DNA of 64,000 nucleotides from a virus (IMGVR_UViG_3300049141_000098:32001-96000); one strand, 5' to 3'. Counted from the first letter of the stretch, positions 1 through 64,000 are shown. Program-made: numbers and translations. The notes: generated from the letters alone by a model not told the origin.

Positions 1-199
1 TGCCGTCAGGGAAGACGTAGATGTGCTGGAAGCCGCTGGTTGGGTCGATGCCGAGCGCTGCGGCGATGCGCATCACGTACTCGGCACTGGCTGCGTCGTT
101 GGCGAGGTGCTCCGGTACCAGCTTGGACCGCGACATGCGGGCCGCCTGCTGGATGTCCACCTTCTCGGTCTCGCGTTGAGCAAGATCGGTCGACGTCAT
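1..199 (-). CDS. Probable RecT/Bet-like ssDNA-annealing protein, N-terminal part (runs off window)
   Basis: Own translation from ATG at 199: MTSTDLAQRETEKVDIQQAARMSRSKLVPEHLANDAASAEYVMRIAAALGIDPTSGFQHIYVFPDG. The LVP...LGIDP...HIYV pattern resembles annealing proteins, and it lies directly downstream of an exonuclease gene. Confidence 0.45.
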   Translation of the reverse strand, partial: MTSTDLAQRETEKVDIQQAARMSRSKLVPEHLANDAASAEYVMRIAAALGIDPTSGFQHIYVFPDG

Positions 200-296
200 T
201 CGACCCCCCAAATCTTGTTCTCGTTCTCGTGTACTTCTTGTGTGCTCTCGTCTCTTGTTCTTGTGTCTCTACAGTACCAGAAATGAGAGGAGAGGC

Positions 297-2144
297 CTAG
301 GCCGTTCTGCGACCGAACTTTGGGCGCTTCACACAGACCCAGCACTCAGGGTCGGGAGACAGTTCCGTCGCTCGCCCCGAGCGCACAACCTCAGCCAGGT
401 GAGAGGCCCTGCGAATGACCGCCTCGGCGACGTCCGGACGGTAGGGGCAAGACGCCACCCACAGGTCGGTGATGTAGTTGGAGTCGCGAGGGATGAACAC
501 CAGCACGGCGTAGTCCGCTTGACGACCCATCTTCCGCAGGCCGTACAGGTAGAGCATGGTCTGCCCCATGTACTCGGGCGGCACGCCGCCGGAGTTCGCC
601 TCAGACCGGGACAGCAGCGACGTGAGCCGGGCGAGATCGACGTCGCCAGGCTTCAGCAGACCAGCCCGGTCCCTGATCTTGAGGTCATCGAGTTCGGTCC
701 GCTCTTGTGCTGTCAGACCGAGGGTGTAGGCGTTGGGACCGGCTTGCTTCTTGTACTTCTCGATCTTCGCCTTGTCGCTGGTGTTGTGAGTCGGGATCAT
801 CCCTTCGGTGCACAGGTATGTGCTGTCAGGTGAGTCCACCTTGATGCACTGCGTGGGCACCGTCAGAGTCGGTTCAACTGACTTGATGACACGCTGCCGG
901 GCTCGCACCTCGAAACGCACGTCAACCAGGTCCGCCTTGACTGGGCTCAGGAACGGATTCAGTCCGTGCACCGGGGTGAAGGAAACCATGTAGGCCGTCA
1001 CCTCCTTCCCGAACCCCGTGCGTCGCACTTCGTTCACCACGGGGCGCTGACCAAGGCTTATGGCCAGCTCGTACACCCCGAGCGACATCCGCTTGTCAAC
1101 AGACTCGAACACCGCCTTCCGGCGCCCCTTGTTCCAGGTGCCGTCCGTGTCCATGAGGCCGCGCAGCAGGTCGAGTCGCTGCTGAATGGAGCCCCGGAAG
1201 TACCGGGGCGGAATGTGCTTGTTGTGCAGGAGGTCGCAGTCGGCCAAAAGCCCTCGCAGCCCATGGATGGTGCGGGCGCGACTGGTCTGATTGCCACTAC
1301 CCTGCGGCTTGCCGATCTGGAAGCCGCGCCCTCGGATCAACTCGAACAGGCCCTCGTCCGGCTTGCAGATCCTGGCCTCCGAGGCGTCGCCATCGCCGAG
1401 CCAGCACCCCAGGACATACGGGTCGATCGGAAGGTCGGCGTCCGGGAGTTCCAGGGCTCCGGCGTTCATCACTCGATGACGGCTTTGGCCGTTGCCCAGC
1501 TTGAGGGTTCGTCGAATCTCCTCAGTGCTGAGAACCCTCTCGGTAGCGCGGCTCCCCTCTCCGGAGGTGACGGCCCACAGGTGTTCGTCGTCGGCGACGG
1601 CCTGCTTGCCATCCTCGAACGTGATTCGGTAGCAGGTGCGGTGGTGGACTTCGGACTTGCCGAGCACCTTGCAGGGGCGCCCCTGAGAGTCGAACAGTTC
1701 GTCGCCGACCTGGATTTCACCCATGGTGGTCCAGCCGGTTGGCGTGGGCAGCTTGGTGTCGAGCGCCAAGCCCTTCCAGTCCACAACTGTGCGCTTGCGC
1801 GGAAGGAAGACGTCGGTATGCCCTTCCACCACGCCAAGGCCAGGGATGTCGCCGATGCGAACAGTGATCTCCACCTCGGCGTGCGGATAGATGCGGGGCA
1901 GCTCCCGCTCCAGCTTCTCGTGCACCGCCGTGCCGAGCCACGCTTTGAGGCTGAAGTCCTCGCTGACCTGTCCGCCCATGCCGAACGACGAGGCGATCTT
2001 CTTGGCCACGCAGACGTCGCACGTGTTCGCCAGGTCACTGGGGCCGCACGCCTTCTGCTGGTCGCGCCGAGAAGGATTTCTGATGACGGAAACCGCCAAT
2101 CCTTCGACGAAACTGCGGAGAATATTCTGTTCTTCTGCACTCAT
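297..2144 (-). CDS. Cas4-like PD-(D/E)XK exonuclease interrupted by an intein
   Basis: GPSDL..C..C, LGTAVHE, GHTD and VDWK|T (nuclease motif restored on intein removal), plus C-terminal C-x2-C. Confidence 0.85.
   Translation of the reverse strand: MSAEEQNILRSFVEGLAVSVIRNPSRRDQQKACGPSDLANTCDVCVAKKIASSFGMGGQVSEDFSLKAWLGTAVHEKLERELPRIYPHAEVEITVRIGDIPGLGVVEGHTDVFLPRKRTVVDWKGLALDTKLPTPTGWTTMGEIQVGDELFDSQGRPCKVLGKSEVHHRTCYRITFEDGKQAVADDEHLWAVTSGEGSRATERVLSTEEIRRTLKLGNGQSRHRVMNAGALELPDADLPIDPYVLGCWLGDGDASEARICKPDEGLFELIRGRGFQIGKPQGSGNQTSRARTIHGLRGLLADCDLLHNKHIPPRYFRGSIQQRLDLLRGLMDTDGTWNKGRRKAVFESVDKRMSLGVYELAISLGQRPVVNEVRRTGFGKEVTAYMVSFTPVHGLNPFLSPVKADLVDVRFEVRARQRVIKSVEPTLTVPTQCIKVDSPDSTYLCTEGMIPTHNTSDKAKIEKYKKQAGPNAYTLGLTAQERTELDDLKIRDRAGLLKPGDVDLARLTSLLSRSEANSGGVPPEYMGQTMLYLYGLRKMGRQADYAVLVFIPRDSNYITDLWVASCPYRPDVAEAVIRRASHLAEVVRSGRATELSPDPECWVCVKRPKFGRRTA
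783..1772 (-). mobile_element. Intein (330 aa) with LAGLIDADG homing endonuclease, class 3-like
   Basis: Starts GLALDTKLPTPTGWTTMGE; block B DDEHLW; LAGLIDADG motifs VLGCWLGDG and LLRGLMDTDG; ends PTQCIKV...IPTHN, followed by +1 Thr. Confidence 0.9.
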
Positions 2145-2860
2145 ATCGCAACTCTACACCGCGAGATAGCAGCGTCGACAGACATTCGCGCCACCTTCAG
2201 AAGGTCATCCCAGGTCCCGTGGAGGCTCGCTTCCTGGTACTGGGCGAGCCGAGCCAGGGAGGCGGCCGACCCGGCATATCTGGTCAAACGGGTCGGCTTC
2301 TCATGCCACAGGTGGTACAGCGGGGCTTGCCCCCGCCACGGGGCTCCATGAAGACCGTTCAGGGCCATCGCCCACGCCTCATCCTCCTGCCCCCACCCCA
2401 CGAAAGCCGGATCCAAGGGGCAGTTGAGATATGCGTCTCGCCTGAGGACCGTAATGCCACCGCCCTCGAACCCTTTATAGGGGCTCTGGTCGAGCCAAAT
2501 CGTGCGGCCCGTGAGGGATCCTGGCGACGTTCCATCGTAGATCGCCTGGGTCGCATCCCGGCTCATCCGGTACACCTTCAGGTGGGGCATAGCCCAGTCC
2601 GAACCCTGCTCGACGGCCTGCACCGCCTGCTGGACCCCCGGAGTGATGCTGTCTGCATCCGCGATCACGACCACGGGTTCCGTGGTCTCCGCCAGGGCTT
2701 TGGTAACTGCACTGGCCTTGCACCAGCGCCCCTCGCAGAGTCCGAGCTGAATGTTGGCGCCTTCCAGGTTCTCGGCGTACCAGGATCGCGTGTACTCCAG
2801 CGCCTTCGCCCGCCATGGCGTCTCATTACCAAAAGGTATGAGTACAGCGATACGTTTCAT
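2141..2860 (-). CDS. GT-A fold glycosyltransferase (GT2/GT7-like)
   Basis: Start MKRIAVLIPF, DxD motif DADS, C-terminal FVGWGQED and LYHLWH. Confidence 0.8.
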   Translation of the reverse strand: MKRIAVLIPFGNETPWRAKALEYTRSWYAENLEGANIQLGLCEGRWCKASAVTKALAETTEPVVVIADADSITPGVQQAVQAVEQGSDWAMPHLKVYRMSRDATQAIYDGTSPGSLTGRTIWLDQSPYKGFEGGGITVLRRDAYLNCPLDPAFVGWGQEDEAWAMALNGLHGAPWRGQAPLYHLWHEKPTRLTRYAGSAASLARLAQYQEASLHGTWDDLLKVARMSVDAAISRCRVAI

Positions 2861-2927
2861 GGGCCTATCCTGGCATGGAAACGGGCTCACGCTCAGGGGA
2901 TGGCGTGGGCCCGTTTCCATGCTCCGG

Positions 2928-3623
2928 TCAGGACGGGATGTCCTCCAGCTCGAAGACCTCGTCATCACTGGCAGGCGCCTTCTCGTCGAGCACCTTCAGC
3001 CGGTCCTCGTCGGTCGCCTCACGAACCTCCAGCTTGAGGCCGTGGCTCTTCATGCATGCCTTGAGCTTCTCGGGCTCGTTCTTGAAGACGAGGCGGGCCG
3101 TGGTTGCGTCGGGCTTCGAGACGGAGATCCGATGCAGGTCTGCGGTGCTCAGGTTCTGGATCGCCTTCCCCTCGTCGAACCGGTCGTTGGTGCTGTAGAC
3201 CAGGGCCAAAGAGCCGTGAAGTTCCAGGCCGGGAGACTTGCGACGCCCCTTGGCGACAGCCTTCGCCCGTTCGATGAGCGCCTTCGTCTCCGAGAGGATC
3301 TTCTGCTGCTCCGCGATCAGCTCGGCCAGCTCGGCCTCTGACAGCTTGTCGAGGTTGTCCAGCAGCTCCATGCGGTCGATCTCCGTCTTCATCGCGTGGG
3401 GGTGGTCACCCGGCAGAGACCGCACCGGGATGTACCCCGAGGTGTAGGGCCGACCATCGCTGGCCAGGTAGCTCTCGTGGAAAGAAGCGGCACGAACACG
3501 ACGAGGCGGACCATACCCGTCGTCGGTGACAGTGACGATCGTGAAGCTGGCGGGGCCTTCGTTGCGGGTCTCGATGAGGTTGCTGGTGCGGACGTTCACG
3601 TAACGGGTGCCAGGCACAGGCAC
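2928..3623 (-). CDS. Hypothetical protein with coiled-coil segment
   Basis: 231-aa ORF with strong RBS (GGAAAGGAG), in operon-like arrangement. Confidence 0.65.
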   Translation of the reverse strand: MPVPGTRYVNVRTSNLIETRNEGPASFTIVTVTDDGYGPPRRVRAASFHESYLASDGRPYTSGYIPVRSLPGDHPHAMKTEIDRMELLDNLDKLSEAELAELIAEQQKILSETKALIERAKAVAKGRRKSPGLELHGSLALVYSTNDRFDEGKAIQNLSTADLHRISVSKPDATTARLVFKNEPEKLKACMKSHGLKLEVREATDEDRLKVLDEKAPASDDEVFELEDIPS

Positions 3624-3804
3624 TCTCCTTTCCGAAAAGCCCCGTCACCGGGACTCATGAGAGCAACTCTACCATTGTGTCACGAGTTTCTGCGAAATTA
3701 TCGCAGATCACCGAGCCGACTCCCCCTGTCGTGACTGGTAGTCCACGCAGGCAGCCCGGCAAAGAGTCAGATCGCCTGCGTGGACCTGGCCTCGGCGAGC
3801 GCCG

Positions 3805-6800
3805 TCAGCCAACCGCTTCGATGCACCGGACGCCGAAAGCTCGCACGATCTCCGGCTCCACCCGATCTTTGTCTACTCGCGCGTCAAGCCGGTAGACCGT
3901 TGTCTTGCAGGGCCCGTTCACCCGAAGAAGGATGTCGGCCTCCCCCGGATGGTCGTTCAAGATCTGCTTCAGCGCCGAGACCGACTCGGGCGTGACCTTG
4001 GTCGAGGGGAACGTGATGCGAACGAGCGGGCCTCCCTCGACCTCGACGGAGGAGATGTCAAGAACCTGCACCTCCTGCCCGAACAGGCTGATGGCTCCGT
4101 CTCGCTCGTTGATCTGGCCTTGCACCGACACGACGGAGTCCTCGATCAGGACGCTGGAGGCCAGGGTGTACGCGCTGGCGAAGAAGAGGACGTCAATCTC
4201 TCCGTCTCGGTCCGCCAGGCTCACGATCGCGTAGGGCTTGCCCTTCTTTGTGACCTTGTGCTGGACGTTGGTGATCAAACCAGCCAGCCGGACGACTCCT
4301 TCCGTTCGGTCCGAAGTGAGCAGGTCGATCACCGTGCTGTCCCGGCGCTTCGAGAGGATGTGCTCCGTTCCGTCCAGGGGGTGGGCGGACACGTACAGAC
4401 CCAGCATTTCCCGCTCCAACGAGAGAAGGATCTTACGCGGCCATTCCTCCGACGAGATCTCAACTGGCAGGCCGAAGGAGACTCCACCGTCGACTCCGGT
4501 CGCTAGCTCGGAGAACAGATCGTCCTGACCGTACGATGCCGCCTTCTTTCCCGAGATTGCCGCATCGACAGCCATCTCGTACGCCGTCGACAGCCCCTTC
4601 CTGCTGTGCCCCAAGCTGTCGAAAGCACCCCCCTTGATCAGGGATTCGAGGCCCCTCTTGTTCAGTCCAGGCAGGTCCACCTTGTCGATGTAGTCCGCGA
4701 ACGACGTGAAGACGCCCTTGTCTTCCCGGGCCTTGACCACGGCCTCGATCAACCCGTCTCCGACATTGCGCACCGAGCGGAGGCCGAACCGGACGGCGTC
4801 ACCGACGGCAGTGAAGTCTCCGACAGACTCGTTGACGTCAGGAGGGAGCACCTTGATGCCCAGTCTGCGGGCATCCGCCAAGTACGTTCCAGCCTTGTCC
4901 TTGTCGTCTTCGACCGAGGTGAGCAACGCGGCCATGTACTCGGCCGGGTAGTTCGCCTTCAGATACGCGGTCCAGTACGAAATGAGGCCATATCCGGCAG
5001 TGTGGGATTTGTTGAACGCATAGCCGGAGAAGGGGAGCATGACGTCCCAGATGGCCTGTACGGCTTCGGGTGAGTATCCCTTGCCCTCCATGCCGGTGCG
5101 GAACTTGTCCCACTCGGCGGCCAACACTTCGGGTTTCTTCTTGCCCATGGCGCGGCGTAGCATGTCGGCGCCGCCGAGGGTGTATCCGGCCAGCTCTCGG
5201 GCCACCGCCATGATCTGCTCTTGGTAGACGAGCAAGTGGTGAGTGGATCCCAGGATCGGGTCGAGAACCTGCTTCAGTTCGGGGTGGATCGGCTCGGGCT
5301 TCTGCTTTCCGTTCTGGCGCAGTGCGTAGTTGGTGTGGGCGTTGGCGGCCATGGGGCCGGGTCGGTAGAGGGCAAGTGCTGCTGCAATGTCTTCGAAGCG
5401 GGTGGGCTCCATCAGCTTGAGCAGTGCGCGCATCCCGCCGCCGTCGAGCTGGAAGACGCCGAGGGTGTCACCCTTGGCGAGGAGGCCGAAGGTCTTCTTG
5501 TCGTCGAGCGGGATGACCTTCTTGTCCGGGTCCCCGTCCATGGGATCGACCGTGACGAGCTGGACATTACGGTTCTTCTTGATGATCTTCAGGGCGTGGT
5601 CGATGATGCCCAGGTTGCGCAGGCCCAGGAAGTCCATCTTCAGCAGGCCGAGCGCTTCGCATGACGGATAGTCGAAGCCCGCGATCCGCGCCCCGTCCTT
5701 GGCCCGCATGTGCAGCGGAATGCGTTCGACTAGCGGCGTCTTGGAGATGATCACAGCGGCGGCATGCACGCCAGTGTTGCGCGTCAGACCTTCGACGCCC
5801 TTGGCCGTGTCGATGATCTTCTTCACGTCCGGCTCGTTCTGGTACATCTCGCGGACGTCACCGCACTCCCCATATCGGGGGTGCTCGGGGTCGAGGATCC
5901 CGTCCAGTGGAACCGGGTTTCCATTGACGTCCGGCGGGAGCGCCTTGGTGATCCGCTCCCCCTGCTGATAGGGGAACTCCAGAATCCGCGCCGCGTCCTT
6001 GATCGCGTTCTTGGCCTTGATCTTGCCAAACGTGATCACCATCGAGGTGTATTCGGCGCCATACTTCTCAGCGACGTAGCGCACCATCTTCTCGCGCTGC
6101 CGGTCGTCGAAGTCCAGGTCAACATCCGGAGGATTGATGCGCTCCGGGTTGAGGAACCGCTCGAACAGCAGCCCCTGCTCCAGGGGGCACAGCTCGGTGA
6201 TTCGGGTGGCGTAGGCGACGATCGAGCCGGTGGCCGAGCCACGTCCGGGCCCTACCGGGATCTCGTTGTCACGGGCGTACCGGCAGATGTCCGCGACGAT
6301 GAGGAAGTACGAAGAGAAACCCATGGGGCCGATGACGGACATCTCGGTCTCGAAGCGTTGCATGACCTCCGCCGGAAGCGGCACGCCATAGCGCTTTTCC
6401 AGACCCTTCAAGCACTCCTGGCGAAGCCACTCCTCCTGAGTTACCCCGTCGGGAACGTCCGGGTAGTCCGGCATCTCGTCGACCATCGCGAAGACTTCGT
6501 CGTAGGACTCGACGCGCTCAGTGATCAGGAGAGTGTTGTCGCAGGCCTCGGGCAGCTCGGAGAAGAGGCTCCGCATCTCCTGTGCGGTCTTCAGGTAGTA
6601 GCCGGTGCCGGAGAACTTGAAGCGGTTCTCGTCCGACTTGTTCTTCCCGGTGCCAATGCACAGGAGGTTGTCGTGCGCGTCGGCCTGGCTGGCGTGAATG
6701 TAGTGGGCGTCGTTCGTCGCCAGCAGAGGGATGCCCAACTCCTTGGCCAGGCGCAGCAGGTCACCCCGAACCTGAGACTCGATGGACAAGCCGTGATCCA

Positions 6801-7398
6801 TCAGCTCCAGGAAGTAGTTCTCCTTGCCGAGGATCTCCTGGTAGGCAGCGGCCGTCTTGCGCGCTTCGTCGTACTGGCCCAGGCGCAGACGCGTCTGGAT
6901 GGCTCCGGAGGGGCAGCCGGTCGTGCCGATGATTCCCTCGGAGTGCTCGGCGATGAGTTCCATGTCCATCCGGGGCTTGCCAGCCGGGTACTGGCCTGTG
7001 TACGAGGCCTCCGTGGACAGGCGGAAGAGGTTGCGGAGCCCTCGGGCATTGCGGGCCCACATCGTCATGTGGGTGTAGCGGCCACCACCGGAGACGTCCT
7101 TGGTGGCCTCCATGTCGTCGGAGACCTGGCGCGCTCCTCCGGGGTTCCAGAACTCGCGCTTGCGGTTCAGCCGGGAGGAGGGGGCGACGTAGGCCTCGAT
7201 GCCGATGATCGGCTTGACGTCGGGGAACTTCTGGCTGGTGGAGTAGAAGTCGTAGGCGCCGAACATATTGCCGTGGTCGCTCATCGCGACGGCAGGCATC
7301 CCCTGACGGGCCACCTCTTCGAACATGGGCTTGAGCTTCTGGGCTCCGTCGAGCAGGGAGAATTCGGTGTGATTGTGCAGATGGGTAAAGCTGTCCAT
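3805..7398 (-). CDS. dnaE: DNA polymerase III alpha subunit
   Basis: PHP motifs HLHNHTEFS, SDHG, GIEAY, TNDAH; VGPGRGSATGS; PPDVDLDFD; KMDFLGLR; GYAFNKSH; C-terminal OB fold. Start taken at MDSFTH. Confidence 0.97.
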   Translation of the reverse strand: MDSFTHLHNHTEFSLLDGAQKLKPMFEEVARQGMPAVAMSDHGNMFGAYDFYSTSQKFPDVKPIIGIEAYVAPSSRLNRKREFWNPGGARQVSDDMEATKDVSGGGRYTHMTMWARNARGLRNLFRLSTEASYTGQYPAGKPRMDMELIAEHSEGIIGTTGCPSGAIQTRLRLGQYDEARKTAAAYQEILGKENYFLELMDHGLSIESQVRGDLLRLAKELGIPLLATNDAHYIHASQADAHDNLLCIGTGKNKSDENRFKFSGTGYYLKTAQEMRSLFSELPEACDNTLLITERVESYDEVFAMVDEMPDYPDVPDGVTQEEWLRQECLKGLEKRYGVPLPAEVMQRFETEMSVIGPMGFSSYFLIVADICRYARDNEIPVGPGRGSATGSIVAYATRITELCPLEQGLLFERFLNPERINPPDVDLDFDDRQREKMVRYVAEKYGAEYTSMVITFGKIKAKNAIKDAARILEFPYQQGERITKALPPDVNGNPVPLDGILDPEHPRYGECGDVREMYQNEPDVKKIIDTAKGVEGLTRNTGVHAAAVIISKTPLVERIPLHMRAKDGARIAGFDYPSCEALGLLKMDFLGLRNLGIIDHALKIIKKNRNVQLVTVDPMDGDPDKKVIPLDDKKTFGLLAKGDTLGVFQLDGGGMRALLKLMEPTRFEDIAAALALYRPGPMAANAHTNYALRQNGKQKPEPIHPELKQVLDPILGSTHHLLVYQEQIMAVARELAGYTLGGADMLRRAMGKKKPEVLAAEWDKFRTGMEGKGYSPEAVQAIWDVMLPFSGYAFNKSHTAGYGLISYWTAYLKANYPAEYMAALLTSVEDDKDKAGTYLADARRLGIKVLPPDVNESVGDFTAVGDAVRFGLRSVRNVGDGLIEAVVKAREDKGVFTSFADYIDKVDLPGLNKRGLESLIKGGAFDSLGHSRKGLSTAYEMAVDAAISGKKAASYGQDDLFSELATGVDGGVSFGLPVEISSEEWPRKILLSLEREMLGLYVSAHPLDGTEHILSKRRDSTVIDLLTSDRTEGVVRLAGLITNVQHKVTKKGKPYAIVSLADRDGEIDVLFFASAYTLASSVLIEDSVVSVQGQINERDGAISLFGQEVQVLDISSVEVEGGPLVRITFPSTKVTPESVSALKQILNDHPGEADILLRVNGPCKTTVYRLDARVDKDRVEPEIVRAFGVRCIEAVG

Positions 7399-7450
7399 CG
7401 AACGCCTCCGAGTCGTCACGAAGGGGTCAAGATACCGACCCACCTCACGT

Positions 7451-7460
7451 GGCCTAGGCC
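7451..7460. promoter_or_regulatory. GGCCTAGGCC operator at the dnaE promoter
   Basis: Abuts minus-strand -10 TAGACT (7461-7466). Confidence 0.65.
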
Positions 7461-7529
7461 AGTCTACAGGCTTTACCCCACTGATACACCCCCAGATCTA
7501 CCTCCCATTTGGTCCGTAGAGTGGGAAAC

Positions 7530-8429
7530 ATGGAGATCGTAAACGTCATCGCCTGGCGCAGACCCGACTTCCTCCTGGCCATGCTGATGCGGCTCGCCAA
7601 AGCCGACACGCCGGGGATCCACTATCGGGTCAACGTCGACCACGACCCGGACCCGCTGGTGCCGGAGGTGGCCGACCGGTTCTCCTGGAACGTCGGCCCC
7701 AAGCGGGTCGAAGTGGTGTACCGAGGCCCGTGCGAGGACCAGGGGCCTACACGGAACATGCTCCAGGCGCTGCATGAATCCATGAACTACGGCGCCGACT
7801 TGATCCACTTGATCGAAGACGACATCTTCGTCTCCACCGGGTACTTCACGTACCACCGCAGCGCCCACGAGCTGGCTCCGGACGCCTTCTGTGTGACCGC
7901 ATGCAAGCCGGACCTGGACGCCACCCCGACGAGTCCGCAGAGCTTCCGTCAGGCCACCCTGCGGCCCTTTGCCCCAACGGTCGGGACCAGCTTCCGGCCC
8001 GAGCGCCTACGGCAGATCCTGGACTACCTGCCCATGTCCTATCTGGAGGACCGGGTCGGGCATTTGCGCCGGACTTTCCCCCAGCACCCCTGCGCCCCGC
8101 ACCTGTGGAGCGGAATCGACGGGGCCATGGGGCGGGTGCGCCATCGCCTCGACAAGCTCACGGTCTTCCCCGAGATCGGACGCGCCTATCACGCAGGGTT
8201 CATCGGGGCGGGATGTGAGGGCGAGGCCTGCAACGGAGACACCGCGCGGGACGGGTACAACAACGGCCCGCACCGCCACGGCGCCGGACTGACCGGGACG
8301 GTGGCGGAGCGGGCCGCTCAACTGCTGAAGATGCGCGCCGAGGACTTTAACGCGCGAGCCGGGATCCGGGATCACGTCTGGTTCGACCCGGACGTGGACT
8401 ACGGACCAGTGACCGCGATCGCCCCCTAG
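7530..8429 (+). CDS. GT-A fold glycosyltransferase
   Basis: IAWRRPDFL start, HLIEDDIFVS (DxD-type), PEIGRAYHAG; divergent from dnaE. Confidence 0.7.
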   Translation: MEIVNVIAWRRPDFLLAMLMRLAKADTPGIHYRVNVDHDPDPLVPEVADRFSWNVGPKRVEVVYRGPCEDQGPTRNMLQALHESMNYGADLIHLIEDDIFVSTGYFTYHRSAHELAPDAFCVTACKPDLDATPTSPQSFRQATLRPFAPTVGTSFRPERLRQILDYLPMSYLEDRVGHLRRTFPQHPCAPHLWSGIDGAMGRVRHRLDKLTVFPEIGRAYHAGFIGAGCEGEACNGDTARDGYNNGPHRHGAGLTGTVAERAAQLLKMRAEDFNARAGIRDHVWFDPDVDYGPVTAIAP

Positions 8430-8435
8430 CGGGGG

Positions 8436-8672
8436 TCATTTGCCGACGACACGCCCATGGCGAAGCTTCCGGTTTACGGCCACTGGCCAGATGTGCAGCA
8501 CGAACAGGTACACCAGCGCCAGCATCGCATTGAACACTCGGTCGGCAGGTGAGTCGCTCACGCCGTTCTGGGTCATCTCTCGGCGCAGGCCAGCAGGCGG
8601 GTATGCGATGCCTCGTGTCAGGGCCAGCCAACCGACGCACAAATACAGGGCGTAAACCGACATTCCGAACAT
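8436..8672 (-). CDS. Small membrane protein
   Basis: MFGMSVYALYLCVGW..., two hydrophobic segments, RBS GAAAGGAG upstream. Confidence 0.55.
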   Translation of the reverse strand: MFGMSVYALYLCVGWLALTRGIAYPPAGLRREMTQNGVSDSPADRVFNAMLALVYLFVLHIWPVAVNRKLRHGRVVGK

Positions 8673-8721
8673 GCGGCTCCTTTCGCTCACATGTCTCGCC
8701 GGGCCCGAGGAGAGCCCCGGG

Positions 8722-8940
8722 TTAGGTCCGATCGGTCTCGGCCGTGAAAGCCTCGTCGATCCGGGTCTTACGGAAGTCGGCGTTGGCATCTTCGAGGATC
8801 GCCACGAGCCGGTGGGTGGCCGCGAAGGCATCGTGATCGAGTGGACGGAAGTCGTCGAGCAGGTCGGCCACCTCGTTCTCGTCGATCTCAATGTGAATGC
8901 GTCGGCCATCGTGGCGCAGGTTTGTGTAGATGCGGTCCAT
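8722..8940 (-). CDS. Hypothetical protein
   Basis: 72-aa ORF with phage-like composition and GGAG RBS, abutting the upstream gene. Confidence 0.55.
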   Translation of the reverse strand: MDRIYTNLRHDGRRIHIEIDENEVADLLDDFRPLDHDAFAATHRLVAILEDANADFRKTRIDEAFTAETDRT

Positions 8941-8941
8941 C

Positions 8942-9847
8942 TCAGTAGCTCCCTTCTGAAGTCCACGTCTCGCCTTCGGCGTTCCGGTGTGTGGTGTGCT
9001 TGCCGTGGATCACGCAGTTGACGATGGGCTCGCCGTTGCGCAAGAACGGCGGGGCGGGGCAGCCGCAGTAGGCGGGCTGCGCCTCATGCTCGTGGGCGTC
9101 GTCGAGGTGACTCCAGTGCCCGGCCTTCGGCTCGCCGACCCATACGATCTGACCCTGGCAGGTGATGCACAGGCCGACCGAAGAGTCTTCCGCAAGGGGG
9201 CATGGACCGCCGTTGCAGGCCCCGGTGTCGCCGCACTGGGGGCAGCGATCCGGCGCCAGCTCGAAGTCCAGCTTCCACCCCAGGTACCGGCAGGCGGCCA
9301 TCACGGTGCTCACGGGGTGGCTCGCGATGTACTGGGCGAGAGCATGGGCGGCCGGATGGTCGGGCTCGCTCAGGGCGGCAGCAGGGGCCCTGTGCCGCTC
9401 CGGGAGGTCGCTGCGCCCCTTGTTGTGGCCAAGGGGCATGAGACATCCACCCCACGCCCCGCAGCGGGGGTAATCCTGGGACTCCAGATAGTCGTCGCAC
9501 TTGCAGTTCAGGCATCGCCGTCGGGTACTCATACCCAGACGGCCGTGGCCGTGGAAGTCATGTCCGCACTTACAGGGCGCGGCCGGGTGGGTGCCGTCGC
9601 TGCACCTCGGACACGTGGTGCTCCGCTTCGCGAAGGCGCCCTTGACCAGTTCGTCCAGGGTCACCGTAGGCGCGGGCGGCGGCAGCTCCGTGACTTCGAC
9701 CTCGGTGAGGTCGTCGCGATCGGACAGTCCGTCCTCGATCCACGTCTTCACATGTCGCAGCATGTCTGCCGGGTCGGCGTAATAGCTGCCGTCCTCACGG
9801 GTCTCCACGTCGACCCTGACCGAGGCGCGCATAGGCCGACTTGTCAT
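8942..9847 (-). CDS. Hypothetical Cys/His-rich mosaic protein
   Basis: Several CxxC motifs; overlapping start/stop with its neighbour. Confidence 0.6.
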   Translation of the reverse strand: MTSRPMRASVRVDVETREDGSYYADPADMLRHVKTWIEDGLSDRDDLTEVEVTELPPPAPTVTLDELVKGAFAKRSTTCPRCSDGTHPAAPCKCGHDFHGHGRLGMSTRRRCLNCKCDDYLESQDYPRCGAWGGCLMPLGHNKGRSDLPERHRAPAAALSEPDHPAAHALAQYIASHPVSTVMAACRYLGWKLDFELAPDRCPQCGDTGACNGGPCPLAEDSSVGLCITCQGQIVWVGEPKAGHWSHLDDAHEHEAQPAYCGCPAPPFLRNGEPIVNCVIHGKHTTHRNAEGETWTSEGSY

Positions 9848-10341
9848 GACGCCCCCTCGTGGTTGCCCTCTTCACGGAAGGCCAGGTTGTTCCGGATGAT
9901 GTCGGCGATTTCGTCGTAGGCCCGCTGATTGAGTTCGAGATGGGGATCCAGGGCGACATGGAACGCGGCACAGACCGGGTTGGTTTCGACCCCACGCACG
10001 AGCCGGTGCTTGACAGGACTCAGACCCTCGGCGCCACAGTCAACGGCATATCGAGAAAGGTCGACGGCCCCCTCGACCAGCCCCACGACTGCACCGAAGG
10101 CCTCCTGGAACAGGTCATCCGAAAGCCCCTTCCAGTGGGGGCGATCGGCCATGGCGGCGGTCACCTCCAGGCCATCCCAGTCGGTTCCGACGTACCGCGC
10201 GGCCTCGGCCCGCAGGTCGCCCTCGGTGTAGGGAGGATTGGGCCGACAGGGCGTGAGGTTCGAGTGCGCATCCTTCCCGCAGCCACACCGGTAGCCGCTG
10301 GGGCCGTAGGCGAGGGGGTCGGGACTCGGACGGTTGGTCAC
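9844..10341 (-). CDS. Hypothetical protein
   Basis: 165-aa ORF, RBS, 4-bp overlap with next gene. Confidence 0.6.
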   Translation of the reverse strand: MTNRPSPDPLAYGPSGYRCGCGKDAHSNLTPCRPNPPYTEGDLRAEAARYVGTDWDGLEVTAAMADRPHWKGLSDDLFQEAFGAVVGLVEGAVDLSRYAVDCGAEGLSPVKHRLVRGVETNPVCAAFHVALDPHLELNQRAYDEIADIIRNNLAFREEGNHEGAS

Positions 10342-10379
10342 AGACTTCTTCCCTTCCGGTGATCTCTTCTGGATCTGAG

Positions 10380-10898
10380 CTACGTGTATTGCGCGGCGAG
10401 AAGCTCTTGGTGCACATCGGCCGCCCCTTGAAGGAGGTCACACATCCAGTCGTGCTCCTCCCCCGTGAGCGGATTCTTGGCCGAGGAGCCGGTGCGGGCG
10501 AGCTGAATCAGGTGCAGACGCCCATGTAGCTCTTCGGCCGTCACCCAGTCGACATCCCGGGCCGTCAGCTTGGGGCTGCGAGTGCACCCCCGGAACTCAA
10601 AGGCGGCGAACTGGGTGAGCTTGTTGGTGTAGTCGTCGCGGCGCTTGGACTGCATCCACAGCCAGCGGGCGAACGTCGGCTCCAGCAGGTCACCGGCCCG
10701 AGCCCTGGATCCGGGGCACCGGGTGATGATGTAGCCATCATCGTCGCAGTAGATCGGAGCGTCGGGGTCGTACGCCCTCTCGTGCTTGTACACGGTCCCG
10801 TCAGCTCGCACCTGAATCTCGTTCTCGCACTCCAGGCACAAAGTCAGCTTCGGCAGTGGTACGGCGATGCCTGCGAAGGTATCGATCGTCTTGGTCAC
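10380..10898 (-). CDS. Hypothetical protein
   Basis: 172-aa ORF overlapping the preceding gene by 4 bp. Confidence 0.6.
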   Translation of the reverse strand: MTKTIDTFAGIAVPLPKLTLCLECENEIQVRADGTVYKHERAYDPDAPIYCDDDGYIITRCPGSRARAGDLLEPTFARWLWMQSKRRDDYTNKLTQFAAFEFRGCTRSPKLTARDVDWVTAEELHGRLHLIQLARTGSSAKNPLTGEEHDWMCDLLQGAADVHQELLAAQYT

Positions 10899-11224
10899 GC
10901 TCCCTCGAACCTCCTCAGGTCGACGTCACGAGGGTTGTTGCTGCTCCAATGTTCGGCCTTCCTGTCCATGTGCCGCTGGTGGACGTCACGCTCGACACAG
11001 AAGAGCCACTCGCCCCCCGATGACCAGTAGGCATGCCCGCAGGGGTAGTCCACTTCAGTCCAATCCGGGCTCGCCGCCAGCCGCATGGGTCCGAGGACTG
11101 CGTCCACCACGCGTTGGGCCTGTTCAGGTTCGAGTCCCGTATGTTGGATGACGGCTGACTCAAGGTCTCCGTACAGCCCCATCGGGATACGCAGCACCTG
11201 CTCAGCAGGACGGTAGTCGGTCAC
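10895..11224 (-). CDS. Hypothetical protein
   Basis: 109-aa ORF, RBS GGAGAGAAAGG. Confidence 0.6.
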   Translation of the reverse strand: MTDYRPAEQVLRIPMGLYGDLESAVIQHTGLEPEQAQRVVDAVLGPMRLAASPDWTEVDYPCGHAYWSSGGEWLFCVERDVHQRHMDRKAEHWSSNNPRDVDLRRFEGA

Positions 11225-11364
11225 CTTTCTCTCCCTTCCTCATCCGCGCCACAAGCGCGGCCGGTGCTGGCACTTGCGCCAGAACCACCGAATCGTGTCG
11301 CAGCGGTGACAGTAGCCCTTGAAGCCTTGGCGGTAGATCCAGCGGCCGACGTGGGCTCGGAGCA

Positions 11365-11997
11365 TCACGACCCCAGCCGCTCAACACCGCTAGCGACCCG
11401 TACGGCCTGCGAGTGCTCCATCAGGAACTCGTGGACCTCGCGATCCCACTGAGCGTCCGCCATGGCGTGGTGGGCGGTGTTCGGATCCTTATCAGGAAGC
11501 GGAGTGCCGTCGGGGAGTCGGCCGTCCTCGACGCCTGCAAGATCTTCCAGAGTGGCCAGGTCGATGAACGGTCGCCGGGGGACGGAGGAGGGCATCTGAT
11601 CGAACCAGTCGTTGCCGAACAGGTTGTGGATCCGCTGCATGTCCTGGGTGCCATGGTCTGCGACGATGCCGACGTGCTTGCGGTAATTTCGACCCCCGGT
11701 CAGCGCGTGGAAGTACTCCCCCACCTCTTCGGCCATGTTGCGATACGAGTAGACATCGGGATGCCTGGTGTCGATGTCTCCCACCGGACGCAAGGGCAGC
11801 TTCGGCAGGATGTGTTCACGCTGGAAAGGTATGGCGCGCAGGTCGACGAGCCTGGAATTGACGTTCTCGTTCACCATGTACTTGGATCCGCGCTCCGAGT
11901 GCAGGGCGAGCGAGATGAGGCCGTACGGCGAAAGGTCGTCGGGGAGGAACTCCGCGTCGATGTACACGAAGGTGAAGTCCGGGAAGAATGTCTTCAT
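11365..11997 (-). CDS. DEDDh 3'-5' exonuclease (Rv2179c/RNase AS-like)
   Basis: YIDAEF (Exo I), DHGTQD (Exo II), HHAMADA (Exo III). Confidence 0.8.
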   Translation of the reverse strand: MKTFFPDFTFVYIDAEFLPDDLSPYGLISLALHSERGSKYMVNENVNSRLVDLRAIPFQREHILPKLPLRPVGDIDTRHPDVYSYRNMAEEVGEYFHALTGGRNYRKHVGIVADHGTQDMQRIHNLFGNDWFDQMPSSVPRRPFIDLATLEDLAGVEDGRLPDGTPLPDKDPNTAHHAMADAQWDREVHEFLMEHSQAVRVASGVERLGS

Positions 11998-12023
11998 TGG
12001 TTTCTTTCCTTTCCGTTGCAGTA

Positions 12024-12305
12024 TTACAGGAATTCGCTGGACTGCCCACAGAACAGACAGACATCCTCTTCCGCTTCGTCCCCGTAAACGCAGTTCGCGA
12101 CAGGGGACGTCTCACATGGGCGCTTTCCGATAATGATGCTGTCGGCCGATTCGCCGACCACCTCTGCCAAAAGGGCTACGTACTCCCGGTGTTCGCCCAC
12201 GAGCAAGTCCTTCAGCCCTCGTATGAGGAGGTCAACCTGCTCAATGCCGTTCCGCCTTCGTCGCAGTTGTGTCGCGGTCTTCTCGTCGCAATTGACGATA
12301 GTCAC
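12024..12305 (-). CDS. Small Cys-rich protein, paralog of next ORF
   Basis: C..SP...CVY...CLFC motif shared with 12314-12595. Confidence 0.6.
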   Translation of the reverse strand: MTIVNCDEKTATQLRRRRNGIEQVDLLIRGLKDLLVGEHREYVALLAEVVGESADSIIIGKRPCETSPVANCVYGDEAEEDVCLFCGQSSEFL

Positions 12306-12313
12306 GGATCCCC

Positions 12314-12595
12314 CTACTTGCGCTCGCTGGGCTGTTCACAGAACAGGCACTCGTCATCCCGCTCGTCCGTTGAAAGATCGTAGACGCACGACTTGGTGGG
12401 CGATCCCTCGCATTCCCAGTGGCCGAGTTCGAGGTTCTGCGGATCCCGTTCCAAGATCCTCCCCAGCTCATCCAGATAGCTCTGGCGTGCCTCGCTTCTC
12501 ACTCTGCCCAGCTCACTGAGCGCGATGTCGAGGTTATGGACGCGCTGCCTTCTCTGTTCAAGCTGGTACAGAGATTTGCCTTCCCATTTCTTCAT
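12314..12595 (-). CDS. Small Cys-rich protein
   Basis: WECEGSPTKSCVY...CLFCEQPSERK. Confidence 0.65.
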   Translation of the reverse strand: MKKWEGKSLYQLEQRRQRVHNLDIALSELGRVRSEARQSYLDELGRILERDPQNLELGHWECEGSPTKSCVYDLSTDERDDECLFCEQPSERK

Positions 12596-12610
12596 GATTC
12601 TCCTTGCTAC

Positions 12611-13243
12611 TCACGCGCCAGATTCCTTCTTCTTGATTCGCTCGGCGATCGAGCGTGCCTTACCTAGACACGCCTTGCAGGTCGGCCACCGGTCGTCGTA
12701 CTCGCCCTCGACCGGGAAGTAGTCCAGATCCTTGGCCCGACTTGGGGTCCAACACAGGACGTATCCCGCCTCGCGGCGCAGGCGGCCGAACGTGAGGCTG
12801 TCCTTGAGGTAGATGTGGTCTGCGCCTTGGGTGTAGCCGTCCAGATGACGATGCGAGGTGTAGTTGTGACGCACTGTTGCCCGGGTGCCCACCTCCTCCA
12901 GCGCGGCCTTCAAGCGCAGCCACTCTTTGAAAAGTTGCCCGTTCCTCTCGGCTTCCGCCGCCCGGCGCTGCTTCTCCTCCTGCTCATATGCCAAGCGACG
13001 GGCTGTTTCGAGCGGAGGCGGGGGCGGATCGGACTCGGCCTGCTTGGCGATATAAAGCAGATACACCTCAGGCCACGTCAGACCCCTCGGATTACTGCGC
13101 TCTCCAATGATTTCGGCGGCCCATTCGGGGTTGTGCGAATAAGAACTCGACGTGATGGCCGGATTGGTGAAGGGTCCGGCCTCCCGACGTGCCCTTTCCC
13201 GTAGCTCAGCGATCTGCTCGTCGGTCAGATTGGTGGCCCTCAT
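12611..13243 (-). CDS. Hypothetical protein
   Basis: 210-aa ORF with 4-bp overlap with the upstream gene. Confidence 0.65.
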   Translation of the reverse strand: MRATNLTDEQIAELRERARREAGPFTNPAITSSSYSHNPEWAAEIIGERSNPRGLTWPEVYLLYIAKQAESDPPPPPLETARRLAYEQEEKQRRAAEAERNGQLFKEWLRLKAALEEVGTRATVRHNYTSHRHLDGYTQGADHIYLKDSLTFGRLRREAGYVLCWTPSRAKDLDYFPVEGEYDDRWPTCKACLGKARSIAERIKKKESGA

Positions 13244-13659
13244 CGCTTCACCTTCTGTTCGTGCACCACAATGATGTGACGGCGCTTGACTCCGGTGGAC
13301 TTGATTTCAGTGGTATCTCCGACGAGCTTCCAGCCGTGAGTGATACCACCTTCTCCGTGGTATTTACCAAGGCACTGGCAGTCGCATTCACGGCCTTTCG
13401 CCTTCTTGCAGCGAGTGTCGCATTTGTCGACGCCCCGGAAATCGATGTAGACGTCGATGCGTCCAAGGCGTTTTGCCATCGCCTCGACCACGGTGGGGAA
13501 GTGATTGCGCGCGACCCACCAGCACCTGTTGGGTTTGTCCCACTCGGGTCGTATTCGGGCTCCCAGAGTTTCTTTGAGCCAGGTCCGATTGGTGCGGGCG
13601 TAAGGCATGCGAATGGCGACGCGGCCTTCGATTGGACGAGTCACCCAATATTGCGGCAT
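13240..13659 (-). CDS. Hypothetical protein with Cys cluster
   Basis: Start MPQYWVTR after RBS GAAGGGGAGGG; CDTRC...CDCQCLG.H motif. Confidence 0.6.
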   Translation of the reverse strand: MPQYWVTRPIEGRVAIRMPYARTNRTWLKETLGARIRPEWDKPNRCWWVARNHFPTVVEAMAKRLGRIDVYIDFRGVDKCDTRCKKAKGRECDCQCLGKYHGEGGITHGWKLVGDTTEIKSTGVKRRHIIVVHEQKVKR

Positions 13660-13676
13660 TCCACCCTCCCCTTCTT

Positions 13677-14204
13677 TTACTGCTTGGGCGTCCCTGGCTC
13701 GATATAAGCGTCCAGCATCAACTCGCGACTTCCCTTTTCCTGGGCCGTGAGGTGAAAAGCCCGGGGGTTCTCGCTGCACCGGTATGAACGCTGCACGCCA
13801 GACTTGCCGTATCGATGAGCCAGGTCGCGGGCGTACCGTCGAGCCCGAGCCTCGGACCGATGGACCATCTGACGACAGGAGCAAATCGTCTTCTTGATCC
13901 TGAAGTGCCCCCGCTTCAGGCCTGGGGGGCCATCCGCCAGAAATCCTTCGAACGCGTCCTGGTCGCAGGTCAGCCACTCTTCTTCGTTCCACAGCAGGAC
14001 GTAGCGGCGAACGCGAACGCGGCCGTTGACGATGCGAGCCATCACCATTGACTCGTGCGTCGACTTGGACCGGGTGCCCTTCGTTGCGTGGACGAAGGCG
14101 AGCTTCGACCTCCTCCAATACCGCTCGGTGGTGTGCCAGCGGCGCTGGCCGAACTCCGTCAGGTAGTCGGCCAGCGCCGCTGCGAGGCGGTCCTGGTCAC
14201 CCAT
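13677..14204 (-). CDS. Hypothetical protein
   Basis: 175-aa ORF overlapping the helicase stop; C-terminal C...YRC...FHLT motif. Confidence 0.55.
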   Translation of the reverse strand: MGDQDRLAAALADYLTEFGQRRWHTTERYWRRSKLAFVHATKGTRSKSTHESMVMARIVNGRVRVRRYVLLWNEEEWLTCDQDAFEGFLADGPPGLKRGHFRIKKTICSCRQMVHRSEARARRYARDLAHRYGKSGVQRSYRCSENPRAFHLTAQEKGSRELMLDAYIEPGTPKQ

Positions 14205-15807
14205 TGCCGACGGCGACCGGCTCCGCCTCCTGAGCCGGAGCCGGGTACTTGTCGATCCACTTCAGACCGGACCGGTCGAGATGCTCCTGGGCCCGAGTGA
14301 CGGCAACGTAGTGGACCATCGCTTCATGCCGATCGATCTCGCCGGGCTCCAGCGTCTTGGTCTGCTCGTTCTCGACGGGGGCGGGCTCACGGAAATCGTC
14401 GGCGATCTGAACTCGCCTCCACTCCAGGCCCTTGATCGAATGGCAGGTGCTGATGGCCAGGTCATGCTTCGGGTAGCGAGGACTGTAGTCCACGATCTTC
14501 TCGCAGGCATCGAGCAGCCTCCCCACTCCATAGGACTGGACGAGGCGGACGAGCGGCTTGTACTGCCCTCCTGCGGGCTCGTCGGTGAACTCGACGAACT
14601 CGGCCCAACTGGTGAAGTGACTCAACTCCACGTCGCTCGGGCGCTCGCCCTTCATGAGGGAGTTTGCCGCATAGGCGAGGCTCTGGATCTGCTCCTTGCC
14701 ACGCACCAGGGCCACTCGCTTGCCGACGGTGAGGTAGCTCATCGCCCACTCCATAGCCCCCGCGTTGGACCGGGTCAGCACCACGTCCGGGTCAGGCATC
14801 TGTCCTTCGGTGACGCTGTCCTTGATCGTAGGAAGACCCTTGATCGTGATGCCGGTCTTCGTGTGGGCAAGATGCTTGGTCGCCTCCTCTGCCACGGCCG
14901 GTCCGAAGCGGAACGACTGCGTGAGGTACAGGCGCGGGCCATCGAACTTCAGGATCTGATCCGAGGCTCCACGCCACTGGTACAGCGTCTGCGCGGGGTC
15001 GCCGATCAGTACGGCCTGGGCCTTCTGGTTGTCGATGAAGCGCATCGTCGTGTCGTTCGAGTCCTGCGCCTCGTCGCAGATCACCACGTCGTAACCGTAG
15101 TTGACGCCGCCGTCGGAGATGAGCTTGAAGGCCATGTTCATCGAGAAGCGCAGGTTGGAGTCCGGCTGGATGGAGCGGCTCCACAGCTTCCGGGCAAGGT
15201 TGGCAATGTACCTGCGGGCGGCCTCAAGAACGGCAGGCTCAACGCCGTGGACCACGAGAGGCACGTCGTAGGACGTGATCTTCGGGCGGTTGGAGTTGCA
15301 GAATCGCTCGATCGCTTCCTGGGCTAGCTTGGCCTGGGCGTACCCATCGAGGAAGAGGTTGTCGCCGAAATCTACGTCGTCGAGCCTCATGCGCCGGGCG
15401 ACCTCGCGGGCAGGGATGGCCTTCGCCTTGGGGTCCATGCGGAGTACGTACTTCTCCGCGATCTCCTTGCCTCGCCCGGGGTGGCTTGCCTCGTGACGCT
15501 TGTGGTCGGCATACGCCCGCCAGGCGAACGAACTGGTGGTGCGTACGTCCACCCACGTCATGCCAGCCTGCGCGAACTTGCGCTCCGCGTCCAGCTTGGC
15601 CGACTTGTTGTAGACGAGGTAGAGAACCTTCAGCCCCTTCCGTACGCCCCCCATGCCGAGGGCTGTGGCGCTCTTGCCGGAACCGGCGGGAGCTACGAGG
15701 GCGAAGGACTCTCCCTCGGCGGCGAGGTCTATGGCGGCCTGCTGCTCCTCCGTGAACTTCACGTCTTCTCCTACTCCATCTTCGCGTATCAGGCCCCGGA
15801 GAGTCAT
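14197..15807 (-). CDS. SF1 UvrD/Rep-like helicase
   Basis: APAGSGKS, DEAQD, IGDPAQTLYQWRG, LTQSFRFG, STCHSIKGLEW, YVAVTRA. Confidence 0.92.
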   Translation of the reverse strand: MTLRGLIREDGVGEDVKFTEEQQAAIDLAAEGESFALVAPAGSGKSATALGMGGVRKGLKVLYLVYNKSAKLDAERKFAQAGMTWVDVRTTSSFAWRAYADHKRHEASHPGRGKEIAEKYVLRMDPKAKAIPAREVARRMRLDDVDFGDNLFLDGYAQAKLAQEAIERFCNSNRPKITSYDVPLVVHGVEPAVLEAARRYIANLARKLWSRSIQPDSNLRFSMNMAFKLISDGGVNYGYDVVICDEAQDSNDTTMRFIDNQKAQAVLIGDPAQTLYQWRGASDQILKFDGPRLYLTQSFRFGPAVAEEATKHLAHTKTGITIKGLPTIKDSVTEGQMPDPDVVLTRSNAGAMEWAMSYLTVGKRVALVRGKEQIQSLAYAANSLMKGERPSDVELSHFTSWAEFVEFTDEPAGGQYKPLVRLVQSYGVGRLLDACEKIVDYSPRYPKHDLAISTCHSIKGLEWRRVQIADDFREPAPVENEQTKTLEPGEIDRHEAMVHYVAVTRAQEHLDRSGLKWIDKYPAPAQEAEPVAVGNG

Positions 15808-15840
15808 TCTCCAGGTTGTCGCCCTCCAGCGCCGGAGTTT

Positions 15841-16167
15841 CTAGCGGTCACCCTCCGCCTGCCGTGCGCTTTCAGACGCCTCGTCACCTGGGCCCCAGTC
15901 ATCATTGGGGCCCGGCACGAAGTCCATGGGGTACTTGTGAAAGTACGTGGCCAGCTTGTCGAGGTCTTCTGCACTCCAGGTGCCCGCATCGATCTTGCGT
16001 GGCATGTAGGGGCGGGAGACTCCCATAAAGTCGGCCAACTCGTTTTGCTTCTCCGTGTACAACCTGCGAGGGTTTCTGCTGGTCGCCAGCGCATCTCTGT
16101 CCTCGCTGACCGCATCGGCCAACAGGTTCTTCACGGTCTGACTGATGATGTCCCCAGTGGAACGCAC
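15841..16167 (-). CDS. XRE-type HTH DNA-binding protein
   Basis: KQNELADFMGVSRPYMPRKI...WSAEDLDKLATYF. Confidence 0.7.
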   Translation of the reverse strand: MRSTGDIISQTVKNLLADAVSEDRDALATSRNPRRLYTEKQNELADFMGVSRPYMPRKIDAGTWSAEDLDKLATYFHKYPMDFVPGPNDDWGPGDEASESARQAEGDR

Positions 16168-16242
16168 AGGTACCTCCTCGTGAGCGCGTTGCTCAAAGAT
16201 ACCTGGATTTAGCGTGTACCTGCGATTCTATCACCAGCGTCG

Positions 16243-16878
16243 TCAACCAGACCACAGAGATGTGAGGTGCTGAACCAGTTCCTGATCCTTCCCGTCAACC
16301 CGAAGCGTGAAGTGGAGAACGCCGGAAGATTCGGCTTCATCCCGAAGACGCTGCCTGTGCTCCTCGACCTTCGCCACCAGAGCGCGCTTGTAGATGCTCT
16401 CCGCCCGCTTCTCCTTGACCCTGTTGAGGTACGAGCGCGCGTTGGACTGCTCCTTGGTCGCAGATCCGCGCGCTTCGATCGGGATGATGTCCGCGACCGG
16501 ACTCCCCCCTTCCACTCCCTCGCATGCGCCAGTCGAGGCGACTGGATCGACGGGGGGCTGAGGCTCTGAGGGGGTGGCCGGAAGTTCCGGCTCCGGAAGG
16601 GGGACGTCCTGCACCGGTCGCTGCTCGCGCAGCTCTACGTCCTTCACGGCGGGTGTCTGCTGCTTGTCGCTCGTTCCGTAGATGCGGAGAGCTTCCTCGC
16701 GACCGCCTTGCACGTAACCGTAGAAGACGTCAGCGACGAAGAGGACGTCCTCGATGTTCGGGATCCCCCTGCGAATGCTTCCGTCCGGCATCTGCTGGTC
16801 GGCGACGCCGCTGATGGGTGCGCAGAACGAGGCGGCAGCCGAGATGGCGGTGGCCCTTGCTTCCTGATCAGGAGTCAC
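16243..16878 (-). CDS. Hypothetical protein
   Basis: 211-aa ORF, strong RBS, Pro-rich linker between two domains. Confidence 0.65.
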   Translation of the reverse strand: MTPDQEARATAISAAASFCAPISGVADQQMPDGSIRRGIPNIEDVLFVADVFYGYVQGGREEALRIYGTSDKQQTPAVKDVELREQRPVQDVPLPEPELPATPSEPQPPVDPVASTGACEGVEGGSPVADIIPIEARGSATKEQSNARSYLNRVKEKRAESIYKRALVAKVEEHRQRLRDEAESSGVLHFTLRVDGKDQELVQHLTSLWSG

Positions 16879-16896
16879 GTCCCTTTCCTTTCCGGC

Positions 16897-17097
16897 TCAT
16901 TTCCAGCGGGGAAGCGTCTGATAGAACGCTAGGTACCCGATGATGTAGAGCGCCGACAGTGCGACAAGGATGACGGCACTCTCGACCAGCGCGACGCCGA
17001 GTCGGCGCAGGTAGTCCCCCACCCGGGCTCCTGTGTGCGCTGATGAATCATGTGGCATGTGCGACCACCTGTCATCGCCCCATCTTCCGGACCTCAT
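16897..17097 (-). CDS. Small membrane protein
   Basis: Single C-terminal hydrophobic helix. Confidence 0.45.
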   Translation of the reverse strand: MRSGRWGDDRWSHMPHDSSAHTGARVGDYLRRLGVALVESAVILVALSALYIIGYLAFYQTLPRWK

Positions 17098-17253
17098 TCA
17101 CGTCGTCGAGGCGATAGCCGATGCCCGTCAGTGTGCGGACGGGCTTCACGTTCCGGCCGAGGATGTTCCTTGCCCGCCGCATGTTCACGCCCATGCGAGC
17201 TGCGGCTTCCGGGAGGGTGACCACGGGGTCATTGGGGTTCATGTGCATGGCAG

Positions 17254-17796
17254 CTACTCTGCCACGTCCTTTTCCAATGCGGAACTGATCAGATCCAGTT
17301 GACGAAACGCCAAGGTGAGAACGACCTCCCCGAGAGAGCCCAAGCCCAAGACTCGCTGCGCCTTCTTCAGATCTGCACTTCTCTCATGCACGAGTTGCTC
17401 GAATTGAATCTGCTTCTTCGCTAGGGCCACGACGTCGTTCATGGATTCCAAGCCCGCGCTACTTGCCGCCTTGCGGACCTGAACCTGCTCCATCGCCAGC
17501 GGCACAAGTTCGTCCGTAGATTCAAAACCTGCACCACTCGCGGCTGCTTCAAGACTGCTCTGCTTCTTTGCCAGGACGATCAGTTCGTCCACGGACGCCG
17601 ATGCATCGGCTCTGGAGCTTACGATCTCTTGAACTTGACACTGCCTCAGGGACAGGGCCCTGATCACATCCACCTCGTACTTGAGGCCCAACTCCTTCTG
17701 CGCCTCTTTGATTTGATGCATCTCCGTCGGAGTCCATCGGATAGCGGTTCGTTCACTACGGACCTCTGCGTCCGACTCCCTGCTTCGTCCAGCCAT
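17254..17796 (-). CDS. Repeat-containing helical protein, possibly ribbon-helix-helix-like
   Basis: TAIRWTPTE strand followed by repeated helical units; RBS AGGAGGGG before ATG at 17796. Confidence 0.55.
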   Translation of the reverse strand: MAGRSRESDAEVRSERTAIRWTPTEMHQIKEAQKELGLKYEVDVIRALSLRQCQVQEIVSSRADASASVDELIVLAKKQSSLEAAASGAGFESTDELVPLAMEQVQVRKAASSAGLESMNDVVALAKKQIQFEQLVHERSADLKKAQRVLGLGSLGEVVLTLAFRQLDLISSALEKDVAE

Positions 17797-17895
17797 GCCC
17801 CCTCCTTCCTGGTGGCCTAGGTCAATCATACGCACGAATGGCAGCCATTCGCAATGGCTGCCATTCAAGGGATGCGACCCAGCCCCCCGGGAGGT

Positions 17896-18378
17896 TCAGT
17901 TCTCGTACTGCCGCCCTGGGCTGGAGGTCAGGGCGAAGACCACCGCGAGAGCTGCGATGACTGCGTTGACCAGGGAGTATGTGAGGAAGGCGGCGACGCC
18001 GCTGACGCCTGCCACGATCCACATGCCCACATAGAGACGGTAGTCATGCACCTTGTGCTCGACGACTTCCTCGCGGATGTAGGGCGACTCCTGCTGGATG
18101 CGGGTTGTCAGCTCGTAGTCCATCTCGCGGGCGCGCACGGTCGCCTCGGGCCCGTGGGCGCTTGCTTCTGGTGGCAGGCGTGCAGAATCCGCGCCGGTTG
18201 CGTGCTCAACGGGGGTGTAACCCTGCGTTGGCACAGTGCGGGTCTCCAGGCGCGCAGAAGCCAGAGTGCGACGTGACCGTGCACCCCATACCTCATCCTT
18301 CTCGTAAGTCACTGCTGTCGCATCACCTTTCCCTCCACTTCCGAACTCGATTGTGCGGCATATGGCCGCAGTCTGCAA
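17896..18378 (-). CDS. Membrane protein
   Basis: Two C-terminal hydrophobic helices. Confidence 0.5.
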   Translation of the reverse strand: MQTAAICRTIEFGSGGKGDATAVTYEKDEVWGARSRRTLASARLETRTVPTQGYTPVEHATGADSARLPPEASAHGPEATVRAREMDYELTTRIQQESPYIREEVVEHKVHDYRLYVGMWIVAGVSGVAAFLTYSLVNAVIAALAVVFALTSSPGRQYEN

Positions 18379-18412
18379 AGCATCAAGTAGCCCGACCGGA
18401 GCCGGGTTTCTG

Positions 18413-19129
18413 TCACAACTGCAAGAACACCAGCAGCGCGTTCGCTGCCAGGGAGACGCCGATGGCGGGCCCCTTCTCCCGCGAAGAGCCGGAGGTCACC
18501 GCCCGGCCTAACAGCCGAATGCTCCACCAGCGTTTGCCCTGGATGGGGATGGGCCAGAAGGCGGGCACGCCGCCCTTCGTGCAAGCGTCGGCCACGATGT
18601 GACTCAGGTAGCCCCCCGCAGCAGCAAGTGCCATCAGCCATGGATTCAGCAGGAGTGCGCTTCCCGCAGCCGTCATTGCGGCGCCGATCACGACCAAACC
18701 GGCCGCCCCTCGATGTAGGGGTCGGAGCAGGAAGACGCCAAACGCAGCCGCGAGTGCAGCGGTGATGGGGCCAGCGAAGGTCAGAATGTAGGCCATCACG
18801 CCAACCATCAAGCTGGCAGCAATGGTGTGGGTGAGGGTGCGGTGGTAGGGATCCCTCCATCGTCTCGCCCGAGCCCACTCGATGGAGGCCAGATCGCGGT
18901 GTGTTCCGGTGCTGCGGTACACCCCCGAGCACACTTTGTGAACGACCTTGTGGGCAGCACCCCCAAGTGCCCGGTCGGCCGCCGCGTTGCGGCAGTCGAT
19001 GTCGGGAAGCAGAGAGTATCCGGCGGATACCGCCGCCATCGCGACACCCTGAAAGATCGTTACGTGTTGCGTAATGACAAGACCAATCGGTGTCGACGCC
19101 CCGATTGCCGCGTGCACAGACCCTTTCAC
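18413..19129 (-). CDS. Membrane-bound metal-dependent hydrolase (YdjM-like)
   Basis: GSVH, SLLPDID, HRTLTH, GYLSHIVAD..T.GGVP motifs and several TM helices. Start uncertain. Confidence 0.8.
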   Translation of the reverse strand: MKGSVHAAIGASTPIGLVITQHVTIFQGVAMAAVSAGYSLLPDIDCRNAAADRALGGAAHKVVHKVCSGVYRSTGTHRDLASIEWARARRWRDPYHRTLTHTIAASLMVGVMAYILTFAGPITAALAAAFGVFLLRPLHRGAAGLVVIGAAMTAAGSALLLNPWLMALAAAGGYLSHIVADACTKGGVPAFWPIPIQGKRWWSIRLLGRAVTSGSSREKGPAIGVSLAANALLVFLQL

Positions 19130-19366
19130 CCCAACACCTGCCGCTTCAGCGTGGCCTCCTCCTGTGTTGCCCGAGATGGTGAGGTGCAGCATGGAGTCCA
19201 TCGCCCTTCCTTGGCGCGCCAGCCGCGACCGAGGCACCAGGGGCACGGCCGACCCCTCCGGCAGTTCGCGCAGAAGGATCGGGTGCTCTTTATGGCGGTG
19301 CAGCCGTCACAGTCCGATTCGGGTGGGCTGATGCTTGTGTATCGGACGGCGCTCTGTTCGCTCACG

Positions 19367-19684
19367 TCAGTTCCCCCAGCCGTTTCCGTCGAGCACTGTG
19401 TAAACCTCTTTCCGATATCCGAGGGCGACTATCGACTTGCCTGGAATGAAGATCACTCGCAGTTTGTCGTGGGCAACTTTCCATGGGAGTGCGCCGAAGC
19501 GACCACGCGTGGCCTGGCCGTTGGTCATTCGAACGCTCCCCCGGGGCGTCTCCCCTGTCAAGATTTGATCAACCAGTCTCTGAATCCGCTTGGCTGCCTG
19601 CGCGTCAGTCTTGTGAAGCTTCTTCAAAGCTCGTCTTGCAACCGGCTCAATCTCAACCCTTGCAGCCACACCCGTTCCTGACAC
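19367..19684 (-). CDS. RelE/ParE-like toxin
   Basis: VEIEPVARRALKKL...RIQRLVDQI...PRG...LRVIF...VALGYRKEVY matches the RelE-fold pattern. Confidence 0.65.
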   Translation of the reverse strand: MSGTGVAARVEIEPVARRALKKLHKTDAQAAKRIQRLVDQILTGETPRGSVRMTNGQATRGRFGALPWKVAHDKLRVIFIPGKSIVALGYRKEVYTVLDGNGWGN

Positions 19685-19752
19685 AGCTTCTCTTCCTTTC
19701 CAAATACAGAAGGCGGCCGAAGCGATGCGCTCCGGCCGCCCATGGCGCTGCT

Positions 19753-20220
19753 TCAGGCCTTCTGGTTCTCCTCGTGCTCGGCCCACAGTTCGCTGAAGGT
19801 CTTGCCGTCGTCCTCAGAGAGCGAGATCTCCGTGCTCTCCGAGATGGACTTGCCCGCCTTGGCCTCCTGGACCCGGCGCAGGCGGCTCTTGGCCCGCTCC
19901 GTTGTGCACTTGGTCTTGATCGCCAGCGAAGTGACGGGGTCCTGGTCGCGCGCCACGGCTTCGTCGTGGATCCGGGTCCACTCAGGCAGATCCTTGCGAA
20001 GGGACGCCTCCGCCAGTTCGACCGCGTGCGGATGCCGGTCCTTGGTGTCCTTGAGAAGGAGCTTGAAGATCTCCCGCTCGATACCCTCGTTGCTGCCGTC
20101 CTCAGCGCGAAGCGTCGCCTCGAAGCTGCGGAGGACCAGGTAGATGGCGCCCTCTCGGGAGACGCCGAGCTTCTGCATCTCTGCCTCCAGGAGGGCCGTC
20201 GGACTGTCGGGCATCTTCAT
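19753..20220 (-). CDS. Possible antitoxin upstream of RelE-like gene
   Basis: Position directly upstream of the toxin; acidic C-terminus after RRVQEAKAGKSIS. Confidence 0.4.
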   Translation of the reverse strand: MKMPDSPTALLEAEMQKLGVSREGAIYLVLRSFEATLRAEDGSNEGIEREIFKLLLKDTKDRHPHAVELAEASLRKDLPEWTRIHDEAVARDQDPVTSLAIKTKCTTERAKSRLRRVQEAKAGKSISESTEISLSEDDGKTFSELWAEHEENQKA

Positions 20221-20273
20221 GCTGTTCTCCCATGTGATTCGATATGGCGGGGTGTTGACTGAGCGGATCTCGT

Positions 20274-20879
20274 CTACAGGCCAACTCGCGTGGCCCCGTA
20301 GTAGTCAGGCATGTAGTGGACCTTGTCGACTCGGATGAGGGTGCCGGTCCGGGGGGCGTGCAGCATCTTCCCGTCGCCTACATAGATGCCCACATGGTGA
20401 ATCGACCGCCAGTTGCCCTTCTGTCCGAAGAACACCAGGTCGCCCGGTTGCAGCTCGTTCCAAGCGGGGTGGACGTCGGTCGTCTTGTACTGGTCATTGG
20501 CCACGCGAGGCAGCCTGACGCCAGCTTTCGCATACGCCGCCTGGGTCAGCCCTGAGCAGTCGAACCGGCCGCCCTGGGCCGACGAACCCGTGCCGCCCCA
20601 GAGGTAGGGCACGCCAATCTTCGTCTTGGCGTATGCGATGGCCACGGCTGCGGCATCCCCCGAGCGGGAGCGGGAGACGCTTGAGGCGTCCTCCTCCTGC
20701 TGATCGGCTTCCTGCCGCCGCCTCTCCGGGGAGTACCAGTTGACCTCCTCGATCGCCGGGTTGTCGTTGGCCTTAGCGTTCGAGATGGGTGCGGCTTTGA
20801 GGGCCGCGCAGGACGTCATGATGGGCGTGAGTAGGGCCGCCGAAGCGACTGCGGCGATCACGCGCGGGGCTCGATTCAC
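20274..20879 (-). CDS. NlpC/P60 cell-wall peptidase (secreted or lipoprotein)
   Basis: PYLWGG, FDCSGL, LPRVANDQY, PGDLVFF, HHVGIYVG; N-terminal signal with TSC. Confidence 0.92.
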   Translation of the reverse strand: MNRAPRVIAAVASAALLTPIMTSCAALKAAPISNAKANDNPAIEEVNWYSPERRRQEADQQEEDASSVSRSRSGDAAAVAIAYAKTKIGVPYLWGGTGSSAQGGRFDCSGLTQAAYAKAGVRLPRVANDQYKTTDVHPAWNELQPGDLVFFGQKGNWRSIHHVGIYVGDGKMLHAPRTGTLIRVDKVHYMPDYYGATRVGL

Positions 20880-21511
20880 CGCTCGTACTTCCTCGTCTTC
20901 CGCTCGATCATCTTCACGTACGTGTAGGTCTCGCAGTTAGCGAAGGAGCAGGGCGGGACGCCGCCGTACTGCTTCACCCGGAAGCCGCCCGCGTTGTATC
21001 CGGCGAGCATGTTCTTCCAGGTCGGGCCCGGCACGTCCTTCAAGCCCTTGGCCAGCTTGCAGTCGAACGTGGCGGCAGACGGGATGGCATCTTCGGGGTC
21101 GTACTTGTTTCTCTTGCCGTCCCCGTTGGCGTCGATCCCCTCCGTAGCCCAGGTCGAGTCGATGAACTGAGCCATACCCTTGGCGGAGGCCGGGGAGTTC
21201 AAGCGCCCGTCGATGACCTCCGGCTTGAAGTTCATGCTTTCCTGCTCAAGCTGGGCCGCGAGCAGTGCAGGGGTTAGCGTCTTGCACTTGTTGCCCCACT
21301 TGTTCACCAGCTCTTCCCACCGCTTCTTCGGCAGGGATCCTTCGCGGATCTGGGCACTGGAGCCAGTGAACTTGTAGCCCTGTTTTGCCTCAGGCTTCGC
21401 GACTGGAACCGCGTTTGCGGCGGACGGCACTGCCGGGATGAAACCTGTGATTGCCTGCACCGCTCCCGTGGCCAAGAAGATGCCAACGAAGGCGCCTCCA
21501 GCCCTACGCAT
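20876..21511 (-). CDS. Lytic transglycosylase (SLT/lysozyme-like)
   Basis: LLAAQLEQES, SPASAKGMAQF..STW, YDPEDAI, LAGYNAG, ET..YV; N-terminal signal/TM segment. Confidence 0.88.
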   Translation of the reverse strand: MRRAGGAFVGIFLATGAVQAITGFIPAVPSAANAVPVAKPEAKQGYKFTGSSAQIREGSLPKKRWEELVNKWGNKCKTLTPALLAAQLEQESMNFKPEVIDGRLNSPASAKGMAQFIDSTWATEGIDANGDGKRNKYDPEDAIPSAATFDCKLAKGLKDVPGPTWKNMLAGYNAGGFRVKQYGGVPPCSFANCETYTYVKMIERKTRKYER

Positions 21512-21551
21512 TCCCTTCTCCTTTCCTTGTAGCTGACACCACCATAACAAC

Positions 21552-21561
21552 GGCCTAGGCC
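21552..21561. promoter_or_regulatory. GGCCTAGGCC operator in the promoter spacer of the SLT/NlpC operon
   Basis: Within TTGTTA-18-TATGGT on the minus strand. Confidence 0.65.
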
Positions 21562-21673
21562 ATTTAACAAGGTGGTTCAGCACGGGACTTGAGGCAAGGA
21601 GGGTTTCCAGGCCGGGCCGGGAAACGCCGAAGCGGCTCACCTCCGCGAGGGAGGCGAGCCGCTTCGAAGCCGT

Positions 21674-22267
21674 TCAGCCGATGTGCAGCAGCTGAGGGAT
21701 CCAGTGGCCGACGTTGAAGGTGATCTCGGAGAACGTGCCGCCTCCGAGGGGAAACACCAGGCCGCAGACGGCCCCGTAGGCCAGATCCTTCATGTCGTCA
21801 TCCCGGTTCCGCAGCGACAGGAGGACCAGGATGAAGCACAGGCCCGCCGCTCCGATGTCCGCCAGGATAGGAAAGCCCGACAGGGAGAGGATCAAATCCT
21901 GAACCCACTGGGCGAGGCTCAGCACCGCGCCCGGCTGACTGCTCAGGATGGCGGTCATGCCGAAGAGGCCGAACATGAACGTCATGAGGGACTTCCAGTC
22001 GAGCCCCTCGCTGTCGTTCCGCTTGGACAGGTTGTCCATGAGCCTCTTCGTGGTATCCCCGATGAGACGGTCGCCGAGCGAGACGAAGAGAGGGCCCCAG
22101 GGGCCCATCGGAACCATCTCGCCGGAGCCCCGACGCTTGCGGCCCCGGATGAACCAGGCCGACATGACGAGCAGGATGATGCCGACGCCAGCCATGGACA
22201 TGTGGCCGACCCAGGATGTCTCCGGGACGTCGACCTGCTGCTGTTGGACTACCGCCAGGGTGTTCAC
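21674..22267 (-). CDS. Multi-pass membrane protein (putative transfer/spread)
   Basis: Four hydrophobic segments; co-oriented with the cell-wall hydrolases. Confidence 0.65.
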   Translation of the reverse strand: MNTLAVVQQQQVDVPETSWVGHMSMAGVGIILLVMSAWFIRGRKRRGSGEMVPMGPWGPLFVSLGDRLIGDTTKRLMDNLSKRNDSEGLDWKSLMTFMFGLFGMTAILSSQPGAVLSLAQWVQDLILSLSGFPILADIGAAGLCFILVLLSLRNRDDDMKDLAYGAVCGLVFPLGGGTFSEITFNVGHWIPQLLHIG

Positions 22268-22316
22268 CTTTCTTCTCCTTTTCGGTGTGGAGCGCTGGGC
22301 TTGGCGCCCCCTGCTC

Positions 22317-22370
22317 TTACTTGCCGTGTGTGGGCGTCAGGATCGGCAGGTCGTTGTTGTTGTTGCGCAT
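22317..22370 (-). CDS. Candidate 17-aa small ORF MRNNNNDLPILTPTHGK
   Basis: Strong RBS GGAAAGGAG about 10 nt upstream of the ATG; sits in an operon gap. Confidence 0.3.
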   Translation of the reverse strand: MRNNNNDLPILTPTHGK

Positions 22371-22476
22371 CTCGTTCTTTCTCCTTTCCGAGCGTTGGCC
22401 CGCAGGCCACGCTTAGCGCGCTCCGGCCGTTGTGAGGCGGCACCGCACCCATAAGGTGCGTCGGAGGCTTGATGCA

Positions 22477-23436
22477 TCACCAGGCTGCATCCGGTGCGTT
22501 GAGTAGAGCGCCTGAGATGATCGAGGCGAGTGGGATCATGAGGATCGCGTGGAAGAGACCGGGCCCCATCTTGCTGCTCCGCTCCAACTCCTCCTCCGAC
22601 ATGGCCTGCCGGGCGTGGTAGAGCTTTTCCATGCGATCAAAGACCCACATCGTGCAGTAGTAGGCCGCGCAGAACAGGCCAGCGACCCAGATTTGCCACC
22701 ACCCCAGCGTCCACGGCTGGCCGAACCAGGCCGTGATGTAGTCCGGGTAGGCCACGCCCACCAGGAAGGTGGCCGGGACCATCCAGGGCAGCCTGGTCAG
22801 CCACTTAACGGCGAGTTCGGCTGCCTTGCCGTAGTAGGGCGATCGCTTGATGTGCTCGACCGCCGCGCTTCTGAAGCTGAACAGGACCATGGGTGCGAGG
22901 CCAAGACAGATTGCCGCGATGAGGCCGACCGTCTGACCCGTCTCACTGGCCATCCGTAACGTGTCCCGGAACCATCGCCCAGGCCCCTGGAGGAGGCCCC
23001 AGTCGATGGTGCTGGTGCCGTAGCGGATCCGTTCATAGGCGGCGGCCAGAAGGAACTGCGGGCCAACAGCCCAGGACGCAGCCACCGAGATCATGAACGA
23101 GGTGACGTACGGCCTCGTCTTTCCGTTCTTCGGAGCGAGAGTCCTTCTGACGGCCTTGATGACCGGTTGTACCGTCTCGCGGGCGACCTCTCCCTCTCTA
23201 CTGACTTTCTGCTTGGCGGGAGCCAGGATTTCTCCCGCTTCCCGGCGGATGTTTTGCTTCTTTCCCTCAGCCGATTTCCTCGCGTCCACCCACTTGGAGT
23301 GAGACGACGAGATCTTCCCCTTCAGGTTCTTGAGGTCCCCCTTCAGGGTGCGCGGTGGCTTCCGCGTCCCAGAGGGCTTCAGGTGCACATCAGGGTCATA
23401 CGTCGGCTTCGGCGGAGTCTTGACCGGCGCGGTCAC
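22477..23436 (-). CDS. Multi-pass membrane protein (putative transfer/spread)
   Basis: Basic N-terminus followed by about five TM helices. Confidence 0.7.
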   Translation of the reverse strand: MTAPVKTPPKPTYDPDVHLKPSGTRKPPRTLKGDLKNLKGKISSSHSKWVDARKSAEGKKQNIRREAGEILAPAKQKVSREGEVARETVQPVIKAVRRTLAPKNGKTRPYVTSFMISVAASWAVGPQFLLAAAYERIRYGTSTIDWGLLQGPGRWFRDTLRMASETGQTVGLIAAICLGLAPMVLFSFRSAAVEHIKRSPYYGKAAELAVKWLTRLPWMVPATFLVGVAYPDYITAWFGQPWTLGWWQIWVAGLFCAAYYCTMWVFDRMEKLYHARQAMSEEELERSSKMGPGLFHAILMIPLASIISGALLNAPDAAW

Positions 23437-23652
23437 ATCTCTCCCTCCCGATGAGGAGTTTGGCCAGAAGTCCTTCCGATACCCTGCTCACGGATTGGCC
23501 TAGGCTGGCGATACCCTGGAGAGGGTCAGTCCGTGAGAGGAGGTCGAACTTCGTCTGGAGCCCCGGAAGGTTCCAGTTCCTCCTCGTTTGCCATGCTGTG
23601 CGACGTCTGCCCTTCTTCGGCTGGCGTCGCGGACTCCAGCATGACACAATTC

Positions 23653-23662
23653 GGCCTAGGCC
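23653..23662. promoter_or_regulatory. GGCCTAGGCC operator upstream of the GntR gene
   Basis: In the divergent intergenic region, overlapping TTGTGG-17-CATGCT (minus). A second near-copy lies at 23497-23506. Confidence 0.65.
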
Positions 23663-23685
23663 ACAAGTAGAAGTGAGGAGAGAGC

Positions 23686-24420
23686 GTGAGCGAGCAAATC
23701 CCCAAGTTCCGGTCTATCGCGCAGAAGTTGAGGTCTCAGGTGACCTCCGGAGCGCTGGCGCCCGGTACCCCCCTCGCGTCGCGTCGAAGGCTTGCGAAGG
23801 ATTTCCAGACGTCGCGCGTCACGATCGACAAGGTCGTTGAGCTGCTGACAGCGGAAGGAGTTTTCGAGCCTTCCGACGGCAATCGACCACCAGTTGTTGC
23901 GGATATCTCGCAACGAGTCGTCAGCGTGCAGGACCGGGTGGACAGTCATGCCACCAACGGTCGGGCGTTGCGAGCCAATGAGGTCTCGAAGATCTTGTCG
24001 GTCGAGAAGACGCCATGCCCAGCCGACATCGCCCCCTTGCTCGGCGTCGCTCCGGGCAAGGAGGTTCTTTGCCGAACCCGACTGAACCTGGTCGACGACC
24101 ATCCGGATGCCACGGGCTACTCCTACTACCCACCGGAGGTGGTGGAGTTGGTGCCGGAGCTGGCACAGCCCGAATCCCTCCCCGAGGGCTCCCGGGAGTT
24201 GGTGAGCGAACGCATGGGGTCCCGGCAGAAGTACCGAAGGGACATCGTCACGTCTCGTCTGGCCACCGATCGGGAGCGTGAACTTCTCCAGTTGGGTGGC
24301 ACCTTGAATGTCGTGACACAGGACATGCGCCATGTGACCCTGGCCAACGGCAAGGTCATCGAGGTGGCCGTAAAGATCACCGAAGGAAACCGTCCGATCT
24401 CGTTTCTCTCGGAGCTGTGA
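23686..24420 (+). CDS. GntR-family (HutC/UTRA) regulator, KorSA/TraR-like
   Basis: N-terminal wHTH PKFRSIAQKLRSQV.SG.LAPG..L.SRR.LA..FQTSRVTI; C-terminal UTRA-like domain; divergent from the membrane/hydrolase operon. Confidence 0.88.
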   Translation: MSEQIPKFRSIAQKLRSQVTSGALAPGTPLASRRRLAKDFQTSRVTIDKVVELLTAEGVFEPSDGNRPPVVADISQRVVSVQDRVDSHATNGRALRANEVSKILSVEKTPCPADIAPLLGVAPGKEVLCRTRLNLVDDHPDATGYSYYPPEVVELVPELAQPESLPEGSRELVSERMGSRQKYRRDIVTSRLATDRERELLQLGGTLNVVTQDMRHVTLANGKVIEVAVKITEGNRPISFLSEL

Positions 24421-24459
24421 AGCCTGACGGCGGTCAGCAGGACGCCGCTTTACGACGAA

Positions 24460-24500
24460 GGGCCCGGTTGCAGGGAGGCCACAACCCTGCAACCGGGCCC
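24460..24500. terminator. Bidirectional intrinsic terminator
   Basis: 16-bp perfect inverted repeat GGGCCCGGTTGCAGGG/CCCTGCAACCGGGCCC between convergent genes. Confidence 0.8.
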
Positions 24501-24512
24501 GTTTTGTTGCGC

Positions 24513-25277
24513 TCAGGGGACGTGGTCGAGCTTGAAGGCGTCGTCGCCACGCGCCAGCTCCTCGCGCATCTCCTCGTACTGCCAAAGATGTCCCTGAGGG
24601 TGGAGCCAGACCAGCTCCTCCATGTAGGCGGGAAGCTTCTCGCCTTGCATCTCCAGGGGGATGTGCAGGCACTCTGACGGTCCGACCCCGTACAGCCAAG
24701 TGAGGGCGCCGAATCCGATGAAGTGCCGCTGACCACCAGACGTGACGTAGCCGGGGCAGACGGCATACTTCTTCCCCGCTACGTCCTCGGGCCGGAACTC
24801 TCGATCAGGCGGGTCGCCAGGTTCTGCAACTCGTCGGCGATCCTCTCGGCGTCCCTCGCTCCGTATCGATCCTCGATGCTCTCCTGCCACCCGCTGGCCA
24901 GGGCGGACTCCAGGATCAGTCCGGCGCGGAACTTCGCTTCCCGCTTCGCCTGCCTGCCATCCATCGGGGATGGGCCTCCACTTTCTATCAGTCTTCCTGC
25001 GTTCAGGGTCCCAAAGAGCTGGCCCTCCCGCCCGGATCCAGCTCCGTACGTCCGCCAGACTAGGGGCGACCAGCACCTGCCACCGGGTCCACCTGTCCAG
25101 TCCGACACTGAATCGGGTGTCGCGCACTGTCCAGTACTGCGGCTTCGACGACCCGCAGTACTCGGGTTCGACCACGAGGTGACTGTGCCCGGAGATCTCG
25201 TAGTGCAGGTCGTCAGTCCGATCGCTGCCCCGACGGTGCAGCAGAGGCTTCGTCACGGCCGTTCCAGGAAGTACCAC
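24513..25277 (-). CDS. Hypothetical protein (two domains joined by a linker overlapping a nested ORF)
   Basis: 254-aa open frame; globular-looking N- and C-terminal parts. Confidence 0.5.
   Translation of the reverse strand: MVLPGTAVTKPLLHRRGSDRTDDLHYEISGHSHLVVEPEYCGSSKPQYWTVRDTRFSVGLDRWTRWQVLVAPSLADVRSWIRAGGPALWDPERRKTDRKWRPIPDGWQAGEAGSEVPRRTDPGVRPGQRVAGEHRGSIRSEGRREDRRRVAEPGDPPDREFRPEDVAGKKYAVCPGYVTSGGQRHFIGFGALTWLYGVGPSECLHIPLEMQGEKLPAYMEELVWLHPQGHLWQYEEMREELARGDDAFKLDHVP
24779..24964 (-). CDS. Nested 61-aa ORF in alternative frame
   Basis: MDGRQAKREAKFRAGLILESAL...; GGAGG RBS upstream; amphipathic helical composition. Confidence 0.45.
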   Translation of the reverse strand: MDGRQAKREAKFRAGLILESALASGWQESIEDRYGARDAERIADELQNLATRLIESSGPRT

Positions 25278-25594
25278 TCATCTCCGTCAAAGCGAAGGTC
25301 GCCGAAGTCGGTTCCGATCGTGACATCGCCCGAGCTGTGTGCGGTCACTGCGGCATCCCCCTGCGTGGTCAGCAGGTTCAGACCAGAAGCAAGCACATTG
25401 CCCAGCTCTCTGCCTTGGGACATGGGGTCATCTCCAGCGACCAGCTCGGCCATCGCGGCTTCCACGTCTTTCGTCAGTGACCTGCTGGAGCCGAGCCTTG
25501 CGAGTTCCTTCTCCGCCTTGTCGACGATGAGCCACAGCTCCGCAACACGCGCATTGCGCTCCGCCCTGTTCACGCTTTCCCCTCTCCGTGTCAA
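25253..25594 (-). CDS. Hypothetical protein
   Basis: 113-aa ORF overlapping neighbours. Confidence 0.55.
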   Translation of the reverse strand: MTRRGESVNRAERNARVAELWLIVDKAEKELARLGSSRSLTKDVEAAMAELVAGDDPMSQGRELGNVLASGLNLLTTQGDAAVTAHSSGDVTIGTDFGDLRFDGDEWYFLERP

Positions 25595-26292
25595 CCCTCG
25601 TCGCTCACAGCCACCAGATCTCCCGAGAGGTCCAGTAGAGCTACCTGGTGTGGAGCTGTCTTCGTGGAGAACTCGACCGTACCTTCGACGACTTCGCCGG
25701 GTTCGATGGCCCGCAACCCGGGGGCCAACGTACCCTCGCCGACAATCGCTGGGCGACCGTCACCCTTCACCATCGTGGCAAGCACGGTCACCTGTTCGTC
25801 AGTGCTGTTGCGGATGGTCACCTTCATGACAACGCCGACTTGCCCTTTGCCCGCAGGGGTGGCCGAGAGCGTGACAACCTTCGCCGTCGGCTGCCCAGGT
25901 GGAGGGGTTGCCCTCGATGGACTCTGCGCCGGACCTTCTCCTGCGGCTGGGAGGTCTTCACCAGAAACACCTCCGCCAGCAGGGGGAAGGTCTGCACTCT
26001 GACTGGTGGATGTGGTGGCGGGGGACTTCCCCTCCTGCTCGCTTCCGTCAGTCGCGGCGTTGAGGAACAGTGAGCCCACGATGACCGCGCCCGCCACGCC
26101 GCCGACTACCTTCACGACCCTGCCCCGAGAATTGCCAGAGGTGGGGGCGTCCGGCTTGTCGCTGTCCGGCTCTTCCCGCGTGGGGTTGACCGGAGGCTGC
26201 GAAGGTTGAGGGAGCGCCGCTATGGGCGGTGCGATCGACTCCTTGATGCCTTCGCCCGTGGCGGGCTGCGTACTCCACCAGTCGGTAGTCAT
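25591..26292 (-). CDS. Membrane-anchored extracytoplasmic protein
   Basis: Single TM helix, Pro/Ser/Thr linker, C-terminal beta-rich Ig-like domain. Confidence 0.65.
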   Translation of the reverse strand: MTTDWWSTQPATGEGIKESIAPPIAALPQPSQPPVNPTREEPDSDKPDAPTSGNSRGRVVKVVGGVAGAVIVGSLFLNAATDGSEQEGKSPATTSTSQSADLPPAGGGVSGEDLPAAGEGPAQSPSRATPPPGQPTAKVVTLSATPAGKGQVGVVMKVTIRNSTDEQVTVLATMVKGDGRPAIVGEGTLAPGLRAIEPGEVVEGTVEFSTKTAPHQVALLDLSGDLVAVSDEG

Positions 26293-26498
26293 CCCTTCCT
26301 CCCTCCCTTCAGCTTTTTGCGGATGTTGAGCGCCGCTCCGGTTACGGCTCCGGCCACAAACGCTTCTTTCGACGGAACACCGATGGCCACGAAGGTGGCA
26401 CTGTCCAGTGCGGCGCCCATCAGGGCGGCCGTGGTTACGCCGGGGTCGACCTCTTCCATGCCTTGCTGTATGGCCCAGGTGACGGCTTTCTCCATCAC
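26289..26498 (-). CDS. Small hydrophobic protein
   Basis: 69-aa Ala/Gly-rich ORF with 4-bp overlap. Confidence 0.55.
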   Translation of the reverse strand: MMEKAVTWAIQQGMEEVDPGVTTAALMGAALDSATFVAIGVPSKEAFVAGAVTGAALNIRKKLKGGRKG

Positions 26499-26560
26499 GG
26501 CAGAAGCACCGTCCTCTTGTTTTTCACCCTCACGATCCTTTTCCTTTCCGAAGTACAGAT

Positions 26561-26893
26561 CTACGCTTGGATCCGCGTCAGATCATGAGCACCCCAAAGT
26601 GCCAGATAATCGAACGTCCAGATCGAAGACTCCCCATCCTCACCCCCGCGCTCTTCGACAACCGGGGGTCGGAGGATGGTGAACTCCAGACCGTCGCGAT
26701 GCCGGTACACAATGCCAGGGGGCCAGATCGGCATGGTCGGATGTTCGTGACCGCCCGTAGGGGTGATTCGAATGCGAACATGTTTGATCTTTCCCGTGGG
26801 ATCCTCGTCGGACTCAATCGGCTGGATGACGATCAGATTGGCGCCTGTTGCGCCAGAAGCCTCAAGGCGCCAGGTCATGGCCCCTCCTTTCAC
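26561..26893 (-). CDS. Hypothetical protein
   Basis: 110-aa ORF with RBS GAAAGGAGG, downstream of a terminator. Confidence 0.5.
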   Translation of the reverse strand: MKGGAMTWRLEASGATGANLIVIQPIESDEDPTGKIKHVRIRITPTGGHEHPTMPIWPPGIVYRHRDGLEFTILRPPVVEERGGEDGESSIWTFDYLALWGAHDLTRIQA

Positions 26894-26927
26894 GTATCAA
26901 TACATCGAGAATACAAGCAAGTTGATA

Positions 26928-26962
26928 CAAATGAAGCCCCCTCTTTGAGGGGGCTTCATTTG
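26928..26962. terminator. Intrinsic terminator
   Basis: 16-bp perfect inverted repeat CAAATGAAGCCCCCTC-TTT-GAGGGGGCTTCATTTG. Confidence 0.8.
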
Positions 26963-26973
26963 TTGAGACACGC

Positions 26974-28089
26974 TCAGTCGGACGAATTTACCAGCCAGTC
27001 CGCGAGATTGTTCTCGATGAACCACTCACGCGGGAAGCTGGTCGTGGCCTCCGACAGTCGAGAAGGGTGCTTGATCTCGTTGGCGGAGCAGAAGTCGATT
27101 CGCTTAACGCCACCCAGGGCGTAGTCCGCTGCGTAGTAACGGCGAGCCAGTTCCGCCTTCCGTGCCTGAGGTTCAGACAGGCCCAGCGCCATCAGCTCAA
27201 TGAGTGAGGCGTCAACCCCATCGGATCCCGTCAGGGCCGGACGGGAAGCGGGGTTGACGACCTGACCGGAGATCATGCGTGGGCGACGAAGACTCATTTC
27301 CCAATCATGGTCGTCACGCATCCGGTCAACATTCGCGCGGGAGGACAGCTCAGCAATTCGGAGTTCCTCCTTCAGGCTGATGTCCAGCGCCTTGAGTCGA
27401 TTCTCCTGTCGCAGCTCCAGCTCCTTCAGCTCGAAGTCGCTCTGCTTCTTCAGGAGCTTGCGCTCGCCCTCGGCCCGCTCGTCCTCCAGGATGCGGTCGT
27501 TCTCACGGCGTCGGGCTTCCATCTCGGCCTTGTGCTTCTCCTCTGTAGCCTTGATCTTCTCGAACTCGACGTTGGCCGCGCGCCTCGTCTCATTGATTTC
27601 GCGCATCTCTTCGTCGGTCGGCGCGACGGGGTCACGCAGATCATCGAGCGCCAGCGACCACGTGAACTTCGTGGCGAGCGGCAGGATCGCAGTGAAGGCC
27701 GCCGTCCAGCCGCCAAGCTCATGGCCGTGGTAGCCGAGCATTGCGGCGACTGCGACTGCTTCGACCCAGCCGATGAACGGGAGAATGTTCCTCGACGTCC
27801 CCTTCGCGCCCCAGCCCGTCCACATGATCTTTTTGCCCTGGTACTCGGCCACCATCGTGGCGCTCCAGAAAACATCCATCGCCGCTGCGGCCGACAGGCC
27901 GACGAGGCTCAGGCCGCCGAGCCTCTCGATGGGAACTGCGGTGACCTGGTTCAGGTCCAGGAACGACCACGTCGAGTAGGCGAGCGATCCGAGGGACATG
28001 AAGCAGGCGAGGCCTACCAGGAAGCTGAACCTGCGCTTCATGTCCTTCTTCTCGGTTTGAGGATTCGTCTCGTTCACCGTCTCAGCCAT
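26974..28089 (-). CDS. Spd-like plasmid spread membrane protein
   Basis: Four N-terminal TM helices and a long coiled coil, an architecture like Streptomyces SpdB-type proteins. Confidence 0.6.
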   Translation of the reverse strand: MAETVNETNPQTEKKDMKRRFSFLVGLACFMSLGSLAYSTWSFLDLNQVTAVPIERLGGLSLVGLSAAAAMDVFWSATMVAEYQGKKIMWTGWGAKGTSRNILPFIGWVEAVAVAAMLGYHGHELGGWTAAFTAILPLATKFTWSLALDDLRDPVAPTDEEMREINETRRAANVEFEKIKATEEKHKAEMEARRRENDRILEDERAEGERKLLKKQSDFELKELELRQENRLKALDISLKEELRIAELSSRANVDRMRDDHDWEMSLRRPRMISGQVVNPASRPALTGSDGVDASLIELMALGLSEPQARKAELARRYYAADYALGGVKRIDFCSANEIKHPSRLSEATTSFPREWFIENNLADWLVNSSD

Positions 28090-28151
28090 CTTGCCGTTTC
28101 TCCCTCTTTCCGAAAGTGCCCGTGGGGGCGACATGCACGACTTTTCCAGAT

Positions 28152-28161
28152 GGCCTAGGCC
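28152..28161. promoter_or_regulatory. GGCCTAGGCC operator upstream of the spd-like gene
   Basis: One base from minus-strand TTGACA (28163-28168). Confidence 0.65.
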
Positions 28162-28334
28162 GTGTCAAGCGAACCTGGAAAAGTTCGTTCCAGAAGACGT
28201 TCTGTCCGTTTCGCTAGCTTCGAAGGGGTTAGCGGCGTCTTGCGGTGCCTCAATGCACCCCTTCGTCCGTTTCACCCACTGAACCACCTATCTTCTTTCG
28301 GCAGGTTCCAGTGAGATGGAAGCCCTTCCGTCTC

Positions 28335-28766
28335 TCAGGAAGACGGGCTGCGACGAAACAGACGTGAGAGGAAGCCCTTTCGCGCCCCACCATCCTCGGT
28401 GGAAGTCGCAGAACCCGATGAAGTCGCTGGTGTGGTGGACGAAGGGAGGTCTCCTGTCCGGTTCTGACCCGATTCGCCGCCTGGAACATCCGAAGAACCG
28501 CCGCCCAGGAGGCGAAGATCGAGGGCGTATATGTTCGCCCCCCGCAGTCCGTTGACCGAGAAGCCGGGCTCGGTGCGCAGCAGGCCCCGCTGGGTCAGTT
28601 CAGTGCGAGCGCGCACCAGGGCACCCTGCGTGAGGCCAGAGGCTTTCAGAAGAGCTGTCGTGGGCACTTGCGCCCGGCCCGCGCCATCGACGCGGTCCAG
28701 GAGAGTCTCAAGCAGCTTTCCTGCCTCGTAACCGAGGATGCTGCGGTCGAATGTCACGTCAGTCAT
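28335..28766 (-). CDS. Winged-helix protein
   Basis: LLKASGLTQGALVRARTELTQRGLL...ANIYAL. Confidence 0.6.
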   Translation of the reverse strand: MTDVTFDRSILGYEAGKLLETLLDRVDGAGRAQVPTTALLKASGLTQGALVRARTELTQRGLLRTEPGFSVNGLRGANIYALDLRLLGGGSSDVPGGESGQNRTGDLPSSTTPATSSGSATSTEDGGARKGFLSRLFRRSPSS

Positions 28767-28865
28767 GGGGGTGCCTTTCCGGGTAGGACCTGTCGGTGAT
28801 CAGGGTACGCAGAAGGGACGCTGGAACCATGTCCAGCGCCCCTTCTGGTGAGCTGCGCTCGCGAC

Positions 28866-30293
28866 CTACTCGTCTTCCGCATCCGCCCAGGGGTCGCGCC
28901 CCAGCCAGTTCGCGATAGTCGTCTTGCTGACCCCCAGCATCAAGCCAGCACTTCGCTGGCTCTGCCGGTTGGCAGGAACCTCCCTCCTGACCCACTCGAT
29001 CGCGTTCCTGCGCGCCGCTTCCTTCTCCTCCTCCGACACGTTCGGCATGCCCTGAAGAGCCCGGTAAACGAGTACCGCCGGGTCGATCCCGGAGGAGCCC
29101 TTCTCCTCGCCAGGGGGCTCGGGAACCTGGTGAGATTCCGGCCTAGAGGTGGCATCAGGTTCCGGCTCCGGAGCCGCCTCAGGTTCCTCCTCCGGCTCAA
29201 CGTCGGGTTTCGTGAGGAACCAGTCGCCTGCCATGGGGGCTTCGGTTACCTCGTAGGGCCCCTGCTCAGCCTGGAGTTCGGACGTTTCCGGTGGGGTGAC
29301 CACATCCTTGTCGAGGCTGACCTGCGGAAATAGCTCCTCCTGGATGGGGTTGGTTGCCACCGTGGTGACCGCTTCTCCGTGCGGGGCCAGCTCGGCGCCG
29401 TTGTCACCTTCCGTGACCGTGAGAGAAGACCACTCTGGACGGCTCGGGGTGGTGTTGATTGCCACCTGGTCACCTGCTCTGACCTGGGGATTTCCCCTTT
29501 CGTCGAAGGAGGGGATGACCGGGTTGCCACCCGATTTCGCAGCGGCCAGAGGGACGGTCGGATTGTCCAGCTCCAGTGCGTCCGGAATCTGGGGGTTTGC
29601 CCCCTCTGATCCAAGGTCTCTGGCCGGACGTGTTGCCACCTGGACAAGGGTCTTCATATCCCCGTGGTCACCCCGTCCGACCTGCACAAAAGGGCTTTCG
29701 GAGGCCTCCTTGTGAGCAGTCTCGGCGAGAGGGGTGACCACCTGGGTGGCCAGATCAGAAGAGATCTGTGACGTTTGATCGCTTACGTCCGGAATGTCAC
29801 CCGGGGTGACCACCTCGGTTTCTGAAGACGTCTCGCTGACCTGCTGGTTTTCCAGCACCTCGGTGGGTGCTTCCGGAGCGGGGTCCACCTTGGTCTCCCG
29901 CTCGGAATCGTCACTACGCGTACCCAAGTCCGGGAGATCGGCCCATGGTTCCTCACGGCCGAGACGACGCTCCCGAGCGGACAGGAAGGCCAGGCCTCCC
30001 AGCGCCACCAGTACCGCAGTGAGAAGGGCCTGCCAGACACTGATCTGCCGACCACCCCGCTCGGGGCCGCCAGTGACTGCGCTGAGCACGATCCAGAGCG
30101 GCGCCAGAACGACGGCAGCTCTCATCAACTTGACCCAAGGACCCCTGGGGATGCCGTCCTCGTCAGGCTCCAGGACCCAGTTCTTGGCGCCGTGCAGCCC
30201 ACGCCGAAGCATGAGGCCGACGCCTCTACGGCCATGTTGCACCTCAACGGAGCGACTGATGCCAGCCATCCGAGGTGGGGCGGTCCTTGCCAT
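28866..30293 (-). CDS. SpdB2-like membrane protein with C-terminal HTH
   Basis: Two N-terminal TM helices, long acidic disordered region, C-terminal SQRSAGLMLGVSKTTIANWL. Confidence 0.6.
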   Translation of the reverse strand: MARTAPPRMAGISRSVEVQHGRRGVGLMLRRGLHGAKNWVLEPDEDGIPRGPWVKLMRAAVVLAPLWIVLSAVTGGPERGGRQISVWQALLTAVLVALGGLAFLSARERRLGREEPWADLPDLGTRSDDSERETKVDPAPEAPTEVLENQQVSETSSETEVVTPGDIPDVSDQTSQISSDLATQVVTPLAETAHKEASESPFVQVGRGDHGDMKTLVQVATRPARDLGSEGANPQIPDALELDNPTVPLAAAKSGGNPVIPSFDERGNPQVRAGDQVAINTTPSRPEWSSLTVTEGDNGAELAPHGEAVTTVATNPIQEELFPQVSLDKDVVTPPETSELQAEQGPYEVTEAPMAGDWFLTKPDVEPEEEPEAAPEPEPDATSRPESHQVPEPPGEEKGSSGIDPAVLVYRALQGMPNVSEEEKEAARRNAIEWVRREVPANRQSQRSAGLMLGVSKTTIANWLGRDPWADAEDE

Positions 30294-30536
30294 CTTTCCT
30301 TCTCCTTTCCGGCGACCCGAGGTGTCCGGGCTCATCGTTTGTTCCATCTCCCCCGCCCGGCTCGACCCACCAAGTCGATGCCTTTACGCTGGCGGCACCT
30401 GGCGGGTCACCGCACTGGTCGCAAAGGCCACGAGCCCGGTTCCACCTGTTTCCTCGTTGGCCCGAGAGGTGGTTCGGGGCTCGTGGCATCCTCATGTCGG
30501 CAAGCTGCCACCACAAGGGTGGTCCGCTTCCGACTC

Positions 30537-30749
30537 TCACCCAGCCGTTGCGCCCATGAGGAGCTTGAAATCGGGCGAACCGGGCTGAACCTCCTTGAAC
30601 CGGCGGCAGGAACACTTGATCCGGCGCCCGCTGGATTCATTGCCGAGGTTCTTGGTGCAGGCCGTCTTGGGCCCCTCATCGTGGGTGCCGTTGTGACAGC
30701 CCCTCAGGTGGGTGCACCGTTGGCACCGCATTGCGTCACGTGCGCTCAT
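30537..30749 (-). CDS. Small Cys/His-rich protein
   Basis: CQRCTH...CH...AC...CSC pattern. Confidence 0.5.
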   Translation of the reverse strand: MSARDAMRCQRCTHLRGCHNGTHDEGPKTACTKNLGNESSGRRIKCSCRRFKEVQPGSPDFKLLMGATAG

Positions 30750-30994
30750 CGCCCCTCCTTGTGTGCCCTGTTGCTGCGTTCCAGGCTGCTCACGACGTGA
30801 TCAAGGCACCCTTGACCGAAGCCAGGGATGTCCAACAGATCACCGTAGGTCGCCGCCTTCAGGCGAGACGGCGTGCCGATTCCGTACCTGATGAGGCAGT
30901 TCACGATGCGCGTCGCAAGCGCGCCATACCCCAGGATTTCGTGCAGACCGGCGCGGTCGATCGAGGGACGACCTCCCGCGCCAGCGCCCCTCAT
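30746..30994 (-). CDS. Stand-alone RNA polymerase alpha-CTD-like HhH protein
   Basis: LATRIVNCLIRYGIGT..RL...TYGDLLDIPGFGQGCLDHV resembles alpha-CTD LS.R..N.L...I.....L.....DLL...NFG.KSL.EI. Confidence 0.65.
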   Translation of the reverse strand: MRGAGAGGRPSIDRAGLHEILGYGALATRIVNCLIRYGIGTPSRLKAATYGDLLDIPGFGQGCLDHVVSSLERSNRAHKEGR

Positions 30995-31338
30995 CACTGC
31001 ACAGCCTCCTCGTCGCCCCAGGTACGCCCCTGATAGTCCTTGTGATCCGTCTCGGGGTAATGACCGCGCTCCTCCTCGCAAACCCCGTTGTGTTCGGCGT
31101 TCTCGGACATGCAGTCCAGCAGTACGCCGTGCTCCTTGAAGGCAGCCACGACGGCGGGCTCATCCTCGTAGAGACCGAGGGAGGCGTCAGCGTTGTCCCA
31201 GTGCAGCTCCAGCAGGCCTTTCACCAGCTTTGACGCGATCCGCTGTAGGGCGGCGTCGCTGATCTGCCCCTTCAGGGGGAGTAGTTCGTCTATCACGGGC
31301 TCGAAGACCAGATCACCGGCCTCGTACTTGGCACCCAC
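30994..31338 (-). CDS. Hypothetical protein
   Basis: GTG start VGAKYEAG, TGATG coupling to next gene. Confidence 0.6.
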   Translation of the reverse strand: MGAKYEAGDLVFEPVIDELLPLKGQISDAALQRIASKLVKGLLELHWDNADASLGLYEDEPAVVAAFKEHGVLLDCMSENAEHNGVCEEERGHYPETDHKDYQGRTWGDEEAVQ

Positions 31339-31339
31339 G

Positions 31340-31588
31340 TCAGCCCTCCATCGGCTCGTCGAAGCAGACGATCGTCTGTTTGGCCAGGCGACTTTCCCGA
31401 CCCGTCCGCATGTTCCGGTAGACCCGCAGGAGCTGGCGCGCACTCTGCTCGAAGTCCCCGGAGAGCCCTGGTGTGTTGTCGTTCTCCGTGCGCCACGATT
31501 CGTTCTCATCCGCGCGGGACTGGATGGCCCATCGCACAGACTGGATAGCAACCTCGGCGTTGGCAGGGATCTCGCCCTTACTGACCAC
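31340..31588 (-). CDS. Hypothetical protein
   Basis: 82-aa ORF with RBS GGAAAGG. Confidence 0.55.
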   Translation of the reverse strand: MVSKGEIPANAEVAIQSVRWAIQSRADENESWRTENDNTPGLSGDFEQSARQLLRVYRNMRTGRESRLAKQTIVCFDEPMEG

Positions 31589-31641
31589 AGTTCACCTTTC
31601 CGAAGGTTCTTCTAGTTGTTCGCCCTGGAATGCAAGGTGAA

Positions 31642-32124
31642 CTAACGCTTCACCTCGGCGTAATAGGCCTTGGGTGGTCCGGCGGTGTACTCCGAGATCG
31701 GGGCGAGCACAACCCGCTTGCCTCGGTAACTGCCGGAGTTGGCGTTCCACATCCAGCCCTTGCCATCCTTCCAGCCCGCATAGATGCCGACGTGGTAGAT
31801 CGAGCGGGAGGAGGTGCCGATGAAGACCAAGTCGCCCACCTTGCGGCTGGAGGCGTTGACCTTGGCGAGCTTGTCGTACTGCCCCTGCGCGGTGCGCGGC
31901 AGCGTCCTGCCGTGGCGCTTATAGGAGTAGTAGATGAGGCCTGAGCAGTCGAAGGCGTCGGGGCCCGCCGCCTTGGGGCGATAGGGGTCGTTCTTCTGGG
32001 CGGCGGCGGTACTGAGGGCCTTGCTGCGTATGGAGGTCGATGCATGGGCGTCAGTCGGCGTGAGGGCCAGGGTGACGCCCATGCCGATCGCAGCCGAGAC
32101 GGTGAACTTGGTGACCTTTTTCAT
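31642..32124 (-). CDS. Secreted NlpC/P60 peptidase
   Basis: Signal peptide; DPY...GPDAFDCSGL, LPRTAQGQY, GDLVFI, YHVGIYAG. Confidence 0.92.
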   Translation of the reverse strand: MKKVTKFTVSAAIGMGVTLALTPTDAHASTSIRSKALSTAAAQKNDPYRPKAAGPDAFDCSGLIYYSYKRHGRTLPRTAQGQYDKLAKVNASSRKVGDLVFIGTSSRSIYHVGIYAGWKDGKGWMWNANSGSYRGKRVVLAPISEYTAGPPKAYYAEVKR

Positions 32125-32257
32125 GACGATCTCCGTTTCTTCGAAAGCCCCGACGATAGCCGGGGCTCTCTTACCTTTCCGAAGTTCTTTCCTGAGTTCG
32201 CCATGGAATCCAAAGCGAAACAGGGGAGTTGACCAATCTCGGCGACCTACGGACGGG

Positions 32258-32737
32258 TCACCACTTCATCCCGGTTGGGCAGAAACTGACCGGGATTGCG
32301 GCATCTCGCGCCTGCTTCACGCAGTCGGCGGTGCCGTGGGAGGGGTGCTTGCCGGGCGGGCAGGAGCGTTTGGCCTTCCGGCAGGGCTTTGCCCAGGCCA
32401 GCACCCTGTCGGGATGGGCTTGGATCATCTGGCCGTTACGGAGAAAGCCCGCCCTCCGTCCGTCCCGACTCCAGTCGGCAGGGAAGGGGACTTGGTGTAC
32501 GCCGTCCCCCTCATGCCCCATGGCCCACTCATCGACGAGGTGGTCAAGCCCCTGCGAAGCCATGCCGTTGAAGACCACCAAGTGGTCGTAGCGAATACGG
32601 AGACGGTCGAGCGGCGTCCAGACCGACCGTCGGTCCCACCAATCACGCGACCCGGTGACGGCGATCCACAGGATGCTCTGCGGATTCGGGGAGTTGAGAA
32701 TCAACTTCCGTGCCTGTTGGGCTTCTTGAAGTAGCAC
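32258..32737 (-). CDS. SLOG-family protein (YspA/DUF2493-like)
   Basis: IAVTGSRDW, G.A.G.D....EWA, FPADW...G..AG..RN..M. Confidence 0.8.
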   Translation of the reverse strand: MLLQEAQQARKLILNSPNPQSILWIAVTGSRDWWDRRSVWTPLDRLRIRYDHLVVFNGMASQGLDHLVDEWAMGHEGDGVHQVPFPADWSRDGRRAGFLRNGQMIQAHPDRVLAWAKPCRKAKRSCPPGKHPSHGTADCVKQARDAAIPVSFCPTGMKW

Positions 32738-32752
32738 AGCCCTCCCTTTCGT

Positions 32753-32762
32753 GGCCTAGGCC
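32753..32762. promoter_or_regulatory. GGCCTAGGCC operator upstream of the SLOG gene
   Basis: Just downstream of minus-strand -10 TATGCT (32764-32769). Confidence 0.65.
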
Positions 32763-33091
32763 GAGCATACCCTGCGGCCTACCCGTTTAGGTAGGCCACT
32801 TTCCGATGTCCGTTTCGCCCGTTTCAGAACGATCGCGAATCGGTCGAAGCTGCACAAACCACCCGAGACGACCACCCTTTGCCCGTATTGCGCTGATTCG
32901 ACGTCCGAAGTAACCCTTCGTCAGAGGTCGACCCTCTTCATGCGGTCCGTTTCATACCTTTCGTTCCCTACCCTTCGGTAGCTTCTCTTCCAGAGTTCGC
33001 TGAGCTTCCAACGTTCTTCGCGTTACCTCCGGGTAGCTTCTCGGCACTTCCAGGTGGAAGTGAAGCTACCGATCGGTAGTCGCGTGAGCCG

Positions 33092-33116
33092 AAAAAGCCC
33101 ACCCCGAAGGGTGGGC
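33092..33116 (-). terminator. Intrinsic terminator
   Basis: GCCCACCC-cgaa-GGGTGGGC stem with a U5 tail on the minus strand. Confidence 0.7.
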
Positions 33117-33437
33117 GTCTTCAGTCGGCAGGGATCCAGCGCGGGATGACCCTTGGATGCACCGCGACTCTCCGCGTCTCAGGTGCAGCTCCGTCCTGGC
33201 TTCTGAGGATGTTCCCTGTATGCGAATCCCGCGCGAAGAGGTCCAGATGGACACGGTTCCCTTCGCGAGTCAGCTTGGTGTCGAGGGGGGGCGTCTGCCG
33301 CCTTGATGCCGCAAGACTCCAACATGGCAACGGCCTCTGCCCTCCGCCTCTCGCGAAGCGACCAGGCGAGCCCAGAGACTTGAGCCCGAAGTCTGGTTCT
33401 CGCATCGTTCCTCATCTCGCTCCTCACACAAGTCGCG

Positions 33438-33851
33438 TCAGTACAGGGGGTCGACCTCGCTGCCGTCCGGCCAGATGAGGCGTGCCCTCTCTTCACGTAC
33501 TCCTTCGGAGTCGGACACGACCCTGCCGACGTACCCCACTCTCTCGATGTCGTACAGGACCATCTGACCCGTCACGGTGTGCCCGGCGCACTCAGCGCGC
33601 AGATCCTCCACGTTTTCCAGCAAGTTGGAGGGATCGTACGGAGAGGCCATCCATGGCACGACGCGATCGCAGGTGATGACGGTCCGCACGCCCTCATCGT
33701 CATCGAACTCCTCTGCGGTCACCTGGAGGACGACATCCGTGATCTCCGTTCCGCCCTGGTCGGAGTGCAGGAACCGGCTGTTCTTGATCTCGGCCCACTT
33801 CAGCGGCGGGTCTATGTGGAACTCACCCCGTACGGCAATCTTCAACCCCAT
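33438..33851 (-). CDS. Hypothetical protein
   Basis: 137-aa ORF with RBS AGGAGGGG. Confidence 0.65.
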   Translation of the reverse strand: MGLKIAVRGEFHIDPPLKWAEIKNSRFLHSDQGGTEITDVVLQVTAEEFDDDEGVRTVITCDRVVPWMASPYDPSNLLENVEDLRAECAGHTVTGQMVLYDIERVGYVGRVVSDSEGVREERARLIWPDGSEVDPLY

Positions 33852-33930
33852 GCTCAGCCCCCTCCTTCAGTAATGACGACAGCAGGCCGCCGCCCCAGTC
33901 TGCCTGGGGAGGCGGCCTGCTGATGTTGGG

Positions 33931-34530
33931 TCAGCCCTCGGTGCACGCCGGGAACTGCTCCCGCACCTGATCCGAGCAGTGGATGTAATCGACCTTGCGC
34001 ACATCCTGCTCGAACAGTCCGTCACCGTTGCGGACGAACACCTCGTACTCGGTCTCGCACCCCTCGGGTCGCTTGGACTCCTTCGGCGGCACGATCCTGG
34101 TCACGCGCTTGGGCTTGGCGGGCTTCTTCGAGAGCTGGACGCCACTCTTATGGACATCGCCGTTCGGTCGCGCGGTCGAGGCTGCTGGGGCCTTGCTCGT
34201 GCGATGGGGCAGCGGAGCCTCCGTCTTCCTGCTCGGGGGCTTGCTGGCGGCGACATTCCCTCCGCCTCCGCCCTGCTGAGCGCTGCTGGCTCCAGATTCC
34301 GAGCTGGAGCCAGAGGTCTTACTCCTACTACCGGAAGATCCCTTTCCCTTTCCCGCCGGGAAGGCGGCCGGTTCCAGGGCCAGATCCTCTCCGCATTCGT
34401 AGTCCGTCTGGACGGCCTCGACGACTCCGGAAACCTCGTACTCGTACTTCTTGTCGGAGTCCTGGCATCCGAATGCACCGAGGGCCAGGATCACGATTCC
34501 AGTCGCAGTGGCGACCAAGTTCTTGTTCAC
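33931..34530 (-). CDS. Putative lipoprotein
   Basis: Lipobox-like LGAFGC after a hydrophobic signal; Ser/Gly/Pro linker. Confidence 0.6.
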   Translation of the reverse strand: MNKNLVATATGIVILALGAFGCQDSDKKYEYEVSGVVEAVQTDYECGEDLALEPAAFPAGKGKGSSGSRSKTSGSSSESGASSAQQGGGGGNVAASKPPSRKTEAPLPHRTSKAPAASTARPNGDVHKSGVQLSKKPAKPKRVTRIVPPKESKRPEGCETEYEVFVRNGDGLFEQDVRKVDYIHCSDQVREQFPACTEG

Positions 34531-34638
34531 GTTCAATCCCCTTTCCAGTAACCAGTATTGCATGAAAACGGTCAGATGTCAGCCGGAAAGATCGTAGATT
34601 CGTGCGAAGCTATCTTCCGTGAACGGAAGGAGAAAGCC

Positions 34639-35724
34639 TTGTCTACGCCGATGAGCGCAGCAACTTTCATATCGATTCTCAAAAAGGAGGGCGTGAGGGT
34701 CGTCGAAGAGGGTTCCTGGGAGACCCACAATCGGAACTCTAAGGGACCCTGGGGCCCCGTGTACGGCGTCGTGATTCATCACACCGTAACCAAGGGGACA
34801 CGCAACACCGTCGACATCATTCAGGATGGCCACGGCTCGCTGCCAGGGCCCCTGTCTCAGGGGATGATCGCAAAGGATGGCCGGGTCTATCTGGTGGGCT
34901 ACGGTCGCGCCAACCATGCGGGCCTCGGCGACCCGGACGTTCTCTCCGCCGTCATAGCAGAACGAGATCTGCCCGTTGATAACGAAGCAAGCGTCGATGG
35001 GAATCGGCACTTCTTCGGATTTGAGTGCGAAAACCTCGGCGACGGCAAAGACCCCTGGCCAGCGGCCCAGCTCGAAGCGATCGAGCGAGTCTCCGCTGCG
35101 ATCTGCCGCCACTACGGATGGAACGAGCGCAGCGTTATCGGCCACCTGGAGTGGCAGCCCGGCAAGGTCGACCCAAAGGGCTTCACCATGGATGCGATGC
35201 GTAATCGCGTCCGGGCTCGTCTCGCCTCATCGCCCGACAAGCCGACACCTCCGCCGTCCAACGGCACCACCTACACCGTGAAGCCCGGCGACACGCTATC
35301 CGGGATTGCGAAGTCCCTCGGCGTCACCACCGAGGCCCTGTTCGCAGCGAACAAGGACCGCCTCAAGGACCCGGACGAAATCTCTATCGGCCAGGAGCTG
35401 GTCATCCCCACCGGCAAGCCACTGCCGAAGCCGAAGAAGCCGAAGGTCGACCTGTCCAAGCTCGTCGAAGCCGCACTGAAGAACCCCTCATCCCCGGGAA
35501 CGCCGGTCACGTACAGCGGCGTGAAGACGGTCGAGGCGGCACTGGTGGACGAGGGGCTGCTGGCGAAGAAGTACTACGACGGCCACTTCGGCGACGCGAC
35601 CATCCAGGCGTACCAGAGGTGGCAGAAGCGCTGCGGCTACTCGGGGGGCGCCGCAGACGGAATCCCCGGCAAGGAGTCCCTCACGAAGCTGGGCAAGAAG
35701 CACGGCTTCGACGTTGTCGCCTGA
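34639..35724 (+). CDS. Endolysin: amidase_2 + LysM + peptidoglycan-binding domain
   Basis: VVIHHTV, GRANHAG, GFECEN, VIGHLEWQPGKVDP; LysM YTVKPGDTLSGIA; C-terminal DGHFG/DGIPG. TTG start after GGAAGGAG. Confidence 0.93.
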   Translation: MSTPMSAATFISILKKEGVRVVEEGSWETHNRNSKGPWGPVYGVVIHHTVTKGTRNTVDIIQDGHGSLPGPLSQGMIAKDGRVYLVGYGRANHAGLGDPDVLSAVIAERDLPVDNEASVDGNRHFFGFECENLGDGKDPWPAAQLEAIERVSAAICRHYGWNERSVIGHLEWQPGKVDPKGFTMDAMRNRVRARLASSPDKPTPPPSNGTTYTVKPGDTLSGIAKSLGVTTEALFAANKDRLKDPDEISIGQELVIPTGKPLPKPKKPKVDLSKLVEAALKNPSSPGTPVTYSGVKTVEAALVDEGLLAKKYYDGHFGDATIQAYQRWQKRCGYSGGAADGIPGKESLTKLGKKHGFDVVA

Positions 35725-35739
35725 TCAGGAGGTATAGCA

Positions 35740-36117
35740 ATGCGAGTGTTCGGTCGCGAGCCGGTCTACATCCTCGCCGCCATCGCCGTCACCCTGAAGC
35801 TGGGGGCGGCGTACGGCCTCGATGTCTCGGACACCGAACAGGGCGCCATCATGGCGTTCCTGAGCCTGGTCGTTGCAGTCATCAACGCAATCGTGCTGCG
35901 TACTGGTGCGGTCGGTGCTGCCATCGTCAACCTGGCACAGGGTGGACTGGCCCTTTTCCTCGCCTTCGGCCTGGAAATGCCCGCCGAAACCCAGGCCCTC
36001 TGGATGCTGGCTGTCGAGGCCCTGGTCGCGTTCTTCGTCCACAAGGAAGTCACCGCCCCCGTCTCGGTCCTGCCGATCGAGGAGAGGTCGCCAGCCGCGC
36101 TCACCAAGGCGGCCTGA
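35740..36117 (+). CDS. Holin
   Basis: Small multi-TM protein (MRVFGREPV) directly after the endolysin. Confidence 0.8.
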   Translation: MRVFGREPVYILAAIAVTLKLGAAYGLDVSDTEQGAIMAFLSLVVAVINAIVLRTGAVGAAIVNLAQGGLALFLAFGLEMPAETQALWMLAVEALVAFFVHKEVTAPVSVLPIEERSPAALTKAA

Positions 36118-36214
36118 CGGACATGGCGGCCCGGTTGGGGTACACGACCTCCGGGCCGCCCTCTTGTGTCCCGTCCGACCATCAGGGCCCCTCGGGCCCC
36201 ACCGGGGGTGAAAC

Positions 36215-36568
36215 GTGAGCGTAGACGAGCCGTCCCTGGGGGAACTTGGGCGACTCATTCGGGCGTTGCGCGACGACGTCCGCGACGACATGGCCCAAAT
36301 CAATCAGCGCCTGGATAAGTTGGTGTCGGCGGACGTTTACGCCGTGGAGAAGGCGGCCATGGCCAAGGAGATCACCGACCTGACCAAGACCGTGCAGCAA
36401 CTGGCGGCCAAGCAGGAGCAGGACGTGAGGGCGATCGCTGACCAGCGCATACAGGACGTCAACCGGGTCACTCAGACGCGGAGATGGATCGTAGCCAGCG
36501 TCATCATCCCCATTCTCGGCTTCGTCGTCCCCATCATTCTGTTTCTTGCGTCAGGAGGCGGATCGTGA
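36215..36568 (+). CDS. Coiled-coil protein with C-terminal TM (lysis cassette)
   Basis: Typical actinophage post-holin membrane gene architecture. Confidence 0.65.
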   Translation: MSVDEPSLGELGRLIRALRDDVRDDMAQINQRLDKLVSADVYAVEKAAMAKEITDLTKTVQQLAAKQEQDVRAIADQRIQDVNRVTQTRRWIVASVIIPILGFVVPIILFLASGGGS

Positions 36569-37287
36569 AGCCCGTCGTGAAGTCGGGTGCCAGGGTTGAG
36601 GCGCGAAAGCGGCGCAGGCGCGGCAACGTGATTGCCGGTGTAGCGATCCTCTTCGGAGCCGCAACGCTGGCAGCCGTCGTCACCGGGTTCTTGATCCTGT
36701 CCCAGAATCTGTCGGACGCCCATCGAGATAACGCCCTGCTCGCCGAGCAGGTCAAGTCGATGGGCGGAACACCCGTCGCCGGACCAAAGGGGGACACGGG
36801 CGCCGCTGGCCTGGTCGGCCCCTCAGGCCCGCCGGGGCCCTCCGGAGCCCCGGGTTCGCCAGGGAAGGCGGCGCCCACGATCACGCCGAGCCCCGGCCCC
36901 ACCGGACCGCCAGGACCGTCGGGGGTAGCGGGTGAACCCGGCGCTGACTCCACGGTTCCTGGCCCAACGGGGCCGGTTGGGCCAGCAGGCCAGGATGCGA
37001 CTGGAGCGCCGGGAAAGGATGGCGAAAACGGTCAGGATGGCCAGAATGGCTCACCCCCGTCGGAATGGACATATCAGGACCCCCAGGGGAACACGTACCG
37101 CTGCACTCCGGTCGACGACTTCGACCCGGACAACCCCCGGTACCGCTGCGTCCTGACCAGCACACCATCGCCGACCTCATCCCCTCCGGCCAGCGACCCG
37201 AGCCCCACCTACGAGACCTCGCCGGAGGCCTCGCCATCCCCAAGCGAGGCCTTCCTGGTGTCCCTCCTGGACGGTCTCGGCGGATGA
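36565..37287 (+). CDS. Membrane-anchored collagen-like protein
   Basis: N-terminal TM, G-x-y repeats, YRC...YRC C-terminal module. Confidence 0.75.
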   Translation: MKPVVKSGARVEARKRRRRGNVIAGVAILFGAATLAAVVTGFLILSQNLSDAHRDNALLAEQVKSMGGTPVAGPKGDTGAAGLVGPSGPPGPSGAPGSPGKAAPTITPSPGPTGPPGPSGVAGEPGADSTVPGPTGPVGPAGQDATGAPGKDGENGQDGQNGSPPSEWTYQDPQGNTYRCTPVDDFDPDNPRYRCVLTSTPSPTSSPPASDPSPTYETSPEASPSPSEAFLVSLLDGLGG

Positions 37288-37437
37288 CGAGCCTCGCGAA
37301 GCCCGTCCTTTCGTGTGTTGATGAGCAAGTCTCGCGCCGGTTCAGCTTGTTCTTCAAGCAGCCGAGGTGATTGGCTGGTCCCTCCCCGGGTCCTGTGATA
37401 CAGCAGGGCCCGGGTTGAGACTCGGAAAGGGACCTCC

Positions 37438-38334
37438 ATGACCGCACCCAAGCTCGTTGGGCCCAGGCAGGGCGAACGGGCGACAGAGACGCGCATCTAC
37501 GCCGTCGGCGCCCTCAAGGGCGGAACCGGCAAGACCAGGTTGGCCATGCTCATCGCCCTGATTCTGCGCGTCGTCTTCGGCTACCGCGTCGTCGTCTTCG
37601 ACGCGGACTCAGGCTCGCAGACCTCCTCGAATTGGCCCGTGAAGGCCAAGCTGCGCGAGTATGCCTGGGACATCGAGGTGATCCGCCACCCCTTCGACAC
37701 GCTCGACAAGGAGATCGACAAGATCCGCGAGCGAGGAGACGTCGACTTCATCATCGTGGACGTCGGTGGCGGTAACGTCGCAGCCTTCCAGGCGGCCGTC
37801 AAGCGAGCACACAAACTGCTCGTGCCTCTGTGCCCCGACGAGGGCGACCTGGAGCAGGCCCCCAAGACGCGTGACGCGGCTCTGATGGCGGCCAGCCGGA
37901 ACCCGTTCGGCTGTCAGATGTACTACGTCCTTTCACGCTGCGGCAACGACCGCGACAAGATCGACAGCCGGTCAGTCCTGCTGGACGTGCCCGAAACCGA
38001 CGAGGATGGGCCGTATCCGCTGCTCGACACCGACATCCCGTCCCTGGTGGCGTACAAGCGGGCCTTCGGGCGTATCCCGCAGATGAAGGGGTCCTCTACA
38101 GATCCGGACTGCCCTCGGTGGAAAGACCTCGTGGGCTTTGTCCCGATGATGCTGGAGACGGAGATTCTCACCGTCGAACAGGTTCTCTCCAGCGGCCTGA
38201 TGACCAAGCGGGAAGTGGCCGCACATGCACCCATGCTGCTCGCTGGGGAGGTCATCACGGATGAACAGGCGCTGGAGCTTGGCCTGATGACAGAAGGCGA
38301 GTTGGCCGCCCTCCAGGAAGAAGTGGTCTCCTGA
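37438..38334 (+). CDS. parA: ParA partition ATPase (type Ib-like)
   Basis: Deviant Walker A KGGTGKT, DADSGSQ, Walker B FIIVD; no N-terminal HTH. Confidence 0.9.
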   Translation: MTAPKLVGPRQGERATETRIYAVGALKGGTGKTRLAMLIALILRVVFGYRVVVFDADSGSQTSSNWPVKAKLREYAWDIEVIRHPFDTLDKEIDKIRERGDVDFIIVDVGGGNVAAFQAAVKRAHKLLVPLCPDEGDLEQAPKTRDAALMAASRNPFGCQMYYVLSRCGNDRDKIDSRSVLLDVPETDEDGPYPLLDTDIPSLVAYKRAFGRIPQMKGSSTDPDCPRWKDLVGFVPMMLETEILTVEQVLSSGLMTKREVAAHAPMLLAGEVITDEQALELGLMTEGELAALQEEVVS

Positions 38335-39245
38335 TGAAGAAGGGACAGGTCATCGGGGGCGCCACGGCAAACGGCACTAAGCGGCGCGGCATGCTGCCCC
38401 CCTCCGGTGAGGGGCCGATCGAAGTGACGCGCGAAGTGGTGGACAGCTCCACGGACGTGGAGCCGTCGGCGACCACGCTACCGGCACAGGCCTCGGCGCA
38501 GACTCCCTCGCCGACACTGGCCGACCTCGTACCAGCCACTGTACGAGACATACTGACGGCAGATCTGCCGGAGTCGGGCGAGCCCGCCGAGGTCATCGTC
38601 GCCTGCGAGAAGCGGCTCTACGCGGCGAACAGCTTGCTCGAAGCGATGCAGAAGAAGACCCTCGACACCTACTTCGAGTACGCGGGTCCGGCGGTCCGGC
38701 TAGCTTGGGCGACCGAGTCGTGGCGAGCCTGCAAGGATCCCGATACCGGCAAGGACTGCCGCTCCTGGTCGGCGTGGCTGCGCATCGTGAAGGTGTCCCG
38801 GCAGCATGCATACCGGATGACCAAAGAAGAGCCGATCCGCGAGGCGCTGTCCGGCCTTGACATCGGCAAGCTGGGAGTCCGGCAGATCGACGTCCTCTCG
38901 CCGGTCCTGACCAACTTCGGCCAGAAGGCGGTTCGTGAAGTCTGGGTGACCGCCATGGGCTGGGGAGACACCAGCGCCCCCTCTCTCCTCAAGGTCCGCA
39001 GACAGCAGGGATACGAACCGAACAAGCAGATCTCGGAGGGCGAGGAGGACGCGTCAGGACGGGGTTCGGATCTTCCTGTGCTGCGCTTCCAGGCAAAGCC
39101 GGGCACCTTCGATGCCCAGCGGGTGCGCGAGGTGGCCCGAGCCCAGCCGGACATCGCCCTACTGGTAGCCAAGGAGATCTTCGCCGAACTGGGAGTAGAG
39201 GTAGGCGACGAACCTGTATCGCGCGATACAACTCCAGCGAACTGA
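38334..39245 (+). CDS. Atypical ParB/centromere-binding partner of ParA
   Basis: Translationally coupled to parA; HTH-like WSAWL..VKVSRQHAYRM; no recognisable ParB CTPase GxxRxxA motif. Confidence 0.6.
   Translation: MKKGQVIGGATANGTKRRGMLPPSGEGPIEVTREVVDSSTDVEPSATTLPAQASAQTPSPTLADLVPATVRDILTADLPESGEPAEVIVACEKRLYAANSLLEAMQKKTLDTYFEYAGPAVRLAWATESWRACKDPDTGKDCRSWSAWLRIVKVSRQHAYRMTKEEPIREALSGLDIGKLGVRQIDVLSPVLTNFGQKAVREVWVTAMGWGDTSAPSLLKVRRQQGYEPNKQISEGEEDASGRGSDLPVLRFQAKPGTFDAQRVREVARAQPDIALLVAKEIFAELGVEVGDEPVSRDTTPAN
39215..39230. repeat. parS-like palindrome TGTATCGCGCGATACA, copy 1
   Basis: Perfect 16-bp palindrome inside the 3' end of the ParB-like gene. Confidence 0.75.
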
Positions 39246-39248
39246 ACC

Positions 39249-39264
39249 TGTATCGCGCGATACA
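39249..39264. repeat. parS-like palindrome, copy 2
   Basis: Perfect 16-bp palindrome; part of a 24-bp direct repeat with copy 1 (period 34 bp). Confidence 0.75.
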
Positions 39265-39269
39265 ACTTT

Positions 39270-39297
39270 GAGGGGCGGGTCAGATGACCCGCCCCTC
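39270..39297. terminator. Hairpin between convergent genes
   Basis: GAGGGGCGGGTCA-ga-TGACCCGCCCCTC. Confidence 0.7.
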
Positions 39298-39305
39298 TTC
39301 GTGTC

Positions 39306-39836
39306 TCAGTTCTGGCCCGACCTCATGCGAATGAGGCTGTCAACGACTTCCGCCCACGGGCCCTCCATGGATCGAGGTCCGTAGTACCCCCAGTGGCTGA
39401 TGGTCTGGCGAGTGCAGAGCACCTCGGGCCCGTTCCAGTACATCAAGGGGCGCCCGTCAGAAGCGACCGCCTCGATGCCGTGAGAGCGAAGCCAGGCGGC
39501 GACACTCTCCTGATCCAGACGAATCGACTGGGCCACCACGGAGAACCCTGCACTCAGCAGAGCGCGAACCCCTTCGATGGCACCAGGGACCGGAGGTCCA
39601 TACATGCGCCCTTCCTGCCACCCCTTCGTCCTCTGGTGCAGCCCGCCGCGCGTCTTGCTTCCATCCACCTTGACCAGGACAGTCTTCCGCGTCTGCTCCT
39701 CCGCAGGAAGTTGGCCCCACAGGCCCACGGCGGCGCTGTGCAGCTCTGCGGCGAGCTGGGCTACCTCCGCTTCATTCAGGCTGTCTTGTCGCTTCCGCGC
39801 GCCCTGTAGGGACGCGATCAGGCGGTCCAGGTTCAC
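39306..39836 (-). CDS. Hypothetical protein, possible degenerate HAD-like domain
   Basis: PVPGAIEGVRALLSAGFSVV...VAAWL..HGI resembles HAD nucleotidases, but the catalytic DxD is absent. Confidence 0.45.
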   Translation of the reverse strand: MNLDRLIASLQGARKRQDSLNEAEVAQLAAELHSAAVGLWGQLPAEEQTRKTVLVKVDGSKTRGGLHQRTKGWQEGRMYGPPVPGAIEGVRALLSAGFSVVAQSIRLDQESVAAWLRSHGIEAVASDGRPLMYWNGPEVLCTRQTISHWGYYGPRSMEGPWAEVVDSLIRMRSGQN

Positions 39837-39886
39837 ACTCCACCCCTTCTTCGTTGTCGGTGACCCACCGGTCTTGCGGCCGAAGT

Positions 39887-39902
39887 TGTATCGCGCGATA
39901 CG
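39887..39902. repeat. parS-like palindrome, copy 3 (1 mismatch)
   Basis: TGTATCGCGCGATACG in an intergenic gap. Confidence 0.7.
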
Positions 39903-39912
39903 ACTTGAGGGC

Positions 39913-41091
39913 CTACCAGTCCCAGTCACCCTCCCTCGCCTGCTGCGCTTCCCGCTCGCGGATCTCTTTGGCCTTCGTCGAGCCGAGGTTGGACAGCTTC
40001 ACATCGCGGTGACTGGACGGATCCCCCTGTTGCGGATCCACGGGAACGACCTGGGTCACCGGTTCCTCGCCTTCGCCGAGCTGGTCGAGTTTGGTCCAAT
40101 ACGGATCGACCCAGACGATTTCCCCACGCTTTCGCCCCGGCCCCACCCAGACCGTCTTCGTGTGGCCGACACGATGCTGCGGGCCGTACTCAACTCCAGA
40201 GGGGATCGAGACACCGTCACGGGTCCGGCCAACCGTCCGACTCTTCGCCGCGTGCAACTTGGGGCCGATATACCAGCCCACCCTGACGTAGTGCGGCTCC
40301 CGAGGCGGGGCCTGGCGTCGCTTGCCTCTATTCGGCGCAGGCGGCGGCTTCTCGATGTCGGCGTTCTTGCAGCACAGATAAGAAAGCAGGGTCAGTGCAC
40401 CGGGAAGGATCTGCTTGATGAGCTTCCGGCTGTCCTTCGTGCCGTCTGCCACGCCATGCCACTGATAGCTTCCCGCGATCATGTCATCCAACGTGAACGC
40501 TTCGTCCATCGATGGGAGCGGGAAGACCGGGGTGAGGATGTCGTGGTACGTCGGGGCATTCGGTTCCGTGTCAATCCAGGGGACGATGCATAGCCCTTCG
40601 GACCGTTCATCCGTCGTCGCACAGAACGCCCGGCCGACTCGGCCGGTGAGGAAGTATGCCCTGATCAACCCTTGAATCCCGGAAGAGAAGTTCACCGGCC
40701 ACGGGTGCGGCAGCGGAATCATGGGATTGATATGACGGATGCGGGAGAAGATACTGCCGGGCAGTTTTCCCTTCAGGTCCGAGCGGTAGAGGCTGTTCGC
40801 CATCTCCGGGTGCACGTCGTAGGCCACACGGCCTTCACGGCGCCACAAGTCAACGACGGCATGGCTGGCCGCACGGTCGAGCATCGTGGATACAGCCTCG
40901 AATCCAACGGCGTGCTCCAGGTTCATGTCCCAGACCGGATCGATCCCCCTTCTCATCCGGATGGCATTCTCCATGCCGCCAGGAGCCTTGTTCAGGTCCG
41001 CCCCGATCTGGTTGGTCAGATCCAGAATCCGCTCGACCGCCTGGTTCGCTTCACTGGCTCGACGGATCCGCGTAGATGGCTTCTTCCCCAT
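39913..41091 (-). CDS. Hypothetical protein
   Basis: About 390-aa ORF, start MGKKPST after RBS GGGGAGG. Confidence 0.7.
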   Translation of the reverse strand: MGKKPSTRIRRASEANQAVERILDLTNQIGADLNKAPGGMENAIRMRRGIDPVWDMNLEHAVGFEAVSTMLDRAASHAVVDLWRREGRVAYDVHPEMANSLYRSDLKGKLPGSIFSRIRHINPMIPLPHPWPVNFSSGIQGLIRAYFLTGRVGRAFCATTDERSEGLCIVPWIDTEPNAPTYHDILTPVFPLPSMDEAFTLDDMIAGSYQWHGVADGTKDSRKLIKQILPGALTLLSYLCCKNADIEKPPPAPNRGKRRQAPPREPHYVRVGWYIGPKLHAAKSRTVGRTRDGVSIPSGVEYGPQHRVGHTKTVWVGPGRKRGEIVWVDPYWTKLDQLGEGEEPVTQVVPVDPQQGDPSSHRDVKLSNLGSTKAKEIREREAQQAREGDWDW

Positions 41092-41121
41092 GTCGCCTCC
41101 CCCTTTCCTGGCCTCATCCTC

Positions 41122-41151
41122 TCGAAGTTGTATCGCGCGATACAACTTCGA
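41122..41151. repeat. parS-like palindrome, copy 4, extended to a perfect 30-bp palindrome
   Basis: TCGAAGTTGTATCGCGCGATACAACTTCGA, followed by hairpin 41151-41174. Confidence 0.8.
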
Positions 41152-41191
41152 AGGGCGGCCCGAAGGCCGCCCTTGCGCCATCGTCTTTCGA

Positions 41192-41536
41192 TCAGAGGAC
41201 CCGGCTGTACGCCACCCCGTCGCCATCGACTCCGAAGGTGACGCCGTCGGGCTCCGAGCAGTCTCCCTCGCAGGCCGTGCCACAGCGCCAGCAGTCCGCA
41301 GTCGCCTCGGCGCATGCACGCACGATCAGGAAGTGAGGCACGTTCGGACCGAAGGCGACGGTGTATCCCGGATTCCCCGGACCGCCAGCGACAGTGAGGA
41401 GGCTAGCTCCGTTCGCCCCGATGACTTCCCACTTGGCGTCACGTCGCTTGAAGACCTGAGGGGACGATGTGTCCTCGAACCACCCGTGGGACTCGGTCAG
41501 ATCCTCCGCTACGTTCTCGCGCATGTTCCAGTTCAC
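41192..41536 (-). CDS. Hypothetical protein
   Basis: 114-aa ORF with overlap coupling. Confidence 0.55.
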   Translation of the reverse strand: MNWNMRENVAEDLTESHGWFEDTSSPQVFKRRDAKWEVIGANGASLLTVAGGPGNPGYTVAFGPNVPHFLIVRACAEATADCWRCGTACEGDCSEPDGVTFGVDGDGVAYSRVL

Positions 41537-41745
41537 CCATCCTCCTTCGCGGCGAGACGGCGGTCCAGAAGGTCGTTGATGCCCTCGTGGTAATCCGATT
41601 CGGCTTCCACGTCCCGAACGAGAGCAGCCTCTCGGGCCAGCGCCACGTTCGCGATGAGCGCCCGATCGACGCTGTCTCCCCGCTCTCCTCGGGGGCCGTT
41701 CACGATCTCATAAACCGACGGGCTGGGATTCCTGTCGAGACTCAC
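41533..41745 (-). CDS. Hypothetical protein
   Basis: 70-aa ORF with 4-bp overlaps on both sides. Confidence 0.55.
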   Translation of the reverse strand: MSLDRNPSPSVYEIVNGPRGERGDSVDRALIANVALAREAALVRDVEAESDYHEGINDLLDRRLAAKEDG

Positions 41746-42392
41746 CAGGCCTCACCATCCACCATCTGCTGGAGGTCGCCCAGGAGGTCTGGGTTGACGA
41801 TCTCCAGGATCTGGGCGACCTCGAAGGGCTCGACAGCTTTCCAGAGGATTTCGCGCGCCTTGCCGTAGCGGGCGAGGCGCCCCGCGTTTCCGTCGGGGAG
41901 CTTGGCCGCGCGGTCGACTCGGCTGTTGTGGGCGTTGTCGGCGATCTTCAGCAGCGTCGCCTCGCGATCCTGTGAGATCTTGCAGATGCGGTCCATGTAG
42001 TTCTCGCCGGGCACCTTGGAGACCAGCTCGACGATCCGCACCACCCGGCTCTCGATACCAGCCCCCCGCAGACCTTCGGCGGTCCACTCGGTGTCCTCGA
42101 TCACGTCGTGCAGCAGGCCCGCCATCTGGAGCCGGGTGCTGAACGGCTCCAGACCGGCAGCCACCGCGCGCACGTGCTCGATGTAGGGCACCCCACCCTT
42201 GTCCATTTGCCCCTCGTGCGCCTTCTCGGCGAACTGGTCGACCTCGATGAGCGAGGCCATCTTCTGTGCCACGGTCTCGATGTCGAAGCCGAAGTTGACG
42301 TCGGGGCAAGCGTCATAAATCTCTTCGCGGACCTGCTCCTCGTTGATTCCGTCAGCGGCCTCGACTCGCATCAGAACTTCGTAGACCTTCAC
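41742..42392 (-). CDS. HD-domain phosphohydrolase (RelA/SpoT hydrolase, SAH/Mesh1-like)
   Basis: FAEKAHEGQ.DK.G.PYIEH, GLLHDVIEDT, KIADNAHN. Confidence 0.88.
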   Translation of the reverse strand: MKVYEVLMRVEAADGINEEQVREEIYDACPDVNFGFDIETVAQKMASLIEVDQFAEKAHEGQMDKGGVPYIEHVRAVAAGLEPFSTRLQMAGLLHDVIEDTEWTAEGLRGAGIESRVVRIVELVSKVPGENYMDRICKISQDREATLLKIADNAHNSRVDRAAKLPDGNAGRLARYGKAREILWKAVEPFEVAQILEIVNPDLLGDLQQMVDGEAW

Positions 42393-42814
42393 GCTTCTCT
42401 TTCCCTTTCCGTTTCACACACGTGCTCTTCCGTGACCCTGTTCAGCTCAGCGAAGTCGACATCCTCAGGCGACCTGAGCAGAGTGGTATCGCACCGTTGG
42501 CAGACGAGGGCGATACGCTTCGCGTAAAGCCAGAACTGAGGCACCTCGTTCACGTCGTCGTTTCCGACCACTCCCTTGCGCGACAAGGGGTCCGCAACGA
42601 CTGGAGGTGCGTTCTCCTTCAGCTCCAGAAGCCCCTCAGTCGCCAAGATGGCCCACGCTCTATCGATATTGATGCGGGTCATCCCGTAAACCTGCGCAAT
42701 GTACCGGGCTGGTTCGAGGTGAATTCCGGGCTCAAGCTCACCAGACAGGATCTTCTCCCGGTATACATTCGCCAGGGCTTCCCACTTCGGAACTTGGGGG
42801 TTCAAGTTGGACAC
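42389..42814 (-). CDS. GntR-type wHTH protein
   Basis: PKWEALANVYREKILSGELEPG.....IAQVYG.TR..I.RA..IL..EGLL. Confidence 0.7.
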   Translation of the reverse strand: MSNLNPQVPKWEALANVYREKILSGELEPGIHLEPARYIAQVYGMTRINIDRAWAILATEGLLELKENAPPVVADPLSRKGVVGNDDVNEVPQFWLYAKRIALVCQRCDTTLLRSPEDVDFAELNRVTEEHVCETEREREA

Positions 42815-42831
42815 GTTTTCTTCCCCTTCCG

Positions 42832-43170
42832 TCAGGGCCGAGACATCGGTACGTTCAGAGCCAGCTCGGCGCAGTACCAGGCGAACTTGGTGGAGTAGTC
42901 CGAGTGACCGGCCGCCTGCCGGTCCGCCTGCTCCACCAGGATCAGCGGAATCGGACTGTGTTCGGACTTCGCTCGGAAGTCGTTGATCTCTTGGTGCATG
43001 ACGCCCCGCTCGTAGGCGGCCCACGCCATCTCGGGGGCGCCATCCGGCCCCGTGGTCAGCTCGTCGCGCTGCGGGCGCTGCTTCTGCGCTTCCGCGAGGA
43101 CCCCCTTGAATCGGGCAGCCAGCAGGCTCAGGTTGTTCACGTCTCCTCTTTCCGTTCGAACAGATGTCAA
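42832..43170 (-). CDS. Hypothetical protein
   Basis: 112-aa ORF with overlap coupling. Confidence 0.6.
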   Translation of the reverse strand: MTSVRTERGDVNNLSLLAARFKGVLAEAQKQRPQRDELTTGPDGAPEMAWAAYERGVMHQEINDFRAKSEHSPIPLILVEQADRQAAGHSDYSTKFAWYCAELALNVPMSRP

Positions 43171-43574
43171 CTCTTCAGCTTCCTCACCGCTTCAGCGATG
43201 TCCCCATCCAAGGTGTAGGCATGTCGTCGGTAACCCGACATGGAACCGAACGGAAACCAGTACTTCCTAGGCAAGTGCCTTTTGGCCGCCGCGCCGACGC
43301 TGTTGGTGATACCGGACAGAGTGTGCGAAGCGCCTGGTGGGATTTCCAAAGCTTCCATGACCTGATCCTTGGTCATGGTGTACTGGTCGGCATGAGACAA
43401 AAGGACCACCATCTGGTCACCCGGCTTCTTCATGGCTGCCAGCCAATGAGTCAGATGTTTGCGCATAAGGGCTCCATCTCCTGGCTCGCCTGAAGCTCCA
43501 TAAATGGCGCGGAGCTGCTGGAGGACGTCTTCGTAGCGGTCAACCGCTGTGTCGAATTCAATGCTGTGCCTCAT
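43167..43574 (-). CDS. Hypothetical protein
   Basis: 135-aa ORF coupled to the helicase. Confidence 0.55.
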   Translation of the reverse strand: MRHSIEFDTAVDRYEDVLQQLRAIYGASGEPGDGALMRKHLTHWLAAMKKPGDQMVVLLSHADQYTMTKDQVMEALEIPPGASHTLSGITNSVGAAAKRHLPRKYWFPFGSMSGYRRHAYTLDGDIAEAVRKLKS

Positions 43575-45307
43575 GCCGCCTCTTCATCCTTTTTCACGTC
43601 GTCCATGTAGATCGAGCCCATGCGGGCTCGCTTCTTCAGGTTGTTCAGGTACACCTTGTCGTCGATGGTGCCCTCGGTGACGAGGCGCCATCGCTGGACT
43701 GGGGACGTCTGACCAGGCCGATGTAGGCGCCCTTCAGCCTGTTGGTTCATGACCTCGTCCTCCGTGCATGACGCGATCACTTCGCAGCGGCACGCGTGCT
43801 TGAGCCAGTCCACTCCGGTCGAGAGCGACTGGAGCTGAGCTATGAGGACGCGCCACTGCGTGCCGAACCCGCCCTCGATCTTCCGACGCTTGGCGTCCGT
43901 GGTGCTCGACGTCCAGGACACTGCCTTGGATCCCAGCTTCTTCTCTGCCATCCGGGCCCACTTCGCCGAGTGGGTCCACACGAGGAGAGGCTCGCCCTCC
44001 GGCAGGTCCGCGAGGATATCCTTGATGGCCTCCAGCTTGGGCTGCTCAGCCGCCTCCTCGTAGGAGATGTCCGGGTCTTCGAGGGTGATGTCCTCAGACT
44101 CGATCCCCTGCTTCAGCTTTTCCTGCTTCTTCAGCATCCGGAGGAACTGAGACTCCAGTAGATGTCGCTCCCCCCGGGCCAGCTTGCTGTTGTGGACGCG
44201 AACGAAGTCTCCCCAGGCAGAACTCTCGCGGGGCCGACTGTCCTGATACTCCTTCCACGCCTCCAGAATCCCCCTTTCGGCCCGCGAGAGCCTGTAAGAG
44301 ACGCGCTTGACGTCTTCCTCGGCCTTGAGGGTCCCCAGGGCCGCCTGACGAAGCCTGATGCGCTGCTCGATCGGAAGAGGAGTGGCCACTGGCTGATCAC
44401 TCAGCCACGCCAGACACTGCTCCTCGAAGTCCAGGTACTGCTCTTCCTGCCCCGGCGCCATCGGCACCGTCACGATCCGCTCAACAACCGGCGGAAGCTG
44501 GTCGTACACCTCCTCGGTCCGGAAGCGGACGACCGCAGGGATGTCGCTCCATACGCTGCCAGGCCGTCGCTCTGCCCCGATCTTGCGCACAGGAGCCGGA
44601 GCCCCGCGCACCACTTCTTCCTTGACGTGGAAGTGCTCGTAGATCCAGTCCCACCGATTGGCATACTTGTCGGGCCACAGGGTGTTCAGGACAGCCCACA
44701 ACCCTTCGGGGCTATTGCCGCCGGGTGTAGCTGACAGTCCGAGCTTCTGAGCCGCCTTGATGAGCTTCAAGACGTGATACGGGACACCCTGGTGGTTGCA
44801 GGCGCGGTGCACCTCGTCGAGTATCGCCACATCCCAGGTGCCGGTCCTAGTCCACGGAGGCACATAGCCCTTGGATATCGCTGCCCGCACGGCCGCCATG
44901 GTGACCTTTGGCTTGCTGCGATTGGCGTTCCTGCCTCGGGATCCCCCGCGCCGGACCTCGTCCGGCACAGCGCCGTGCATGGCCTCCCAGCCGATGATGT
45001 AGACCCCTGGGCGCTTCTTGGTCATGAGCGCCCACGTCTCGGGGTCCTTGAGGGGCGTGCCGACTACGTGGACCAGCTTCTTCGTCTGGAGGGAGGGGTA
45101 CTGCTCGATGAAAGTGGTCTCCCACTGCCGGAGTGTGGTGATCGGGGCGACAACAAGAATGCGGGGCGCTCCGCCGAGCACCGGCTTCACGGACCGGCAT
45201 GCCGCAACGCTGATGAGCGTCTTGCCAGCCCCGAGGCCAGAGGCGTTGAGCCCGCCTTCGGCCAGGATCTCGACGGCCTCTTCCTGGTAGGGCCGGAGCA
45301 CCTTCAT
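43571..45307 (-). CDS. SF2 SNF2-like helicase
   Basis: LRPYQEE, GLGAGKT, ILDEVH, GLSATP.GN, TGVD, QAEGRLHRPGQ. Confidence 0.9.
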   Translation of the reverse strand: MKVLRPYQEEAVEILAEGGLNASGLGAGKTLISVAACRSVKPVLGGAPRILVVAPITTLRQWETTFIEQYPSLQTKKLVHVVGTPLKDPETWALMTKKRPGVYIIGWEAMHGAVPDEVRRGGSRGRNANRSKPKVTMAAVRAAISKGYVPPWTRTGTWDVAILDEVHRACNHQGVPYHVLKLIKAAQKLGLSATPGGNSPEGLWAVLNTLWPDKYANRWDWIYEHFHVKEEVVRGAPAPVRKIGAERRPGSVWSDIPAVVRFRTEEVYDQLPPVVERIVTVPMAPGQEEQYLDFEEQCLAWLSDQPVATPLPIEQRIRLRQAALGTLKAEEDVKRVSYRLSRAERGILEAWKEYQDSRPRESSAWGDFVRVHNSKLARGERHLLESQFLRMLKKQEKLKQGIESEDITLEDPDISYEEAAEQPKLEAIKDILADLPEGEPLLVWTHSAKWARMAEKKLGSKAVSWTSSTTDAKRRKIEGGFGTQWRVLIAQLQSLSTGVDWLKHACRCEVIASCTEDEVMNQQAEGRLHRPGQTSPVQRWRLVTEGTIDDKVYLNNLKKRARMGSIYMDDVKKDEEAA

Positions 45308-45493
45308 GTTGCCTTCTCCTCGAACGATGAGACGCGGTAGCCGGTGGTCAGTCGCCGATCTGAATCGGCTCGTACGCCGGACTGCTGTTCGTCATGGCCT
45401 TCACGTATTGATCCAGGTTGGTGAGGGCACTCTTCCTCTCCCCCAGACGGTCAGAGGAGACCTCTTCCGCCACGCGAGTCACCCACCTCTGAG

Positions 45494-45631
45494 TCACCCA
45501 GCCGTACCGGACGCCCCCTCGGCGTCGGGGATTTCAAAGGTCCAGCCGATCAGGCTGCTCCCCACCCAGCGGACCGCACGGAACTCGCGGGCTGTGGGGT
45601 GCTTCTCGAAGACCGCGTCCTCGTGTGTCAC
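45494..45631 (-). CDS. Small hypothetical protein
   Basis: GTG start after GGGAAGGGAAG. Confidence 0.4.
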   Translation of the reverse strand: MTHEDAVFEKHPTAREFRAVRWVGSSLIGWTFEIPDAEGASGTAG

Positions 45632-45766
45632 GCTTCTTCCCTTCCCGTTTCGATTTCCCGTCCAGTCGCCCGATGCTGGGCGACCGTTCCCATGGCCTCT
45701 TGCAACCAGTCCGGCCCCCAGATCTCGGCGGGCCAAGGCGGGTGGCTAGCCATGCCCGATCTCTGC

Positions 45767-45943
45767 TCAGTCACCGGTGATCACCGTGGTCCCCAGCTCG
45801 TCCAGCTTTCCCTCAAGGAACTGGATGGCCCCCTGCGTTTTGAGGGCGTCGTCCATGGACCGAGGCGTCTCCGCCTTCGCGTCAGACAGGAGGTCGCGCA
45901 GGACAGCCATGCGCGTGCTGCGGTCTATGTGCTCACCCGTCAT
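45767..45943 (-). CDS. Small hypothetical protein
   Basis: MTGEHIDRS..., 4-bp overlap with the upstream gene. Confidence 0.5.
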   Translation of the reverse strand: MTGEHIDRSTRMAVLRDLLSDAKAETPRSMDDALKTQGAIQFLEGKLDELGTTVITGD

Positions 45944-46272
45944 GCCTTCTTCTTCTTTCGCGGCTTGGGCCCCATGGATACCATCCGATTGGTTGACCCG
46001 AGGATGAATGGCGTCCACTGCCAGTCGCAGGCCGGGCAGGAGATGGTGTCACCACTTTGAACTCCCTGCCGCACTCGCCCGCAACAAGGCGTCCACATGC
46101 GGAACTTCTTCAGGCTGGAGCCCCAGGGACGAAAACAGAAGGCGCCGCAGTCGATAACAATGCCGACTTTCCTGCATTCGTCGGGGTGGTTGCCTGCGTA
46201 CACGCAGTCCATGTCGGGCGGCAAATCATCTGCCGTCGGCTTGTCCAGCAGGCATTCAAGGTTGTCAACCAC
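45940..46272 (-). CDS. Cys-rich zinc-ribbon protein
   Basis: PCCG...CPACDW motif. Confidence 0.5.
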   Translation of the reverse strand: MVDNLECLLDKPTADDLPPDMDCVYAGNHPDECRKVGIVIDCGAFCFRPWGSSLKKFRMWTPCCGRVRQGVQSGDTISCPACDWQWTPFILGSTNRMVSMGPKPRKKKKA

Positions 46273-46328
46273 TGTTTGACCTCTGCCTTCAGTGCCTGCC
46301 CACGTGAGGTGGGCAGGCGGATTGCTTC

Positions 46329-46529
46329 CTATCCGGCTGCGCTGACGACTTGCCTGACCATATCGAGCACCCCCTGTCCGAAGGCCGTGGGTGCTACGAG
46401 CAGGCCGAGGATCAGCACGATGGCGACGGTCAGCAGTTCGTCGTTCCGGCTGCGGGCCTCGGTCCGTCGTCGTAATCGGACGACGACGACAACTGCGAGT
46501 AGAACCGCGAGATCGATCTGAAGATTCAC
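46329..46529 (-). CDS. Small two-TM membrane protein (plasmid transfer-like)
   Basis: Two hydrophobic helices separated by RLRRR; LVAPTAFGQ motif. Confidence 0.6.
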   Translation of the reverse strand: MNLQIDLAVLLAVVVVVRLRRRTEARSRNDELLTVAIVLILGLLVAPTAFGQGVLDMVRQVVSAAG

Positions 46530-46815
46530 GCTACTTCCCCCCTATCTCGAACGTCGGGCTATCGAAGCCCGACGAGCTTCACCCTGCTGGGGGAAAGGTA
46601 GTGCGCAGGGTGATCGAATCCCAGATCGCATCCGAGGCAGGAGCGCAGTCCGATGAACCAGTGTGGCGACGGGAGTGGTGAGGTTGAAGCGGCAGTCTTG
46701 AGACTCTCACTGTGGGCCTTCTCCGGTTCGCCGCACAGCTCGAAATCCGTCTCCGTGTACCGACTCGGCACCCCGTAGATGCAGGACGTGAGGCCTCGGA
46801 AGGCGTGATCCCGGA

Positions 46816-47295
46816 TCACCGGTGCTTCACCTCACGGATGTCGAGAGCTCCGCCGTTGCGGAGCAGAGAAGCGTGCAGGTGCTGCGAGCAGATCTCAGTC
46901 ACTCTGGCTTCGCCGTCGTACTGGTACGCCATGACCCACTCAGCCCGCTCGTCGCAGGTCAAGCTGTTCTTGCAGTCGGCGTTGAGTGGGCGGCAGGTCA
47001 GGGCGGGTGCCCCTTCTGCGACTTCTCTCCAGTCCGGGACGACCCGGTAGACGGGATAGACCTCGATGGCCTTCATCTCATCCTGGCCGCACCAGGGGTC
47101 ATGGAGGCCCAGACCGAGATCCGACTGCTCGAAGACGAGGCTCCAGAACCGACCCTCGTCCTTGATGACGACCTGATGCAGGGAGAAGTCTTCCCCGTGT
47201 CGCACCTCTTCGCTGTGCACCACGACCCGACTCAGGTAGGGAGTTGTGACGTGGTGGCCCTCCAGCCATTCGCGAGAGAAGAGCCGCTCGCTCAT
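46816..47295 (-). CDS. Hypothetical protein
   Basis: MSERLFSREWL..., C-terminal C...C...C motif. Confidence 0.6.
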   Translation of the reverse strand: MSERLFSREWLEGHHVTTPYLSRVVVHSEEVRHGEDFSLHQVVIKDEGRFWSLVFEQSDLGLGLHDPWCGQDEMKAIEVYPVYRVVPDWREVAEGAPALTCRPLNADCKNSLTCDERAEWVMAYQYDGEARVTEICSQHLHASLLRNGGALDIREVKHR

Positions 47296-47513
47296 CGCGA
47301 CACCTCCCGCAGGGTGCTGGCCAGCCAGTTGATCCCCCAACGCAGCATCGGGATCCGCATGGAGAGGTCTCCGAGGATGAGCAAGGACCCCATGGCCAGG
47401 AGACCGATGGCGAGGGAGTCGACGGTGGCGCCGACGACTCCGCAGATGGTTGCGATGGCCAGGATGCCGACATCATGGGCGACGAGGCGCTGGTCAAGAC
47501 GGGTGTCTTTCAC
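47292..47513 (-). CDS. Small membrane protein
   Basis: Two hydrophobic helices. Confidence 0.55.
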   Translation of the reverse strand: MKDTRLDQRLVAHDVGILAIATICGVVGATVDSLAIGLLAMGSLLILGDLSMRIPMLRWGINWLASTLREVSR

Positions 47514-47537
47514 GTTTCTTCTCCCCTTTCCGCTCCG

Positions 47538-47882
47538 TCAGAGGACGGAGAAGAGCCCGTCCTCGGGCTCCTTTTCCCTTTCGGGCTGTTCCATGGCGAA
47601 CATGGCCATTTGATCCTGGTGGCCGCCCGGTTGCTCTCCACCTCGGTCGATCAGCTCCCAGTGAGATGCCGGATCGCTGAGGCCAAGACGGGCGGCCAGC
47701 CATGCCCGCAGCCCGGGTACCTGCTCCAGGGTCCACAGCGGCCGGTTGCCCTTGGGTCCCAGTACGCCAACGGGGAGAGGGAAGTGCGCGGTGGGGCTGT
47801 TAGACCAGCCGACCACTTCGTTCCACTTCACACCGAGGAACCGCGCCACGTCACTTGCGTCTAGGTATCGAACGACCCGCAT
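47538..47882 (-). CDS. Excisionase/MerR-like HTH protein
   Basis: YLDASDVARFLGV...V..W....FP.P...LWT.EQV. Confidence 0.65.
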   Translation of the reverse strand: MRVVRYLDASDVARFLGVKWNEVVGWSNSPTAHFPLPVGVLGPKGNRPLWTLEQVPGLRAWLAARLGLSDPASHWELIDRGGEQPGGHQDQMAMFAMEQPEREKEPEDGLFSVL

Positions 47883-47900
47883 GGCATTCCCTCCCTGTAC

Positions 47901-64000: not shown

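Follow-up and report, generated by a model that had tools for sequence, protein, structure and literature searches.

Do the palindromes that follow a parA gene in a 259,646-bp phage genome form the centromere of that operon, and how could they be read by a ParA partner that lacks the CTPase motif of ParB? The initial annotation of the window, the 64,000-nt stretch of this genome that was analysed, had proposed an orthogonal centromere and a non-canonical helix-turn-helix (HTH) ParA partner of this kind, a proposal that the linkage of sites and genes, the covariation of site and reader, and homology to the partition protein ParT now support. The parA gene (37438-38334, plus strand) encodes a 298-aa ParA/Soj-type ATPase that lacks an N-terminal HTH extension and has a deviant Walker A motif, KGGTGKT, at residues 27-33. 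The protein matches Pfam CbiA, AAA_31 and MipZ, PHROG 164 (ParA-like partition protein, E 7.6e-20) and NCBIfam ParA_partition (E 5e-17). Its Walker motifs are invariant among 20 homologues, and its C-terminal tail carries two copies of an ILT-x-EQ-VL-x-GLMT-x-E motif. The parA stop overlaps by 1 nt (TGATG) with the start of the gene that we term parT-like (38334-39245, plus strand), whose 303-aa product is predicted to be a centromere-binding protein from an AF2 model, hhalign comparison with ParT of plasmid SCP2, and gene context. In every related locus, as in SCP2, the partner gene lies directly 3' of parA.

A scan of the window located exact copies of TGTATCGCGCGATACA at 39215-39230, 39249-39264 and 41129-41144, and a copy with one mismatch, its last base being G, at 39887-39902. 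The four copies originally reported within 2 kb downstream of parA are thus real, except that the one at 39887 is inexact. The motif never arose in dinucleotide-preserving shuffles (n=100; mean count 0, maximum 0), and beyond these four sites the whole 259,646-bp genome holds no copy at ≤2 mismatches. Comparison of related loci showed that the conserved parS unit spans 22 bp, A[C/G][C/T]-16-mer-[A/G][C/G]T.

The four sites are all unstranded. The 22-bp parS-1 (39212-39233, exact core 39215-39230) lies within the final 31 nt of the parT-like ORF, where its DNA codes for EPVSRDT, the C-terminal residues of the 303-aa partner; a matching placement, 21-30 nt ahead of the stop, was found in two related loci (L005 and L014). 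It is this first copy that lies inside the partner gene, as had been claimed for one of the four, while the copy at 39887 lies by the stop of the 39913-41091 gene. At a spacing of 34 bp from parS-1, the 22-bp parS-2 (39246-39267, exact core 39249-39264) begins 4 nt past the parT-like stop codon. The 24-bp direct repeat GAACCTGTATCGCGCGATACAACT attributed to these first two copies was verified at 39210-39233 and 39244-39267. Next to it, an unstranded GC-rich hairpin (39270-39297, 12-bp stem, 4-nt loop), probably acting as a terminator in both directions, separates the parT-like gene from the ORF 39306-39929 that converges with it; the RNA fold of 39205-39305 has an energy of -60.1 kcal/mol (z -9.9). 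The third site, parS-3 (39884-39905, core 39887-39902, final A replaced by G), adjoins the stop of the 39913-41091 gene on its downstream side, between this stop and the point where the next minus-strand gene probably starts; with respect to ORF 39306-39929, it is in the 5' end or upstream of it. In parS-4 (41122-41151) the exact core 41129-41144 is embedded in a perfect 30-bp palindrome, as the initial annotation had stated. This site sits 38 nt upstream of the ATG of an AcrVA2-like gene (41091, minus strand) and directly after a hairpin (41151-41174) that terminates the upstream minus-strand gene. A promoter and terminator consensus scan yielded nothing useful in this high-GC DNA.

We found the exact 16-mer in ten independent related loci (class I), between 30 nt ahead of and 65 nt beyond the partner stop, with additional copies reaching 3.7 kb downstream. 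The class-I partner proteins are 52-81% identical to the phage partner, and 24 of the 26 copies of the 16-mer in these loci are perfect while the flanking DNA differs. An equivalent of parS-2, 4-65 nt past the partner stop, is present in all ten. Counted over whole replicons, the 16-mer occurs four times in this genome, twice in a related 251-kb phage and twice in pZL1, in each case beside parA and the partner gene; in pZL1, a complete circular plasmid of 127,862 bp, the only two copies follow the partner stop. The partner family falls into 47 protein clusters when grouped at 90% identity, and among 1.84 billion representatives it accounts for 29 clusters at 50% identity. Its hosts are Streptomyces and Kitasatospora, and its carriers are ~250-kb phage-like elements and circular and linear plasmids. 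Nucleotide and protein searches of a phage collection gave no match, literature searches for the site 14-mer and 12-mer returned no relevant paper, and no description of the pZL1 partition system was found in the literature searched.

In more distant homologues (31-43% identity), another palindrome occupies the equivalent place in four distant loci. It is AGTTGTCCCCCGGGGGACAACT in L016, AAGTGTCCCTT-n-AAGGGACACTT in L017, a form of which the linear plasmid behind L021 has two copies, and ACCGTTCCGCGCGGAACGGT, in two copies, in L018. The residues equivalent to R156/Q157 in the predicted recognition helix vary in step with the site (SRQH, SHAH, SRSH, SKTH), and half-sites of all classes fit (T/C)GT-N-Y-C, as do SCP2 parS and canonical parS. 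In ten loci and three whole replicons, the 16-mer accompanies parA and the partner gene exclusively and without exception, the recognition helix covaries with the site in the distant homologues, and SCP2 ParT is a homologue of the partner family; for these reasons, the sequence comparisons support the palindromes as the putative centromere of the parA-partner operon.

The site also bears a close resemblance to the canonical chromosomal parS of Spo0J/ParB, TGTTTCACGTGAAACA. In agreement with the initial annotation, both are 16-bp palindromes sharing the TGT...ACA frame; they are identical at 12/16 positions and differ at positions 4, 7, 10 and 13. No canonical parS was found in the phage genome at ≤3 mismatches. 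In both systems, further, the reader is an HTH protein, ParA is short and Soj-like, and an N-terminal peptide is expected to engage it, but the phage partner differs from ParB in having neither a ParB_N/CTPase domain nor a GxxRxxA box. Absence of GxxRxxA had been noted before and was borne out by our motif scan, and ParB_N had no match in the partner, in its 30 related proteins or anywhere in the genome. Searches of Pfam, PHROGs, NCBIfam and PDB sequences with the protein and two family profiles returned nothing for the partner, and no solved ParB was matched at the sequence level. Structural comparison, with the complete model and with the isolated M domain as queries, gave no clear ParB match either, whether by Foldseek against the PDB (best E 0.87-1.2) or by VIA-align, whose matches to AAA+ lid-like or DnaD-like helical bundles (Z ≤7.9) fall in the range which that tool labels a common arrangement.

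The AF2 model of the partner gives the layout of ParT. Residues 1-56 are disordered and basic (pLDDT <50); within this region the N-terminal M-[K/R]-K-G (here MKKG) and MLPP..G.P.EVT (here MLPP..G.PIEVTRE) motifs are conserved and the rest is variable. A long helix (84-127, pLDDT 89-96) is followed by a helical M domain (129-226) with a predicted HTH at 145-171 containing the invariant SRQHA[Y/F]RM, a disordered linker (233-245, pLDDT <50) and a small C-terminal domain (248-286, pLDDT 73-85) with beta-alpha-alpha topology at 253-286. A ParT-like protein of this layout would be a ParB-type HTH protein in which the CTPase domain is replaced by a short N-domain, consisting of a flexible basic peptide and then a long helix. 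Compared with the type Ib ribbon-helix-helix proteins ParG and omega, the partner is 303 aa long with an HTH-like M domain, and beta-alpha-alpha topology is modelled only in its last 40 residues.

A CTPase-less partner of this design has been described in the ParA-ParT-parS (ParATS) system of the Streptomyces coelicolor plasmid SCP2 (Sukhoverkov et al., PNAS 2025, PMC12260392). ParT (SCP2.04c, CAD11997.1) was shown experimentally to bind parS, an 18-bp inverted repeat TGTCTCCAATTGGAGACA, and to activate ParA, which it does via an N-terminal SRR; its diffusion needs no NTP (PMC12260392). Using AL645771.1 as the SCP2 sequence, we aligned a 30-sequence family profile of the phage partner to ParT by hhalign (98.0%, E 1.5e-13, 120 columns). 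Query residues 90-230 aligned to ParT 76-198, covering the end of the long helix and the M domain. BLASTP of the partner against ParT was marginal (E 0.003 over 43 aa), with a shared R-x-HAYRM helix. Both systems have a parA-then-partner operon with overlapping genes in a Streptomyces host, and the phage partner is predicted to share with ParT a flexible basic N-peptide, long helix, HTH M domain, disordered linker and small C-domain, with no CTPase domain. SCP2 parS, too, is an inverted repeat that starts with TGT-N-Y-C and finishes with G-R-N-ACA.

The two systems also differ. Identity to ParT is only ~22% across the 120 aligned columns, the C-domain, a constitutive dimerisation domain in ParT-type proteins, cannot be aligned between the two, and the list of 112 homologues in the SCP2 paper lacks the hallmark motifs of the phage partner subfamily. 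SCP2 ParA is distant from the phage ParA (33% identity over 63 aa) and belongs to a different branch, and the carrier is a 31-kb plasmid rather than a ~260-kb phage-like element. The parS core is 18 bp in SCP2 and 16 bp here. Whereas SCP2 has one parS, inside the M-domain coding region, the present loci have 2-4 copies, which lie at and beyond the gene's 3' end and as far as 2-4 kb downstream; loading and sliding may therefore differ between the two. Since the partner has no ParB N-terminal/CTPase domain and combines remote ParT homology with the same domain layout, the locus is, judged by its sequence, a divergent and uncatalogued relative of the CTP-independent ParATS, a kind of system already published in 2025 for SCP2.

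The explanation that we regard as likely for the whole locus is a segregation cassette of a ~260-kb Streptomyces phage in which a ParT-like partner loads as a clamp at four parS sites. Partner dimers would recognise the 16-bp palindromes (22 bp with flanks) through the HTH around SRQHAYRM. On the model of SCP2 ParT, binding of both half-sites would close an N-gate of long helices, and the closed clamp would then quit parS and diffuse along flanking DNA in a nucleotide-free manner. Such diffusion would build up protein over the ~2-kb region with its four loading sites, where the basic N-terminal peptide could stimulate the ATPase of nucleoid-bound ParA and the resulting ParA gradient could separate sister copies. 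A complex prediction for a ParA dimer with partner residues 1-62 gave weak support (score 0.35, best control 0.00), on a scale where 58/80 solved complexes and 2/110 mismatched pairs reached the pass mark and passes at ≤0.60 comprised only 7/80 solved complexes plus both mismatched pairs. Contact agreement in these runs was at least 31% and partner pLDDT at least 37. We infer partner binding to parS, sliding, ParA activation and plasmid-like maintenance from these comparisons.

The phage probably persists as a plasmid prophage at low copy number; its episomal maintenance is deduced solely from two things, the presence of the par genes and, in the assembly of a Streptomyces isolate, a stand-alone contig of 253 kb. 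A precedent is N15, a linear plasmid-prophage kept by the ParA-type SopABC, in which SopB is a ParB-family protein with a CTPase domain and SopA, a type Ia ParA, carries an N-terminal HTH. N15 centromere sites are likewise palindromic and dispersed in intergenic or promoter-proximal places, but they are scattered across the whole phage genome, and here all four sites lie <2 kb from the operon.

A centromere could also be static, with a fixed dimer on each palindrome (type Ib-like or non-sliding) and the four sites bridged or paired with no clamp closure and no diffusion. Clustering of 2-4 sites per replicon would suit such a complex, whereas a single parS suffices for a loader-slider, and so would a partner C-terminal domain unrelated in sequence to that of ParT, given that hhalign covers residues 90-230 only; in the model, the C-terminal beta-alpha-alpha element (253-286) might serve as an additional module for binding DNA or for oligomerisation. 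We nevertheless consider a static complex unlikely, because the N-gate long helix of ParT is conserved and confidently predicted in the partner, the ParT-homologous region takes in the end of that helix, and pZL1 and the 251-kb phage have two sites each, few for a complex that does not spread.

Less probable still, in our estimation, is that the palindromes are mainly operators at which the partner represses neighbouring minus-strand genes (AcrVA2-like and others) in the prophage, with segregation secondary or absent. The only invariant site position, right after the partner stop, is unable to control the promoter of that operon; the plasmid-type loci (L010-L013 and pZL1) keep both copies just there, and their downstream genes are unrelated. 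No full or conserved parS-like site precedes parA, which makes autoregulation via the palindrome unlikely, and the ParA gene is always adjacent to the partner. What speaks for operators is that parS-3 and parS-4 lie just upstream of minus-strand genes, that the distal copies in L005, L006, L008 and L014 occupy short intergenic gaps 20-40 nt upstream of minus-strand ribosome-binding sites, and that the partition proteins KorB and N15 SopB regulate genes. The initial annotation had offered a recombination or telomere-resolution site as its alternative for the 30-bp palindrome. The perfect symmetry of 41122-41151 and the single tyrosine recombinase encoded in the genome would be in keeping with telomere resolution, dimer resolution or other recombination, yet the recombinase gene is ~167 kb distant, no protelomerase (ResT/TelK) domain is present in the genome, four copies on one molecule would be deleterious, the palindrome arms past the 22-bp site differ among loci, and the identical 16-mer occurs on the circular pZL1. 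Origin iterons are countered by the neighbourhood, in which only parA and the partner are conserved and no replication initiator is found. Recombination, telomere and origin readings, to which we assign almost no probability, were rejected on these grounds.

To our knowledge, SCP2 ParT is the only CTP-independent ParB-like system studied, and as a ParT-type cassette the phage locus adds a divergent branch to such systems and suggests that very large actinophages can be maintained as plasmids by them. The sequences point to at least four natural parS specificity classes tracked by a two-residue change in the recognition helix, and so provide a ready-made set for testing DNA reading by ParT-type clamps; the same set serves the questions whether sliding without nucleotide is a general property and how orthogonal centromeres stay clear of host ParB. 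A bolder reading, which we think improbable, is that the subfamily is a natural intermediate of ParB that lost the CTPase domain but kept a parS-triggered clamp, and that the accumulating clamp also silences minus-strand genes, the AcrVA2-like gene included, in the prophage. The idea of an intermediate is prompted by the 12/16 match to canonical parS and by the two recognition-helix residues that covary with the site, and that of silencing by the placement of several loading sites a short way ahead of those minus-strand genes; if true, silencing by the clamp would couple segregation to lysogeny control and anti-defence.

A search of AFDB clusters with the partner returned its own family and only weak uncharacterised, DUF3102 and DUF222 rows. 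Atlas likewise indicated DUF3102 and cyanobacterial clusters, which we note as a lead. Numerous cyanobacterial structural homologues of ParT have been reported (PMC12260392).

The initial annotation had described four variant parS palindromes downstream of parA (37438–38334). A pattern search of the window located TGTATCGCGCGATACA as exact copies at 39215, 39249 and 41129 (parS-1, parS-2 and parS-4) and with one mismatch at 39887 (parS-3). Shuffled sequence gave 0 copies, and the whole genome contained no further copy at ≤2 mismatches nor any other 16–18-bp TGT...ACA palindrome. The 24-bp direct repeat that includes parS-1 and parS-2, and the 30-bp perfect palindrome centered on parS-4, are likewise both present as annotated. 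Comparison of all copies defined a conserved unit of 22 bp, in which the 16-mer has ACC or AGT on its left and GGT or ACT on its right. parS-1 lies within the final 31 nt of the partner ORF (38334–39245), and parS-2 lies 4 nt past its stop codon, followed by a strong GC hairpin (39270–39297). parS-3 and parS-4 occupy short gaps separating minus-strand genes, parS-4 directly after another GC hairpin.

To compare relatives, loci were fetched for partner homologues in order of falling identity, and parA was found directly upstream of the partner in all of them. In ten independent loci, whose partners are 52–81% identical to that of the window, the identical 16-mer lies between 30 nt before and 65 nt after the partner stop (class I). 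Among these loci are one from a second phage, of 251 kb, several on Streptomyces contigs whose content is plasmid-like, and that of the complete circular conjugative plasmid pZL1. The class-I 16-mer is perfect in 24 of the 26 copies and carries the same terminal A-to-G change in the other 2, against a background of differing flanks. Three complete replicons were searched, and all copies in them adjoin parA and the partner. Homologues at 31–43% identity lack the class-I site and have another perfect palindrome starting 2–15 nt past the partner stop: AGTTGTCCCCCGGGGGACAACT in locus L016, AAGTGTCCCTT-n-AAGGGACACTT in L017 and, in two copies, on the Streptomyces sp. NBC_01766 linear plasmid, and ACCGTTCCGCGCGGAACGGT, occurring twice, in the Kitasatospora locus L018. 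The helix after the turn, SRQHA[Y/F]RM, is invariant in all class-I proteins; its counterparts in the three remaining classes are SHAHAYRM, SRSHAYRM and SKTHLYRL. The site is constant while the protein drifts to ~52% identity, yet changes where the predicted reading helix differs at two residues; such a pattern is the signature of a cognate protein–DNA pair.

The 303-aa partner had no match in Pfam, PHROGs, NCBIfam or PDB sequences. A motif search of the partner found no GxxRxxA box, in agreement with the initial annotation, and no ParB_N domain occurs in the whole genome. An AlphaFold2 model built with 24 homologues (mean pLDDT 77, core >90) predicted a disordered segment (residues 1–56), short helices, a 44-residue helix (84–127), a compact helical domain (129–226) with a helix-turn-helix at 145–171, and a disordered linker (233–245) leading to a small beta-alpha-alpha C-domain. 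This predicted layout resembles that of ParT (SCP2.04c) from plasmid SCP2, a ParB-like protein without the CTPase fold. ParT begins with a flexible N-peptide and helix alpha-1, continues through a long helix alpha-2 into an HTH M domain superimposable on ParB, and ends in a C-terminal dimerisation domain attached by a linker (PMC12260392, Sukhoverkov et al., PNAS 2025). A 30-sequence profile of the partner family matched ParT (SCP2 sequence AL645771.1) with 98.0% probability (E 1.5e-13, 120 columns), in an alignment that takes in the M domain together with the last part of the long helix; pairwise BLASTP aligned only the R-x-HAYRM helix region (E 0.003). The reading of the palindromes as an orthogonal centromere with a non-canonical HTH partner is thus supported by conserved linkage in ten loci, site–helix covariation and ParT homology.

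The ParT site is an 18-bp inverted repeat within its own gene, TGTCTCCAATTGGAGACA (PMC12260392, Table S5), and we found it inside parT at 3566–3583 of the SCP2 locus. A TGT-N-Y-C...G-R-N-ACA frame is common to SCP2 parS, all four classes described here and canonical parS, which the class-I site matches at 12 of 16 positions. P0074, a distant member of the family, is visibly close to Streptosporangium roseum ACZ92024.1, listed as a structural homologue of ParT (PMC12260392). The class-I hallmark motifs SRQHAYRM, GPAVR and MLPP are absent from the list of 112 homologues in that study, so the class-I branch is uncatalogued there. Judged from sequence, the system is a divergent, previously uncatalogued relative of the recently described ParATS, carried on what is probably a jumbo Streptomyces phage-plasmid. 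Its value lies chiefly in comparison, for the study of how ParT works and of its DNA-recognition code.

By analogy, the mechanism is most likely the published one, in which ParT needs no NTP to diffuse and accumulate on DNA, and its first residues (SRR) bind ParA–ATP–DNA and activate the ParA ATPase (PMC12260392). Partner dimers would load at parS, and a steric clash between their two long helices would be resolved by N-gate closure. The closed clamp would slide off parS, the protein would accumulate around its loading sites, and the basic N-terminus of the partner would then stimulate ParA. Unlike SCP2, with its single repeat inside parT, the window system has several parS copies outside the coding region or at its very end, a partner C-domain that is not alignable with that of ParT and a ParA only distantly related to SCP2 ParA. 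These differences could matter for mechanism and keep a static, non-sliding partner–parS complex a live, if rather improbable, rival to the sliding clamp.

The ParA-type ATPase has a deviant Walker A motif, KGGTGKT, and, unlike type Ia ParAs, no N-terminal HTH. Within the otherwise hypervariable, disordered N-terminus of the partner, two conserved elements, M-[K/R]-K-G and MLPP..G.P.EVT, are candidate ParA-contacting peptides. Structure prediction of the ParA dimer in complex with partner residues 1–62 gave weak support (score 0.35, best control 0.00), with at least 31% of contacts common between runs and partner pLDDT of at least 37. Of 80 solved complexes, 58 attained the pass mark, as did 2 of 110 mismatched pairs; with scores ≤0.60, only 7 of those 80 complexes did so, along with both mismatches. 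The ParA C-terminal tail (38170–38334) contains two tandem (E)ILT-x-EQ-VL-x-GLMT-x-E-(L/V)AA motifs, encoded by a 29-nt direct repeat (38194–38222 and 38281–38309); phage-type loci have two copies of the motif and plasmid-type loci one. Upstream of parA, phage-type loci (window 37345–37437; L005 4950–5101; L006 4870–5011) share a GGTG(A/G)TTGG(C/G)(T/Y)G(T/G)TC-like motif, a GC hairpin and a ribosome-binding stretch, CTCGGAAAGG. The motif, which is unlike parS, occurs twice in L005 and in L006, and the shared region may serve the par operon as promoter or operator.

Could the palindromes themselves be operators? When the upstream regions of the loci were compared, no parS copy was found upstream of parA, and the sole constant site position is the operon 3′ end; for these reasons a centromere is the better reading, ahead of an auto-operator. 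That the sites act only as operators of other genes is also unlikely, because plasmid-type loci have both copies at the operon 3′ end and their downstream genes are unrelated. parS-3 and parS-4 do sit 20–40 nt upstream of minus-strand ribosome-binding sites, and these two copies might have a secondary regulatory role. For the 30-bp palindrome, the initial annotation had offered a telomere-resolution or recombination site as an alternative. We rejected these functions, and that of an origin, on the grounds that the genome has no protelomerase, its only tyrosine recombinase is ~167 kb distant, four site copies are present, the site also occurs on a circular plasmid and the palindrome arms are locus-specific.

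In 14 of the 26 copies the perfect palindrome continues 3–13 bp past the 16-mer, with sequences that differ between loci. Longer perfect palindromes (28–42 bp) are centered on parS at 41122–41151 in the window and, among the related loci, in L005 (6867–6894, 7041–7070 and 7091–7120), L010 (6930–6971), L011 (5949–5988), L012 (5812–5845), L013 (5883–5922) and L014 (8051–8084); their outer arms are locus-specific yet still complementary. In plasmid-type loci the extended palindrome is a terminator-like hairpin directly 3′ of the operon. RNA folding placed the second parS copy there at the top of a 17–21-bp GC-rich stem followed by a U-run, a prediction by which parS also serves as operon terminator hairpin. 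Separately, two plasmid-type Streptomyces contigs have a 66–68-bp perfect palindrome just past a DUF2637 gene downstream of the par locus (L010 8614–8681; L013 7566–7631).

The window spans bases 32001–96000 of a 259,646-bp IMG/VR virus record that has direct terminal repeats and an estimated completeness of 100%; the GC content is ~63%. The par locus lies among phage genes. Pfam/PHROG annotation placed an amidase-LysM endolysin (34558–35724), a holin (35740–36117) and a collagen-like protein (36484–37287) directly upstream of the par locus; its downstream neighbours are a SNF2 helicase, an HD hydrolase and a GntR-like gene (Pfam). Elsewhere, a DnaE-type Pol III alpha subunit (3805–7443), a UvrD-like helicase (14197–15807) and a 1349-aa beta-helix/hyaluronidase/glycine-rich tail-fibre-like protein (56977–61026) are all encoded on the minus strand. 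Streptomyces isolates and soil metagenomes are the sources of the partner relatives, several of which lie on 199–253 kb contigs; on one stand-alone contig of 252,977 bp, from Streptomyces sp. NPDC058947, the lysis–parA–partner–SNF2 order is the same. Streptomyces is thus very probably the host, and the element itself is probably a phage-plasmid. The sole tyrosine recombinase domain in the 260-kb genome lies outside the window (G000:C1:239710-240198; E 2e-16, 390-aa open frame); it may belong to an integrase or to an enzyme that resolves dimers in the plasmid state. Between parS-3 and parS-4, a minus-strand gene (39913–41091) encodes a 392-aa product that matches PHROG 6160 and is 55% identical to an L006 protein carrying Pfam PF26125 (AcrVA2-like); a Pfam scan of the 392-aa product itself gave no hit at E 0.01. 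The ORF beside it (39306–39929) is missing from relatives, so the position adjoining the centromere is a variable cargo spot.
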